From Oikopleura dioica (Eukaryota > Animalia > Chordata): 64,000 nt of DNA. The position numbers and the translations under genes were made by a program. Below the pieces are notes generated by a model. It had not been told where the DNA came from. It saw only the letters and a list, made by a program, of their open reading frames with translations, and did not search any database. Positions 1-64,000 of the stretch are shown piece after piece; position 1 is the first letter of the stretch, and every line of letters starts with the position of its first letter. The DNA is taken from NCBI GenBank assembly GCA_907165135.1, contig OU015569.1, positions 1,736,001 through 1,800,000 of the forward strand, read 5' to 3'.

Positions 1-2538
1 AAAACATTTCGTGAGAGGAAAACTAGATAAACGATCCTTTTCGAGTTTCCAGAGTCGCCTCCTCTTGCCAAGACGTTGATGATGAACGACTGGTCGGGTG
101 GCAAGTCAACTTCGACACAGAGCCTGGTCGGCGTTTTTTTCTCGCCTTTGAAGAATTCGTTGTACGCCGCATTCATTGTGTTAAATTGACTGTGCGAAGA
201 ATTGAAACGTGTGATTATTTTTCTCTCGCTTTTGAACCAACCTTAAATCGCGGAGAAATAGCTGCACTTGAACAATGTCGGCTCTATTGAGGCCTCTCGC
301 CTTTAGCCCGCAATTAACAGTTTCCAGCGCGGCGGCGAGGGTTGAAGAGCTGAGACCGGAAATCGCCACGAATCGACCATCGGATGCGATGATTTTACCC
401 TCCGTGACTGCTGGAACGGCCGCTGCATCTGATCGATACTGCACAAGTGTGTTGGGAAAATATTCACTCTAATAGCCACGGAAGCGGGAACGCGCACGCG
501 ATCCAATGCACTGACAAATTTCATGCTTAGACTTTGCTCGAGATCTTCATCAGAGATCGAATTTTATGTTCCCAAATTTCAATCATTCAATTAATAATCA
601 TCATTAATTCGGGTCAGAAATGTCTGAAGAAAAATCTCCTTTTGTATTGTATAGCCCCTCTAACCCACTCAAGAAGTATTTCTCGAATGACCTTTAGCCT
701 TGGATAAAAATAAAGGATGAATGAAAACCCCGTCAAGAAATTCGGCTCATCCCTTTATTGAGAAACAGGGAAAAAATAAATCGAGGTGTATATTTTCATT
801 TGAGCGCTACGTTTTTTGTCGCATCGACAAAATGAAATTCTGGTTATTGTTGCATGCATAGAAGCGTGACCTAGTTAGCGAGTACGGCTTTTATGTAGCA
901 TTTGAAGCAGTAATCCTCGAAAACAATGGACACCATAAACAGGGTAAATCGGCTTATCGAACAACACGCGGCCTATATCCCCCACTAAAACTTGATTCAA
1001 GGCCTCTTGACCTAGACCATGCTAAAAAAATCTCATCCCACAAAAAAAGGATGACGAAAAAAAGTCCAAATTGGCATTCAATAAGTTAGTTTAGACAGCA
1101 TGTAACTTATGTATTGAAGATTTTTTTGCAATTCTCACACCCTTCTTTTTTGTTGTGAGAAAAACACAACTCGCTCTAGTGGCTCATGTAATCCGGATTC
1201 TTGATCCCTGAAAACAGAAAATCTAGTCGCGAACACACATTCCTGTCGCATCGCTGGCGAAAGCCTCCAATCCGCGTTTCCGCTTTCTGACTGCCGGAAA
1301 CTCTTGGTCTCTTTGGAATGCGTTGAGCAACACTCTACTAAACAGCGACTACTTGTTTCCCACTTCTTTCACTTTCTCAAATCATCTCCTAAAGAAGCTT
1401 TCTTTATTTGGAGGTAGTAAACCGGGGCGTCGAAGTCATCCGAGTGCAAGATCGTTTCTGTCTCCTCTAGAGCGATTTTCTTCTTGTAGAGAGGACAGTC
1501 GGTCACGAACGATTCGAATTCGCCACCTGAAAAGGGAGATGACTATATTGAGAAAATAGGGGTAAAGAGAAAAGTGAAATGTACCCCTAAACAACTCTGT
1601 ATCAACAGAGAACAGAAGAGGATGAAATTCAAAGCGCTTTGAAGCTCGAATCGCCACGAGCGTAAAATTTAAGCGCACTGTTACCTTCGCCCGCCGGATG
1701 TACTCCGAATTTCTCTTCCAAAGTTAAGAGCGTCGGGGTCAGCTCGTGAAGCAGCTTTCCGACGTGCTTCCGGTTTAATCCCAGCGCCGCCACTTTTACA
1801 ATGACGACCTCGAAGCCAAGTTGCGACAAGTCCTGGATGTACTGCTTCTGATCTTTTTGCCAAAGCGGAGCGAGTGAAACCAGCCCAAGTCGGCTGCAAA
1901 CGGACTCAACTCGTACTCGCTGGTAATCTTTCTAGGCGGTCAAAGTTTTAAATAAAGGGTATCTCCATCGATTAGGCAATCTTTAACGAATTTCAAAATT
2001 TGGGAATCATGGAGGAGAATCTTTCAAAATATCAAAGGTCTTCGAAAAATGAGCCGCTTTCCTGAAAGAAGAGCACCGCAGCAAATTCCATCAATTTGCA
2101 TCTGTTTCTTCATTTTTGCCAGAAGAAGGTAGAGATCTTCCACTTCGTCGCCTTCTGATGGTGTGTAGTCCATGGTTGAGCAGTTGGACTTGCTTTTAGA
2201 GCCTTGCGTGAAGATGGGCAATTCAAGCGCTTGAGCAACGAGTGAGATTCCTTCTGTAGCGACAGATTGGTACATTTCCGAGTCGGGCTCGCCGCCATCC
2301 TCGGGATAAATGTGGCCAATACACGTGACATCGTGGCCCGATGCAACTTAGCAATCCGAGTTTGATGGATGGAAAAATTACTCTAGTACGTAAAAAAAGG
2401 ATCGGAGCAGTGAAGCGTGGAGCTACTCAATTTATTTAGTACAACTGTTCTCTAGGTCACACGTCCGTCAAACTTTCCTACAGCGTGAAGGGCGAACAGC
2501 GAATCTTTCCCACCGGAAAGCAAGGCGCCGATTTTCAT
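1..2538 (-). CDS. DPH6: Diphthine-ammonia ligase (DPH6) with C-terminal RidA/YjgF-like region; multi-exon, runs off the window start
   Basis: Translated exons: MKIGALLSGGKDSLFALHA (ATG at 2538), GHDVTCIGHIYPEDGGEPDSEMYQSV, EGDEVEDLYLLL, GALLS|DYQRVRVESVCSRLGL, IVKVAALGLNRKHVGK, GVHPAGEG|GEFESFVTDCPLYKKKI. These are the PP-loop ATPase motifs of Dph6. Exons near 1-444 (VAISG..LKARGLNRADIVQVQLFLRDL..MNAAYNEFF) resemble RidA/YjgF. Confidence 0.9.
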
Positions 2539-3043
2539 ATTTATTTCTTATTACGCTTTCGACTTTCTATACACAAACAATCTACATTTTCTTTAGAACT
2601 TTATTTTTTAATTTCCGAGGAAAATATTTCAACATTGAAATTAGTTTAAAAAACTGGAGGAGTCTACCCCCATAAATACTTTGAAAAACTCCTATTGAAC
2701 AATTTAGGGGTCCTTTTCCGACGGTCAGTCGACAATTTAAGGAGACTCCAGATATTCTGATATTGAAGTATTCAGAAGGGTTTTATTTAGAATAGCGAAT
2801 AGATTCAAATAGGTAAAAAGATAAAATTGGTACATGCAACAACGTATGATGTGAGTGTGTGTGTACGAATATGTTTTTTTTGCAGACAGTGTACTGTTAT
2901 TATATAAAATTGATATTTTCTGAAGGTGAAAATGGCATTGTTTGTATGACAAAAATAGAAAGGTAAACAATAGTTTTTTTAAACATGAAGAATTAGGCGG
3001 GCAGATTTTTTTTCAATTATTCGTTCAATATTTAGCAGCTTGT

Positions 3044-4716
3044 CTAGTCGGTCTAAAAATAACGATGAGGGATGGAGAAAAAAATACTTCCGCTCTTGTT
3101 AGTTTTTGAAAAATACAAAGAAAGAAAATCGCAAAATAGAACCTTTCTCTCGACTTTTCTGTTATGATAACTTTCTCGTTCAAATTTTCTAACTAGCGGC
3201 TATAAATTTAAATTTACAGTAGCTTTAATCAAATACAGTAGGGCTTACTTTAATGATGTCGGAAACTGGGACAGCTTTTGTCTGCGAATCGCGTCGTGGA
3301 AAACCGTTGCTTCCGTTGCTTCCGAGGAGGGCCTGTGCATTTGCCTGAGAATGTAAATCAGTGAGTTTGTTAATTTGCCAATTTTAATGCGCATCTTCAT
3401 TGACCCCGGGGGTCAAGAAGTGTCAGTTCACGAGTGAACGAACCTGGAGTGATTTGGCGTGAGACGCAGCAGCAGCGAAATAGTCGACCTGGGCGTCGAT
3501 GAATTCCTGGTACGCTCTCAACTAGAAGGAAAATGAATGATCACGCCTCTTGCCTGGAATGATAAGTTAACAAATTCGCACCTGTGTTGAGTGATGCGAG
3601 CTCGTTCCTTCCAGCAATAGTTTCAGGAGCTCTTGTTGTCTTTCAAAGTCCGTCTAAAATTCAAAAGCGTTAAAAATCAAAACTCTTTAATCAAAGATCA
3701 CCTGTAAATTGCGAACTTCTTTCTCCTGCTGATCTCGACCTTCGAGGGTCTTCACCTTTTTCAACTTTGCTTTTGCCGCGTCCAGGTCCAATCGTTTTGT
3801 CTCCAGAATTCCCTTTTCCTTGAAAATAGTTTTTGCATCGTTCTCGAGGAATGTCTTGAATGGTCCAATTACACATTCCTTCGCCTTGTCCAAATAAATC
3901 TTCTCTGCCTTTGAAATTTCGATTTGGGCGTTACCAGAAGCCTCAAGAATAGCTCCTAGTTGTTCATTGCTTTCTTTTGCTCCGGCACTCGAGCAGAGGA
4001 GGGATGACCCGAGTGATTCCAGCCCAGAGAGGTCTTGAGGTCGTCCAAGCGAGTTGCCAGAGTCGATCTGTAAATAACGCTTATGGAATACTTCGAAAGT
4101 GAAGGAAGATAAGCTAGTAACTCTTATTTTGGTTAGAGATGAAAAATCAGAATCGCCAGATCAAAAGACCTTACCACCTTATTACTCTCACAACTCGCCC
4201 ATTTTTGATTGATCGAGCCTAACTACAAGCAGAGCTTGCTAAACGAGCACAGTATCAACATTCGAGCGTACCTTGCTGAGAACGAGCTTCTCCATGCGGA
4301 GGTTTGGGTTTGGTTGAACGAGCGCATTCATTGAATCGCAAATTTTCGACAAATTGACTTGCATCACTTGAAAGCGGCGGAACATGACGTCCACATCCGG
4401 GTCAAGCGGCGTCTTCTCCACTGAAAACATATTTTGGAATAAATTAACGATTGTCCAAGATAATCCGGCTTTATAAACAAGAATACACTTCTCTTTTTGT
4501 ATTCACGGAAAAGTGGAGCGGGGGTCACTCAAATCTCTTCCTTGCCATTATTTTTAAGCGGGAAAAGCTTTAGTTTGCAGTGGTACCTTGGCCTAACTGC
4601 AGTTGCTCTTCTGTGTACTGCTTCGCCCTGCTAAAGAGGGTTGAAGCATCTGAGGCGAATTTTTTGACGTCGATTCCGAGTCCCTCCATGGGCGAGCCAG
4701 GCAATCTGAGCGACAT
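3044..4716 (-). CDS. SH3GLB1: Endophilin-B-like N-BAR protein (no SH3 exon found); 3' end approximate
   Basis: Exons give MSLRLPGSPMEGLGIDVKKFASDASTLFSRAKQYTEEQLQLGQ|VEKTPLD, LVQPNPNLRME, ETKRLDLDAAKAKLKK, DFERQQELLKLLLEGTSS and EFIDAQVDYF, all matching the endophilin B BAR domain. Confidence 0.85.
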
Positions 4717-4842
4717 TTTCTTGGAGTAACTTTGAAACTTTCAGAGTTCACTCTGAAAAGCAACTCGAATTTTTTATCACTTTCTTTTCGAAAAACTTTA
4801 AATAATTTCGAATAAAAAACAGGGTTGAAGAAGGGTCTGAAA

Positions 4843-7014
4843 TTAGGCAATGGAAAGTCGAGGAATGTCGATTGTTTCGTTTTTCTGAACTGATTGATAT
4901 TGAGCGATGACCTCATCGATTGAGTGAAGAGCTTCTTGGAAGAGGCTCGAGTCGAAGCCATCCACGTGGTTGTAGTGGTGGAGGTGAGCTTTTCGGCGGT
5001 AGAGTTTGGAGAAACGAGATTTCAGCGCCGTGAAGGATGGTAAAATGCTCGTTGAGTTGTGAAGACCGAGAAGGGAGAAGGGCTGACCACTTGGCGCGAC
5101 TAGAATGGTTAGGGTTAAGCTTCAAGGCCTCGTAAATAGACTTACCGTTGCATAGACCAACCTTCCATCCATCTTGGTTCCAATTGACAAACTGCAACTA
5201 AAGATAAATTTACAAAAATGCAAGCAGGTCTAACATGGTCGCACTCAATGAAGCGTAATTCTAGCGTTATAATACCTGTTTGGCAAGACGGGAAATGTTT
5301 CGCCGCATGTCCGATAATTCAATTTTGCCTCTCGCGATCAAGGCCGAAGCCGCAAGTACAGATCGTCTCGGATCGCCGCCCACGAGCGCATGCGTGCCCA
5401 AAATATACCAGGTCAACAAAAAGAGAATAGGATACTGGATGCTATTTAGATTGATTCCAGATTAACAACGCGTCTCTTGAGAGTCGAGTAAAATCGAAAT
5501 TGCTGTAAATTGTGGACCTGGACCGAAAAAGCGCTTGTGAACATTTCATCGAGCCGTCTGATGGGAAGATTCAGATCTTTGGAGAGGAAGAGAGGGGAGA
5601 GACAAGTAGTGAGATAGTGCATCCGTGGGAAGGGAACGAGGTTCATCGTGATTTCGTTCAAATCGACATTGAGTGATCCTGGGAATCGGCAGGAAGAAGT
5701 GATGTTCAAAATACTCTGAAAAGATGGGTTACTTACTTCAAATTCAAAAGAGAATAGCCAGTTCTGCCGATATTTTCTGATATTTTTCAGCCCCGGTCGT
5801 TTATTTTTTAATCTTGTTGTCTCTTTTCTTTGTTCAATTTAAGTTAAATCACAAAAAAAGATGGCTGCTATGGCCGGCCGATTAATATATCAATAATGTT
5901 TGGTTTAGGGCATTAATGAATGAGCAAAATGCTCAGGCAAGAAAAAATGTCATATCGATTCAATTCGACATTCAATTTGTCAATGCAAATCAGATATTTA
6001 CTGACCTGGGCGACTAACGAGTTCATCTCGCCCCAGCTCGTCTTTTTCTCGCTGCCGGCATTTGCAGTTTCCGTGATGCGGTGTCTAGAATTGTTCGAAG
6101 CGGCCTTGACGCGATTGGTGATCTCAGCGAGGGACGAGTTGTCGACTGGCATCACGGAATTTGCATAATCGGTCAATTGACGCATTGCTAGCATTGAATT
6201 GTAAGGGCTTGTGATGACATCGTCGTCTCCTGATGGATACACTTTGTTTTGGGCTCTTTAATGAAATATTCATAAAGGCTAGATAAGACATCATCTCTCG
6301 ATGAAATTGTTTGAAGAGGCCTTGTTCTTATCCTCGAAATCGAGCCCTTTGCCTGGAGTAACTAGCCTCTCAATATCAGGAAATTCATCTGCCAGTACTG
6401 ACAGTACATTTGTCCCCAAGCCCGATCCAGTGCCACCACCCATCGAGTGAATAATGAACCAGCTACTCATTGCTTCGCATTTTTCAGCAGTATGTCTCAG
6501 CACTTCATAAATTCCCTCTCCTTTAGGAGGGTTACTCACAGTTTCAAAGTAGAAACATCAAATTGACGGTAATTAACTGTTTACGGTTTCCCCGGCCTGT
6601 ATCGCGATCCATATTCATAAAAGCCAACGGCCCAGTTATTTCCGGAGCCAGATTGGGAAGTGACGGACAGGGCGGGATCAAAGAGCTCTCCGATGGATGA
6701 GCGTTGAGACGCCTCCACAACAGACTCTTCCATATCAATTAGGACTGCGCGCGCTTTTAACGACGAAATTGGAGAGCTAAAAATATCATTCCAGCTTTCT
6801 GTCCAACCTAAGGTTCTTCAAGTTGAACCATCAATTACCCGACTTTGAGCTCCCTTCCAGAGGACGAATCAGTATTCCGAAAAAACGAGCTCAGCGCCAT
6901 GTCATAAACAGTATCTTGTTTGGCTACAGAATGCTCTGCCAAGGCCATTTCCCAGAATCGCCGGCCAATTTGATTGCCGCATTGGCCGACTTCGACGAGC
7001 ACATTTTCAGTCAT
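4843..7014 (-). CDS. TUBE1: Epsilon tubulin
   Basis: MTENVLVEVGQCGNQIG (ATG at 7014), GSGNNWAVG, IIHSMGGGTGSGLG, YPSGDDDVITSPYNSMLAM, FPGSLNVDLNEITMNLVPFPRMHY, QFVNWNQDGWK, KLYRRKAHLHHY; stop TAA at 4843-4845. The DDVITSPYNS and KAHLHHY motifs are epsilon-type. Confidence 0.92.
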
Positions 7015-7350
7015 ATTCTGAAGGCACCATAAGTTATTCCTTGCTAAGAGGGCCCCATACTTTATGAGATCGAATAAGGGTGTCCTAGCCTATAAGGCTA
7101 ATATCAAAGCAGCGCTGATGATAACCCTGACACCTCTTAGACGAAGGGAATTAGGCCTCCTTAATGACTACTTTCCTGTGGTACTGAGCTGCTCCTTTTT
7201 CTGAACACACTTACACCCACACAGGACCTAATAAGGTCTGTACCGAAGAAAAACTACTCCAACGTATGGTTTCAGTACCTCGGGAGATAACGACTATTCA
7301 GCGTAGAATGATCAAGGAACTGTATTACAGAATCGAAAAGAGAGGCAAGA

Positions 7351-8307
7351 TTAGAGCGATTGAATGAATTCGACCAAACGGGAGTTGAAAAGTTCTGGAT
7401 CGTCCAAATAACAAGGGTGTTTCCCATTTGGAATCATGAGAACTGAAGAGTGGGGAATGTTGGACATGAAATCAACTGAAGTCGCGCCCAGGGATTTGTC
7501 TAGTTCGCCGTAGATGATCAGCGTCGGGACAGTGATTTTAGCATAGTCCTCTTTGCTACAGAAAGGTTACAATTGTTCCTCAAGAAAAGGACGAGAAATG
7601 AAGTACCTTACTCTATTAGCACCAACAGGAGCGACTGGAACATAACCCGCAAGACGTTCTGCTCCCTTCTCTTTCAAAAAAGGAACAGAATAACTACCAG
7701 ACATCGACGGAGAAACGAGAACAAACTTTTCACCAGGATAAAATTTGTTCAAATAGGTGACAGTGTCGGACGGCTTTGAAATTCCTTTTGACTCGCCAAA
7801 ACCGGGCAAATCAATCGCTACTCCTCTGATGTTTGCTTTTGACAGAGCTTCAAGAGTGTTTGTTTCAACCCAAGTTGCAGAAGAAAACGCAGCTCCGTGG
7901 AGTAAAAGAACTGGCGGATGAGATGAGGAACTTTTTTGGCTTTTTATATCAGAAGATTCTTACAACAAGTTGAGAAATTCTGAGTCCTAAGAGCCCTCTT
8001 GAGGATTTTTGACAAATGAGAGGGGGACCTGATGACTCAAAAAATGGCCCGTATTTGTAAGGATTTGAAAACCATTCCTAGGTCCAAACGGAACTTTCTT
8101 CAACTCAGGATAAGGAAAAACATCGTTTTGTTTCTCGCTAGAAACAGATTTCGCAGATGGAGGCTCAGCCATATCAGAATCTTTCGTCGAAGAAAAAATT
8201 AAAATTATTCCAAAAACGAACAACGCCGAAGCTGCGATTTTTAAAATGGTATTCTTCGACAAATATTTGCCTGTTTGGTTTTCGAGTAATTTCACTTTGT
8301 CCGACAT
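7351..8307 (-). CDS. ABHD14: ABHD14-family alpha/beta hydrolase with N-terminal transmembrane helix
   Basis: MSDKVKLLEN..IAASALFVFGIILIFS (TM), DLPGFGES, FVLVSPSMSGSYSVPFL (nucleophile SPSMSG), GYVPVAPVG, PTLIIYGELD, GKHPCYLDDPELF; stop at 7351-7353. Confidence 0.85.
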
Positions 8308-8541
8308 TCTCAACTTGAAGAATTCGACTTTTGACTTCTGCAGAGGAAAAAAATACAAGTTTTATTGATTTTCAAAGAAAATAATAATATATTTATATCC
8401 TATTTTTAAAAAAGGCAGTAACTGTGGAATGGGAAACAAAAAAGTAATAATTAGACTACGTTCTTTTGGATACGTCAGTAATTGAGTAAACAGTAGAATG
8501 AATCAGTCGTCCTTCTATTTTTGAACTTGAGTTCTTGATTT

Positions 8542-12171
<3,630 letters not shown>

Positions 12172-13969
12172 GATGCTCCGAAATTTACGTATACGAGCCG
12201 CTAGGAAGGGATTTAGAGACAGCTTTTCATCCAAAAAGAGATTAAAATTCTAAACAGACGATTTTAATAATAATTCAAAATTTTTCTCTCAAAAGAAGCT
12301 CTAGAAAAACAACGCTGATCCCGTTTTAAAGCTACTACACGAAATACGGAATCTCCCGAAATGCAACAGATGCGGAAATCAAGAAGGCGATAAATGCGTA
12401 CACTCTGAATAATGCTTTCAAATCTCCTTTTTCTGCGCCCCTGCCGAAGAGTCCCAAAAGCAGACTTGGACTTGTTGCGATTTTTGCGGCAAGGGATCAG
12501 TTTGCCAAATATATTCTCATTTATCAGAGGTACATTCATATCCTAGTTATATAAAATGTTGAAGCAGCAAAAATTCATGGAACTCTTATTGATACACCGC
12601 ATAAAGTCTTCATTATAAATTGTGAAATGATATCCAAGAGGCACGATATTAGGGAAGTTTCAAAATTTTGTGACATGGCAAAAATTTTGAAGTTTCCCAT
12701 GACGAACTCACACTATTTCCTTAAGCTCTTCATTTTAGCATTTTTACTTTGGAAATCGTCGATAGCTCTCCGTTTTATTTCAAATTGTTTACAAAAGATC
12801 GAGCGCCACATTTAGCGTGTTACTCAACAAATACCATCTTGACCTAAATTGTATACCTAGGACTCCCCAGCAATTTCAAATTTATTCAATCCTCAGATCA
12901 GATTGATAATATAGTTCAAGTTGGAAAAAATCGAGTAAGGTAATTATGAGTATCTTGGGCTGCTCGTATTCAAAATAAGATTGAAAAGGGGGAATTTTAA
13001 AAATCATTGACAAATAACTCTTTAGACAAGCTTACAACATCTGGGTAGACGAACGTAATCTTGGAAAGGCGATGGCAACTGCTCTCTATTCTAAAAATCA
13101 TCTTCTCGTCTGACGATCAAAATAAAAGAAAACAAGGAAGAGAACGCGACGAAAAATGAACACAACTTAAGTGCCGATTATTTGAACAGAAGACTGGCCG
13201 AGGAACAGAAAGCAGCGTGGAGTGGAACCAGTTCAAGACAAAAAACAGTTGATGAAAACAAGAGGGATGAGAAAGCAACAGAAAACAATAGAAGCTCAAC
13301 AGAGAAAAGTGAGATAAAAGGAGAGACTGTTCTAAAAGGCGAAATTGAACAAGAACCTATTCTCCCGAAGGTAATTGTTTACACAGCCAATACGGTATCT
13401 CCCATAAAAGTGCTTTCTTGCTGCGAAAATGAAACTAGGGCATTCTCTTTTTTGAACGACCCACGATGTTTGCCATGTTCTCTTGGGTCGATCTAAGGCT
13501 CCATATAAAAACGCAAACCTATTCGAGTACGACTCAGTTTAAATAATCTTTATTTTTAACCAGAAGATGTTCATTAATGCTTTTTATAAAATATTCTACA
13601 GCGAAACAAGCAGTTCCCCAAGTCTGAGTAACCTGAGTTACTCGTAGTACGTAAATAAAAGATATAAATGAAAATTAGCCCCTCGTCTCATTGTCTGCAA
13701 AACTTTGAATTTTATTTCAGGGAGTCGGTGTAGCACTGAGCGCAGGTCTACTACTATCACTTCGTTCTCCATTGGGCAAACGATTTCTTGCCCCTTTCTT
13801 GACTGCTTTATTGGTCCCTTTCGCTGCGATTTTCTATTACTTGTTCGAAGATGGTAGAAGTATTTCCGACGATCCGAACTCTTCTTATCCAAGAGAATCG
13901 ATAATTGAAATGAGGCGGAAAAGAAGAGAACGCGAAAGTTTAGATTCGATTGAGCACAAAGACACCTGA
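12172..13969 (+). CDS. Unknown multi-exon protein: Arg-rich N-terminus, degenerate J-domain-like segment, C-terminal hydrophobic helix
   Basis: MLRNLRIRAARKGFRDSF at 12172. Exon from 12332 reads YYTKYGISRNATDAEIKKAINAY. Charged ORF 13182-13496. ORF 13772-13969 contains FLAPFLTALLVPFAAIFYYLF. Exon joining is uncertain. Confidence 0.4.
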
Positions 13970-14048
13970 TATTCTTCCCTGAAGTTCTTATATTTAAAAT
14001 CATACGGATACTAGCTGCTAAGAAGCATCTAAAACTATTGATTCAAGA

Positions 14049-15324
<1,276 letters not shown>

Positions 15325-15478
15325 GAAACAAAAACTACCATTCTAGTGTTATATCCAATTATCTGTACCAACTGCTAATTACTTCGTGATTTCTGTCAAA
15401 TGTTAAAAGACATCAATTCCAAAAATTCAATTTTCAATTTAAATTTTATTTAATTTCAACGAATTTCAATTGATAAAA

Positions 15479-17612
15479 ATGACTTCAGAGAAAATGGGAG
15501 ACCGGAGAAGCACGATCGAGGGAGAGTCATTTTTCATGGAAACAGCTCGAGAGCTCCTCAGAGATAAATACATACTCATCATTGGCGATTCAGTGCAGGG
15601 GTGTGCATTCGGCTCTCGGGCATTCGGCTGCCCGACAAATTTTTCGGGCAAATCAGGTTCGGCTCGGCTCTCGGTCGGCTGGTGACCTGAAATTCTCTCG
15701 GGCAGGTTCGGGCAGGCTCGGGCATTCGGGCAATTCGGCCCAATCTTCGGGCAACCGGGCACCCGGCCAAAGTTAGAGAGTAAGAAAGAATTTTACAGAG
15801 ATCTGTGCTTGATTCTTCGACTGATATCTACCAATAACCTTATAAATTGATAATCCAAAATTTTGCCATCAGAAATTTGGCCGATTTTCCTCAAAATCGG
15901 TTGTTTTTTGAGCTCAGATTTATATTAATTTTCCGAAAATCATTGCCCGAAATGCCCGAAAATTAGCCCAAATTGCCCGAGCCGAAAGTTGAGCCGAAGC
16001 CGATTCGGGCACTTCGGGCACCTCGGCTCGGCTCGGCTTTCGGCCGGCCCAACACTGATTTTTCGTTTCGGCTCGGCCCTCGGTCGGCCCGACACCCGAT
16101 TTCGGGCCGAATGCACACCCATGATTCAGTGCAGGTACGTTATTTGAATTGAAATCAAGGAAGAGTACGAAAGTTAACAAATACCATCTAGCGCTGCGTT
16201 TACAAAGACCTGATTGCGCTGTTGGAGGACGGTTGCATGATGACTGAGAAGGAAAAGCGAGCGAAGTTGGAGCCCTGTTATAGAGGCGATCGACTGGTTG
16301 CGGAGACAGAAGCTTGCAACGGAACGCACTTTTGCGAGGTTCGCGAGTGGCGAGGTATTCCGAAGAATGAAGCGTGGGAAGATAGTATTCTCATTAGATT
16401 CATTTTCACAACGAAAGTACATAGGAACCGGTTATCAAATACAAGAGATAGGACCCGACTCAGATAGTTCTTCTCTTATAATTTTAAACCGGGTTGAAGC
16501 GACGCATTGGAAAATATGATCACTTTGTACACGGAGGATCATTTTCCCGACGTAATTTACATGCAGAGCACGTTTTGGGACATAACCAGATACGGAGATG
16601 GCATAGAATTAAACGGACAGCGATTTTTCCTCAATACACCTGGAATCTCCGTCTATTGGTCGATCACGTGGACAAATTGTGGAAAAAGGAAGAGTTGAGA
16701 CGCGCAGAACATGTGCGAAATCATGGACCGCCGGCAAATCCTAGAGATTTAGATCGGCCGTTGAAGATTTGGCGCAGCGCTCTTCCGATCGGCAGACACG
16801 CACGGGGAGGATTGTTGGTCAAAGAAGTGCGTTTCGGCGAAAACTCCGAGGCCTTCCGCGTAGACATGGGCTTCGCGAACATCGCCGCGCAAAAAGTGAT
16901 AGCCACCACTGACTGGGATTACTTGGACGCGCACTACATTTACCGAAAGATCCAAAACACGGACAACTTTCGGGAAGCAGATGGCGTCCACTGGAATCAA
17001 CTTGCTCATCGCTGGCTCACGTTTATCTTTCTACAGCGAGTGTGCAAGCTATGGCGTTACAAAATCGAGTCATCGCCTGAGGAACTGGCAAAAATGTTCC
17101 AAGACGTGGCGAACAGAGCCTGCACCGAGAGACCAAAACATAGAGGTGAAAAAAGAAAAGACAGATCTCCTAGTGTTGATCGAAAAAAGCGTCGATCAGA
17201 GAGCAACAGCCGAGGAAACCATCATGACGGCCGTGGTGGAAATCATCACAATCGACCAGTGCATCACCATCGTGACTCGACCCCGAATCACGGAGACTGG
17301 AAGCAGACCTATCAGCCTCCTTCCAGCGGATGGGTACCTACGCCTGTCCAAACCAATCGTCACAACCCGTTCCAACAATTGCCTCAATCAAACCCCTTCC
17401 AACAACGGCCACAGAGTCATGGCTGGGGCCCCGTCCATCCTCCAAGACCTCACTTACCGCCCCCGGGACCTCCTCCTCGATATGAGCCTCCTCCAAGGCA
17501 GCATGTGCCTCCTCCAAGGCTCCAGTACCATCCTCCAGGTCCTTTCAGACCCATTTTAACCCCACCTCCACCGCCAAATTCCCAGTCTTACAACAGATAC
17601 GGAGAATTTTGA
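15479..17612 (+). CDS. PCED1: PC-esterase domain protein (PCED1/FAM113) with His/Pro-rich tail; interrupted by a MITE and an apparent frameshift
   Basis: ILIIGDSVQ|RCVYKDLIALL (GDS motif), IRFIFTTKV, PDVIYMQSTFWDITRYG, DGVHWNQLAHRWLT (DxxH), followed by a low-complexity Pro-rich tail ending at 17612. Confidence 0.82.
15596..16123. mobile_element. hAT-like MITE (528 bp, 8-bp TSD ATTCAGTG) at the 3' end of PCED1 exon 1
   Basis: TIRs CAGGGGTGTGCATTCGGC and GCCGAATGCACACCCATG. ATTCAGTG at 15588-15595 and 16124-16131. Subterminal arrays of TCGGG/CCCGA-type motifs flank an AT-rich core. Confidence 0.9.
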
Positions 17613-17827
17613 TCCTGTTATTTTTCTGCTAAATATTTCTCACTGTCTGCCTTCATTTTTATTGATTTTTTACGGATAAAAGAAAACATTGAAACTCAAG
17701 CTCACGATAAATAAAACACTTGCTGAACAAATAAAAAAGGAAATAGTGATTAGTTCGAACTTTTTGAACTGATCCCTAGTGGCCCAGGAATTGATTTGGA
17801 TCTACGGAATATACTTTTATTTAGGCA

Positions 17828-19479
17828 TTATTCGATATTGGTGAACGTAACTGTGAGAATGTGGAAAGTGGAATGTGAAAAATTGTTGGCAGGAGTACGA
17901 TTTCGAACGTTTCAGAGTTCTAAGGAGTCGTCGGCGATATCGTTGTGGAAGAGACGTTGATTGGGAGTCGGGTCCGGCGAGTTGAGCTAGAATAGTGGCT
18001 ACTTTTTTAGTGTAGAAAAGGAGTCGCTTACCTTGACTTCTGACAATTGCATCCTGAGTCCAGTCGAGTTGCGCCCAGATTGTCCTCTCTGCTTGTCGAA
18101 TATTTTTTTCACGAAGTCTAAAAAACTTAATCGCTATTTCAGAAGGAAACTCATGCCTGGTGTGACTTCTTGCTCTAGCTGAGGATTGAGGGTTGTCGGA
18201 GTTTGAGGAGGAAGATGATCATCAATGTCTTGTTCCTGGAGGATTGCTTCCTTCTCCACCACGTCGAGTATTTGCTCGAAGAGCCTTTCCTCCGAATGCT
18301 CTTCTGCTGCTGCTTTTACTTCTTCGACTTTGCGTTCCAGAGCGGCCACTTTAGTCGCCATGTCTCGCTCGCACTTTGCTTGGTAGTCGCTAATGCCGGT
18401 TATTAAATTATTTATTAATCAAGAATGCCCATACCTAGCGAGCTCTTGGAGCTGCTTCGAATTGTGCTCGTTGATTGAGCCTAGGAGATCGCGAAACTTC
18501 GCACAATTCTTGGCGATTACACACTCTAGCTCGTGAACTTTTCCGTCAATCGGCACTTTGTTCGGTTTGACTTCGGCCTTGAAATTGGGAAAAGTCTCGA
18601 GCGTGTCGCAAATTTGCTCTTGTGCCTCGACCAGTGACTTTCTGAGCTTGCCATTTTCGTCGGAGAGCGAGCCGATCTGTTTCTGAAGCCGGTCGATGGC
18701 CAGTGCGCTTGTGTTGCCGTTGCGAACGGAGCCGGCGGCTAGAGATCCTTTCATGTTGATAACGAGCTCCATTTTCGCTCGTTTCTCTCGAGTACTCGGC
18801 CTGAAACAGAATAACCACTAAATCGCAAATGGTTCTTTACCCTCTCGACAAGTCGCTGAGTTTGTCCTTGAAGCGGCCGTTCTCTGATTCAAGCTTTCTC
18901 TTGTCGATTCTAAAATATTCAAGTTAGTTTCAGACGAAAACTTTGACGCATATCTAACTTGAACTTGCTGTCCTGGTTCTTGAGCGAAATCGACAACTTC
19001 TTTGCTTGTTCAGTTTTTTCTCGCAATTTCAATTCGAGCGAGTCAATTCTCTTCAAGTGCTTGAGCTCTCGTGCTCGCGCATCGTGCAGAAGTCGCTCCA
19101 GCTTCTCGATCTCGTTTTCTTGATTCTGCACTTTCTGATTCGAGCTTTTCAATTCCAGCTGCTGCTTGCGGTACTCTTCGTTGATTGCAGAAACGCGATC
19201 GGTTATTTTCCGCTCTCGGTCCAGCAAGCTTCTCAATGCGACTCCGACTTTTTCTTGGTCCAAAGCGCCTTTTGGAAGGAATTATTGACTGCAAATAGCT
19301 CAAATCTGCATATATGCACTTATGGGCATCAGATCTATGAAGACAATGAAATCCGTTCCTGATAGCAAAATACCATCCATCCCGTTTGCTATCAGTCGGC
19401 TGTTGAGCGAACCAAAGGGGTGCTGAGCCTCAAACACCTCTTCCTCATCGAGACTGTCGAAATCGTCGATGAGCGGCAT
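17828..19479 (-). CDS. Coiled-coil protein with ADIP-like domain (SSX2IP/Msd1-like); 3' end approximate
   Basis: MPLIDDFDSL.. (ATG after TTTCAG), SLNSRLIANGMDGILL, then a long coiled coil VALRSLLDRERK...QDSKFKLD..KRKLESENGRFKDKL. This resembles the ADIP-domain pattern by eye only. Confidence 0.5.
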
Positions 19480-19962
19480 CTTTTTCTGAAAGAGGTAAGA
19501 TTTTTTAACTAGATTCGCGAAGGAGATAGTATTATTGGATATTGCAACAGGAAGACTGGATGGGTACAGCGACGTGCAGAAAAATGGCACAAAAAAGTGA
19601 GGGAAGAATCTTTAATCTCAATAACTTTGATAGTACGTATTTTGTAGTCGGAAAACCTGATAGGATTTTTTGAAGATTTTGAAGAAATGAGAAGGAACTT
19701 TGTTTCAAGAGAGCAAGACAGTGGAATGTTAAAATTTACAAATAAAAAGTTTGCAAGTTTGTAAGATGAAAATAAAAGTGCTAAATGAGAAGTACCATTG
19801 TTGTAAGGAAGTAGTGTTGTTCGAAAATGCCGTTTTGGGCAGCTGGCGATAGGCATAGACAGGATGATCTGGACAGTGAACATGAACGCCGAAGATAGAT
19901 TTGTTTTAACAAAAAATTGCTTTTTTCATTGCATATTTACTTTTCGAAAACTTGTGCTTAAA

Positions 19963-22125
19963 TTATTCGATTCTGAGGGGGACGTCATCGAGAGCTTCTT
20001 CCGAGTCTGACAGATGCTGCAAATAAAAGCGTTATTTCATGTAAAGATAAGATTAGCTCTATTAATAGTTAACTCACAGTTTTGCTTGTAAAACGCCGTG
20101 ACAGAGCCATAAACGGGCGGTTGATGAAGCTTCCCATTCCGGACAGCTGATCAGAGAATGAACGGGAACCCTGTTTCGTGATATAATTTCTCTTGATAGA
20201 CAAAACCGACTAGGTGTATTCAAGTTGAGTGAATACGAACTGAAGCGTCGTTGGGGGAAAAGTGTCGGCTGGATCCGTATCAGATCAACGGTTAAAAGTT
20301 TTAAGATTTGCGGGGCGATAAAAAACAGTGATCATCTTATAGAAACCTGTTTTACTTCCAGATCTAACTGATTCTGGACATAAGCTAATTTAAAATCTCG
20401 ATCAATAAATTATTTCAAATATCATGAATCAATCACATTCCTGGATAGTAGAAGGTGTTCCAACGCTCGACAGATTTCTCGATAGCGTTCGGAGTGGGTC
20501 GTATTTGTCCTTACGCGGTGATGGAGACATCTAAAATGGATCGTTTATTCATGGAAAAGGATTGATGACGGTACTCTTGGCTGAAGCGAGCTTGAGTTGA
20601 GCATTTCCCCGGCCGAGCGTAATCGTTCTCGATGAAATACTTGATTACTGGGCGCTTGATTGAGCAAATTAACGGAGAGCACGTGATCGCCGTTTATGAG
20701 CGGGTGCTCGACGAGCGTTGCTTCTGCCGATGAGAAGAAAGCTGTTTCGTCTTCTGAACAAGCTAAGTAAGCCACTGTAAAGAATGATCCAAAATGCTTA
20801 TAAGGGATCCCTTGTTAAACTTACTAAAGGTATTGGTTATATTTCGCAAAGGATCAATGGGAGTCACGGGGCAGGAAGACATTCCAGGGCGAGTTTTATT
20901 TCCGACGGCTGTGGAATTCATGTGTATAGGCGTCTCGGGAAACATGAGCTAAAAGACAACTATTGAAAGATGGAATTAAAAGAGGGATTCTCTACATTTC
21001 CAACGGAAACTCGGTCATCAGCAATGCGCTTGGCGGCGTTGAGGGATTCTAGCGCTAATTCGGTAAATGGATCGCCTTTGTTATTGTCAGTGAGCATTTT
21101 GCTCAGGAGGGAGATGAGCTCTTTGTTCTGACGGAGAAGTTGTTCGCAGCGCACTTCAGTTTCGACCCTGGCACCTTGCTCTGCGGAAAGAATCGTTTCC
21201 ATTCTTCGGATTTTGTTCGCCAAGGCGCGGGTCTCGTGCTCCGCCAGTTCGACCTGCTGGCGAAGGAGGACGACGCGAGCAGAGTCCGACGACTCTCGGC
21301 TGTCAACTGAGTCTTCTTCTAACTTGCAATGAGCTGGGGTACCCTGAAATGGACTTTAGTAAAGAAGGAAGGAAAGGAGAAGGGAACCTTGAGGCTGAGC
21401 TTCATGCTTTTCCGCGGCGAGGATTTCTGAGAGACTTGAACATTCTCTTCCGAGTTGTCGTTCTCGTCCGTGTTGTGAGCCTTGTCATCCTCGTTGATTC
21501 GGTGGACGACGTCGAACGCTTGGCCGATTGTTCGAACAGTATTCGTGGCAGTGTCTTTTCGAGTCTTGAACACACTGCACTTGAATGCCGCGGACCTTGA
21601 ATTACAGAATTAAGAACAGCTGTCTTTGGTAGTATGCTCTTACTTGGCATCTCTAGCAATGTATGACCAAATGTTAAGATCGGAGGAGTCATGGGAGACG
21701 TAAAAGATTCGGTTTATCGGGTCGTGCATTAGCTCTTGTAGAATTGGTGCGCCTGTCTTTGAATTCTTCGGCTGGCGAAGAGAAACGCGCACGCCATCTA
21801 CAGACACCATGATGTCGACTTTTTTCTTCTTGGTCGAGCGTGCTTTGAACTCGTATCGCACTTTTCGCATAGCAGCGACGATTTCAACGCGCGAATGGGG
21901 CTACAAAGAAAGGTTAAGCACATTTCAGCGCTTTATTTGTACCTTGGGGATCTCTAGACTGCCGATAAAGCGAGCTTTGAACTTGATTCCGGCGCGGAAG
22001 GCTTCTTCCGCGTGGACTTTTAGGCGCCCCTCGCTGGTATCATCGATCTGGTTGTAACCAGCAGGGGCAGAAGTCGACCTCGCTAGCGACGAACCCAGCT
22101 GCAGCAGGTTCTTCATTTCCACCAT
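19963..22125 (-). CDS. NOS1AP: NOS1AP/CAPON PTB (PID) domain adaptor
   Basis: [22 protein letters not shown]|[70 protein letters not shown], coiled coil [23 protein letters not shown]; stop at 19963-19965. Confidence 0.9.
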
Positions 22126-22490
22126 CCCTCATTCGTCTGAAAACAACAATACAATGCGCAACTGATTCAAAATGATGATTTTATTTGTGGCGGAACAAGA
22201 AATCAGAAGAAAATGGCAGTTTTTAAGGGCCGTTTTCAATACATCTTTTCGAAAGAAAATCCAGTCGAACTTCTTGGGCGAAAAAGATTAACAGTTACAG
22301 TCAGAGAGGAGAAAATACGAATGGAACATGAAAAGACGCATCTACTAGGAGAAAAAGAAAGAAAAGAAGAAAGAGTGGTTGGACAGCCGATTCAATATGA
22401 ATTTTGAGGGCAGAGGGTGGCAGAGAAAAAATACATAAAAGAACAGTAATGGAACTCTTTTTAGAGCGAGTAGAATTGAATGAAAGTTAA

Positions 22491-23210
22491 TCAGTAGTCA
22501 TCTACAGCTTGACGATTGTTGACGGTGTTTCCTTTTCCATCGCAAGCGACCACTAGAATGTGAAAATTAAGATTATGCGCAGATTAGAGAGGCGATATTG
22601 AATCATTGAAGTTATAATTCCGAAGGAAAAATTTCTACTGTTTCTTTCAGTAGCTAAAACGTCAAAAGAATGTAATATTTCATTGATTTGTCTACCTTTG
22701 ACTTTGGGAACTTGAATGCAATCTATGACTTCTCTGAACTCGGCATTTTCAATCACGAAGGTCCACACATTGTCGCAGAATCTATAATTCATGAAATTAC
22801 ACAGTTTATCGATTGCGCCCCTTGAGCATCGTTACCGGTATGTGTTGAGTTTGCCTTTGAAAGTGATTCGGTTGCGCACTTTATTCGCCAGAGCGTAGTT
22901 GATAGCCTTGTCGAACTAGATAATAAATGCACAGTTAGTTTTTTCTTTAAACCCCCTATCTTTGATTCTGATAAAATATGACAAGTCTCAAGCTATTATA
23001 TTTTATTCTATTCTTGTCAATTTGAATAACTCTATATTTTTCATCAAAAGAAAGGGCAAGTCTCAAAATTCGCTGGTAAACCTCTTCGAGCACTTTCTGT
23101 CGGAGGCTGTGTGAGATCGCCTGCTGCTGAATCAGTTCATCCAACGAGTCGATCAGAGTCGTCCCTAGCGTCGTGTTCCTGTACAGCTGGTAATTCATCC
23201 CAGAGCTCAT
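22491..23210 (-). CDS. GTF2A2: Transcription initiation factor IIA gamma subunit
   Basis: [51 protein letters not shown]|[25 protein letters not shown]; stop at 22491-22493. Confidence 0.93.
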
Positions 23211-23435
23211 GCTTTCTTTTTTTACTGCTCCGATGACAACTTCAACTCTACAACTTCTTGATTTCAATTTTATTTGATTTTCTGTAGTTCAGATATTATT
23301 AGCTTCTGTTTTGTTTTTAAATCCTAGACTTCGGCGTTTATTTTTTAATTTTTGACGAAGGCAATAAATACTATTTTTTATGAGAAAGGGTCAGTTCGAC
23401 TCAGTACAGTTGGGAAAAACAAGCAAGAGGAGAAC

Positions 23436-24756
23436 TTAGAAGAACTGGGAGCGGAGGACGGTCTGGTTGATCTTGGCCTTGACCTTCTTGTAAGTATCGG
23501 CGTTTCGGAGATAGTTGTGGGTGACGCCAAGACCGAAGAGATGAGCGCCTGGCGTCGAGGAGTGACCTGTGGTGATGGTCTAAGAATAATGGGTTAGACT
23601 GATCGAGCTAGAAAGAGAGACCATAAGCGCTCGAAAAACTTGATGGACTGGAATTTCAAAGGGTCTACAGTAGTTAACGCTTTTAAATCCATGGGATAAA
23701 AGTTCGGCTCCGAGACTTTCTCGTACCCGACGTCGCCCCGTGTAAAATGGACCAGGAAGATATTTGGGTGAAAACTACGCTTGAGTGTAGCCGCGTTTTC
23801 AATATGTCAGCCGACAATTCTATCATCAAAATAAGAAATAAAATTAATGAACTCACATCGAGCATCCATTTCTCGTCTTCTTCGGCTTGGTATTGTCGGC
23901 CAACGTTGTTGAGGAATCGGTGATCGGCGGCGATGGGAGCCCAGTCTTCGTAGGGCATGACTTCTTTGCACATGGTGACCTGTTCACCTCGGCCGATTCG
24001 GAAGTACATATCTACATAACAAAGTCATCGCGGTATTTCACCAGAGTTTCGAATCTTTTGATGCACATCTGGAAGTCGAGATGTCCAAAAAATGTCATTT
24101 TATCAAAGTAAAACTTTCATGGGATCTCAATTTTGCTAGTTCGTACAAAAAGGTGGACTTACCCTGTCGCTGGTTATCGTAAAGTCGATCTCTCATAGCA
24201 TCGTAAGAAGTGTCCAAGTGGTTGTTCTGGTCGTCGCAGAGCATACCGACCTAATTTTAAATGGTGAAAAAGGAGGAATTTGCCTGTTTGACTTACTCGA
24301 GAGTGGTTACCGTGGGGCCAGTCCATTCGGAACTTCCACTTGTTGAGGGACTGGAGGTAGCCGGGCTGCTCGTTCGAAACCTGAGCGTGCTGCACGTGGC
24401 TGCCCATGGGAGCGACGGAGAGGGCGCTATCGTCGATTGGGTTGAATCCTTCGCCTTCGCCTGGAAAAGCAAGCGGTTAGAGATGAGACATGGGGGAAAT
24501 GGTTTACCGTTGATGTCGTTCGAGGTAGCGGCGTAAGAGCCATCGTATTGGCAGTCGAGCTTCTTGGAAGCGTCGAAAGCCTCGATCTCACTGGCGGGCT
24601 TGACCTTGCCGGCGAATCGGAACCATTCGAGAAGACCTGAAGAGGGTATGAAGCTCTCGAATTTGCAAGAAGAAGCTTACCAAAGTTGATTGGGATATCG
24701 TGAGCCTTTCGAGCAACGACGACTCGAGTGGCGTTCTTTAAGACAAACAACTTCAT
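23436..24756 (-). CDS. Unknown multi-exon protein, possibly mitochondrial
   Basis: TTTCAG|ATG MKLFVLKNATRVVVARKAH (basic, acid-free presequence-like). Canonical short introns join exons such as LEWFRFAGKVKPASEIEAFD, GFNPIDDSALSVAPMGSH, VGMLCDDQNNHLD and MYFRIGRGEQVTMCKEVMPYEDW. Ends KVKAKINQTVLRSQFF* at 23436. Confidence 0.6.
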
Positions 24757-26810
24757 CTGAAACAGATTTTTTAAAAGAAATAGCCATGTGATCATTATTT
24801 AAAATAAGTAGTGTATTTTTAATCTCTTTCGCAAAATAAAAAATAGGTTGCAAGGAAGAGGTTCTGTATGGCAACGGGCGGAAATGGAAAATATTAATGG
24901 CAAGAAGATAGGTCGAACAACGAGAACTATAGAGGCGGAGAAATCTTTTTATGTAAAAAAGGTGCTCTCTCATCAATTATTTTAAAACGATGATTGACAG
25001 GAGGGCCCCGTATTGAGAAACCCAAGTGCTGTGGTCATGCAGGTGCTTTTCGAAAACGGCTTGAAAATAATAAATTTGAAAGGGGCTCTATTTTAGTTCT
25101 AGAGAAATCGAATTGTTGAAATTATTTGAGATTGAGTAAAGCTTATTTCTTAATTATCAAATTATTTATGAATTAAATAAAAATTTTAGATTAAAAGGTG
25201 AAAACTTCTTCGACTTGGTCACGTTTATTCTATTCGTCTGATAGGCTTTATTTAAAGTTAGAAGCTATTTCTTAGTTACAGTTACTTTGATTAAAAATTC
25301 TAAAGTTATTGAGCATTGCTGAAATTCTAAAGTGTGATTGTCACGTTCTTGGCAAATTTAATAGTTTTTTGTTTAATCTCATCTTTTTATCTCTCTCGAT
25401 ATAATTGTTTCTTTTGAATGTCGTTGTTGTTTTCAGTAAAAAATTTCGGCAAAAGAAGAAAAAAGCAAAAAAGGATCTGTGACGTAACTGAAAATCAACT
25501 AGCCGATTCGCGAGCAAGGGCAAATGCCTCTTCGCTAGAGCAAACAGAACTTTTTTTTCTATTTCTCGATTTTTCAAGATTTTTGGCCTTTTTTATCTTT
25601 GTACTTTTTGAACAAAAAAGAAGTTGTTAGTTCTGAGAAGATGCATATATTTGGAGTAGAGAGTAAGGTCTAGATTTTTCGCTGTTTTTGAAACTTTAGT
25701 ATTTAAGTTTAATGCATTCGTTTTTTTTTAATATCAGGGCCACAGAAAAAAGTTTGAAACAGAAAAGAAGGGGCAACATTTTACTGTACAATTACTGTAC
25801 ATTTATGCAATAAGAACTATAACAGGGGAAGCCTTAGAAAACTAAGAGTTGGATTATTGACAAACGTTTTCAATCAATTAGCTACAAAAATGGTTCAAAA
25901 TAAGCCCAGTCCTAAAATAGAATAGAGGAATGGTTGTTTTGAGATCAAAGTGTAGAAAATCTAATTGAAAAAAGTTCGATAAAAATGAAAAATATGAAAA
26001 AGGGCAGCATTTACTAACAAGTATAAATGTTGAATCAGAAAGTCGCCATTATCGGACGATGAGATATCGATATCCAGAGCGATCCCTATTCATTCAACTC
26101 ATCCTTGCAGTACTTCTCTTTCATAGAAGTAATTTATCTTCGATTTAATGTAGTGCACAATTTAATGTGGTATGTAAAGTTGTCTAGAATGCTGTATCAA
26201 GCCAGAAATTGACTGTACTAATCCTAGCTTCGTGGAAAAATACAACTCGAAAAATTTTTGAACACACAAAGAGAGAAATAAATTGAAAAAAAGCATAACG
26301 GGTCATTCTTATTGTCAAAATAGTAAAGTTTAGTAGTAAGTAGTATCTTTGTCGTTGTTGTTTATTTTTTTGAACTGCTCGGGCTGAAGAAGACTGATTT
26401 GTTGAGTTGGAACCACTGGATAAAAAACAAAAGGGTGAGGTCAGCTGAGTTGATTCTAAGACGAAAAACCGTATAGTAGAATACGTTTTCTTTGGGCACA
26501 CATGGTCCAGGAGCTTGATCAATTTTCACAATTCACACAGTGGTACTGGAGCAACTTTTTTTGTTTTTTGGGTTGGGGCGAGTTTGGGGAGAAGTGCGTC
26601 TCGTGGGCTATTCTTTTTTTTTAAACAGAAGCAATAATGTAGCAAGCAAGGGAATTAGCGACACTGGAACAATACTACCAAGTCGTACAAAGACAGACTT
26701 GTGGCAGTTACAGTTAAGATAAAAGTAGTGAACCAGTACTACTACTAGCTGCTGTTGCTGCTTCAGAATAAAATACATAAATTAAAAGGAAGAAGAAAAT
26801 GGTGAACTCG

Positions 26811-29800
26811 TCAGTCTCCGCCGTCGAGATCGTTCTTCTGATTCGAATTCATTTCGATCTTCTTCGCCCGGAGTGCTGCTAGACGCGCTTTTCGCTCTTC
26901 ATCCCGCTTCTTTTGCGCTTCGATTTGAGCGGGCCTAAACTACAGTAAGAAAAGAAAAGGCAAAAAAGCACTCACGATTTTTTAGCTGGAGTTTTTCCTG
27001 CTTTCTTCTTCACAACTTTCTTTGGCGCTTCTTTTTTCTCAACCTTAAAATTTAATTAATTAATTCCAAGAAATTATAGAGTTTGACAAACCTGCCAGCT
27101 GTTTTCCTTGAGTTTCTTGATGTTTTGGCACTTTTCCTTCATCTGGTCGACTTGGATGTTGACTAGCTCCCAAAATCCGACCAGGTCTTCTTCAGTTGGC
27201 GGCGCGACTTCGTCTTTTTTCAACGGTAATTCGCCCTTGGCTTTGAGGCACAAATTGCGGAATTGTTTGCCCAGTTTATCCTGGCATAGGAGTCGGCAGC
27301 CTCCGACTACGGCAGTTATTTCGTCTTTGATGTCAAGCGGGATTTCCTAAAAATACGTTGTTTCTTTTGGCAATTATGGCAGATCTCTGATACCCTCTAG
27401 TCACTAGAGTCACTAGTGGGTTAACTGTAAGGTCACTGATCTCAAATAAGCTGCATAATGAGTTAAATGGAGATAAAAATGAAATTCTACCTCAACGAGT
27501 TAATTATGTTTAACTTACCGATGGTTCTGTGGTGAGAAACGCTTCGACCTCAGTTGCCGCCGCTAGAATTTGCGAAATGGTGGAGTTAAGCTCTTGCAAT
27601 AACTCATCGGCCTTTTCGTGCGTAGCGTTCTTTTCGCCCTTCTCTCTCTTCTCGGAGGAGTCATTTTTCATCTCATTTGAAATTACTCTGTTTGAGCTTT
27701 CTGAGCTGCTGCCGCTGCTTTTCGCGGAGCCTCGCGAACCGCGCCGAGTAGTAGCAGCACTCACTTCACTATTCGTGTGATTGGCAGATGGAGACTCTGT
27801 AGTTTTTTCTTTCTGAAATGCAAACACCGTCCCGACGGGGATGTCGTCATAGCTCCGCGGCGTTGCTTTCGCCGAATCGTCTGAACAGGGTAAAATAATT
27901 ACGTTTGCTTTCCGACACTTATCAAAGGAGATAAACGCAGCCCGCGCGTATTTGGTCACTTGAGTGAACAAATACTAGTCTAAATGGCCAAAAAGTGGGC
28001 ATTTACACCAAAAAAGTGACCGGAAGAGTCATAAATGACCATATAATAGCATAACAGGCTACGATAGGGCATAAATAAACAGCGAGAAGGGCAAAAATGG
28101 TCGAAAAAGCTTACCTATGTTAGGAACATCGTCAAGTGCAAGCGGCCTGGTCATGCTATCGTCGAGCGGCTGGTCGTTTTCATTTTCCAAATGCTGGGCG
28201 TCGGAGGAGGAGAGGTTGGAAGGTTGAATCTTTGGAATGGGAAGACTTTCTGATAAGTTGAGCTCTCCGGTTTCAACTTGTGGCGGCGCATCTCGCGCGG
28301 TTTCCTCTTCGGAGGTGTTGCTCTCCCGCTTCAGAGGAAGCTTACTGCCAGCGTCGACTTCGTTCCCGTTGATGTCTGTTGCATCTGGCTGCATTTGATC
28401 ATTTTTCTCGAGTGATTTCTGAAAGCCCGGATTAAAATTTATCAAAGCAGCATTTATTTGTTTATTGCGCCCAGAGGAGCTTCCGATCATGATGAATTTA
28501 TTGCCCCTTACTAGTAGTTAGTACCTATGCTTTAGTTTGAGTAGCTATAATACCTTGAGTATCTCCCTAGAAAATTCTCTAACTCGTGATAAACGAAGCA
28601 ATAAAAAAGGTATTCGTGAAGGAGAATCACATTTTTCTCAGAGCAGCTTCAACTAATAAAAAAAGTGCTGCACTAAATTGATTGTGACGTGTTTTAGGAA
28701 AACAGTAGCTTTGTCAATTATTTACAGAGCACTCTTTAATCACCTCATAAAAAGAAAAACTCAGTCATACTTGAATGAAAGCACGCTCGTATTTAGTTAG
28801 ATCTTGACATCAATAAAAGTAGAATTATTAGGACCTTATTCTTAAATGAAATGAGCAAAATTATGGCTGTATGCTTCGAATAAATTTGAAGACAAATGTA
28901 ATTACATATATCAATCACAGTTATAAATCATCACCAAAAAACAACAAATTAATACTTGAAACTTCAACTTAGCCCTCGCGAAAGCCTAAAGTAGCGAGAA
29001 TGGGAGCAAGTACTTACGAATCCGCACAAATATCCGAGGAATTTCATGGCGCTCTCTTTGACAACAAAAATGAATAAAAACAAAGTGGCATGGAGCATGA
29101 AGCTAGCAACGAGTGGAGCAAGTCATCATCTCTTTGCGACACAATCACGGGCCCTGTGCGAGTGTGAGTGCGACCTGATGACAAAGCTTTGACGAGCACA
29201 ATAAGACGGGGGGCGATAAACTGGACCGACAAAAAAAATATTTGCTAAGGCCATTAGGGGGCGCACAGGGCGGCAAGAGTAGCATATTGTCTTCGCTTTG
29301 ATCGAATAACCTTTCTTAGAAATTAGGAACAATAATTTAGTAATGAACACGCCGCAGGCCATGTGGCTAATCGATTCCTCCGCCCGCCGAAGAAAAAAAA
29401 ATCGGAGGGATCATTGATTTTCCCGCAAAGTTGATCCGCTAATAAAATAATTAACTCTGTCTTTGCTCAATAGTCAAAAAGTCGAAAATACTGTAGTGAA
29501 AGCAAACAAGTTTAACTTCAAGAAGAAAAATTTTCAAAAATTGAATCAAGGAAGACAATTTTCCCTGCACCACTTTTCGGTAAAATAATGTTCAAAATAA
29601 TATTGAAGAATAAAATAAAAAACGTACCTCTTCTACTTGAAAGTCGGCAAAAGCACTTGGGTCTTGCGAGACCCGCCTGGAGGAGCGTGAATCTTTGGAA
29701 GATTTTCTTGATTTTGAGTCCCTCGATTTCGAGCTGTCTTTCCTTTTCAGTCCCTTGAATACCGAGTTGAACCACTTGGAGCCGGACTCGACCACCCTAG

Positions 29801-29834
29801 CCGAGGGCTGGGGCTTCGAGGAGCGCGCCCCCAT
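26811..29834 (-). CDS. DLGAP: GKAP-homology domain protein (DLGAP/SAPAP/HURP family)
   Basis: Exon ~27090-27350: EITAVVGGCRLLCQDKLGKQFRNLC...PPTEEDLVGFWELVNIQVDQMKEKCQNIKKLKENSWQ matches the GH1 domain (DLAGFWDL..LKANSW). Ends RKARLAALRAKK..GGD* at 26811. Assignment of first exon MGARSSK (29834) to this gene is inferred. Confidence 0.78.
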
Positions 29835-29943
29835 TCTAAAAAAAGGCGGATGTAATGACCCTTGCCGGGATTAATTTTTTTTTCTTCTCATTCAAATTCT
29901 TTCTCGTTCACAAATAGTTGGCCAAAAACACAGAAATAGTAAG

Positions 29944-30914
29944 TTACTCCATCGCTGCTTGCTCGACCGGGAATCTTTTGTCTTCGCCGCGGACACTTTC
30001 GAAATCCGGCACCACCTCCAAATCCTTCGGCCTCACATACGTTCCAAGACCAGCGGCTGCTTCCGCTTCTAAAAAAACGATCAAACTATTATTCTGAAAA
30101 TCTCTTTTTTTTACCTTTCTGAGTGAATGGTGCGTCCTTGAGCTTTTTGACCTGTTGCTTGTGCTTCTTTGATCGCAAATGTTCTGTCAGTGCTTGTCTG
30201 TTGATCATGTGACGGCTGAAAATAAAATTTTAATTAAGACTTTCTTTGAATGGAAGCTAATTTTAATCCGATTACGAGCTCTTATCAGGAATCATGTTTT
30301 TGTCAAGTCGCCAATAATCCATGTCAGAAGGCAAAAAAGCTGGCAACTACTGATAATTCAAACCATAAAAACAATCGGCAATTACAAGCAGCGCAGTAAT
30401 CTAGAGCTCTAAATCTCTCTGTGTCAGTTGATGATAAGCGCATCTGCTCCGGGCGTGCGGAAGGTACGCCACGGGGTCGGCAAGGGCGCTCCTGCGGCTT
30501 ATGGAGTCACCTAAAGGCGAGCAAGAGGTGCTAGGGGCCATCTGATGACACAATTTCTCTCTCACGACTATTAATTTGGCTTCCGGTTATTCGAAATCAA
30601 GGAAGAGAACCGCGGGAAAATGAATTAATCTAGACGATTATAGTTGATAAGCCCTTTGATCATTAGCTGGATTAGACTTCTTACTCGCAATGTAAGCAAT
30701 AATTCTGTCCAGCTCCAGGAAGATCGTCGTTTAACGAAGGATCGGCAACGAGCGCAGCCACATTCTCGGGCTTGAAGTTCTCGTGAATTTGGTCCAAGTG
30801 CAGAACTTTGGTTTCGAACTTGGTCTTGAGGTAGTGTGACTCGGGCTTGACGGTGCCCTTCTTTTTCTTGGCGCCTTTGCCTTTACCTCCTCTCTTTCCC
30901 TTTCGTTTAGCCAT
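29944..30914 (-). CDS. ZNF593: Zinc finger protein 593 / Bud20 (ribosome biogenesis)
   Basis: LHLDQIHENF, DLPGAGQNYCLHCE|RHMINRQALTEHLRSKKHKQQVKKLKDAPFTQK|EAEAAAGLG; stop at 29944-29946. Confidence 0.92.
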
Positions 30915-31130
30915 CTTCTGTTTATAGTTCTGAGCCGATTTGCTGACGAGTTAACGGAAAAGTTCTAAAGGAAAATCCATCATGCCGCGCTCTTCCAGTT
31001 TTTTCAAAAAAGTAAAAACAAAGTTGTATAAAAATAATCTTGAGAAGGATAAAGCAGTGCATTTGTGAGATAGGAATATTACTGTAAGAAGGGGGAATGT
31101 TTGTTGACAGGTTGAGATCAGGATCTTCGG

Positions 31131-34100
31131 TCAGAGACTTTGGTTCTGAACCTGTCCTTGAAGTCGGCGCAGTTTTTGATTCGTTTTTTCGCTTTGAAAC
31201 TTGAGGTCTTTGATTTAGGATTAAAAAATGCTTTATTAATAATAGACTGAAAAGAAACTCATGAATTCGGAGCTCAAGAATGAAGCTTTATTTCCAAGAA
31301 AACCATAAAAACCACCTAGGTCTGATGAGTTTATATCTAATCTCAAGAAATACCGGCCGTTCTACAGCTCGTTTTGAGCGGTAGAATTACCACCGTGTCG
31401 TTTAAGAACTCGCTGGAACCACTTATTATGTTCCATTGAGTGTCATATCGACCGTAGATAGATGTTGTGAGATTCGCTAACGTTGAAGGATATTTTCACC
31501 TTCATGTTTGATGGTAGCCTCACCGACAGCTAATTTATTTAATCCCGAATGCCTGTAATTTGTCTTTTCAAGGACTCGATTTCTTGATCAGCGTCAGCGA
31601 CTTTGCTTCTCAATTCAATTCGATCCTCGTCCGCGGCGTCGGAGCGCGCGGCTGCGATCTTTGCCTTTTCAATTTGAACGTCTCGATCTGCCTCAAGCTC
31701 CGACTAATAAAATTTGCTAAAAAGCGAGACAACAAAGTTAACTTTTTCCTATAAGAAAGTGTCAATGAAGTGTTGTACTACAACAGTTGCAACACCAATC
31801 TAGAATATGAGAAACCTTGAGAAGCTCATTGGCGTATTGCTGCTCGCGAAGGGTGCGTATCGTCTGTTCCAAGGTGCGAACTGTATCTTCAGCAGAGCCC
31901 AGCTGTCGCTTTAGGCCTGCGATGGTCTCCCGGAGATCTTCTGCTACGGCTTCCTGCAAAATAAATAGATTCGACTCATTCGAGCTAGACTATTTGCCTT
32001 TTCGGTGATATGTTCCAAATGCAAGGCGATCTCCCTTGTAGTATTGTCAGAAGTAGACTGTAACTTGGCATTGAGATCCCTGGATCCTTCAAGAGCCGAT
32101 TGCAGAGCCGTACATTCGTCTGTCTTGTGCTGCAGAAGCTCCTCCAATTGACGAACATTCGATGAAAGTTCGCCAATGTTACCTTCGTTGACTTTCGAAG
32201 CTAGACACAATTATTGATCACCAAATCGGGAAAAGAGACTGACCATGAAGATGCTCCACAATTTCATTTTCCAGTTCAATCGCTTTTTGCGACAACTGCG
32301 TCTTTTCATTTTCTGTATTCTCCAAATGTCTAGACATTGCCTCATACTCGCTGATTACCGTACTAAATTATCAGATAAAACGTAAGAAAGGAAGAATCTA
32401 TTTTTACCTGAGATCGGTCGTTAGCTTTTGATTCGTTGCTTCTAGTTCGGCGATTTTATCGTTGAATACTGTCAGCTCGCGACGAGAATGGGTGAGTTGC
32501 ACTTCGATGCCGTTTATTTTTTCATCGTCGGTTTCGATCTTACAGGGTTTCAAACGATGTCATAGATAACGTCAGGTAACTGTATATATTGGCCCCTCTA
32601 TGTATTATTAATACAGTATTAGTCTTGTTAGATAAACAGGAACTATCTTTTGCATTCTTCTATATCATTTCATTAACGGGAGCCACCATTGACTGTAAAT
32701 AAATAATTTATTACTGGAATTCCTCGTATTCGTAAATAACGCAATAAGGATGTATACATCTCCAAATTCATATCTACCCGACAAATTGAGCACTGTGTGG
32801 CGGACTCTTTATACTCACAAATGCGAGCAAAACGCCACATCCAAATATTGGATTCCAAAAAAAGAATAGAGAATAAAAATGCGAGTCCTGGGCTTCGTAG
32901 TTTTTCTCAATTTTCTAAGTTTGCTTCAAGCAAGAGTAATTAACATATTCGACCTCCAACCTGGCCCTTCTGCGATCAATGTCCTCCCGAATAGAGCTCA
33001 ACCGCAGTTACAGTTACGATCGGCGAGTAAAAGGAGCATGGAGAGGCATGAAAAACTGCACGAAAAAGGACAAAACGAAAAAGAAAGATTGTCTCGCTCC
33101 AGGACGGCTGGTACATGCCGACGCATTTCTACGATCACGTGGGCTTTCTCATTTTCCACTCTCATTCTGCTGTCAACTCAAAGGTCTACTAATAAAGCTA
33201 CCTCACTGAAAAACGCGTTCAACCCGTTCCTTGCTCTTATAATCGTCTCTTTGTTCGACAGCAATGCCCAATTCTTTAGTCAACGCTTCGTTCTCACCTA
33301 CCAGAAGATCAACCTTTTCTGCCAGTTGTCGTTTCTCTCGGGATGCGTTTTCACGCGACGCGATGAGATCGCTTTCGATGGAGCGCTAGAATAGAATTAA
33401 GACCTCGTCGATCATCTATCACTTACCTTCTCTTCCAGTTGTTTTCTCGCTTGAGAAAGCTTTCTCTCTAAATCATCAACTTGATCATGAAGTAGCTCGA
33501 TTTCCTGCTTTAAATTCGCGATGAGCGTTTTTTGCTCGCCAGAACTATGTTCGCTAGTTTTTGCACTTTTCTCCAGCTTCACCAGTCGTTCTGATTTCTC
33601 ATCAAGCGCAATTGTCAACGCATCTTTTTCGCGATCGAGCGTGGTTACTGTATTCCGCAACTTGGCGTTTTCTTGGCTTAGATCGGTGTTGTTGGAGACT
33701 AGGACTTGCATTCGGCCTTCCAGAGCGTTGTTCTTTTCGACTTCGGCATCGAACTCCGATTGAAGCTGAAGTCCAGCTCATTTTTTGTTAAAAAAAGTTG
33801 ACGAACCTTTGATCGAACTCGCATCATTTCTCGGTTAGTAGAATCGGCTTGGGATCGCAACAAATGAACCTCGTCAAGATCGCATCGGACTTTTTCCGCC
33901 TCAGCTTTGAGGTATTCATTTGCATTTTTCAATCTAAGGGACTATTGATTTTGCAATCAAAAACGAAGCAACTGACCTGTAAGCATCAGCCTGTGCCTCC
34001 TCGAGCTTGGACTTCATCGCCGACTGCGCCATAAGAAGTTCTCGTCGTTCATTTTCGAGGAGACGGGCTCGATTTTCTAAGTCCTCGACACTTTGCTCGA

Positions 34101-35721
34101 GCGTCACTGTATCGATGATTTTGTTCTCTCGGTTGATTTTGACCTGTTCGAGGAGCGTGTCGCGCTCGCATTCGAGTTTTCTCAAATCATTGACGGCTCT
34201 GTCGCGCTCTTGTTGGAGTCGTTTGAGAATTGCCTCGTCGGAGGATTGACCTGGTGCTTTTCGCCCTTTGCTCGGCGAGTTTGTGATCACTTCGCGTCGG
34301 AGGGTCGCAAGTTCGTTGTTGGACTCAGCGAAGCTGAGCTCCAATCGGTCTCGCTCTTGCTGCAACACTTTCACATTGGCTGCTACCTCGGCATACTGTC
34401 GTTGAAGCGTGATCACTTCTTTTCGGGCTGCGTCTCGCTCGAGAACAATCGCTTCTACCCGCTCTGGCGTCACGACTTCATCACCAAGGCCGCCATTTCT
34501 CGCCGAAATCGTTCGATATGCATCCTGGTAAAAGTCTCGCTCCTTTCTCAGCGCAACAATATCTTCTCCAGGCTCAATGTCGCTTAGCAATCGCTGAAGA
34601 CGCTCCGAGTTTTCGCTCTCTCTACCGAGCTTGGCCGACATTTCCGTCAACTCGTCTTCCAACCCTCGGATTTTTCGTTCCAAGGTTTGCTTCTCTACAA
34701 GAGTCGAGTTATTATCGGCTTTAGCGACGGCCAGTTGTCGTTCTTTCTCCAACGCAGTTGCCATTTGGCCGATTTCATTGACCTCTGCTCTAAGTTTGTC
34801 ATTCTTAGAGCGGAGGCTTTCAATTTCAAGATTGAGTGATTCGGCCGACTCTTCTGCCTCAATTTGGGCTTCCTGAGCCAGTTCTAGCTGGAGGGTCAAC
34901 TGAGAAATGACCTTTTCAGACTGCTTAGCCGCTGCATCAATCGTTATCGCTGCTTCGGGGCGGCCACCAGAGAGTTGTCGTCGAAGCCGCTCGTTTTCCG
35001 TTTCAGTGAGTTCCTTTTGCTTCCTCAGATACTTCAGCCTGTCGTCGGACTCTTTTTTCGCATCACGGAGCTTGGCACATTCGCCCTCGAGCGCGTTGCA
35101 TCGCTGCTCTGCAATTTTGAGTACATCAGCGACGTAGAGATCATTGGCAGCTGGAATCGGCGTCGCCTTGAATTCGGAAAATGGAAGAGTATTGTCGAGC
35201 GTTATTCTCTGTCTTCGCGTGGTCGTGCTGCTCTTCTTTCCAGTCTCTGTAACGATTGCAGTGGCGCTTGCTTCCTGTAACTTACGTAGCTTTTCGCTCT
35301 TGGCGTATCCCTCTTTTTCCAGCTGTTTGATTTTCATGAGATACTGCGTGTTGAGAAAACGCAAATCGGAGTTTTCATTTTGAAGCTTTCGACCACGCTG
35401 CTGAAAGTTGGCCGATGTTTCCACGAGTTTATCCTTGATCGAGACAATGTTTTTATGAAGCTCATTATTTTCGCTCATCAATCGCGAGTTGTCCTGTCTG
35501 AACGGCTCCACTGTTTCCTCAAAGCTACTCGTCGTAACCGTTGGCTGTGTTTCGTGGAGAGGAAGCGGTTTCATCCGCGCCTTTTTGAGCGATTCAGTTG
35601 TGTGGACCAGATCGGCGAAAAGACGCTCGACGAGAGGAATACTGTCGATTCCGAGAGGAGCTTTGTAGCCAAACGCGTCTAGCCGCGATCTGACTGCGTT
35701 GTATTTTTCTTCGACCCCCAT
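31131..35721 (-). CDS. CEP135: Centrosomal protein 135 (Bld10); internal exon structure partly uncertain
   Basis: 595-aa first ORF begins KYNAVRSRLDAFGYKAPLGIDSIPLVERLFADLVHTTESL and includes LMSENNELH and DLRFLNTQY. Long coiled-coil exons follow. C-terminus LRSKVADADQEIESLKRQIT|DLKFQSEKTNQKLRRLQ ends at ~31131. Confidence 0.88.
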
Positions 35722-36028
35722 GTCTGAAGTCAGTAGCTTTAAGACATCTTTGAATTGAAAGGAAGGGAAAGTAGAATATAGGCTGAAATTATCATTTTTA
35801 GATGACCAAGGATATCACCGAGGGAATGAATCCTGGACTATGTACGCAGGGTAATTTTATACCCCTAGAATAGTATGTTTTAGGTGTATAGAGAAAATAA
35901 ATAGAATGGTGGACTTGGATTTGTAGTTCACTCAAAGGCGATACACTCATCAACTAGTTTCTTCATCGCTTCCTTCTCAATTGCAGCGGCAATTCTCTCT
36001 TAATCGATTTCGTTAACTAACTGTTCCC

Positions 36029-36039
36029 AGGAAGTGACG
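36029..36039. promoter_or_regulatory. ETS-CRE composite motif upstream of CEP135
   Basis: AGGAAGTGACG (followed by CGGAAG) about 310 bp upstream of the CEP135 ATG, at the head of the minus-strand array. Confidence 0.4.
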
Positions 36040-37129
36040 CGGAAGCTCCTTTTTTCCCGCGGTGGAATTAATCGTTTCTCACGTTGGAGCGTTTTTGATT
36101 ACCTTTATCATTTATCTGTCGATTGGAATCGTCTTCCTGTTGGAGCGTTCCCGGCCTAGCAAGTATTTTCAGCTTGTAACGGTAAGGAAAGTCGCGGCGG
36201 ATCTTCTCGCTGATGAATAATCCGATCATCGTGGAGAGGTGGCTTAGTTTGGGTTGTTCTTTGCTCGGTTCGAGTTCTCCTGCTCTTTCGAGGATTCCAT
36301 GAATGACCCTTCATCAGTGAGTGACTGTCGGCTTGTACCAAACCACCAAGTCGTAATAGTCCTCTCCGAGCTCACTCACTTCGATCCATTCTTCACGGAC
36401 GATATCGAGCTCTTCCAGAGTCTCTTAATCATCTTTACTACAGCTGGAGGGCTATTTACGAGCATCTTCAGAGAGATCAAGGGGACTAAAGGGACCTAGA
36501 GAGGTATTTAGGTACTTATGGAGGGGCCTTGAAGAACGTACCAGGTCGCTCTGGATCCCGAATCGGAGCGATCAAATCGTATAAATCCCCTTTTATGTCC
36601 GTCATCCTCTTTTCATGTCCTCTCTTTCTGAACTGGGTTTGCTCAAAAACGGTCAACAAGGAATTATTTCTTGAAATTGAATGAAGTATTAATGCTTAAT
36701 ACAAAATAGCTGTTTGGTTTATTAATAAAAAGGTCAAGGTCTTAAATCCAGTCAAAAAATATAAGTTTGTGAGTGTCAAACTTGAGAATTTATGGTACAA
36801 GTAGGATTTGATTGAAATTAAGGAAGCAGAGAAGAATAAAAGCTTATTTTTTTCGTGTGCGTGTTGTTTATCTCAGAAGAAATTGAATGTTTCATGATGA
36901 TGATTTTTTAGGTTTCAGCAAGAATGAAGAGTTCAGCGCTGGAGTGCTCTAGAATTGGAAAGAGATTAGTGTCTTACTAACAAATATTGAAAATAACGCC
37001 CGTTCAGTGGTTTTGAATCAACGAGAACTGCCTCGATTTAGACGCAATGTAGCTCTTTTTTGGGAAGAGGTAGATTTCGTCGAATTACAGTCAGCAATTT
37101 TGAGTCAAAATTCAGGCGCGTCTGCAGAC

Positions 37130-38970
37130 TTAGTACCTGGTCAGGAAAAGTCTCTCGTCGGCCTCGGAAAAGATAGGATTGCGTTTGTAGTTTTCGATCA
37201 TTTTGTCTAAACTTTCAAACTTGCGCTGTCCGATTTGATACTGATTGTCGATCAGTGAAACGCGGAAGTGTTTCACTTTCGTTCGCCCCTTCACCGAAAC
37301 CGAAAAGTTTCCTGCGACTTTGGAGCTTTCAGAAGGCCTAAGAAAAGTGTTAACCGAAATTGCGATTGAAGACCATCTTACCTAACGAGAAATATGCCTT
37401 CTGAAGCTGGCATGAGTTTGTTCTCGGCGATGCCACGAGAACTGACACTTTCGTGAAACCATTCTCGATCGGCGATTTCTGGATATCTGGAATTTTGGTG
37501 AAAGGACTCGGGTTGCGAGATTGGCTTTTCTTCTGGAACTGGATAGGTTTGCTCAATTACTTCTGTGTAGATTCTGGGGACGAGGCCGATCTGACCGTTT
37601 TGGTTTCGAGCGACCCACTTTCTTGAGGGTTCTTTTGCAATTTTCTTTTGGAATTTTTCGATAAATTACTCAAATAAGATTAATTAAAGGGCTGAGAAAC
37701 GCTTCAAAGCTTTATTTTTGACCCTTTCCCATTCAGGATCATCAGCGGGCTTGCCCAAGATCTCGAGCTCCTCGTTTTCTTGAAAAGGGAGCTCGCTCTC
37801 GTTCTGTCCCGCGAAAGGATAGAGGCAGCGCACATTCTCCAAAATCGGCGAATTGTGGTTGTAATTTTGAAGAATAGAGAGCTCGCTCTCAAGCGGCATT
37901 CCCGCGGCGTTGCTCTCCGCGCCAGCCTGAAAACACGCGCGATAAAGCAACTTATCAAATTATGTCACTTGTTATGCATATTTAATTTGAGGAGTAGCTT
38001 TTCATGTATTACCTGATCGTCGTTGTTTTCGGTTACGTAATTGGACGGGAACCATCCGTCTTCGCCCGTTTCCAAATTGCGTCCTCTCCACCACTTGTCC
38101 TCCGATTCCTCCAGCACGACGACCCTGTTCCCTTTCGTCAATTCCAGCTCGTCATCTCGCTGCTTTTCGTAGTTGTACTTGGCCACGACGCGTCTTTCCT
38201 GGCTGCCAGCGTCGCTCTTCGATTCTTTTGGCTTATTGTTGAAGCCGAAAGGCAGCTTCTTCTTTCGCGAAATGTAATTTGAAGGAACGTAACCAGTTTG
38301 TCCGTTTTTGTTGCGCACCTTCCACCAAGTCTTTGAATCGTCCAAAAGTGTCAGCGCCTCGTTTTTCGTCATTGACAGCTCGGAGTTATCTGAACAAGGA
38401 GAATAATGATCGTTTACGAATTCCTTTGTTATTCATCATTTGATCTATAATGGAAAATCATTAGTCTAGCAGCAGAAATGTTAATGTGTCCATTCGTTAC
38501 TCTTATATAACATTTTTACGGTAGATCTATGTCTGTAAATGAGTGGCCAGCAGACTGAAAAGACTAGCCCTTTACGGGAAGAATGACCCCAAACTGGGCT
38601 CGGCTACCTGAGTAGAGAACCACGCAGCTCAGGTCCTATAAAAGCTATAATCGAAAGCAGATTCTCAAACATATTAAATCTGTAATCTTACGCGGCTATT
38701 CATTATGCTTTTTTAGGACCCTGACTCAGTTTTCCTAAAGAGGTTGCCGAGCCCTGTCTCTAATATAAAATCAACTTTGGTTTTACGGGATAAATAGTAA
38801 TTACAAATTATTCGAATTCGTTCGAGTCTTCGCTTTTTCTGATGATTCTATCGAATAAAGGAAGCTTCCTTGATAATTCTATTAAAAGAACGATACTAGA
38901 ATTATTTGACACTCTCTAGGTATTTACTTTCTGCTTTGTAATCATATTTGGCTGTAACTTCTTCCATCAT
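37130..38970 (-). CDS. NCK: NCK adaptor (SH3-SH3-SH3-SH2)
   Basis: [14 protein letters not shown]|, [70 protein letters not shown]|[16 protein letters not shown]2 EWFH..FLVR|PSES..FSVSVKG..VKHFRV; stop at 37130-37132. Confidence 0.93.
38593..38757. mobile_element. Foldback MITE, CCTGAGTCAGGG family (degenerate copy in NCK intron 1)
   Basis: Left CTGGGCTCGGCTACCTGAGTAGAGAACC and right GGACCCTGACTCAGTTTTCC..GGTTGCCGAGCCCTG are homologous to the ends of the 60477-60723 element. Confidence 0.65.
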
Positions 38971-39929
38971 AGAATCTCTTCTTTAATTTCTTTTCTTCTT
39001 GATGCTCTTGTTTGTTAATTACTCTTTCGTCATAAGTTTTTCGTGTTCTAGAAATTGAGCTGGTTTCTTTTTTTATTCCTGAATTTAGTTTTTTGGATGA
39101 GCCGAGCGCCAGCTAATTTCCCTTTTTTTCGCTGCCGAGGAGCCAATCAGGTCGCGGCGTTCACCCACGGTTAACGCCGATTTCGCGCCGATTCTTTTCG
39201 AAAACGTGGCCGGATCATCCCCAAAGCCACACTGTGGCAATATTCTAACGATAAAACACATCTCTCCTCGTTATACCGTAAACATTTAGGATTCGCCCGC
39301 GCGCGGTAATTTGGGAGTTTCTTTTGTCTCTAGAACTCGAGTTGTTGTCAGGCCTCACTTTTGCCGTTTTAGTCAGTTTGCCAACTTGAAAAGTCCGAAA
39401 AGGACAGAAAAAAGGTGAGAATTCATTGATTTTACTCGAGTTTGATTTTAACTTCGAGTATTTTAGCAGAGCCCTAGAGAAGAGCGATTCGCCCTTCAAT
39501 CGTCGCAAGACCGACATTGACATCAAGCCTGGAAAATCATGCAAGCTTCTTAACCATGCATCACGCATGATTACGGAAATAAAGTTCTGAAAAACAGAAT
39601 CAGACGTTCATTGTCCACCTGAATAAAATCAATTTCATTGCACCTCGAGTCTTTGTTGTCTTTTTGCTTAACAGATTGTTACTTTGAAATGTCGTTCTGC
39701 GGTTGATGTGTAGTGGATAGACTGTAGTCAAGTTAGTTTGAAACCAAAGCTTTGATTTTAGTTATAGAAAAGTAACTGCCCTAAAGAAACCTCAAGAAAG
39801 ACAAATCTGATGTAACCATTGTGCATTTTATTATTCAGAGACAGTGTTCGAATTTCGAAAGGCAGTTAAAAAGGTCCTAATTCTCGCTCGGATTGAATTG
39901 GAGGTTTTCGATTTTCCTGAGCCTTACAA

Positions 39930-41207
39930 CGGTTATTCATTACCAGTAGAACCCTTTCGAGTTGCCTTCTTCAGATTAATGGCAGATGGTCTTTTTTAAG
40001 TTCGATAAATAATATTCTCTAATAATAATTTTATAGTCAAAAATAGCAAAATATTCGAACTTTTCCTGGAAGCCTCCTCGATTTCTTCAAGTGTCTTCCC
40101 TTCACACGTATGCGGCTCGTAAATTTTATCGTGTTCGTAGGTTGACTTATCAAATGTTCTGATGTCTTCGGTTTTCCAGACGATGGTTCTTCCACCATTA
40201 TGCGCTTGGAATAATTCCGTGCATGAACACTATAAATAGGAGCTTGTATTCTTTCTTTTTTCTTACTTTTATGATATGTCGACCACTGCATTCTTTAATT
40301 GAGCATCGGACTATTAATTCTCCGCGACCAGCATTGTAGTAGCTGAAGTAAGCAGAAATCGATAAATGGTCAGATTCCAGGTGCAAGTAAGGATTCGATT
40401 TCTGTGATACGAGTACTTTGGATAAGTACCAATCACGTTCGAGTCTTTCTTGCTCTACGTTTGGCGCGAGAGGAGCAGACTGTTCATCTAAAATACAATA
40501 ATAACTATTCTTAAATAAAAGAACTATCATACCTATGTTGGGAAAAACTGGTTCCTCGCCGTAATCGTCAGCGAGTTCCTGTTCTATGACAGCGCTAAGA
40601 TCGAGAAGATTGATTTCGTCTCCATCTTGCTCGCTAAATACACTTGTCAACGAGCAGTCGATTTTTTTTTTATAAAAATTAAGGATTCTCGCGTAAATTT
40701 GAGACTAATCGTCAAAATCATTATTTGTTCCTACCTTTGATTTTCAGCTTGATGCTCGAGTTGAGCGATATCTGGCTCATCCAAGTCCTCGTCAGGCTGC
40801 ATAAGAAGAAGATCTTCTTGAGCAAACTGGTTCGTAGAAGAACTTCCAGTAGGCGCCTCCCTTAATAATTTTTGAAAAACTATTCAACTCAAAGTTTTCA
40901 GTTGAGAGCCTTTTTTCACAAATAAAAGGCATAAAATTATCGCCGAAGGAAGGCAGTTACCCCACCGTAGACTTACCTGTACGTGTCGTTGTTGATTTCA
41001 TCATTTTTTTGCGTAGAACTGAAAATGCCATTGAGCTCAATGACATTGGCCTCATTGTCAAGTTCTTCTTGCAATCTTCGAAGATCTTCTTTCTTCTTCT
41101 GCAGTTCTAGTAGCTTATTTTGCTGCTCTTGCAGCTTATTTTCCCGCTCTTTGAGCACGTTCAAGTCTTCCGTAGTCTGTTCTAGCATATTATCGATTTT
41201 GTCCATC
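39930..41207 (-). CDS. Unknown protein: N-terminal coiled coil, acidic middle, C-terminal Cys/His motif
   Basis: MDKIDNMLEQTTEDLNVLKERENKLQEQQ.., EQDGDEINLLDL.., WYLSKVLVSQK..LIVRCSIKECSGRHIIK|CSCTELF..IYEPHTCEGK; GT-AG introns are visible; 3' end approximate. Confidence 0.5.
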
Positions 41208-41507
41208 GTCTTGATTCTCTTTATCAAATTTTGCTATCTCTTGTCTTCACTTTAAAATCGCGAAGTGAGAGAATTCCTCTTTTGACCGGGTTTAAATAGT
41301 CGACGATTTTCTAGAAAGCAAAACGCTCCGGTAAAGAGACAGCGCCCAGCGTGCTTTTCTAGAAAATCACATTCTGGAAAGGAATCTTTTCTAATGTTGC
41401 TGAGCTCAGCACAAATGCTCGTTGTTCAAATTAAAGAAAATTTAGAAATTGTTTAGGAAATAATTTATTTACGAATGAGTTTATACAGATAGATAGATTC
41501 AGTAGAA

Positions 41508-44500
41508 TTAAATAGATTCTTCGATCGCAGGTAAAGACTTCGGCTCTGTTTGTGCAGCAGAATATGCTCGGACGGAAGATTTCACGCTTTCGAACATTTT
41601 TATATGAACTCGCTTACATGAAATTTTACCTTTTTGGGCCTGGACTGGATGCAGAAGTGTTCCTACTTCTGTTTGTGCGGCTTCTCGCTGATTTAATTTG
41701 CAAGTGGCGGACGAAACATGCGACGATACAGGGATGATAGACCAACGGCATTTCGCACATTATTTTCGTCCTGTTTTTGTTCTTGACGCTTTCCAGGAGC
41801 TCTTGCTCTTCTAAAGTCATCACGGGTTTGTGAACGGTCTAAAGACCAAAGTGAGATCAAAATTTAATGATCGAAGTAACCTTGAAGGTCTTCCATCTTT
41901 CTTTAAACTCGTCGCTGAGTGATTTTGGCTTTGCATGAAGCATGAGCATATGCGCCACGAAAGGCCGTGCCCTAATCTCTTTCAAAATAATCCTGCAAGC
42001 TTCCGGCATCATCGTCAGGAAGCCCAGAGCTGTTGCTGCTCCATCCCTTCCCGTTTCGGACATGAGTGGGGAAGAAATCACATCGCAGAGCACTTCGCAG
42101 ACGCCGATTGAAATTAACCCACTAGAAATATTCAGTACGTTGATTATTTCCTTCAATGCTTACTTGGCGACTCCAGAGCCTTTCAATCGAATGAGTGCTG
42201 CAATATGATTTGTAGCAGCTGCGGCGAGTTCCACATCGTAGCTATCTTTTGCTTCTGTCGCCTGATATATCTTTAACAAAAAGGGCTCAAGGAAGATTGT
42301 TACCTTTTTAGCTCCTTCAATTAGAATTTTCACTCCTGCAGCGGCAAGTAGAGCTGGATCACGATCTTCAATGCTCTTGGCCAGCACGACTTGGTGAAAA
42401 GCAGCATCGTATCTTACTTCTTCGATTAGGAATCTCGTGTATTGACAAACCTGTAAGCTAGAATTTCCGAATTAAGCAGGTCGTCAATGGATTCGCCAGT
42501 AAGACCATCGATACATTCTCGAATAGCGGCGATATTTTGCGACGAATTGAAACAGAAAACGCTCAAGGCTGCTGCTGCATGAAGTTGAACCTAAACAGCT
42601 CGTCCATTTTCTTCTTTGATTTCGCGCGTACTTACTTTAATATCATTCGAGTAGTACAATTTGACGACCAAAAGAAACGACCAATCTGGATCTGCTTGCA
42701 GTTCTTTTGTCGTTGTTTTATTTCCAAGTGTCAAACAGGCGAGAGTAAACGCAGCATTGACAGAGACAGAGTCAGAGTTCGAGTGAATCAAAAGATTTAG
42801 AAGCAGTCTGATAGTAGAACTGGAGCCAGAAGCTGCACGTGCGACAGTCTTTTGAGCAAGAACATTAGGTACGAGTCCAGAACTGACGCAGAGAAGGGAA
42901 AGTGTTCTCAGAACATCGATCACGACTTGAGGCTCTTTGGAACGAATGATTGTCATGAGTACTTTTGCCGAGTCAGCTTCGAGAACCTCCTTTTGTCTGC
43001 TTTCTGGTCCTCTGCAGAGAACACCCAGAGCCTCGGTGGCCACTTTGTGAAGCGTGTGCGTGTCGTTGGTGTTGTTGAGTGGAGTATCTTGTAGAATCGA
43101 GATTAGCAAGGGTTCACCTATCAGCGTTGCGATCGCCTTTTGCTCTCCAAGCTCGCCACCTGAAAGCGTCCACAGCGCTTCAAGGGTAGAAGCTTTAACA
43201 TCCAACTGTGATTTTGTCTGATCCAGAACGATTTGAAGATTTCGCGCTGCTCCAAGATCTATAAGAGCAGTAGAACACACGCGGCTGTTCTCTGACACAC
43301 GTTGGAGCGTCCTGATAGCGCGCAGTTGCATCGTCTTGTGACTTGACGCTTGCGCTAATGTGATCATTCCGGTCAGAAGCTTTGGAACTTTTGCGATGGC
43401 GCTTTGATTGCCGCTGGTTTTCGAAAGAGCGCTGACTGAATCGAGAAGGGCGAGAACAAGTTGTTCACTTTCTTCTATGTTTTCGCGGCTGACGAGTTCG
43501 AATGCATTCGCCAAATACTCGAAAATAACGGGTTGTTTTCCAACGACTTCGGGAGCACTTTCGTCGGACTCGACAACATGAGTGAGAATTCTAGCCGTGG
43601 CGATGACGAGAGGAAGGGCGGCCTCGTGACTGCGAGAGAGTGAAGTGAGGATGACCTCTAGAATGGAGTTCTGGAAGGTGATAAAAGCCCAGTCTAAAGA
43701 CGACTCGCAAATGAGAAGCAAACAGTCGAAGCCATATCCAATGACCTCTGGCGTGCTTTGAAATGCCTTTTGGTAAAGTTCAACATTAAATTACTGAGGC
43801 AAAAAAGTTTCTAATAGATACCTGTTTACAAATCATCTAAAATGACGCTGAAACTTTTCCTTGAGTACGTCCACGAGTGTACAAATGCCGCCCGCCTCGA
43901 CAAAGATCTCCTGATACTTGAGACAGCCATCAAATATTGCAGTGAGCAGATCAATGGCGCAAATTAATCTCTCCGCGTCAGGATTCGTGTATTGAAGCGC
44001 GCTCTTCACGGCATTCACTCCGTCAAAATTGTCCACAAAGTTTGAACAAAGTGTTCCATTCGCGCCGCCATCTTCCACAATAAGCTTTCTGAGTTGCTCG
44101 CAGCAGGCTGCAGAATCTTCATTTTTCCCATTAGAAATAATGCTGACGAGTTCTTTCCAGCATTTTTTGTCGAAGTCGAGGATAGCTTTCACACATTTTT
44201 CGTTGTCCTAAATTAGAAAATTAAGCTTGCATATTAAAATCAGGGCTGATCGTAATTTCGCTTATACTCATAGTCTGCCAATGAAACTTATATTTTTGGA
44301 ATCTACAGAACTTTCTGAATCTGTTGAGCCAAAAAATTTTTTGATAAAAATGAGATTTAGGGGGTGAAATTAACAAAATTGTAAAAAAATGACCATTTTT
44401 GGTGCATTTTCGCGAAAATGGCACTACTTTGACGCGATTTTTGACCGACTTTTGCTGCTCCAAATTTTTTCTAGTTCTTGTCGCTGTATTTCTACAACCC

Positions 44501-47027
44501 TTTTCTATTCACCGGGAAATTCATATTTTACCTATCTAATAAGGTTTTTCCGGATTTTTGGTTACAAAAATTCCGATTCTCGTCGACCCCCCCTTAATTT
44601 CGACCAGAAATATTGAAAGTGATTTACCGGCGTTTATTTATAGACTATCTAAAAAAGGGCTAGCCTAAGCCAATAAGGTATATAACCGTCTATTTCAAAA
44701 TTAATGCCATCATGGATAACCTTAGGATGTTTTTGTAGAGCAACTTCTTGAAAAAAAGGATTGTTAGGTTTGTTTTCTACTTACGAAGTACAGCTGTTGC
44801 ATAAACTCTTTTCTATTCATTTTGTCGATTTGGGAGAACTTACATTGAGAGCGGCCACTTGAAGGGCAGAGAATCCTTTTGAGCAGCGCTGGCGCAGGTC
44901 GGCCCCGAGCTCGAGCAAACAGCTCACCGACTCAGCCTTGCCCACTGCAGCACTGAAATAATCCACTTTAATGGTTTTCTCTTGATAAAAGAGCAAATTG
45001 GTTTCATTTGTTTATATTCCAACATTATTAGACAGTTTCAAATCGATTTTCTTTCGTAAAATTAATTGAAAAGAGAGCTGTCAAAAATCAGTAGCGCAAA
45101 CGAACTAAACAAACTCAAACTATTTAAATGTCACTGAATTTATGGCAACAAACAGTAGCCTAGGAAAGTGGAAGAATAAAATGAGCTCACCTGAGAAGCA
45201 AAGGCGTGAATTGATGCTGATCGCGTACTTTGAGTTCCAATAATTGCGGATCTGCTTCGCAAAATATTCGAACTAGCTTTGATTTTCAAAAAGTTTTTCC
45301 TATTTTTTGTTTGATAGAGAGTTTTTTGAAATCAATTCCTTGGTTGAGAAGGGGTTTGTCGGCGACGACCATGTGGTGCACAACTGCAAGGCCATTATCG
45401 TCAAACTCTACTCAGGATTTAATCAAATTGGTACGAACCCGTTTTTTACCCATCAGATCGAGTCTTCTAAATTTTTCTTCCTTCCGATGGCGCGGGTTAT
45501 CGAGGAAAAGGTGGACGCCAGAGTCGAAGAGTAAGTCTTGAAAGCAGGTCACGAAATGATGTCTGATTACAAAATTAAATCCCCTTCTAGCCAAATATTT
45601 GACTCATCCCAGCGTACTGCCATTTAAACTTTTAGGTGACCTTAGCTGGAGTTTCAAATCGAAAGCGCGCTTTACCTTGTTCACAAACATAAATTTATTC
45701 TAGCTTCGACAAACAACTACGGGAGCTCTGTGCGACATTCTCTCTTTTTAACAGTAATTTACGAACAAGACCTGGATTCGTTACCACTCGCTGAAAGTCT
45801 CTCCACTGAGTGCTTAAAAATTAAAAGTTAAACTTTGAGAAATTAAAAGTTCCATAAACACAAAGAGCTCCTATCCAGAAATCAACTGCTGCCCTGGTTA
45901 CGCGTTATTATGAGCAACTTGCAAACAGAGAAAATATTTCTCTCATTGATCGTAAAAGACTATTACTTCAATTAAATTGAAAGAAAATCATTAAAACATA
46001 GAAACAGAAATAAAGATAGAAATGGCAATTCTGAGTCGGGAAGAGTTTTTGTTTCTACAAAGCTAAAACCCAAAAATAAGGGTCTTCTTCAAAATTCTCA
46101 AAAATATGATAGAAACTCGTATTTTTTTAGGGATGAAATTTTCATCATGAAAACCTAAATTGCAATTTCTGTCGACTCGATTTCCAAGAGGGAGATTTCA
46201 AAATTCCGTAAATTCTTACTTTGAGTTCAAGACTCTCATAAGTTCCTCGTAAATCTCGCCATCTTCAAAGAAAAAAAAAATTTTCTATCCCCTATCAAAC
46301 GTGCAAATTGCCGTCAGTTCTCATGCGATAAATCTTTTACAAACGTTATCTGTCAAGAAACACAGCGCGCTTCTCCTTGTTGTTTGCAGAATGTCAAGCG
46401 CTGCATTTTTCCTCTCCTGGTGGTGATTCTACTGTTTAGTATCAGTTCAGGAAAGAAATTGGAGAAAAGAGCGAGAATCGTTTGTTCATAAGTGAACTAA
46501 TGAACCTGGCAAGTTGTGTTTGAAGCAAAAATAGTCAACGCTTTTCTTGTTGATTTAGTGCACTCAAAACGGAATCAAGTGTCTTGAGTAACTGCAGTAT
46601 AAAGCGGCGACTTTTGTTCGAACCCTCGCCTGCAACCGTACCGCTTATGATGATCTCACGATCAACAACTTAAGGTTATACAGGCCCTTAAAGGTAAGGT
46701 TGTTAAGTGCAGCTTTTTTTCGGGTTTTTAAGTGGGGTATACCCTTAATTTTTTTTTCCAGGATAAAGTTAAGGCCCTAAGCTACAACTGTTTTCTTTTT
46801 GAGAGTTTTTGGTCTTCGAACTTAAGGAGGACAGCCCCTTTAAAATTTTAAAAGTCGAATCTAAGTCAAATTTCCAGATTTTTTTATTAAAAGGCAAAAA
46901 ATTTTTGACTTTTTATCTTGATGGGGGTCCTTAACTTAGGATTTATCGTCAACGGAAGTCTATTTAATTGAGTACCCTTAATTGTTAGTTGCACTCACAC
47001 ATTTGCCACGGCTCCATCATCTGGCAT
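41508..47027 (-). CDS. ANKAR: Ankyrin and armadillo repeat-containing protein; 5' part uncertain
   Basis: Ankyrin-like exons (DQHQFTPLLL|SAAVGKAESVSCLLELGAD..KGFSALQVAALN, ~44850-45250) precede long armadillo-repeat ORFs (42591-43721: ASTLEALWTLSGG, VNAAFTLACLTLGN). C-terminus ..KSLPAIEESI* at 41508. Candidate start MPDDGAVANV|gtgagt at 47027. Confidence 0.72.
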
Positions 47028-47079
47028 GATTCTCTCTATTCGTTCTTATAATTATAGAAGGTCGCTCTTTCCGAGAAAT

Positions 47080-48135
47080 GTCGGAGATGATCTATCCGTA
47101 GCGAAGCGATCAAATAGCAACGATACATGTATGAAATTCAGAGTTTTTAATTTTCTTTCACAGAACGATACAATTCCGAGTACAATGGAGGGCATTTTTT
47201 TGTTTGAATTTCGGTGTTTCGATTCTCGCCTCGAGCACATAATTCCACTCAGGCACTTCCGTTGGGCACGCTCCCACACTTTCAGAATGCAGCAAAGAAG
47301 AAGCTACAGAGAGCTGTACTTACTTTACAACTAAAAGATAAAGGTTTGAATTAACTCCATCTTAGATCAGTTTATCTTACCAGTAGGAGGAAGATTTTAG
47401 TTCTCTCAGCGGGTGATGAGTGTTTCGCGGGTGTGATGCTTTCCCACAGAGGATCACTGCGCGCCCTCTTTTGAGAAAACTTTGCATAAACGCTCACGAA
47501 CTCTTTCCCAAACACTGAAATGTATTCGAACGAACTCAACGTTGACCATCGCAAGTTAGCATCGCTCGACCGAAAGTTTAGAAATTTGGTTTCCAACGAC
47601 AAGCAGCAGCGTACCTTCACCCAAGCGCATCTACTCAAGATTATCAAAGAATATGCTGGATTGATGAAAGACGAAATTTTCGAACCCGACAGAAGAAACG
47701 CACAGTTCATAATCGAACGGATCACATTGGAGCCGGAGATGACGCGATTCGAAGCTCTTGATCTTCTTTCGGTGAAATTTACGCGAAGTAGCAGAAAATA
47801 ACGAATTATTTCAGCTTCTTTCGATTGCTTCTACAAAAAAGGCTTGCGACATAATTCTCGACAAAAACATGGCAACGAAGGCTTCTTGCTTCATGATGTT
47901 GCAGGCGATCGATGGCTCAGACGAAGACTATGACATCCCTAAAATCCAACGGACTTATTTTGGTACAGACCAAGCTTCTGATGAGCCTGGCGATCGACTT
48001 GATGGAGCTGCCCCAGAAGGTTCTCCACCAACAACAGCAGTGGTCGAGAATCGACGACGCTCATCCAGACAACGACGCCCTCCTCCGCGCCTATCATATT
48101 CTCGCCGAGGGCAGCATAGTTGCCAACTGCTGTGA
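47080..48135 (+). other. Possible unknown coding region (or decayed TE remnant)
   Basis: Protein-like ORFs 47520-47801 and 47869-48135 (ends RRSSRQRRPPPRLSY) with short intron-like gaps; no recognisable domain. Confidence 0.3.
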
Positions 48136-50404
48136 CAAACTGATATTTCCTAAAGCAAACTTCAAAAGCCTACCCCTAACTTATAATAAATCAAATGCCC
48201 GAATTACAATTGGTGGATCATTTAATTAAGATGATTAAAAAATAATTTTATTCTTTTTTTATAAATACTAGAAAAAAGACTCAAAACTAAAGTATCTTCT
48301 GAGCAGTAGAAAAAGCTCCGGGAGTGGCGAACAAGCATAAAATCGGTGCCGGTAACACGGCTATTATGGAAATGAGAAGTGCACCTGGAGAGTGGTTTTG
48401 TTGGCAATTGGGAAAAACCAAAATCCAAAAATCGCCAAATATGTCTGAAATCGAATTCGGAATTCAATTCCGAAATCACCCTTCTCAGCTTTTTCCTCAA
48501 GCTCGAAATTAAACTTGTTATGTTTCAACTTGTCCATCTCAGCATTATTCTAATTCTAGCGCTGGAAACAAAAACTCACACTGCAGCATTTGCGGTGGGA
48601 ACGTAAAATTTTTCACCTTCCGAAAAGATTTAGATAAAGTTTTCCGCCGAGCTATCTTTTTCAATTACCGCTCATCCGGGGTTTACCATTTGCGTCTTCT
48701 CCACCCAAAATATTTCTAAAGGAGTTCACCTAAGACGTTTTCGATTTCATGCTTGTTTGCGATAGCATCAGTACGTTCTAACGCGCTTTAAAAATCACAC
48801 TACAGATAGGCTAAAACTTTCAGGCTTGTGACTTTTATGAAAACCAAAGAATTAGATCCCAGACCTCCAAAAAAAGCTCTTTTTGATGATGTTTTGGTGG
48901 AGGATAATGGCAGCCATCGCTACTTGGAGCAGTCGCATCCGATAAAGATCTGCTTCCAATTCCATTAGGTTTTGGATTTTTTCTAATTTGGATAAATTTG
49001 GCTGAGCCATTCACCCGATCACTGGTGCCGCGCAGGTGTTAAAATTTCGCCACCCGCAGAAATAGACTTTGTATAAGCACCCATGCCAGGAGAATATTCA
49101 AGCAGTGGCTCTTGTCTTCAAAAAACGTTCTTTTCTAGGAAGAATCACTTCTAAAAATCAATAGAAAAAAGAATGATTTTCCTAGTATGCCTCGTATGCA
49201 AGCCATTTTCTAACAGTTCTTCGGAAGAACTTCTTCCTAAATGTGATTGAAGAGGTTCCTGTGGGAGAGTTCCTCCCGCCCGTGAGCTCCACTTTTGTTG
49301 CGTAGGCGGCTCGCACGGGATCATCCGCTCAGTACTCATTCGCCACTCAGTCGAACTCAGACTTGAACTTCACACCTCAACAGAGAATTCTTCCGACTTT
49401 CCGCTGTCATTCCTCTTTTTCAACAACCATTCTGATTCGATTTCTTTTAGATAAATCTGCGGCGTATTCGATGCTTCTTCCCGGGCGGTTGGTTGGCTCG
49501 TCTTTTCGATGAGTCCACCTATCCGTTCTTCCCGGTTTGACGAGCGTCGGTGTATGGTCCTTATTGCAAGGAACATATGCTGGGGTTGGTCTTCTGGCCG
49601 AAGAAGCATTCGCAAATGAGAAGGGCTCTTTTCAGGGTCTGATTCCGGTTCCTGAAGCCTAACCGGGAGAAGAATCGCAAATGATCAGCTACAAGCTGAC
49701 GCTCTCGTAAGAAACCTTCAAGTGAGAAATTAATTAAACCATTTTTAGGGAACGAGACGAGATGACGAAACACAGGACAGTGTTTCAAATCTTCCAGGCA
49801 GCGAAGCTCTCAAAGACAAAGACACAGAGCGACTTTTACGAATTTCCTTATTCTGAGATGAATCCTTTTTCTTTGCTATCCAATGAAACCTATCTTCTCT
49901 TTTCACACATGGCATTTTCTCTTTCTATATTTTGAAGCAGGTCGATTTTAAAAGATTTAGATTAGCGCGAGTTTCATGTGTTTAGGCTCTGGAGATAGAT
50001 CTGGTTAGGGTGAACGTGTAGCGTAATCCCATTCATTTGGGTCACGTGATTACGATTACGCAATTTTCATTATTCGGAATTGAGTTTCGCGTCTTATTTG
50101 TATTGAATTTGTTTCACTTTCACGGCTGTCGACCCCGCCTCGGAGCAATCACTTTAGACTCTCCACCTTGGCAAGAGGAGATTCTATTTTTCGAAAAGTA
50201 ATTTGTTTCAAATGGTCCACCGAAATTGGGTAAAGCAACTCAATCTCCGAAAACCAACTCGATTGACTCTCACGCTCCACCAAAGAAAACATTATGTCAC
50301 CGACCTCGCACGAAAAATATCATAATTCTAGCGCCAAGCTTCTCCTTTAGAAAATCCTTACAATGACAGATCATGTTCTGTAACTTCTTTTCGATAGAAC
50401 GGAG

Positions 50405-50935
50405 CAGAGTTGCAAATTTGCTGAGCTGAGTGAGCTGAGCTGGCTGAGTGAGCTGAGCAGTCGCTCAGCTCAGCTCAGACAATAATCACTCAGCTCAGCT
50501 CAGCTCAGCTCGAATTATTCTCGAACATGATTTGTTCTGCTCAGCTCAGCTCAGACAAGTATCATTCAGCTCAGCTCAGCTCAGCTAAATGATTCTAACA
50601 CAATATCAATACTAAAAAACAGTAAAAAAACAGCTCAACCCAGCTCACTCAGCTCACTCAGCTCAGCTCAGCTCAACTACCTTAAAAAAAGGTCTGCTCA
50701 GCTCAGCTCAGCTCAATGACCTCTGAAAATGGCCAGCTCACCTCAGCTCAGCTCAGTGAGCTCCGAAATAGGTCAGCTCAGCTCAGCTCAGCTCAATGAC
50801 CTCTGAAAATGGCAAACTCACCTCAGCTCAGCTCAGTGAGCTCCGAAATAGGTCAGCTCAGCTCAGCTCAGCTCATAGAATTTCTCACTTAGGGCAGCTC
50901 AGCTCAGCGAAAATAAAGCCAAATTTGCAACTCTG
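50405..50935. mobile_element. hAT-like MITE filled with GCTCA/TGAGC pentamer repeats (531 bp)
   Basis: Perfect 16-bp TIR CAGAGTTGCAAATTTG / CAAATTTGCAACTCTG. Flanks GAACGGAG (50397-50404) and GGACGGAG (50936-50943) form a 7/8 TSD. Internal 80-bp tandem duplication at 50715-50874. Confidence 0.85.
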
Positions 50936-51981
50936 GGACGGAGGGCAGCTGAACAAAATCGAGTTGGAGTGGTGAGCGGTTTTGGATTTGTTGTCAATCA
51001 GATTGACCTTCTCGGATCATCGTATTATGTTCTAGTGCTAGGAGCTTGTTGCGCGCGATGTCGGCAAAAAGACCAGGCGGACATTTGGCTTTGATGCACC
51101 GCCATGTAAATTCCAGAGTGATTTCCAAAGGAGCCAGGCTTCTGATTGAATTAAAAAGTAGCGGCGCTACTCACGTGGTGGCGCTTTCCCACGGAGCATT
51201 CATGAAAAAAAAAGCTGCAATTAGAAAAAAACGCACCTGTAAGCGCTGACATCAAAATCTCCGTCCGTAATTGAAAAATTGAAACAAATTCGATAAATTA
51301 CACTCCGAACTAAATTCGAAATGCACTCTCTGTTTGCCATCAGAACTTCCCAAAATATACAAGTACTGATTTCTCTCGACTGCGAGTCGGCAGACCGAGA
51401 TTTAATATTCAAACAGCAGATTCTTAATTTTGCCATAAATTGATTAAGGATTTCCAAGATCTGAGGCAACGGGATGATGCTTGTTTTTCGATTATAATAA
51501 TATACAAAAAAAGCTGCTTATCGGAAACGCGAGATTTTTCGAGTCCGGTTTATTGATATAAAGTTAGTCAGGAAATTGAAAGCAGCGCTAGAATCTAGTG
51601 GCACACCATGCCCATCCACTCGATTATTGGTAGAAGGTATTCGGCGATTGTCGAAACGACTTTGAGGAGAAAAGAAAAACCAGCCTTGAATCTGTCCGCG
51701 AATTTCGTCGGCAAGTCTCTGAGTTGAGGACAAGTTGATCTTGCTGGCGTTGGAGACATTTCTTCGCCAAAATTTCAGAAATTTTCAAAAGTCAAATTTA
51801 TTCTACAATCCAAATTCTCGACGTCTTTTTATATGCCAGAAAAATACATCGCGAAAAATGTACATCGTCTCAGAAAAATAGCGAGGAGAAAAGATCACGA
51901 TTGAGAACTCTCGATAACTAAAGATTCAACTGGTAAATTTTTATCCGCGTCAGAAAGGCTTATGGTTCAGTCAAAACGTAA

Positions 51982-52055
51982 GCTGGGCTCGACAACCTGT
52001 GTAGAAAACCTGAGTAAGGGTTTGAAAGGAGCTATACGAAAAACGAAGCCGCAAA
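51982..52055. mobile_element. Truncated left arm of the CCTGAGTCAGGG foldback MITE family
   Basis: GCTGGGCTCGACAACCTGTGTAGAAAACCTGAGTAAGGGTTTGAAAG...AAACGAAGCCGC matches the left arm of 60477-60723. Confidence 0.6.
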
Positions 52056-53213
52056 TCTTCTAAAATAAGAATTAGAATATAAGAAGAAAAGGGGTTTGCT
52101 CCTTTCGGCTCGGCTAATCGCATTGGGCTCTTATGTGTCTACAGTTGCATAAATAGTCCAAGGTATCGAGTGTTAATGGGCGTTCATTTGACGGCGATTA
52201 GTGTGCGAAAATATTTAAAATTTCCTTTTTGTCGCCGCTAAGTTAGCAACCTTGGCGCTACGGATTTTCCAAATTGGTGTAAAATTCGAAATCTTTGAAG
52301 GGATTCCGAACGCTAAAATAAAGCAACTGCACCGCGACAGCACAGGTGCCCAAACCTCGCACGCACTTCTAACCAAAGCTACTCTATAATCAGGAAAGCG
52401 TACTATTAGAAATACGCATTTCAACCGAGCTAGTGCAAAAAAATCTTTATGTTGATAAAAAAAATGACCGCCTTTAAAGCTAATACTAATTGATGAAAAT
52501 AACGAAAACTAAGATTTCTAACCCTACTATGCTATTTTTATGACTGCACTATTTAATCCTTTGTCAGAGTATTTTGTAATATCGGTCAAGAAGCAAGCGG
52601 TCAAGAAGCAAGCGTGATCGAAAAAAGGGATGGGCGCGTAATTTGATAACGGGCTCGCTTCCAGATTGGAAGCAATGGTCGAGCTCCCAGGTGCTGTAAT
52701 CGAATGAAGTCGGTTTTCTGGTTTATTTAAGTCTAACAGTTAAAAATCCAAAAATGCTTAAATCGAATCTCCGGCCGTTGTCAGCGGTTTCTAGCGGGCC
52801 CAAGGAATGGCAAGAAAAAAAAATATTTTCGAACGGCCCTCGCCCCTCGTGATTAATTGACGTTGATAGATTCAATTGTGGTTCGACTAGATGTAAGTTT
52901 CACTAAGCGCGACCGATTCAATCAGCCAAACATTACAAGTTTTTGTTTTAAGATGGCCAACTTGTGACCTATTAGGACTTGTTCCGTGAAAACACGGCAT
53001 CAGCCGGAATAAGATTAGCTAGCGCTAGATCCTTAATCGTCCCTGTAATGGAAGCATGGTATTTTTAATCTAAGGGGGTAGGAGTCGTTAGAGTTGACCT
53101 GTTCCCTTGGTATTCCTCATGAGTTGAAGTACTGGTGATAGTTTTTTTTATATGTGAATTTTCCTATTTCTAGTATTTTCCGTAAGGGTGGAACAACGCT
53201 TATTCTCTTTCAA

Positions 53214-53599
53214 GGGGTTAGAAACAGCTTTTTTCCGAAAAAGCCGATTTTTGACCGACGCTACTGAGAAGAGAATCTTATATTTTCAATTTTTCTCTTC
53301 AGGTTTAGATAGATACATCTTAGATCTAGGAACATCTCTCTCGAAATCTGTTTTAGTCATCAAATTTTTGAGTAATCGGGCTCAGAAGCAACTCATCTCG
53401 CCGAAATTCTTGATTTTCGCCAATTTTCAACCACGAATACCTCGAGTCCCGTGATAGTTAAACAAATTTCATACACATTTTTGTGATGCTCAACCCCTTT
53501 TCTAGGAACATTTATAAGGAAATTCCGTTAACATAAATAAATCTTATGTTTTCTTTTATGTAGCTACAGTTCAAAATCGAGAAAGCTGTTTCTACCCCC
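53214..53599. mobile_element. Kolobok-like MITE (GG..CC termini, TTAA-type target)
   Basis: TCAA|GGGGTTAGAAACAGCTTTTT ... GAGAAAGCTGTTTCTACCCCC|TTAA; imperfect TIR, left TSD degenerate. Confidence 0.55.
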
Positions 53600-56500
53600 T
53601 TAAGATTCTGAAGAAAGACCCTTACTTCATAGCCTGTGGACCAAAGGTAAGGGAAGATGTGTCTTTAGAAATGATTTATACGGTAAGAAATTCTTTACTA
53701 CTTTTTAAAGGTTTCGACTATTTTCATGGCAATAAGGGACCTTTTGGATGGCACTTTCAGAATGTGCTCGTTCTCCGAACTCGCGCGGTAACTCATTTAG
53801 CCGGACGACTCCTCTTTTTCAAATTGTACTCCGACTTGATCAAATTTCGCCCGTGGAGCAAAGTACAATGCGCCTAACATTTCCTCTTCCGGCAACAAAT
53901 TGTTTTGCTATTTTCCGCCTCGTGATAGTATTAGCGTCTTTTTCGGAATTGGAGCTGTTTTGTACTGCTTCGAAAAAAGTCGCGAAATGCTCTTGCGGCT
54001 TGCGGCTTAGTGATCTAGTACGAGCTAATCTTCTGCTTCCGAGTTTTCGACTTTTTCGTCTTTTTTTTTTTCCAAATTCCAAATCTAATTGAGAAAAGAT
54101 CGAGTTAGGACTTCGGTCAGCCAGGGCGTGGCTGGTGCATTGCGGCGGAGCGAGTTGCGGCCGCCCGCTGAATCCAACAAAACGGAAATTTCCGACAAAA
54201 AACTCAGACTAAGCGACTGAACGCCATGATCTGTACTGTACATGCGCTTTTACCAGTGCTCGCGGCCGAGCGCAGCTGAAAGTGGAAAAACGAAACGCGA
54301 ACAATGTCCCCTGCCAGGAGTGACATGGAACACCGTCACCTGAATGCAGCTGACTAAACGAAGACTGTCTCTATTTGAAAAGCTTTTGGCCACTGATCAG
54401 TTTTAGAACGGAAGAGAGAGGCGTTAGGGTTAGGTTTACGGTTAACGTAAGGGAGGGATTTAGCGCGTCTTGAGATAAGAGAAGACGATTATGTAAGGTT
54501 GTGGTCGCGGTGGTGTGTCTCGGTCAAGGCGCTTTCTACTTCCGGTGCGCAGCTTCCGCCGGGAAAACAGGTGCTCTCCTTGGAGGGGATCACAGGGAGT
54601 CGGTGGTGGCAGCGCGGTGCACGTGGCCAACCACCAGAATCAGCCAACTCCAAAAGGACAAACGCTAAACCCATTAAGCGATGTGAATAAATGCCAAAAC
54701 GTTGGCGGCAGCTAGCAGCTGCGGAAGTGACGTTCGTGTGAACGTCAAATACTAACTCCGAAAAGTAAAAGTAAAAATATAGCTCAATGTAGATTAATTA
54801 ACACTGATTGAGTGAAACGAGTACCCAAACGCGCGGCGCGGGGCTCATCAAGCTGACTTTTCAGTTTGCGCTATTTATCGTAAAACAGTTGTTCTGTTTT
54901 GTCTCTGGCCCTTAATTACATTGCAAACAAGACTATGCTGCCGGGGATGACACTAGAATCATTCCTTTTCCGGTCCCAAATCGAATTAGACGTTATTTAG
55001 AGAAAGAGAAACTTACTTAATCCGACCGAAGAACAAAAAGGTAATTTCTTGTTTTTCCTTGTCTGAAACTAATCATCCTAAAATCCAATCACTGTTCCAG
55101 CAAAAAATAAAGAATGTTTTTCCAAAAAACAAATCAGCACTAATCTTCTAGCGCCGAAAGGAGCCTCTTACTGTAACAATAATGCATCTAAACAAGAATG
55201 AAAAATAAATATAAATAAATTACGATAATTTTAAAAATTTTTCTCCTTATTAATTTTTTATTTATTCCATTATTGTTTCAGTAAGTTGTTACTCGCGCTA
55301 GAATGTTTAGGGTTAGGGTTTTCTGTATTGAATTTTTTCTGGTTATTTTTTTTCTTGATAAATCTTTGAATTGAAATGATTTTTAGCTTTCCTGAAAAAA
55401 GAATTTTTTTTTAATATTGAAATCTTGCTTATTAATTTTTCTCTAATATTCTTCGTTTTGACATTTTTTTTTCTGGATTCGCTTTCTATTTTTTTGGGGA
55501 GTTTTTTGCGCAACGGTAAATAATTCGCTTTGTGTAGCGCGTCGCTCTAAGTTCTTGCAGCTAACTTAATGGCGGCGGGCGGCGTAACAAAATCGTATCG
55601 GCCAAATCATTACAATCGAATCTATTATGCCGAGGCCAGGCCTACTCCAGGCCACTTGGGGAAATGCAATAACGCCGCCACCAAACTCGTCAATTTTCTT
55701 AAACGAATTCCACGTTCACTACACACAGGACCAGCTACCACTACTCTTCTTTGCTGCCGCGAAATTATGAAAAAGAAAATCGGATTTTCTTCTATTTATT
55801 ATTCCAAAACAGGGCAATTCAAAGAGAAAATCATCTCGTTTCGTTGTTATCAATTTGTAGCTAGAAAATAGCGGCGATTCAGCGCTCGTATTTCTAAAAT
55901 TTGAACTAAAACTTGGCCCATTTTTTTCAGAAAAAAAACAAACAGAAACAGGGAAAAATAAGCAACAAGTCTGTGTTTTTGGCAAACAAAGGACGTTTGT
56001 GGAATCAAGTGCACGGCGAGAGATATATTCAACTCGAAGAGTAACTCGATTAGAAATATATTTTGTTACATCACAAAGCTTATTTTGAGGAAAATAATTA
56101 CAACCCAAATAAAGCGAACTTCTTCGCGGTGAAAGCAAGCGCTTTCTGTCTTTGCGGATTGTTGATGCTCCCATTTTCCATTTGGGAAAAATTTCTTCTT
56201 GATTCTTGAAGCTGCTGGAGCTTCCGGGAGTCGGGCGGGTTGAAGTTCTGGCGCGGCTGTAGCTCTAGGGCGCTCGCTCCTCCACCAAACGCGACGCTCA
56301 AAACTGCTCGCAGACTGATTGACGCCAACTTCACCACTAGACACCTTGACGCCACTCAGGCGACGTTAAGTCTCTCTTTTCTTGCCCATTCTGATTTCCA
56401 AACCAACCGCTCCGTCGACGACTCAGAGATCCCGAGAGACCAATTGCCATCGCAAATGATTTAAAAGAGAGAGAAAGAGAGGTAAAAATAAAGTGAAGAG

Positions 56501-58216
56501 GAGACTTACTTTTTGAGCTCATTTCTAGCCGAATATGTGCTATTTTCAGTCTATTTTTCAACTTATTTTTGTATGAATTGGTTTTTTGAAATCTTCGATT
56601 TTTAGATTTTTTTCTAAATCGCTCTTTTTTTTCGATTTTTGAGAGTTTTGCGGAGTTTTAGGAAGTATTTTTTTCACAAGTTTCAAACACTTACTCCCGT
56701 ACTACATCGTTTACGATTATCACAATTAAAAATTTGCTGCTTTGAACTTTTGAAATTCGCGTTTTTCGGCAAGGACCAAGTCTGAGTAGATTCGCGCGCG
56801 TTAATTGGCCGCGGCTGGTGGCAGGAGTGGCGCTGTTTCGCGCTTACAGTTTTTCTTTAATTAATTAGCATCAATTTCTTTTTTTTTACATGTCAAGTTG
56901 ATTATTACGTATATTGAATCAACTGCCCAGGATGTAAATGAGTTGCTCTCAATCGACGAGTGCTCAAATTTATTATTTTTCAACAAATGAGTCGGAAGAA
57001 CAAATTCAATTTGTCAACTTGCTAATCGAGGGCAAACGAGCTAATTCTGCCGTGTTTTGGAATTCTTGTTTTTTTCTTTTCTCGTCGGATACTTTAAATT
57101 TTACCATCAAAAACGGTTTCCAAAGAGCGATTTTCAGCTATCTTTTCTTCAAAAGTTAACATAAGGATACCCTTATTTTGTCCGACCAAAAGAAGGCTTG
57201 ATCTAGTACCTTTGAAATATTCTTCATTCTAGAGGAGATAAACTTTCATAGCTATGTTTTATTGAAGTCGGGCCTTTGAAGAAACTTTAGGGCCAGTTTT
57301 TTGAAAGAATGAGGCTCAAGAAGGTCGATATTTTTGAAAGTTAGCAAGTTGATATTTCGAGATGATATCGGCACTGACCTTTGGCTTCGGTTTTTAGGGA
57401 TTTGATTGGATTAGAGCGTCCGGGGAATGGCATTTTGCCGCCGACAACGGGCCGATAAATAGAAAAGGTCCGATGCTGCACTTTCACTTCGAGGCTAAAT
57501 CAACACTAAACATGTCATTTCTATTCTGAGTCGATAATCAGCTCACTTAGACACTGCCACTCGCAATTAGCCACATGGATAATACGCCCCTAATAGCCAA
57601 ATCGATAAACAAACACATTCCACAGAGGAAACTGTATTTCACCTTCCTCTTCTTTTCACGCTCTAGTGCTAGTAAGATAGCGCCGATAAAAATTATACAA
57701 GAATAATTTACGTAAGTCATGTTCGCTGAGTACATTTACGTAAAGTGATTATATTTTTATCGCGCTGATTTTACAGTTGAGCGATTATTCAATCCGAATC
57801 CTTGTTATTTTTTGATCTTTATATAATCAGCAATAACTTACTATTAGCTCGTAGAAATAAAATCTGCTCCACTCGACTTACAAAATTAGAAGTAACGATA
57901 TGTATTTAAAGCCGACGGATTTATTGTTATATATGATACATTACATAAATGATGAATATTCCCTCAAAGCTATCAAAACATTATCTAACATATTCTGTAG
58001 ATAGACACTCACATAAATAAAGAAAGAGAGGTTGCCACGCCTCCCGTAATTGACCCGTTTGTGCGTAAATGTGACATATCTTTTAGAACAATCACAAGAA
58101 TAATTTTTTCCCTATTTAGAAATAAAATTGAACAACTACGTAAATCACATTTTTAAAAACTCAAGAATTTGAAATGCATTTTGTTCTATCGTTTTTTTAT
58201 ATGAAAAAATCCTTAA

Positions 58217-58532
58217 GGGTGTCAACAACGATTATATTCCAACTTTTGACCCCGGTAGAGGCACCTTAAGTTGGGTTGTTCAAGATTCTTTATATGTCAA
58301 AAGAAAGTTTAAACCCTTCTGTGACGCGTCTGAAAGCCCGATTTTGGATTAGTACTCTCGTTAATCCTCCCGCCGACTTCAAAGGAAGTCCGTTTTACAC
58401 AAAATAGGGGTAACTTTTAACCCCCATTACTAGAATTCTAGACGAGATGTGAATCTGAAATTTTCAGAGAAGAATCTTCAGACAAAACTACGAATCATAA
58501 GAGAGACCCTTATTCGATCGTTGTTGACACCC
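58217..58532. mobile_element. Kolobok-like MITE (316 bp, TTAA TSD) ~280 bp upstream of the Prop ATG
   Basis: TTAA|GGGTGTCAACAACGAT ... ATCGTTGTTGACACCC|TTAA: perfect 16-bp TIR with RR..YY termini and TTAA duplication. Confidence 0.82.
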
Positions 58533-58811
58533 TTAAAAAAGCATTTAAAACATTTCATAAAATAATTTTCCATTTTTACATTATGGAGGTTATTCATGGA
58601 TTGTGAGTGTTTGAAATCGATAGGTGTGTATTGCTATTATAAGATTGGTTTTAGATAATTGTACACGACTCCGGCGCTGTTGCAGAAAAGAACGCCCTCA
58701 GCTGAGTCTTCGAGAATTTCCCGAGCTCCAAATTAGAAAACTCATTTAACAAAAAAATCAAAGCAAGGAAATTTAATTTTCGCAAATCATCCTCAACGTC
58801 CTCCAAATATC

Positions 58812-61800
58812 ATGGCTACTGACACCGAGACAAAGAGAGAAGTGATGGAGCTTCCGGTTACGCCGACTCCAACTTACAATCAGGTGATTTTAGACAAGAA
58901 AGGCCGGCATAATTACTTTTTAGCAGAGCCCACTTGGGATGTTTCCAACTTCATTGTCGCGCCCATGGCCGGAGAGTTCACCAAACACGACTCCCTCCGG
59001 CGTGTCGCTTAATCTAGGCAGTCCTGCAGGCAGCGCTTCCGGTCAAGTTCTCCCGACGACAACAGGCAACCCTGCCACAACAGTCACGAGTACCGCTGTC
59101 ACATCCTCTCCCAGCGTGGCGAACATTTCTTCAGCAGGCGTCAAGTCATCGCCATCGCCGCCTCCAGGAGTGCCCGATGCGAGCAAGGACGGAAAAAGTT
59201 CACCGACGTACTCGGACTCGACGAGCTCGCGTTGCTTTCCCTATCCTTATCCAACTCCGGCGCGGAGAAGACATCGGACCTCCTTCACCCAAGAACAGTT
59301 GAACTTGCTAGAAAGTGCCTTCGCCAAAACGCAGTACCCCGACATCTACTACAGAGAAGAACTAGCGTCAAGGACGAAATTGACAGAAGCTAGAATCCAG
59401 GTACGTTCCTCTTTCGTTGTACCCAAAACAGCGCTCGAAACTCCAAACAGGAAAAAATAAGGTGTCGCTGGCTCTTTCATTTCGCCGCCATTTAGCAACG
59501 GATTAGGACTTTCGACACATGTTCACAACTGATCCTAACATTTTTGAGAATGAGCAAAAAAGTATATGTATCCTACCGCGTATAATTCGATTACGGCTCC
59601 AGTCTTACATGTTTCAAAACTCAACTACAGCTCTATAAAGTTTGTGTTTATACAGACACGGATCTTACTCGAGAACGAGTAATCGCTAGACGTACTTTCA
59701 GAGTTAACATAGTGACACCCTTAATTTTGGGGTGGTGTCTGGAACCGACAAAAAAATTTCGACAAATTTCGCGTGGGCGGCTACTCGGCTGTTGATTGGC
59801 CCGTTTACAAAATCCAGGCTTCTCGTTGGTTAAAAATTTCAACGCAAAATTTGTGGAAATTTTTTTGTCGGTTCCAGACACCTTCCCTTAATTTTGTCGC
59901 TTTTTCTATCAAAATCTAGCTAATCATAATTTCCAATAAAAGATAAGCTGCAAATCGAACTTCGATAAAAACTAAAATTAGCTGATGGTGAGATTTTTGT
60001 CCATTTTTTTTTGTGTTCGGCGTAAATAGCCGGTTTCACAAGGAGTGTATGAAAATTCAAATCAAATTACTCGAAGGCGACTTTTCTATTTTGGCTAACA
60101 ACAGAGCCGGCCACTGGCTTCACATGCGTCTATCCTCCACCGGCGATAAAGGGGAGAAGATTCGTAGCTCTCCGAAAAAGTAGTAGTAGCGCAAAAGTGA
60201 TTTGCACAACAAATATATTTATCACTGGACAAATCAAGCTGAGAAATTAAAATCGAACCTTGCTTTTTCGCTCTTTTCTTTCTCTGTCTATATTCAATAT
60301 ACGACGATTGAGATTTGGTAAACATATTTGCACCAAAGCAAGAGCTATAAGCAGGAGAAAGAGTATTTTCTTCGAAAACGTAACAAATAGGAGCAGGACA
60401 ACTCTATTTTTAACATCTTGATGGTCCTAAAAGAAGCGTTTTTATTAAATTACAGTACTTCTTTGCGACCTTCCGAGCTAGGCTCGGCAGCCTGTGTAGA
60501 AAGCCTGAGTCAGGGTCTGAAAGAACTAAAGTGAAAAGCCGCGCAGCGGCTTTTTCAAAAACAAAGCCGCGAAGCGGCTTCGCCTGAATTTTTGATAGAT
60601 TGTAATGGTAATATTAGCGAAGCCGCTTCGCGGCTTCGTTTTCAAAAAAGCCGCTGCGCGGCTTTTCATTTCTGTTTTTTAGGACCCTGACTCAGGTTTT
60701 CCACACAGGTAGCCGAGCCCAGCTTCCGATCCTAGGAGCATGAAGTCGAAATAAGTTTCTCAAATCTACCTGTTAGTTTTGAACCCTTTATTAAACCGTT
60801 AATTAAACGTTGTATTCAGGTCTGGTTCCAAAACCGTCGAGCAAAGTTCCGAAAAGTGCAGCGCCAAATGATGGCTTCGAATGCTCTCCAGTCACAGCCC
60901 AATTTGCTCAATCGTTCACCAGCTGGAATCACTCCATTTTCGCAAGGATTCCAAGGTCTACCTTGCCCGTCCGGACTCTACAGTGCCGCGGGAAGCTATA
61001 GCTACTATCCTCTGAACACCGGCGTGCCAGGTGCTCCGGAACAGAGTCCTCTCAACACGTAAGTCCCTGAATTTTGGAATTCAATTTGGAAAGTGTTTAT
61101 TGCTAAAAAGCTGTTGGCTAATCTCCCCTTTAACTGTTGAATTTCTTCGGAGGGCAAAAAGACCACCCCAAATGTCTCCTCAAATTGAATTTGGGTAACT
61201 CAATTTCCCGCCCGAAGCGTCTTCCCAAAATACGATTTTTGACACTTTAAGGGTATAGTTGTCTATTTGCCTATCTAGGAGATCTTATTTCTCAGAACTT
61301 TTTGATTGTACGGCTGGCCAAAATAGCTAGGAAGAAAGAGCTCCAGTAAAATGGCAATTTAGCTTATTTACTCAGTCAATATCTTCACTAAGAAATGATG
61401 ATGAAAGTTTCAGTTATAAAACTGCAATATCGGCAAAATCTGGCGCTTGAATTTTGAAATGGCAGCTTTGAAAATGAAAAAAAGATCCTCAAAAGTCAAG
61501 CTCAGACGTAGTACTAGCCGCCCAAAACAAGTTCTAATCGGCCTAATTGCCCGCCGCGACATTTTCCTTTCATCTTCACAGCTCCGACCCCCGGTCATCG
61601 GTCAACAGCCAGATTCACACGTTTTTTTGGAAGATTTTGGAAATTTAAATCTCCTGACCCGCGCCGCGCGTTTACAAAACACCAAATTACCAAATGCACC
61701 TTCAAAGCGTTGGAACCTTGATTAATCCCGTTTTTTCATTTTAGTGGCGACTCGGCACTGGACAACGCATCCGCCGCCTCTGCTTGGGGAAGTTACTCGC

Positions 61801-61913
61801 GCAGCTTCGCCTTGCCGCCCAGTTCAGCCGGCTTCTTGCCTGGCAACGGCAACTCTGCGCAGAATTCGCTCCTCCAACTCGCCGGGCTCCAAGGACTCGA
61901 CAAGTGGCAGTAG
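58812..61913 (+). CDS. Prop: Paired-like (Q50) homeobox gene of the Prop class, 4 exons
   Basis: Exons 58812-58883, 58924-59400, 60820-61058, 61745-61913. Homeodomain [46 protein letters not shown]|[12 protein letters not shown] carries the classic PRD-class intron and is closest to invertebrate Prop (FTQEQL, YPDIY.REELA..TKL.EARIQ). Confidence 0.85.
59730..59887. mobile_element. Mutator-like MITE (158 bp, 9-bp TSD TTAATTTTG) in Prop intron 2
   Basis: GGTGTCTGGAACCGACAAAAAAATTTC / GAAATTTTTTTGTCGGTTCCAGACACC inverted repeat; TTAATTTTG at 59721-59729 and 59888-59896. Confidence 0.78.
60477..60723. mobile_element. Foldback MITE (247 bp), best copy of the CCTGAGTCAGGG family, in Prop intron 2
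   Basis: About 105-bp inverted arms around a ~33-bp loop; flanked by the direct repeat TTCCGA (60471-60476, 60724-60729). Confidence 0.82.
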
Positions 61914-62345
61914 TCCTTGCAGTCAGTAGTCTCTTCTAGTTTCTCTAAAATCTCGACCCTAATTATCAACCTTTCCCACCTTCACTGGGTCTTCACAAAA
62001 TGAAACACGAAAAAATCAATCTAACTGTAACTTACTAGTGATGACTGTAACTGTAACTTTTATTCTCATTCTTTCTATTTTTATTTTGCCAGTACTGTAC
62101 TGTGATAATTAAATTTGTAAATTGGACTTGTTTGGACAAGTTCGCCTTGGAAATAATAAAAAAAATACACGTAAAAGTAAAAGTTGAACCATTCTTGTAT
62201 GAACTCAAGTAAATGGCTTTCTTGGTGTTCCAGCAGAGCAAATCCAATAATTGATGATTTATATTCTTGTTCACGGCTTATACAACAAACATTCGATTGA
62301 ACCGAAATTTAATTCAAAATATTTAATTAAATTAATCTAAAAATT

Positions 62346-62457
62346 AAGCTTGGCAACCGGTGTAAAAACCTGAGTAAGGGTCTGAAAAATCCTTAATAAA
62401 AAGCTGAAAATCTTTCAAACCCTGACTCAGGTTTTTGACACAGGTTTCCGAGTCCAA
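62346..62457. mobile_element. Internally deleted copy of the CCTGAGTCAGGG foldback family, 3' of Prop
   Basis: GCTTGGCAACCGGTGTAAAAACCTGAGTAAGGGTCTGAAA ... TTTCAAACCCTGACTCAGGTTTTTGACACAGGTTTCCGAGTCC. Confidence 0.7.
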
Positions 62458-62966
62458 GTATCTCAATTCAAGCATTTTGAGCATAAAATCAAGTTTGCCC
62501 TACCTCCCCCTTAATTTGTTTACAAGCGTATATATTGTGCAATATTTGGCTATTGGAACTAACCAGCTGTCACGTGTTTAGCAGGCGCTTTTCCTCCGCA
62601 TCAAAACACGAAAAAACTGCGTCTTCGCCTGAAAGTGAGGCGTTGTTGACGGAAAAACGGCGCGGCGGAAATTCGAAAAGCCAAAATCGTGTTAGACTCC
62701 TGATCTCCGGTCTGATAAGGGGAAATTTATCCAATTGTCAAGTTTGGCTCTTGATTTGCATAATTACGGCTTGGACGAGAATGCGCTGCACAAGCAATGC
62801 GCTGCGGACGCGCTGTTTACTTGTTTGGACGAAGCCGTCATTCGCCGGAAGTACCGCCGCTGACAAAAGCTAACCAGATATACATATATGCCCATCTATA
62901 ATAGCATAAACGTTTTAAAGGCCCTATCATACTTTCAAGACGCGCTGAGGTGTCGTTCATAAATTT

Positions 62967-63090
62967 GACGGCGATGATTTTAGTACCGCAAATCCGACTT
63001 TAGTACAAATCCGACAATGGTACAAAAAAAATATTTGTACTAAAGTCGGATTTGTACTAAAATCGGATTTGTACTAAAATCGCCCCCGTC
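62967..63090. mobile_element. Mutator-like MITE (124 bp, 9-bp TSD CATAAATTT) with subterminal TTTGTACTAAA repeats
   Basis: CATAAATTT|GACGG..GATTTTAGTAC ... GTACTAAAATCGCCCCCGTC|CATAAATTT; repeated AAATCCGACTTTAGTAC / GTACTAAAGTCGGATTT units. Confidence 0.8.
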
Positions 63091-63954
63091 CATAAATTTT
63101 TATGGAAATGTTAACATGTGAGAAACAAGGTGGGAAACACTCGTAATTGCGTTCTAGAGCAATTATTTGTTTCCCACTTCGTTTTTGATTGAAAAAGAAG
63201 CAAGTGAGAAAGACTTGAGTTTCTAGAGATACAAGAAACTTGACGGCGTTTATGACAAAAAATAATGATCTCCAACAATTTCGAATATCTCTAGAAACCC
63301 CTGTCTTTCTCACTTCCTTTTTTTCAAAGAAAAACAAAGTGGGAAACAGATAAATTACCTAGAACGATTACTAGAAGTGTTTCTCACCCTGTTTCTCAGC
63401 TAACAAAAACATGAATAAATGAGCATCTACTGACGATGATGAAGATTTTGGTGTTCGAATGATGGCAAATAATCAACCGTAATCTGCTAAGCTAACTTTT
63501 CTGGCACATTATTATTCCTCAAACTGGCTTGAGCCGCGACAAAGTAGCAGGTGCAGCTTTGGGCCGCGCATTTCGCGAAAATTGGCTAAAAATATTATCC
63601 GGGTTGGGCGATTTTGACGGAAGTGCAACCACAATCGCGTGCACCTGTTTGTCCATTTGCTTTTTGCCATTTTCCTCGGCGGCGCATTTCCTTTCTATTT
63701 TTGGAGGCGAACCAGCGGACCGGATGTCCGACTGCGAAGACTTCCCTTGGCGCCAAGTCAGTAATATTAATTAAGATAATCGATTATGTCGCGCAAAGGT
63801 CGCCAAAGGTTCCACTCCGCTCTGAACTGATCAACGCCACATTAGATTACTCGCATCGAAAATCATCAATTCGACGACACTAATGCTCAAGCCAATCTTT
63901 TCTATTCAATAAAAACTATCAATTGGGTCCAAATTATCGCCGTACCTTCGGAAA

Positions 63955-64000
63955 CAGAGTTGCAAATTTTTTCTGAGCTGAGCTAGCTGAGCTGAGGTTG
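63955..64000. mobile_element. Left end of a second GCTCA-repeat hAT-like MITE (truncated by the window end)
   Basis: CAGAGTTGCAAATTT followed by CTGAGCTGAGCTAGCTGAGCTGAG, as at the start of 50405-50935. Confidence 0.75.

Follow-up and report, generated by a model that had tools for sequence, protein, structure and literature searches.

The stretch of DNA analysed here (the window, 64,000 nucleotides of the larvacean Oikopleura dioica) contains a PCED1-like gene that lies downstream of a gene for galactose-1-phosphate uridylyltransferase (GALT), an arrangement that is also found in three wild marine-metagenome contigs (L001-L003). In a homologue search, the last exon of the PCED1-like gene gave a 100% match to the public protein Oidioi.mRNA.OKI2018_I69.XSR.g13735.t1, which identifies the window as part of the X-specific region (XSR) of the Okinawan O. 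dioica reference. Between the two genes, a 26-nt block (15372-15397) keeps 96% identity in the Bergen genome and in a second lineage, although the sequence around it cannot be aligned there; it might be a conserved signal for regulation or processing.

The gene had originally been named PCED1, and a PCED1-like identity is borne out by two features. The clusters nearest to its orthologue P0002 are those of PC-esterase domain-containing protein 1A (score 0.96, with 194-200 of 256 features shared), and the first exon terminates in YILIIGDSVQ, the block I GDS motif. From these sequence features, g13735 can be described as a PCED1-like esterase of the SGNH (GDSL) type, and neither its exons nor the full-length orthologues gave a hit in Pfam. 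SGNH hydrolases in general use the Ser of the GDS motif as their catalytic nucleophile. With this motif at the extreme end of exon 1, the enzyme should lose its activity if exons 1 and 2 are separated. A paralogue of the gene, which was not found within the window, shares 36 identical nucleotides of the exon-1 end (15564-15599, ...ARALLKNKYILIIGDSVQ) and then diverges into an intron of its own, as revealed by loose contig ends at 15564 and 15599 in two DNA runs (X3 and X5).

These two runs, the first of them from the probable source study of the reference and the second from a different study, were compared as reads or contigs with positions 14300-18800 of the window, together with two RNA runs (X14 and X25). 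Genomic contigs of the second lineage (L004-L006) and of the Bergen reference (L007), and an mRNA contig of the orthologue in the second lineage (L008), were compared with the window as well.

Gene structure and the public gene model

The coding part of exon 1 (MGDRR...YILIIGDSVQ) extends from 15494 to 15598 on the plus strand, like all the gene features described below, and was delimited by tblastn with P0002 and by the mRNA contig L008. The sequence from 15479 to 15598 reads MTSEKMGDRRSTIEGESFFMETARELLRDKYILIIGDSVQ; past 15598 the frame runs into GGGGTGTGC..., and coding resumes only at 16192 with RCVYKDLIALLEDG.... Immediately before this point lies the original intron 1 (16135-16191), of 57 nt and with the form GTACGT...CTAG, which follows a displaced CAG at 16132-16134 and whose GT-AG position is conserved in all the other lineages examined. 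Exon 2 (16192-16424) runs from RCVYKDLIALLEDG to FIFTTKVH plus AG, as placed by tblastn with P0002 and exon modelling.

The start of the transcript can be read from L008, whose first 19 nt have no counterpart in genomic DNA and equal the 3' end of the spliced leader (SL) of O. dioica; minus its first C, this stretch is printed in PMC6883708. The gene is thus SL trans-spliced a few bases 5' of the ATG. In the window, the trans-splice acceptor is likely, from the sequence, to be the AG at 15487-15488. Such an acceptor would make the ATG at 15494 the start codon, and the upstream ATG at 15479 would probably lie outside the mature mRNA.

Intron 2 (16425-16499) is a non-canonical GA-AG intron that reads AG/GAACCGG...TTGAAG/C (slashes mark the splice junctions). 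Exon 2 ends with ...GTACATAG, followed by GAACCGG, and exon 3 begins after ...GTTGAAG. The junction was placed by comparison of the mRNA contig L008 with the genomic contig L005 of the same second (sister) lineage, and the donor AG/GA[AG]C[CT]GGTT is conserved across L001-L007, including the lineages that are only about 75% identical (L004-L007). Many RNA-supported GA-AG introns have been described in O. dioica, with AG upstream and A downstream of the donor (PMC7072748), and non-canonical introns represent 11% in the OKI2018_I69 assembly (PMC8008620). Intron 2 fits both the description and this share. The original claim that the genome tolerates donors other than GT therefore stands, G-non-T donors being accepted and a conserved GA-AG intron being present in the very same gene. 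GG-AG introns are a minor class in O. dioica.

Exon 3 (16500-17612, through the stop codon), defined by tblastn with P0002 and exon modelling, is open only if the run of T at 16624-16628 has six residues. The window shows five (T5) and hence an apparent frameshift; six (T6) are found in X3, X5 and L001-L003. The T6 version reads ...NGQRFFPQYTWNLRLLVDHV..., collinear with ...NGQRYFPQYSYNLRQLVDQV... of the orthologues, and together with the revised exon model it encodes 488 residues without a break if the count starts with the ATG at 15479. The T5 run is an assembly error or a private change, and probably an uncorrected Nanopore error. It had been suggested that this frameshift might betray a dead allele; for the population this is refuted, since T6 is present in every other sample, including X3, which carries the insertion described below.

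The public model g13735 (P0001, 348 aa) differs from this structure in two places. It starts at the ATG at 16111 (MHTHDSVQ...), within the right inverted repeat of the inserted element, and it jumps from ...CEVREWR to DRPLKIW..., skipping about 400 nt of genuine coding sequence (about 16350-16760) and so avoiding the T5 run. The model is wrong at both places and needs correction.

The inserted element and its empty sites

What separates the end of exon 1 from its original intron is a 528-bp non-autonomous hAT-like element (15596-16123), a MITE with strong internal self-complementarity, to which, as to its repeats and flanking duplications, no strand is assigned. It is flanked by two direct copies of an 8-bp target-site duplication, ATTCAGTG, the left one (15588-15595) still coding, as part of D-S-V, and the right one at 16124-16131. 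Its terminal inverted repeats, CAGGGGTGTGCATTCGGC on the left (15596-15613) and the reverse complement CATGGGTGTGCATTCGGC on the right (16106-16123), are 18 nt long and match at 17/18 positions. The first three bases of the left repeat re-create the Gln codon and are followed by the GG donor proposed at 15599, and the right repeat holds the start ATG of the public model (16111-16113). The left terminus, CAGGG, fits the hAT motif YARNG; the right terminus, CATGG, has a T at the R position. With an initial CAGG and a final G in the element, the identity between the two direct repeats grows from 8 to 13 nt (GATTCAGTGCAGG, at 15587-15599 and 16123-16135).

In contigs that stem from other family members, the match to the window sets in exactly at 15596 and breaks off at 16123 or 16124, leaving loose ends. 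These shared ends fix the boundaries of the element and assign the CAG to it. The repeats and the empty sites thus bear out the original view of a transposon that inserted just 5' of the last codon of exon 1 with an 8-bp duplication, and the ends of the other copies confirm that the Gln codon is rebuilt by the terminal CAG of the element. The positions first given for the old junction (16132-16140), the acceptor AG (16190-16191) and the stop at 15683 (TGA) were all correct as well. This TGA (15683-15685, plus strand) is, by translation, the first in-frame stop if the element is kept in the mRNA.

The element has no credible open reading frame, only spurious ones, and no second copy of its 528 bp occurs within the window. 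A 363-nt contig internal to the element was obtained from X3, with no differences and at a depth about 4 times the baseline, which points to a handful of near-identical copies and to a young family; the perfect target duplications are in keeping with this youth. A long hairpin structure (-238.5 kcal/mol, z -8.35) is predicted for the RNA of the element. A match of a hairpin inside the element to mir-8521 in Rfam fell below threshold (30.7 bits, the gathering score being 80) and was taken as chance.

Alleles free of the element are found in other samples. In X5, a 14.9-kb contig that spans the locus lacks exactly 536 nt of the interval from 15586 to 16123, the breakpoint being ambiguous by 13 nt, and thus represents an exact empty site. 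The wild contigs L001-L003, which were reached by a search with exon 2 and share 97% identity with the window on either side, read ...GGCGATTCAGTGCAG/GTACGT... with no interruption (more fully, ...ATTGGCGATTCAGTGCAG/GTACGTAATTTG...CATCTAG/CGCTGC). One exonic difference between the window and L001 is A/G, in the Arg codon that precedes DKYILI. Both X5 and L001-L003 hold a single copy of ATTCAGTG at this site, and they match exactly the pre-insertion sequence that had been reconstructed from the window. In the second lineage (L004-L006) and in the Bergen reference (L007), both about 75% identical, a short GT-AG intron is located at the same codon boundary and the element is absent; the mRNA contig L008 confirms the junction GDSVQ/RCVYK.

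By contrast with these empty sites, contigs of X3 that start in unique flanking sequence reach 29-30 nt into the element at each of its ends. Because this run gave no empty-site contig, X3 is a carrier, which may share the culture or even the animal with the reference and is not fully independent of it. The reading frame of this carrier is otherwise intact. The source of the reference assembly was a single male (PMC8008620). As the gene lies in the X-specific region, this male was hemizygous and had the filled allele alone. The insertion is real, recent and still polymorphic in the Okinawa lineage.

Fates proposed for the filled allele

Three outcomes can be considered for the transcript of the filled allele. 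The one favoured here, with rather more confidence than doubt, is that a young polymorphic insertion, 3 nt upstream of the exon 1/intron 1 junction, has produced an allele that is probably null or weakened and that the hemizygous male could tolerate. When donors are ranked by their matches to CAG/GTAAGT, as counted from the sequence, the old donor at 16135 is intact and matches at 8/9 positions; it is by far the strongest, and the old 57-nt intron would most likely still be removed as before. Its recognition would be expected where introns have a median of 49 nt, as they do in this genome (PMC8008620). With the element thus retained in the mRNA, translation would run only as far as the stop at 15683, leaving a null or strongly weakened allele. 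A null allele could be tolerated if the gene is dispensable or backed up by a paralogue, a role that may fall to the one seen in X3 and X5 that shares 36 nt of the exon-1 end. The identity between the CAGG of the element and the displaced CAGG would most simply be explained by chance, a typical hAT end happening to resemble the sequence that is most frequent at exon ends. In the published RNA-hinted model, the element is not annotated as an intron, and the start codon lies inside it. Retention of the element is nevertheless an expectation and not an observation, and the maturity of the hemizygous carrier male, along with the presence of the allele in two culture samples, fits a harmless allele equally well as a tolerated null.

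For the Okinawa culture, PMC8008620 describes three MiSeq RNA libraries of 2020. Run searches found no RNA run of the species carrying the words of this gene. In X14, a bulk RNA run of 2026, 13 partial reads with 90-95% identity match only the conserved DRPLKIWRSALP block, and they flank it with coding sequence of the orthologue type (RDRDRP... before it and ...GGLLVKEIV, as in P0004, after it); their divergence indicates that the run comes from another O. dioica lineage. These reads cover the conserved DRPLKIWRSALPIGRH block at 16761-16801 with orthologue sequence on both sides, so that the orthologue is expressed in that lineage. X25 gave one contig of 275 nt, restricted to the last exon. 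The 68-aa read-through ORF had no exact match on record, and the homologue searches yielded nothing beyond the published model and unspliced metagenome ORFs, with no Okinawa protein derived from a transcript. Since the mRNA of an empty allele is identical to a rescued one, the junction test first proposed, reads with 15598^16192, cannot by itself separate the alleles, and a known carrier such as a hemizygous male is required.

The original prediction had instead proposed that the element is removed scarlessly as a GG-AG intron and that normal protein is made, an outcome that is possible but regarded here as unlikely. On paper, precise removal can be achieved by joining the GG at 15599 to the AG at 16133-16134 or to that at 16190-16191. 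If the 536-nt deletion is slid through the 13-nt repeat, GG (15599) with AG (16134) is the sole pair of a donor beginning with G and an AG acceptor that restores the wild-type mRNA, the direct version ending at 16191; in terms of sequence, GG...AG would be the only scarless removal. Three routes would yield the same mRNA: direct splicing (15599-16191), stepwise splicing (first 15599-16134, next 16135-16191), or removal of the small intron at the outset.

Several further observations favour this outcome. Donors of the G-non-T type are tolerated in this species (PMC8008620, PMC7072748), intron 2 of the gene being GA-AG. The hemizygous carrier male was viable, and the reading frame of the carrier is otherwise intact. 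The match itself is improbable, as a CAGG after the target together with a G before it would occur by chance at about 4 in 10,000 at a random site of the window. It is less striking in view of the enrichment of exon ends in CAG/G and of the CAG with which hAT ends typically begin, but it could still reflect the survival of only those insertions that can be rescued.

Against these points, the GG at 15599 matches the donor consensus at 5/9 positions, lacks the GT and would have to compete with the strong old donor. The donor reads GGTG after the GG, with poor pairing to U1, and a GT is located two bases downstream (15601), which also matches at 5/9 positions and is canonical, though out of frame. 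In the predicted hairpin, 15599 and the bases that follow pair with 16106-16120, which would bury the GG site in a perfect inverted-repeat stem. The RNA-supported GA donors have an A downstream (PMC7072748), and the site at 15599 has a G. The resulting intron would measure 593 nt, against a median of 49 nt (PMC8008620), and it does not appear in the published RNA-hinted model. Taken together, sequence and predicted structure make an efficient use of the GG donor rather unlikely, and scarless rescue by GG-AG splicing is considered doubtful.

The displaced CAG/GTACGT (16132-16140), which the original proposal likened to a recursive ratchet point, adds no evidence for recursive splicing, itself rather unlikely from sequence and structure: it is the native donor, left unaltered, and the same form arises wherever a CAG precedes a donor. 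The sequence upstream of it (CACACCCATGATTCAGTG) is not a pyrimidine tract.

A third outcome, judged slightly less probable still than scarless removal, is that the filled allele gives an altered product by some other route, namely the GT at 15593, 15674 or 15601, a start within the right inverted repeat, or trans-splicing farther downstream. The nearby GTs had been dismissed as out of phase, which is right for 15601 and 15603 but overlooked the in-frame GTs at 15593 and 15674. Joined to the old acceptor, the former would drop Val-Gln and the latter would add 25 residues. Initiation in the right repeat would give MHTHDSVQ..., as in the published model P0001, which starts at the ATG at 16111; SL trans-splicing to a downstream acceptor would give a protein that lacks the GDS block. 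The mRNA of the orthologue is SL trans-spliced, which brings trans-splicing acceptors into play here. The GT at 15593, however, matches only 3/9 consensus positions and is present yet unused in the empty allele, the junction falling after CAG in the mRNA of the orthologue from the sister lineage. A protein deprived of the YILIIG of block I would probably have no activity, and this outcome therefore overlaps with the null allele favoured above.

Finally, although the Nanopore-based reference does contain errors (as with T5 at 16624-16628, which is T6 elsewhere), the possibility that the insertion is an assembly artefact is effectively refuted by the short-read contigs of X3, which join both unique flanks to the element ends, and is further contradicted by the perfect target duplication and by ends that coincide with those of other copies.

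Related systems and significance

The element shares with hAT MITEs an 8-bp target duplication, short inverted repeats that start with CAGGG, a small non-coding body, several near-identical copies, presence/absence polymorphism and a clean empty site. It departs from them in its right end, which is CATGG rather than CAGGG, and in the lack of any observed autonomous partner or transposase. Duplications of 8 bp are also produced by the P superfamily, to which the element may belong instead of to hAT.

Introners are said to have been described as transposon-derived introns by Huff et al. in 2016. They are treated as such by Gozashti et al. (2022, PMC9860276), and MITE-derived non-canonical introns are reported for another larvacean, Fritillaria borealis, in the summary that PMC11282704 gives of Henriet et al. 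(2019). The likeness to these introns lies in a short inverted-repeat element that sits in a coding region of a larvacean with a relaxed splice code, and in an element end and a target duplication that here, on paper, allow precise removal. Unlike them, the element of the PCED1-like gene is known from DNA, and it abuts an old conserved GT-AG intron, which it would only enlarge. The introns of Fritillaria belong, moreover, to the AG-AC or AG-AT classes, whereas a GG donor is required here. A literature search found no report of MITE-derived introns in O. dioica.

As in the recursive splice sites of Drosophila and vertebrates, CAG/GTACGT could serve in turn as acceptor and donor. It differs from those sites in being the unchanged original donor with no upstream pyrimidine tract, and in that the putative acceptor would lie beside an inverted-repeat stem. 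A resemblance to ordinary disruptive insertions at splice junctions is found in the youth and polymorphism of the element, in the premature stop upon read-through and in an old splice signal that is displaced but intact. What sets the insertion apart from these is that the last codon of the exon is rebuilt, by coincidence or by selection, and that scarless rescue is formally possible.

The meaning of the insertion for O. dioica depends on which of these fates applies. If the element is not spliced out, the filled allele is one more disruptive insertion allele. The alternative, judged improbable, is that the spliceosome of carriers removes the element exactly, from the GG to the old acceptor and possibly in two steps through the displaced CAG/GT. 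Were this true, a 57-nt intron would have grown to 593 nt with no loss of function, and the locus would be a live polymorphic example of CAGG-ended hAT elements turning into neutral intron sequence in O. dioica. It would also be a rare instance observed during its polymorphic phase, with the empty and filled alleles of one intron on a hemizygous chromosome of a culturable chordate with a relaxed splice code, and it would offer a direct measure of a transposon becoming a harmless intron.
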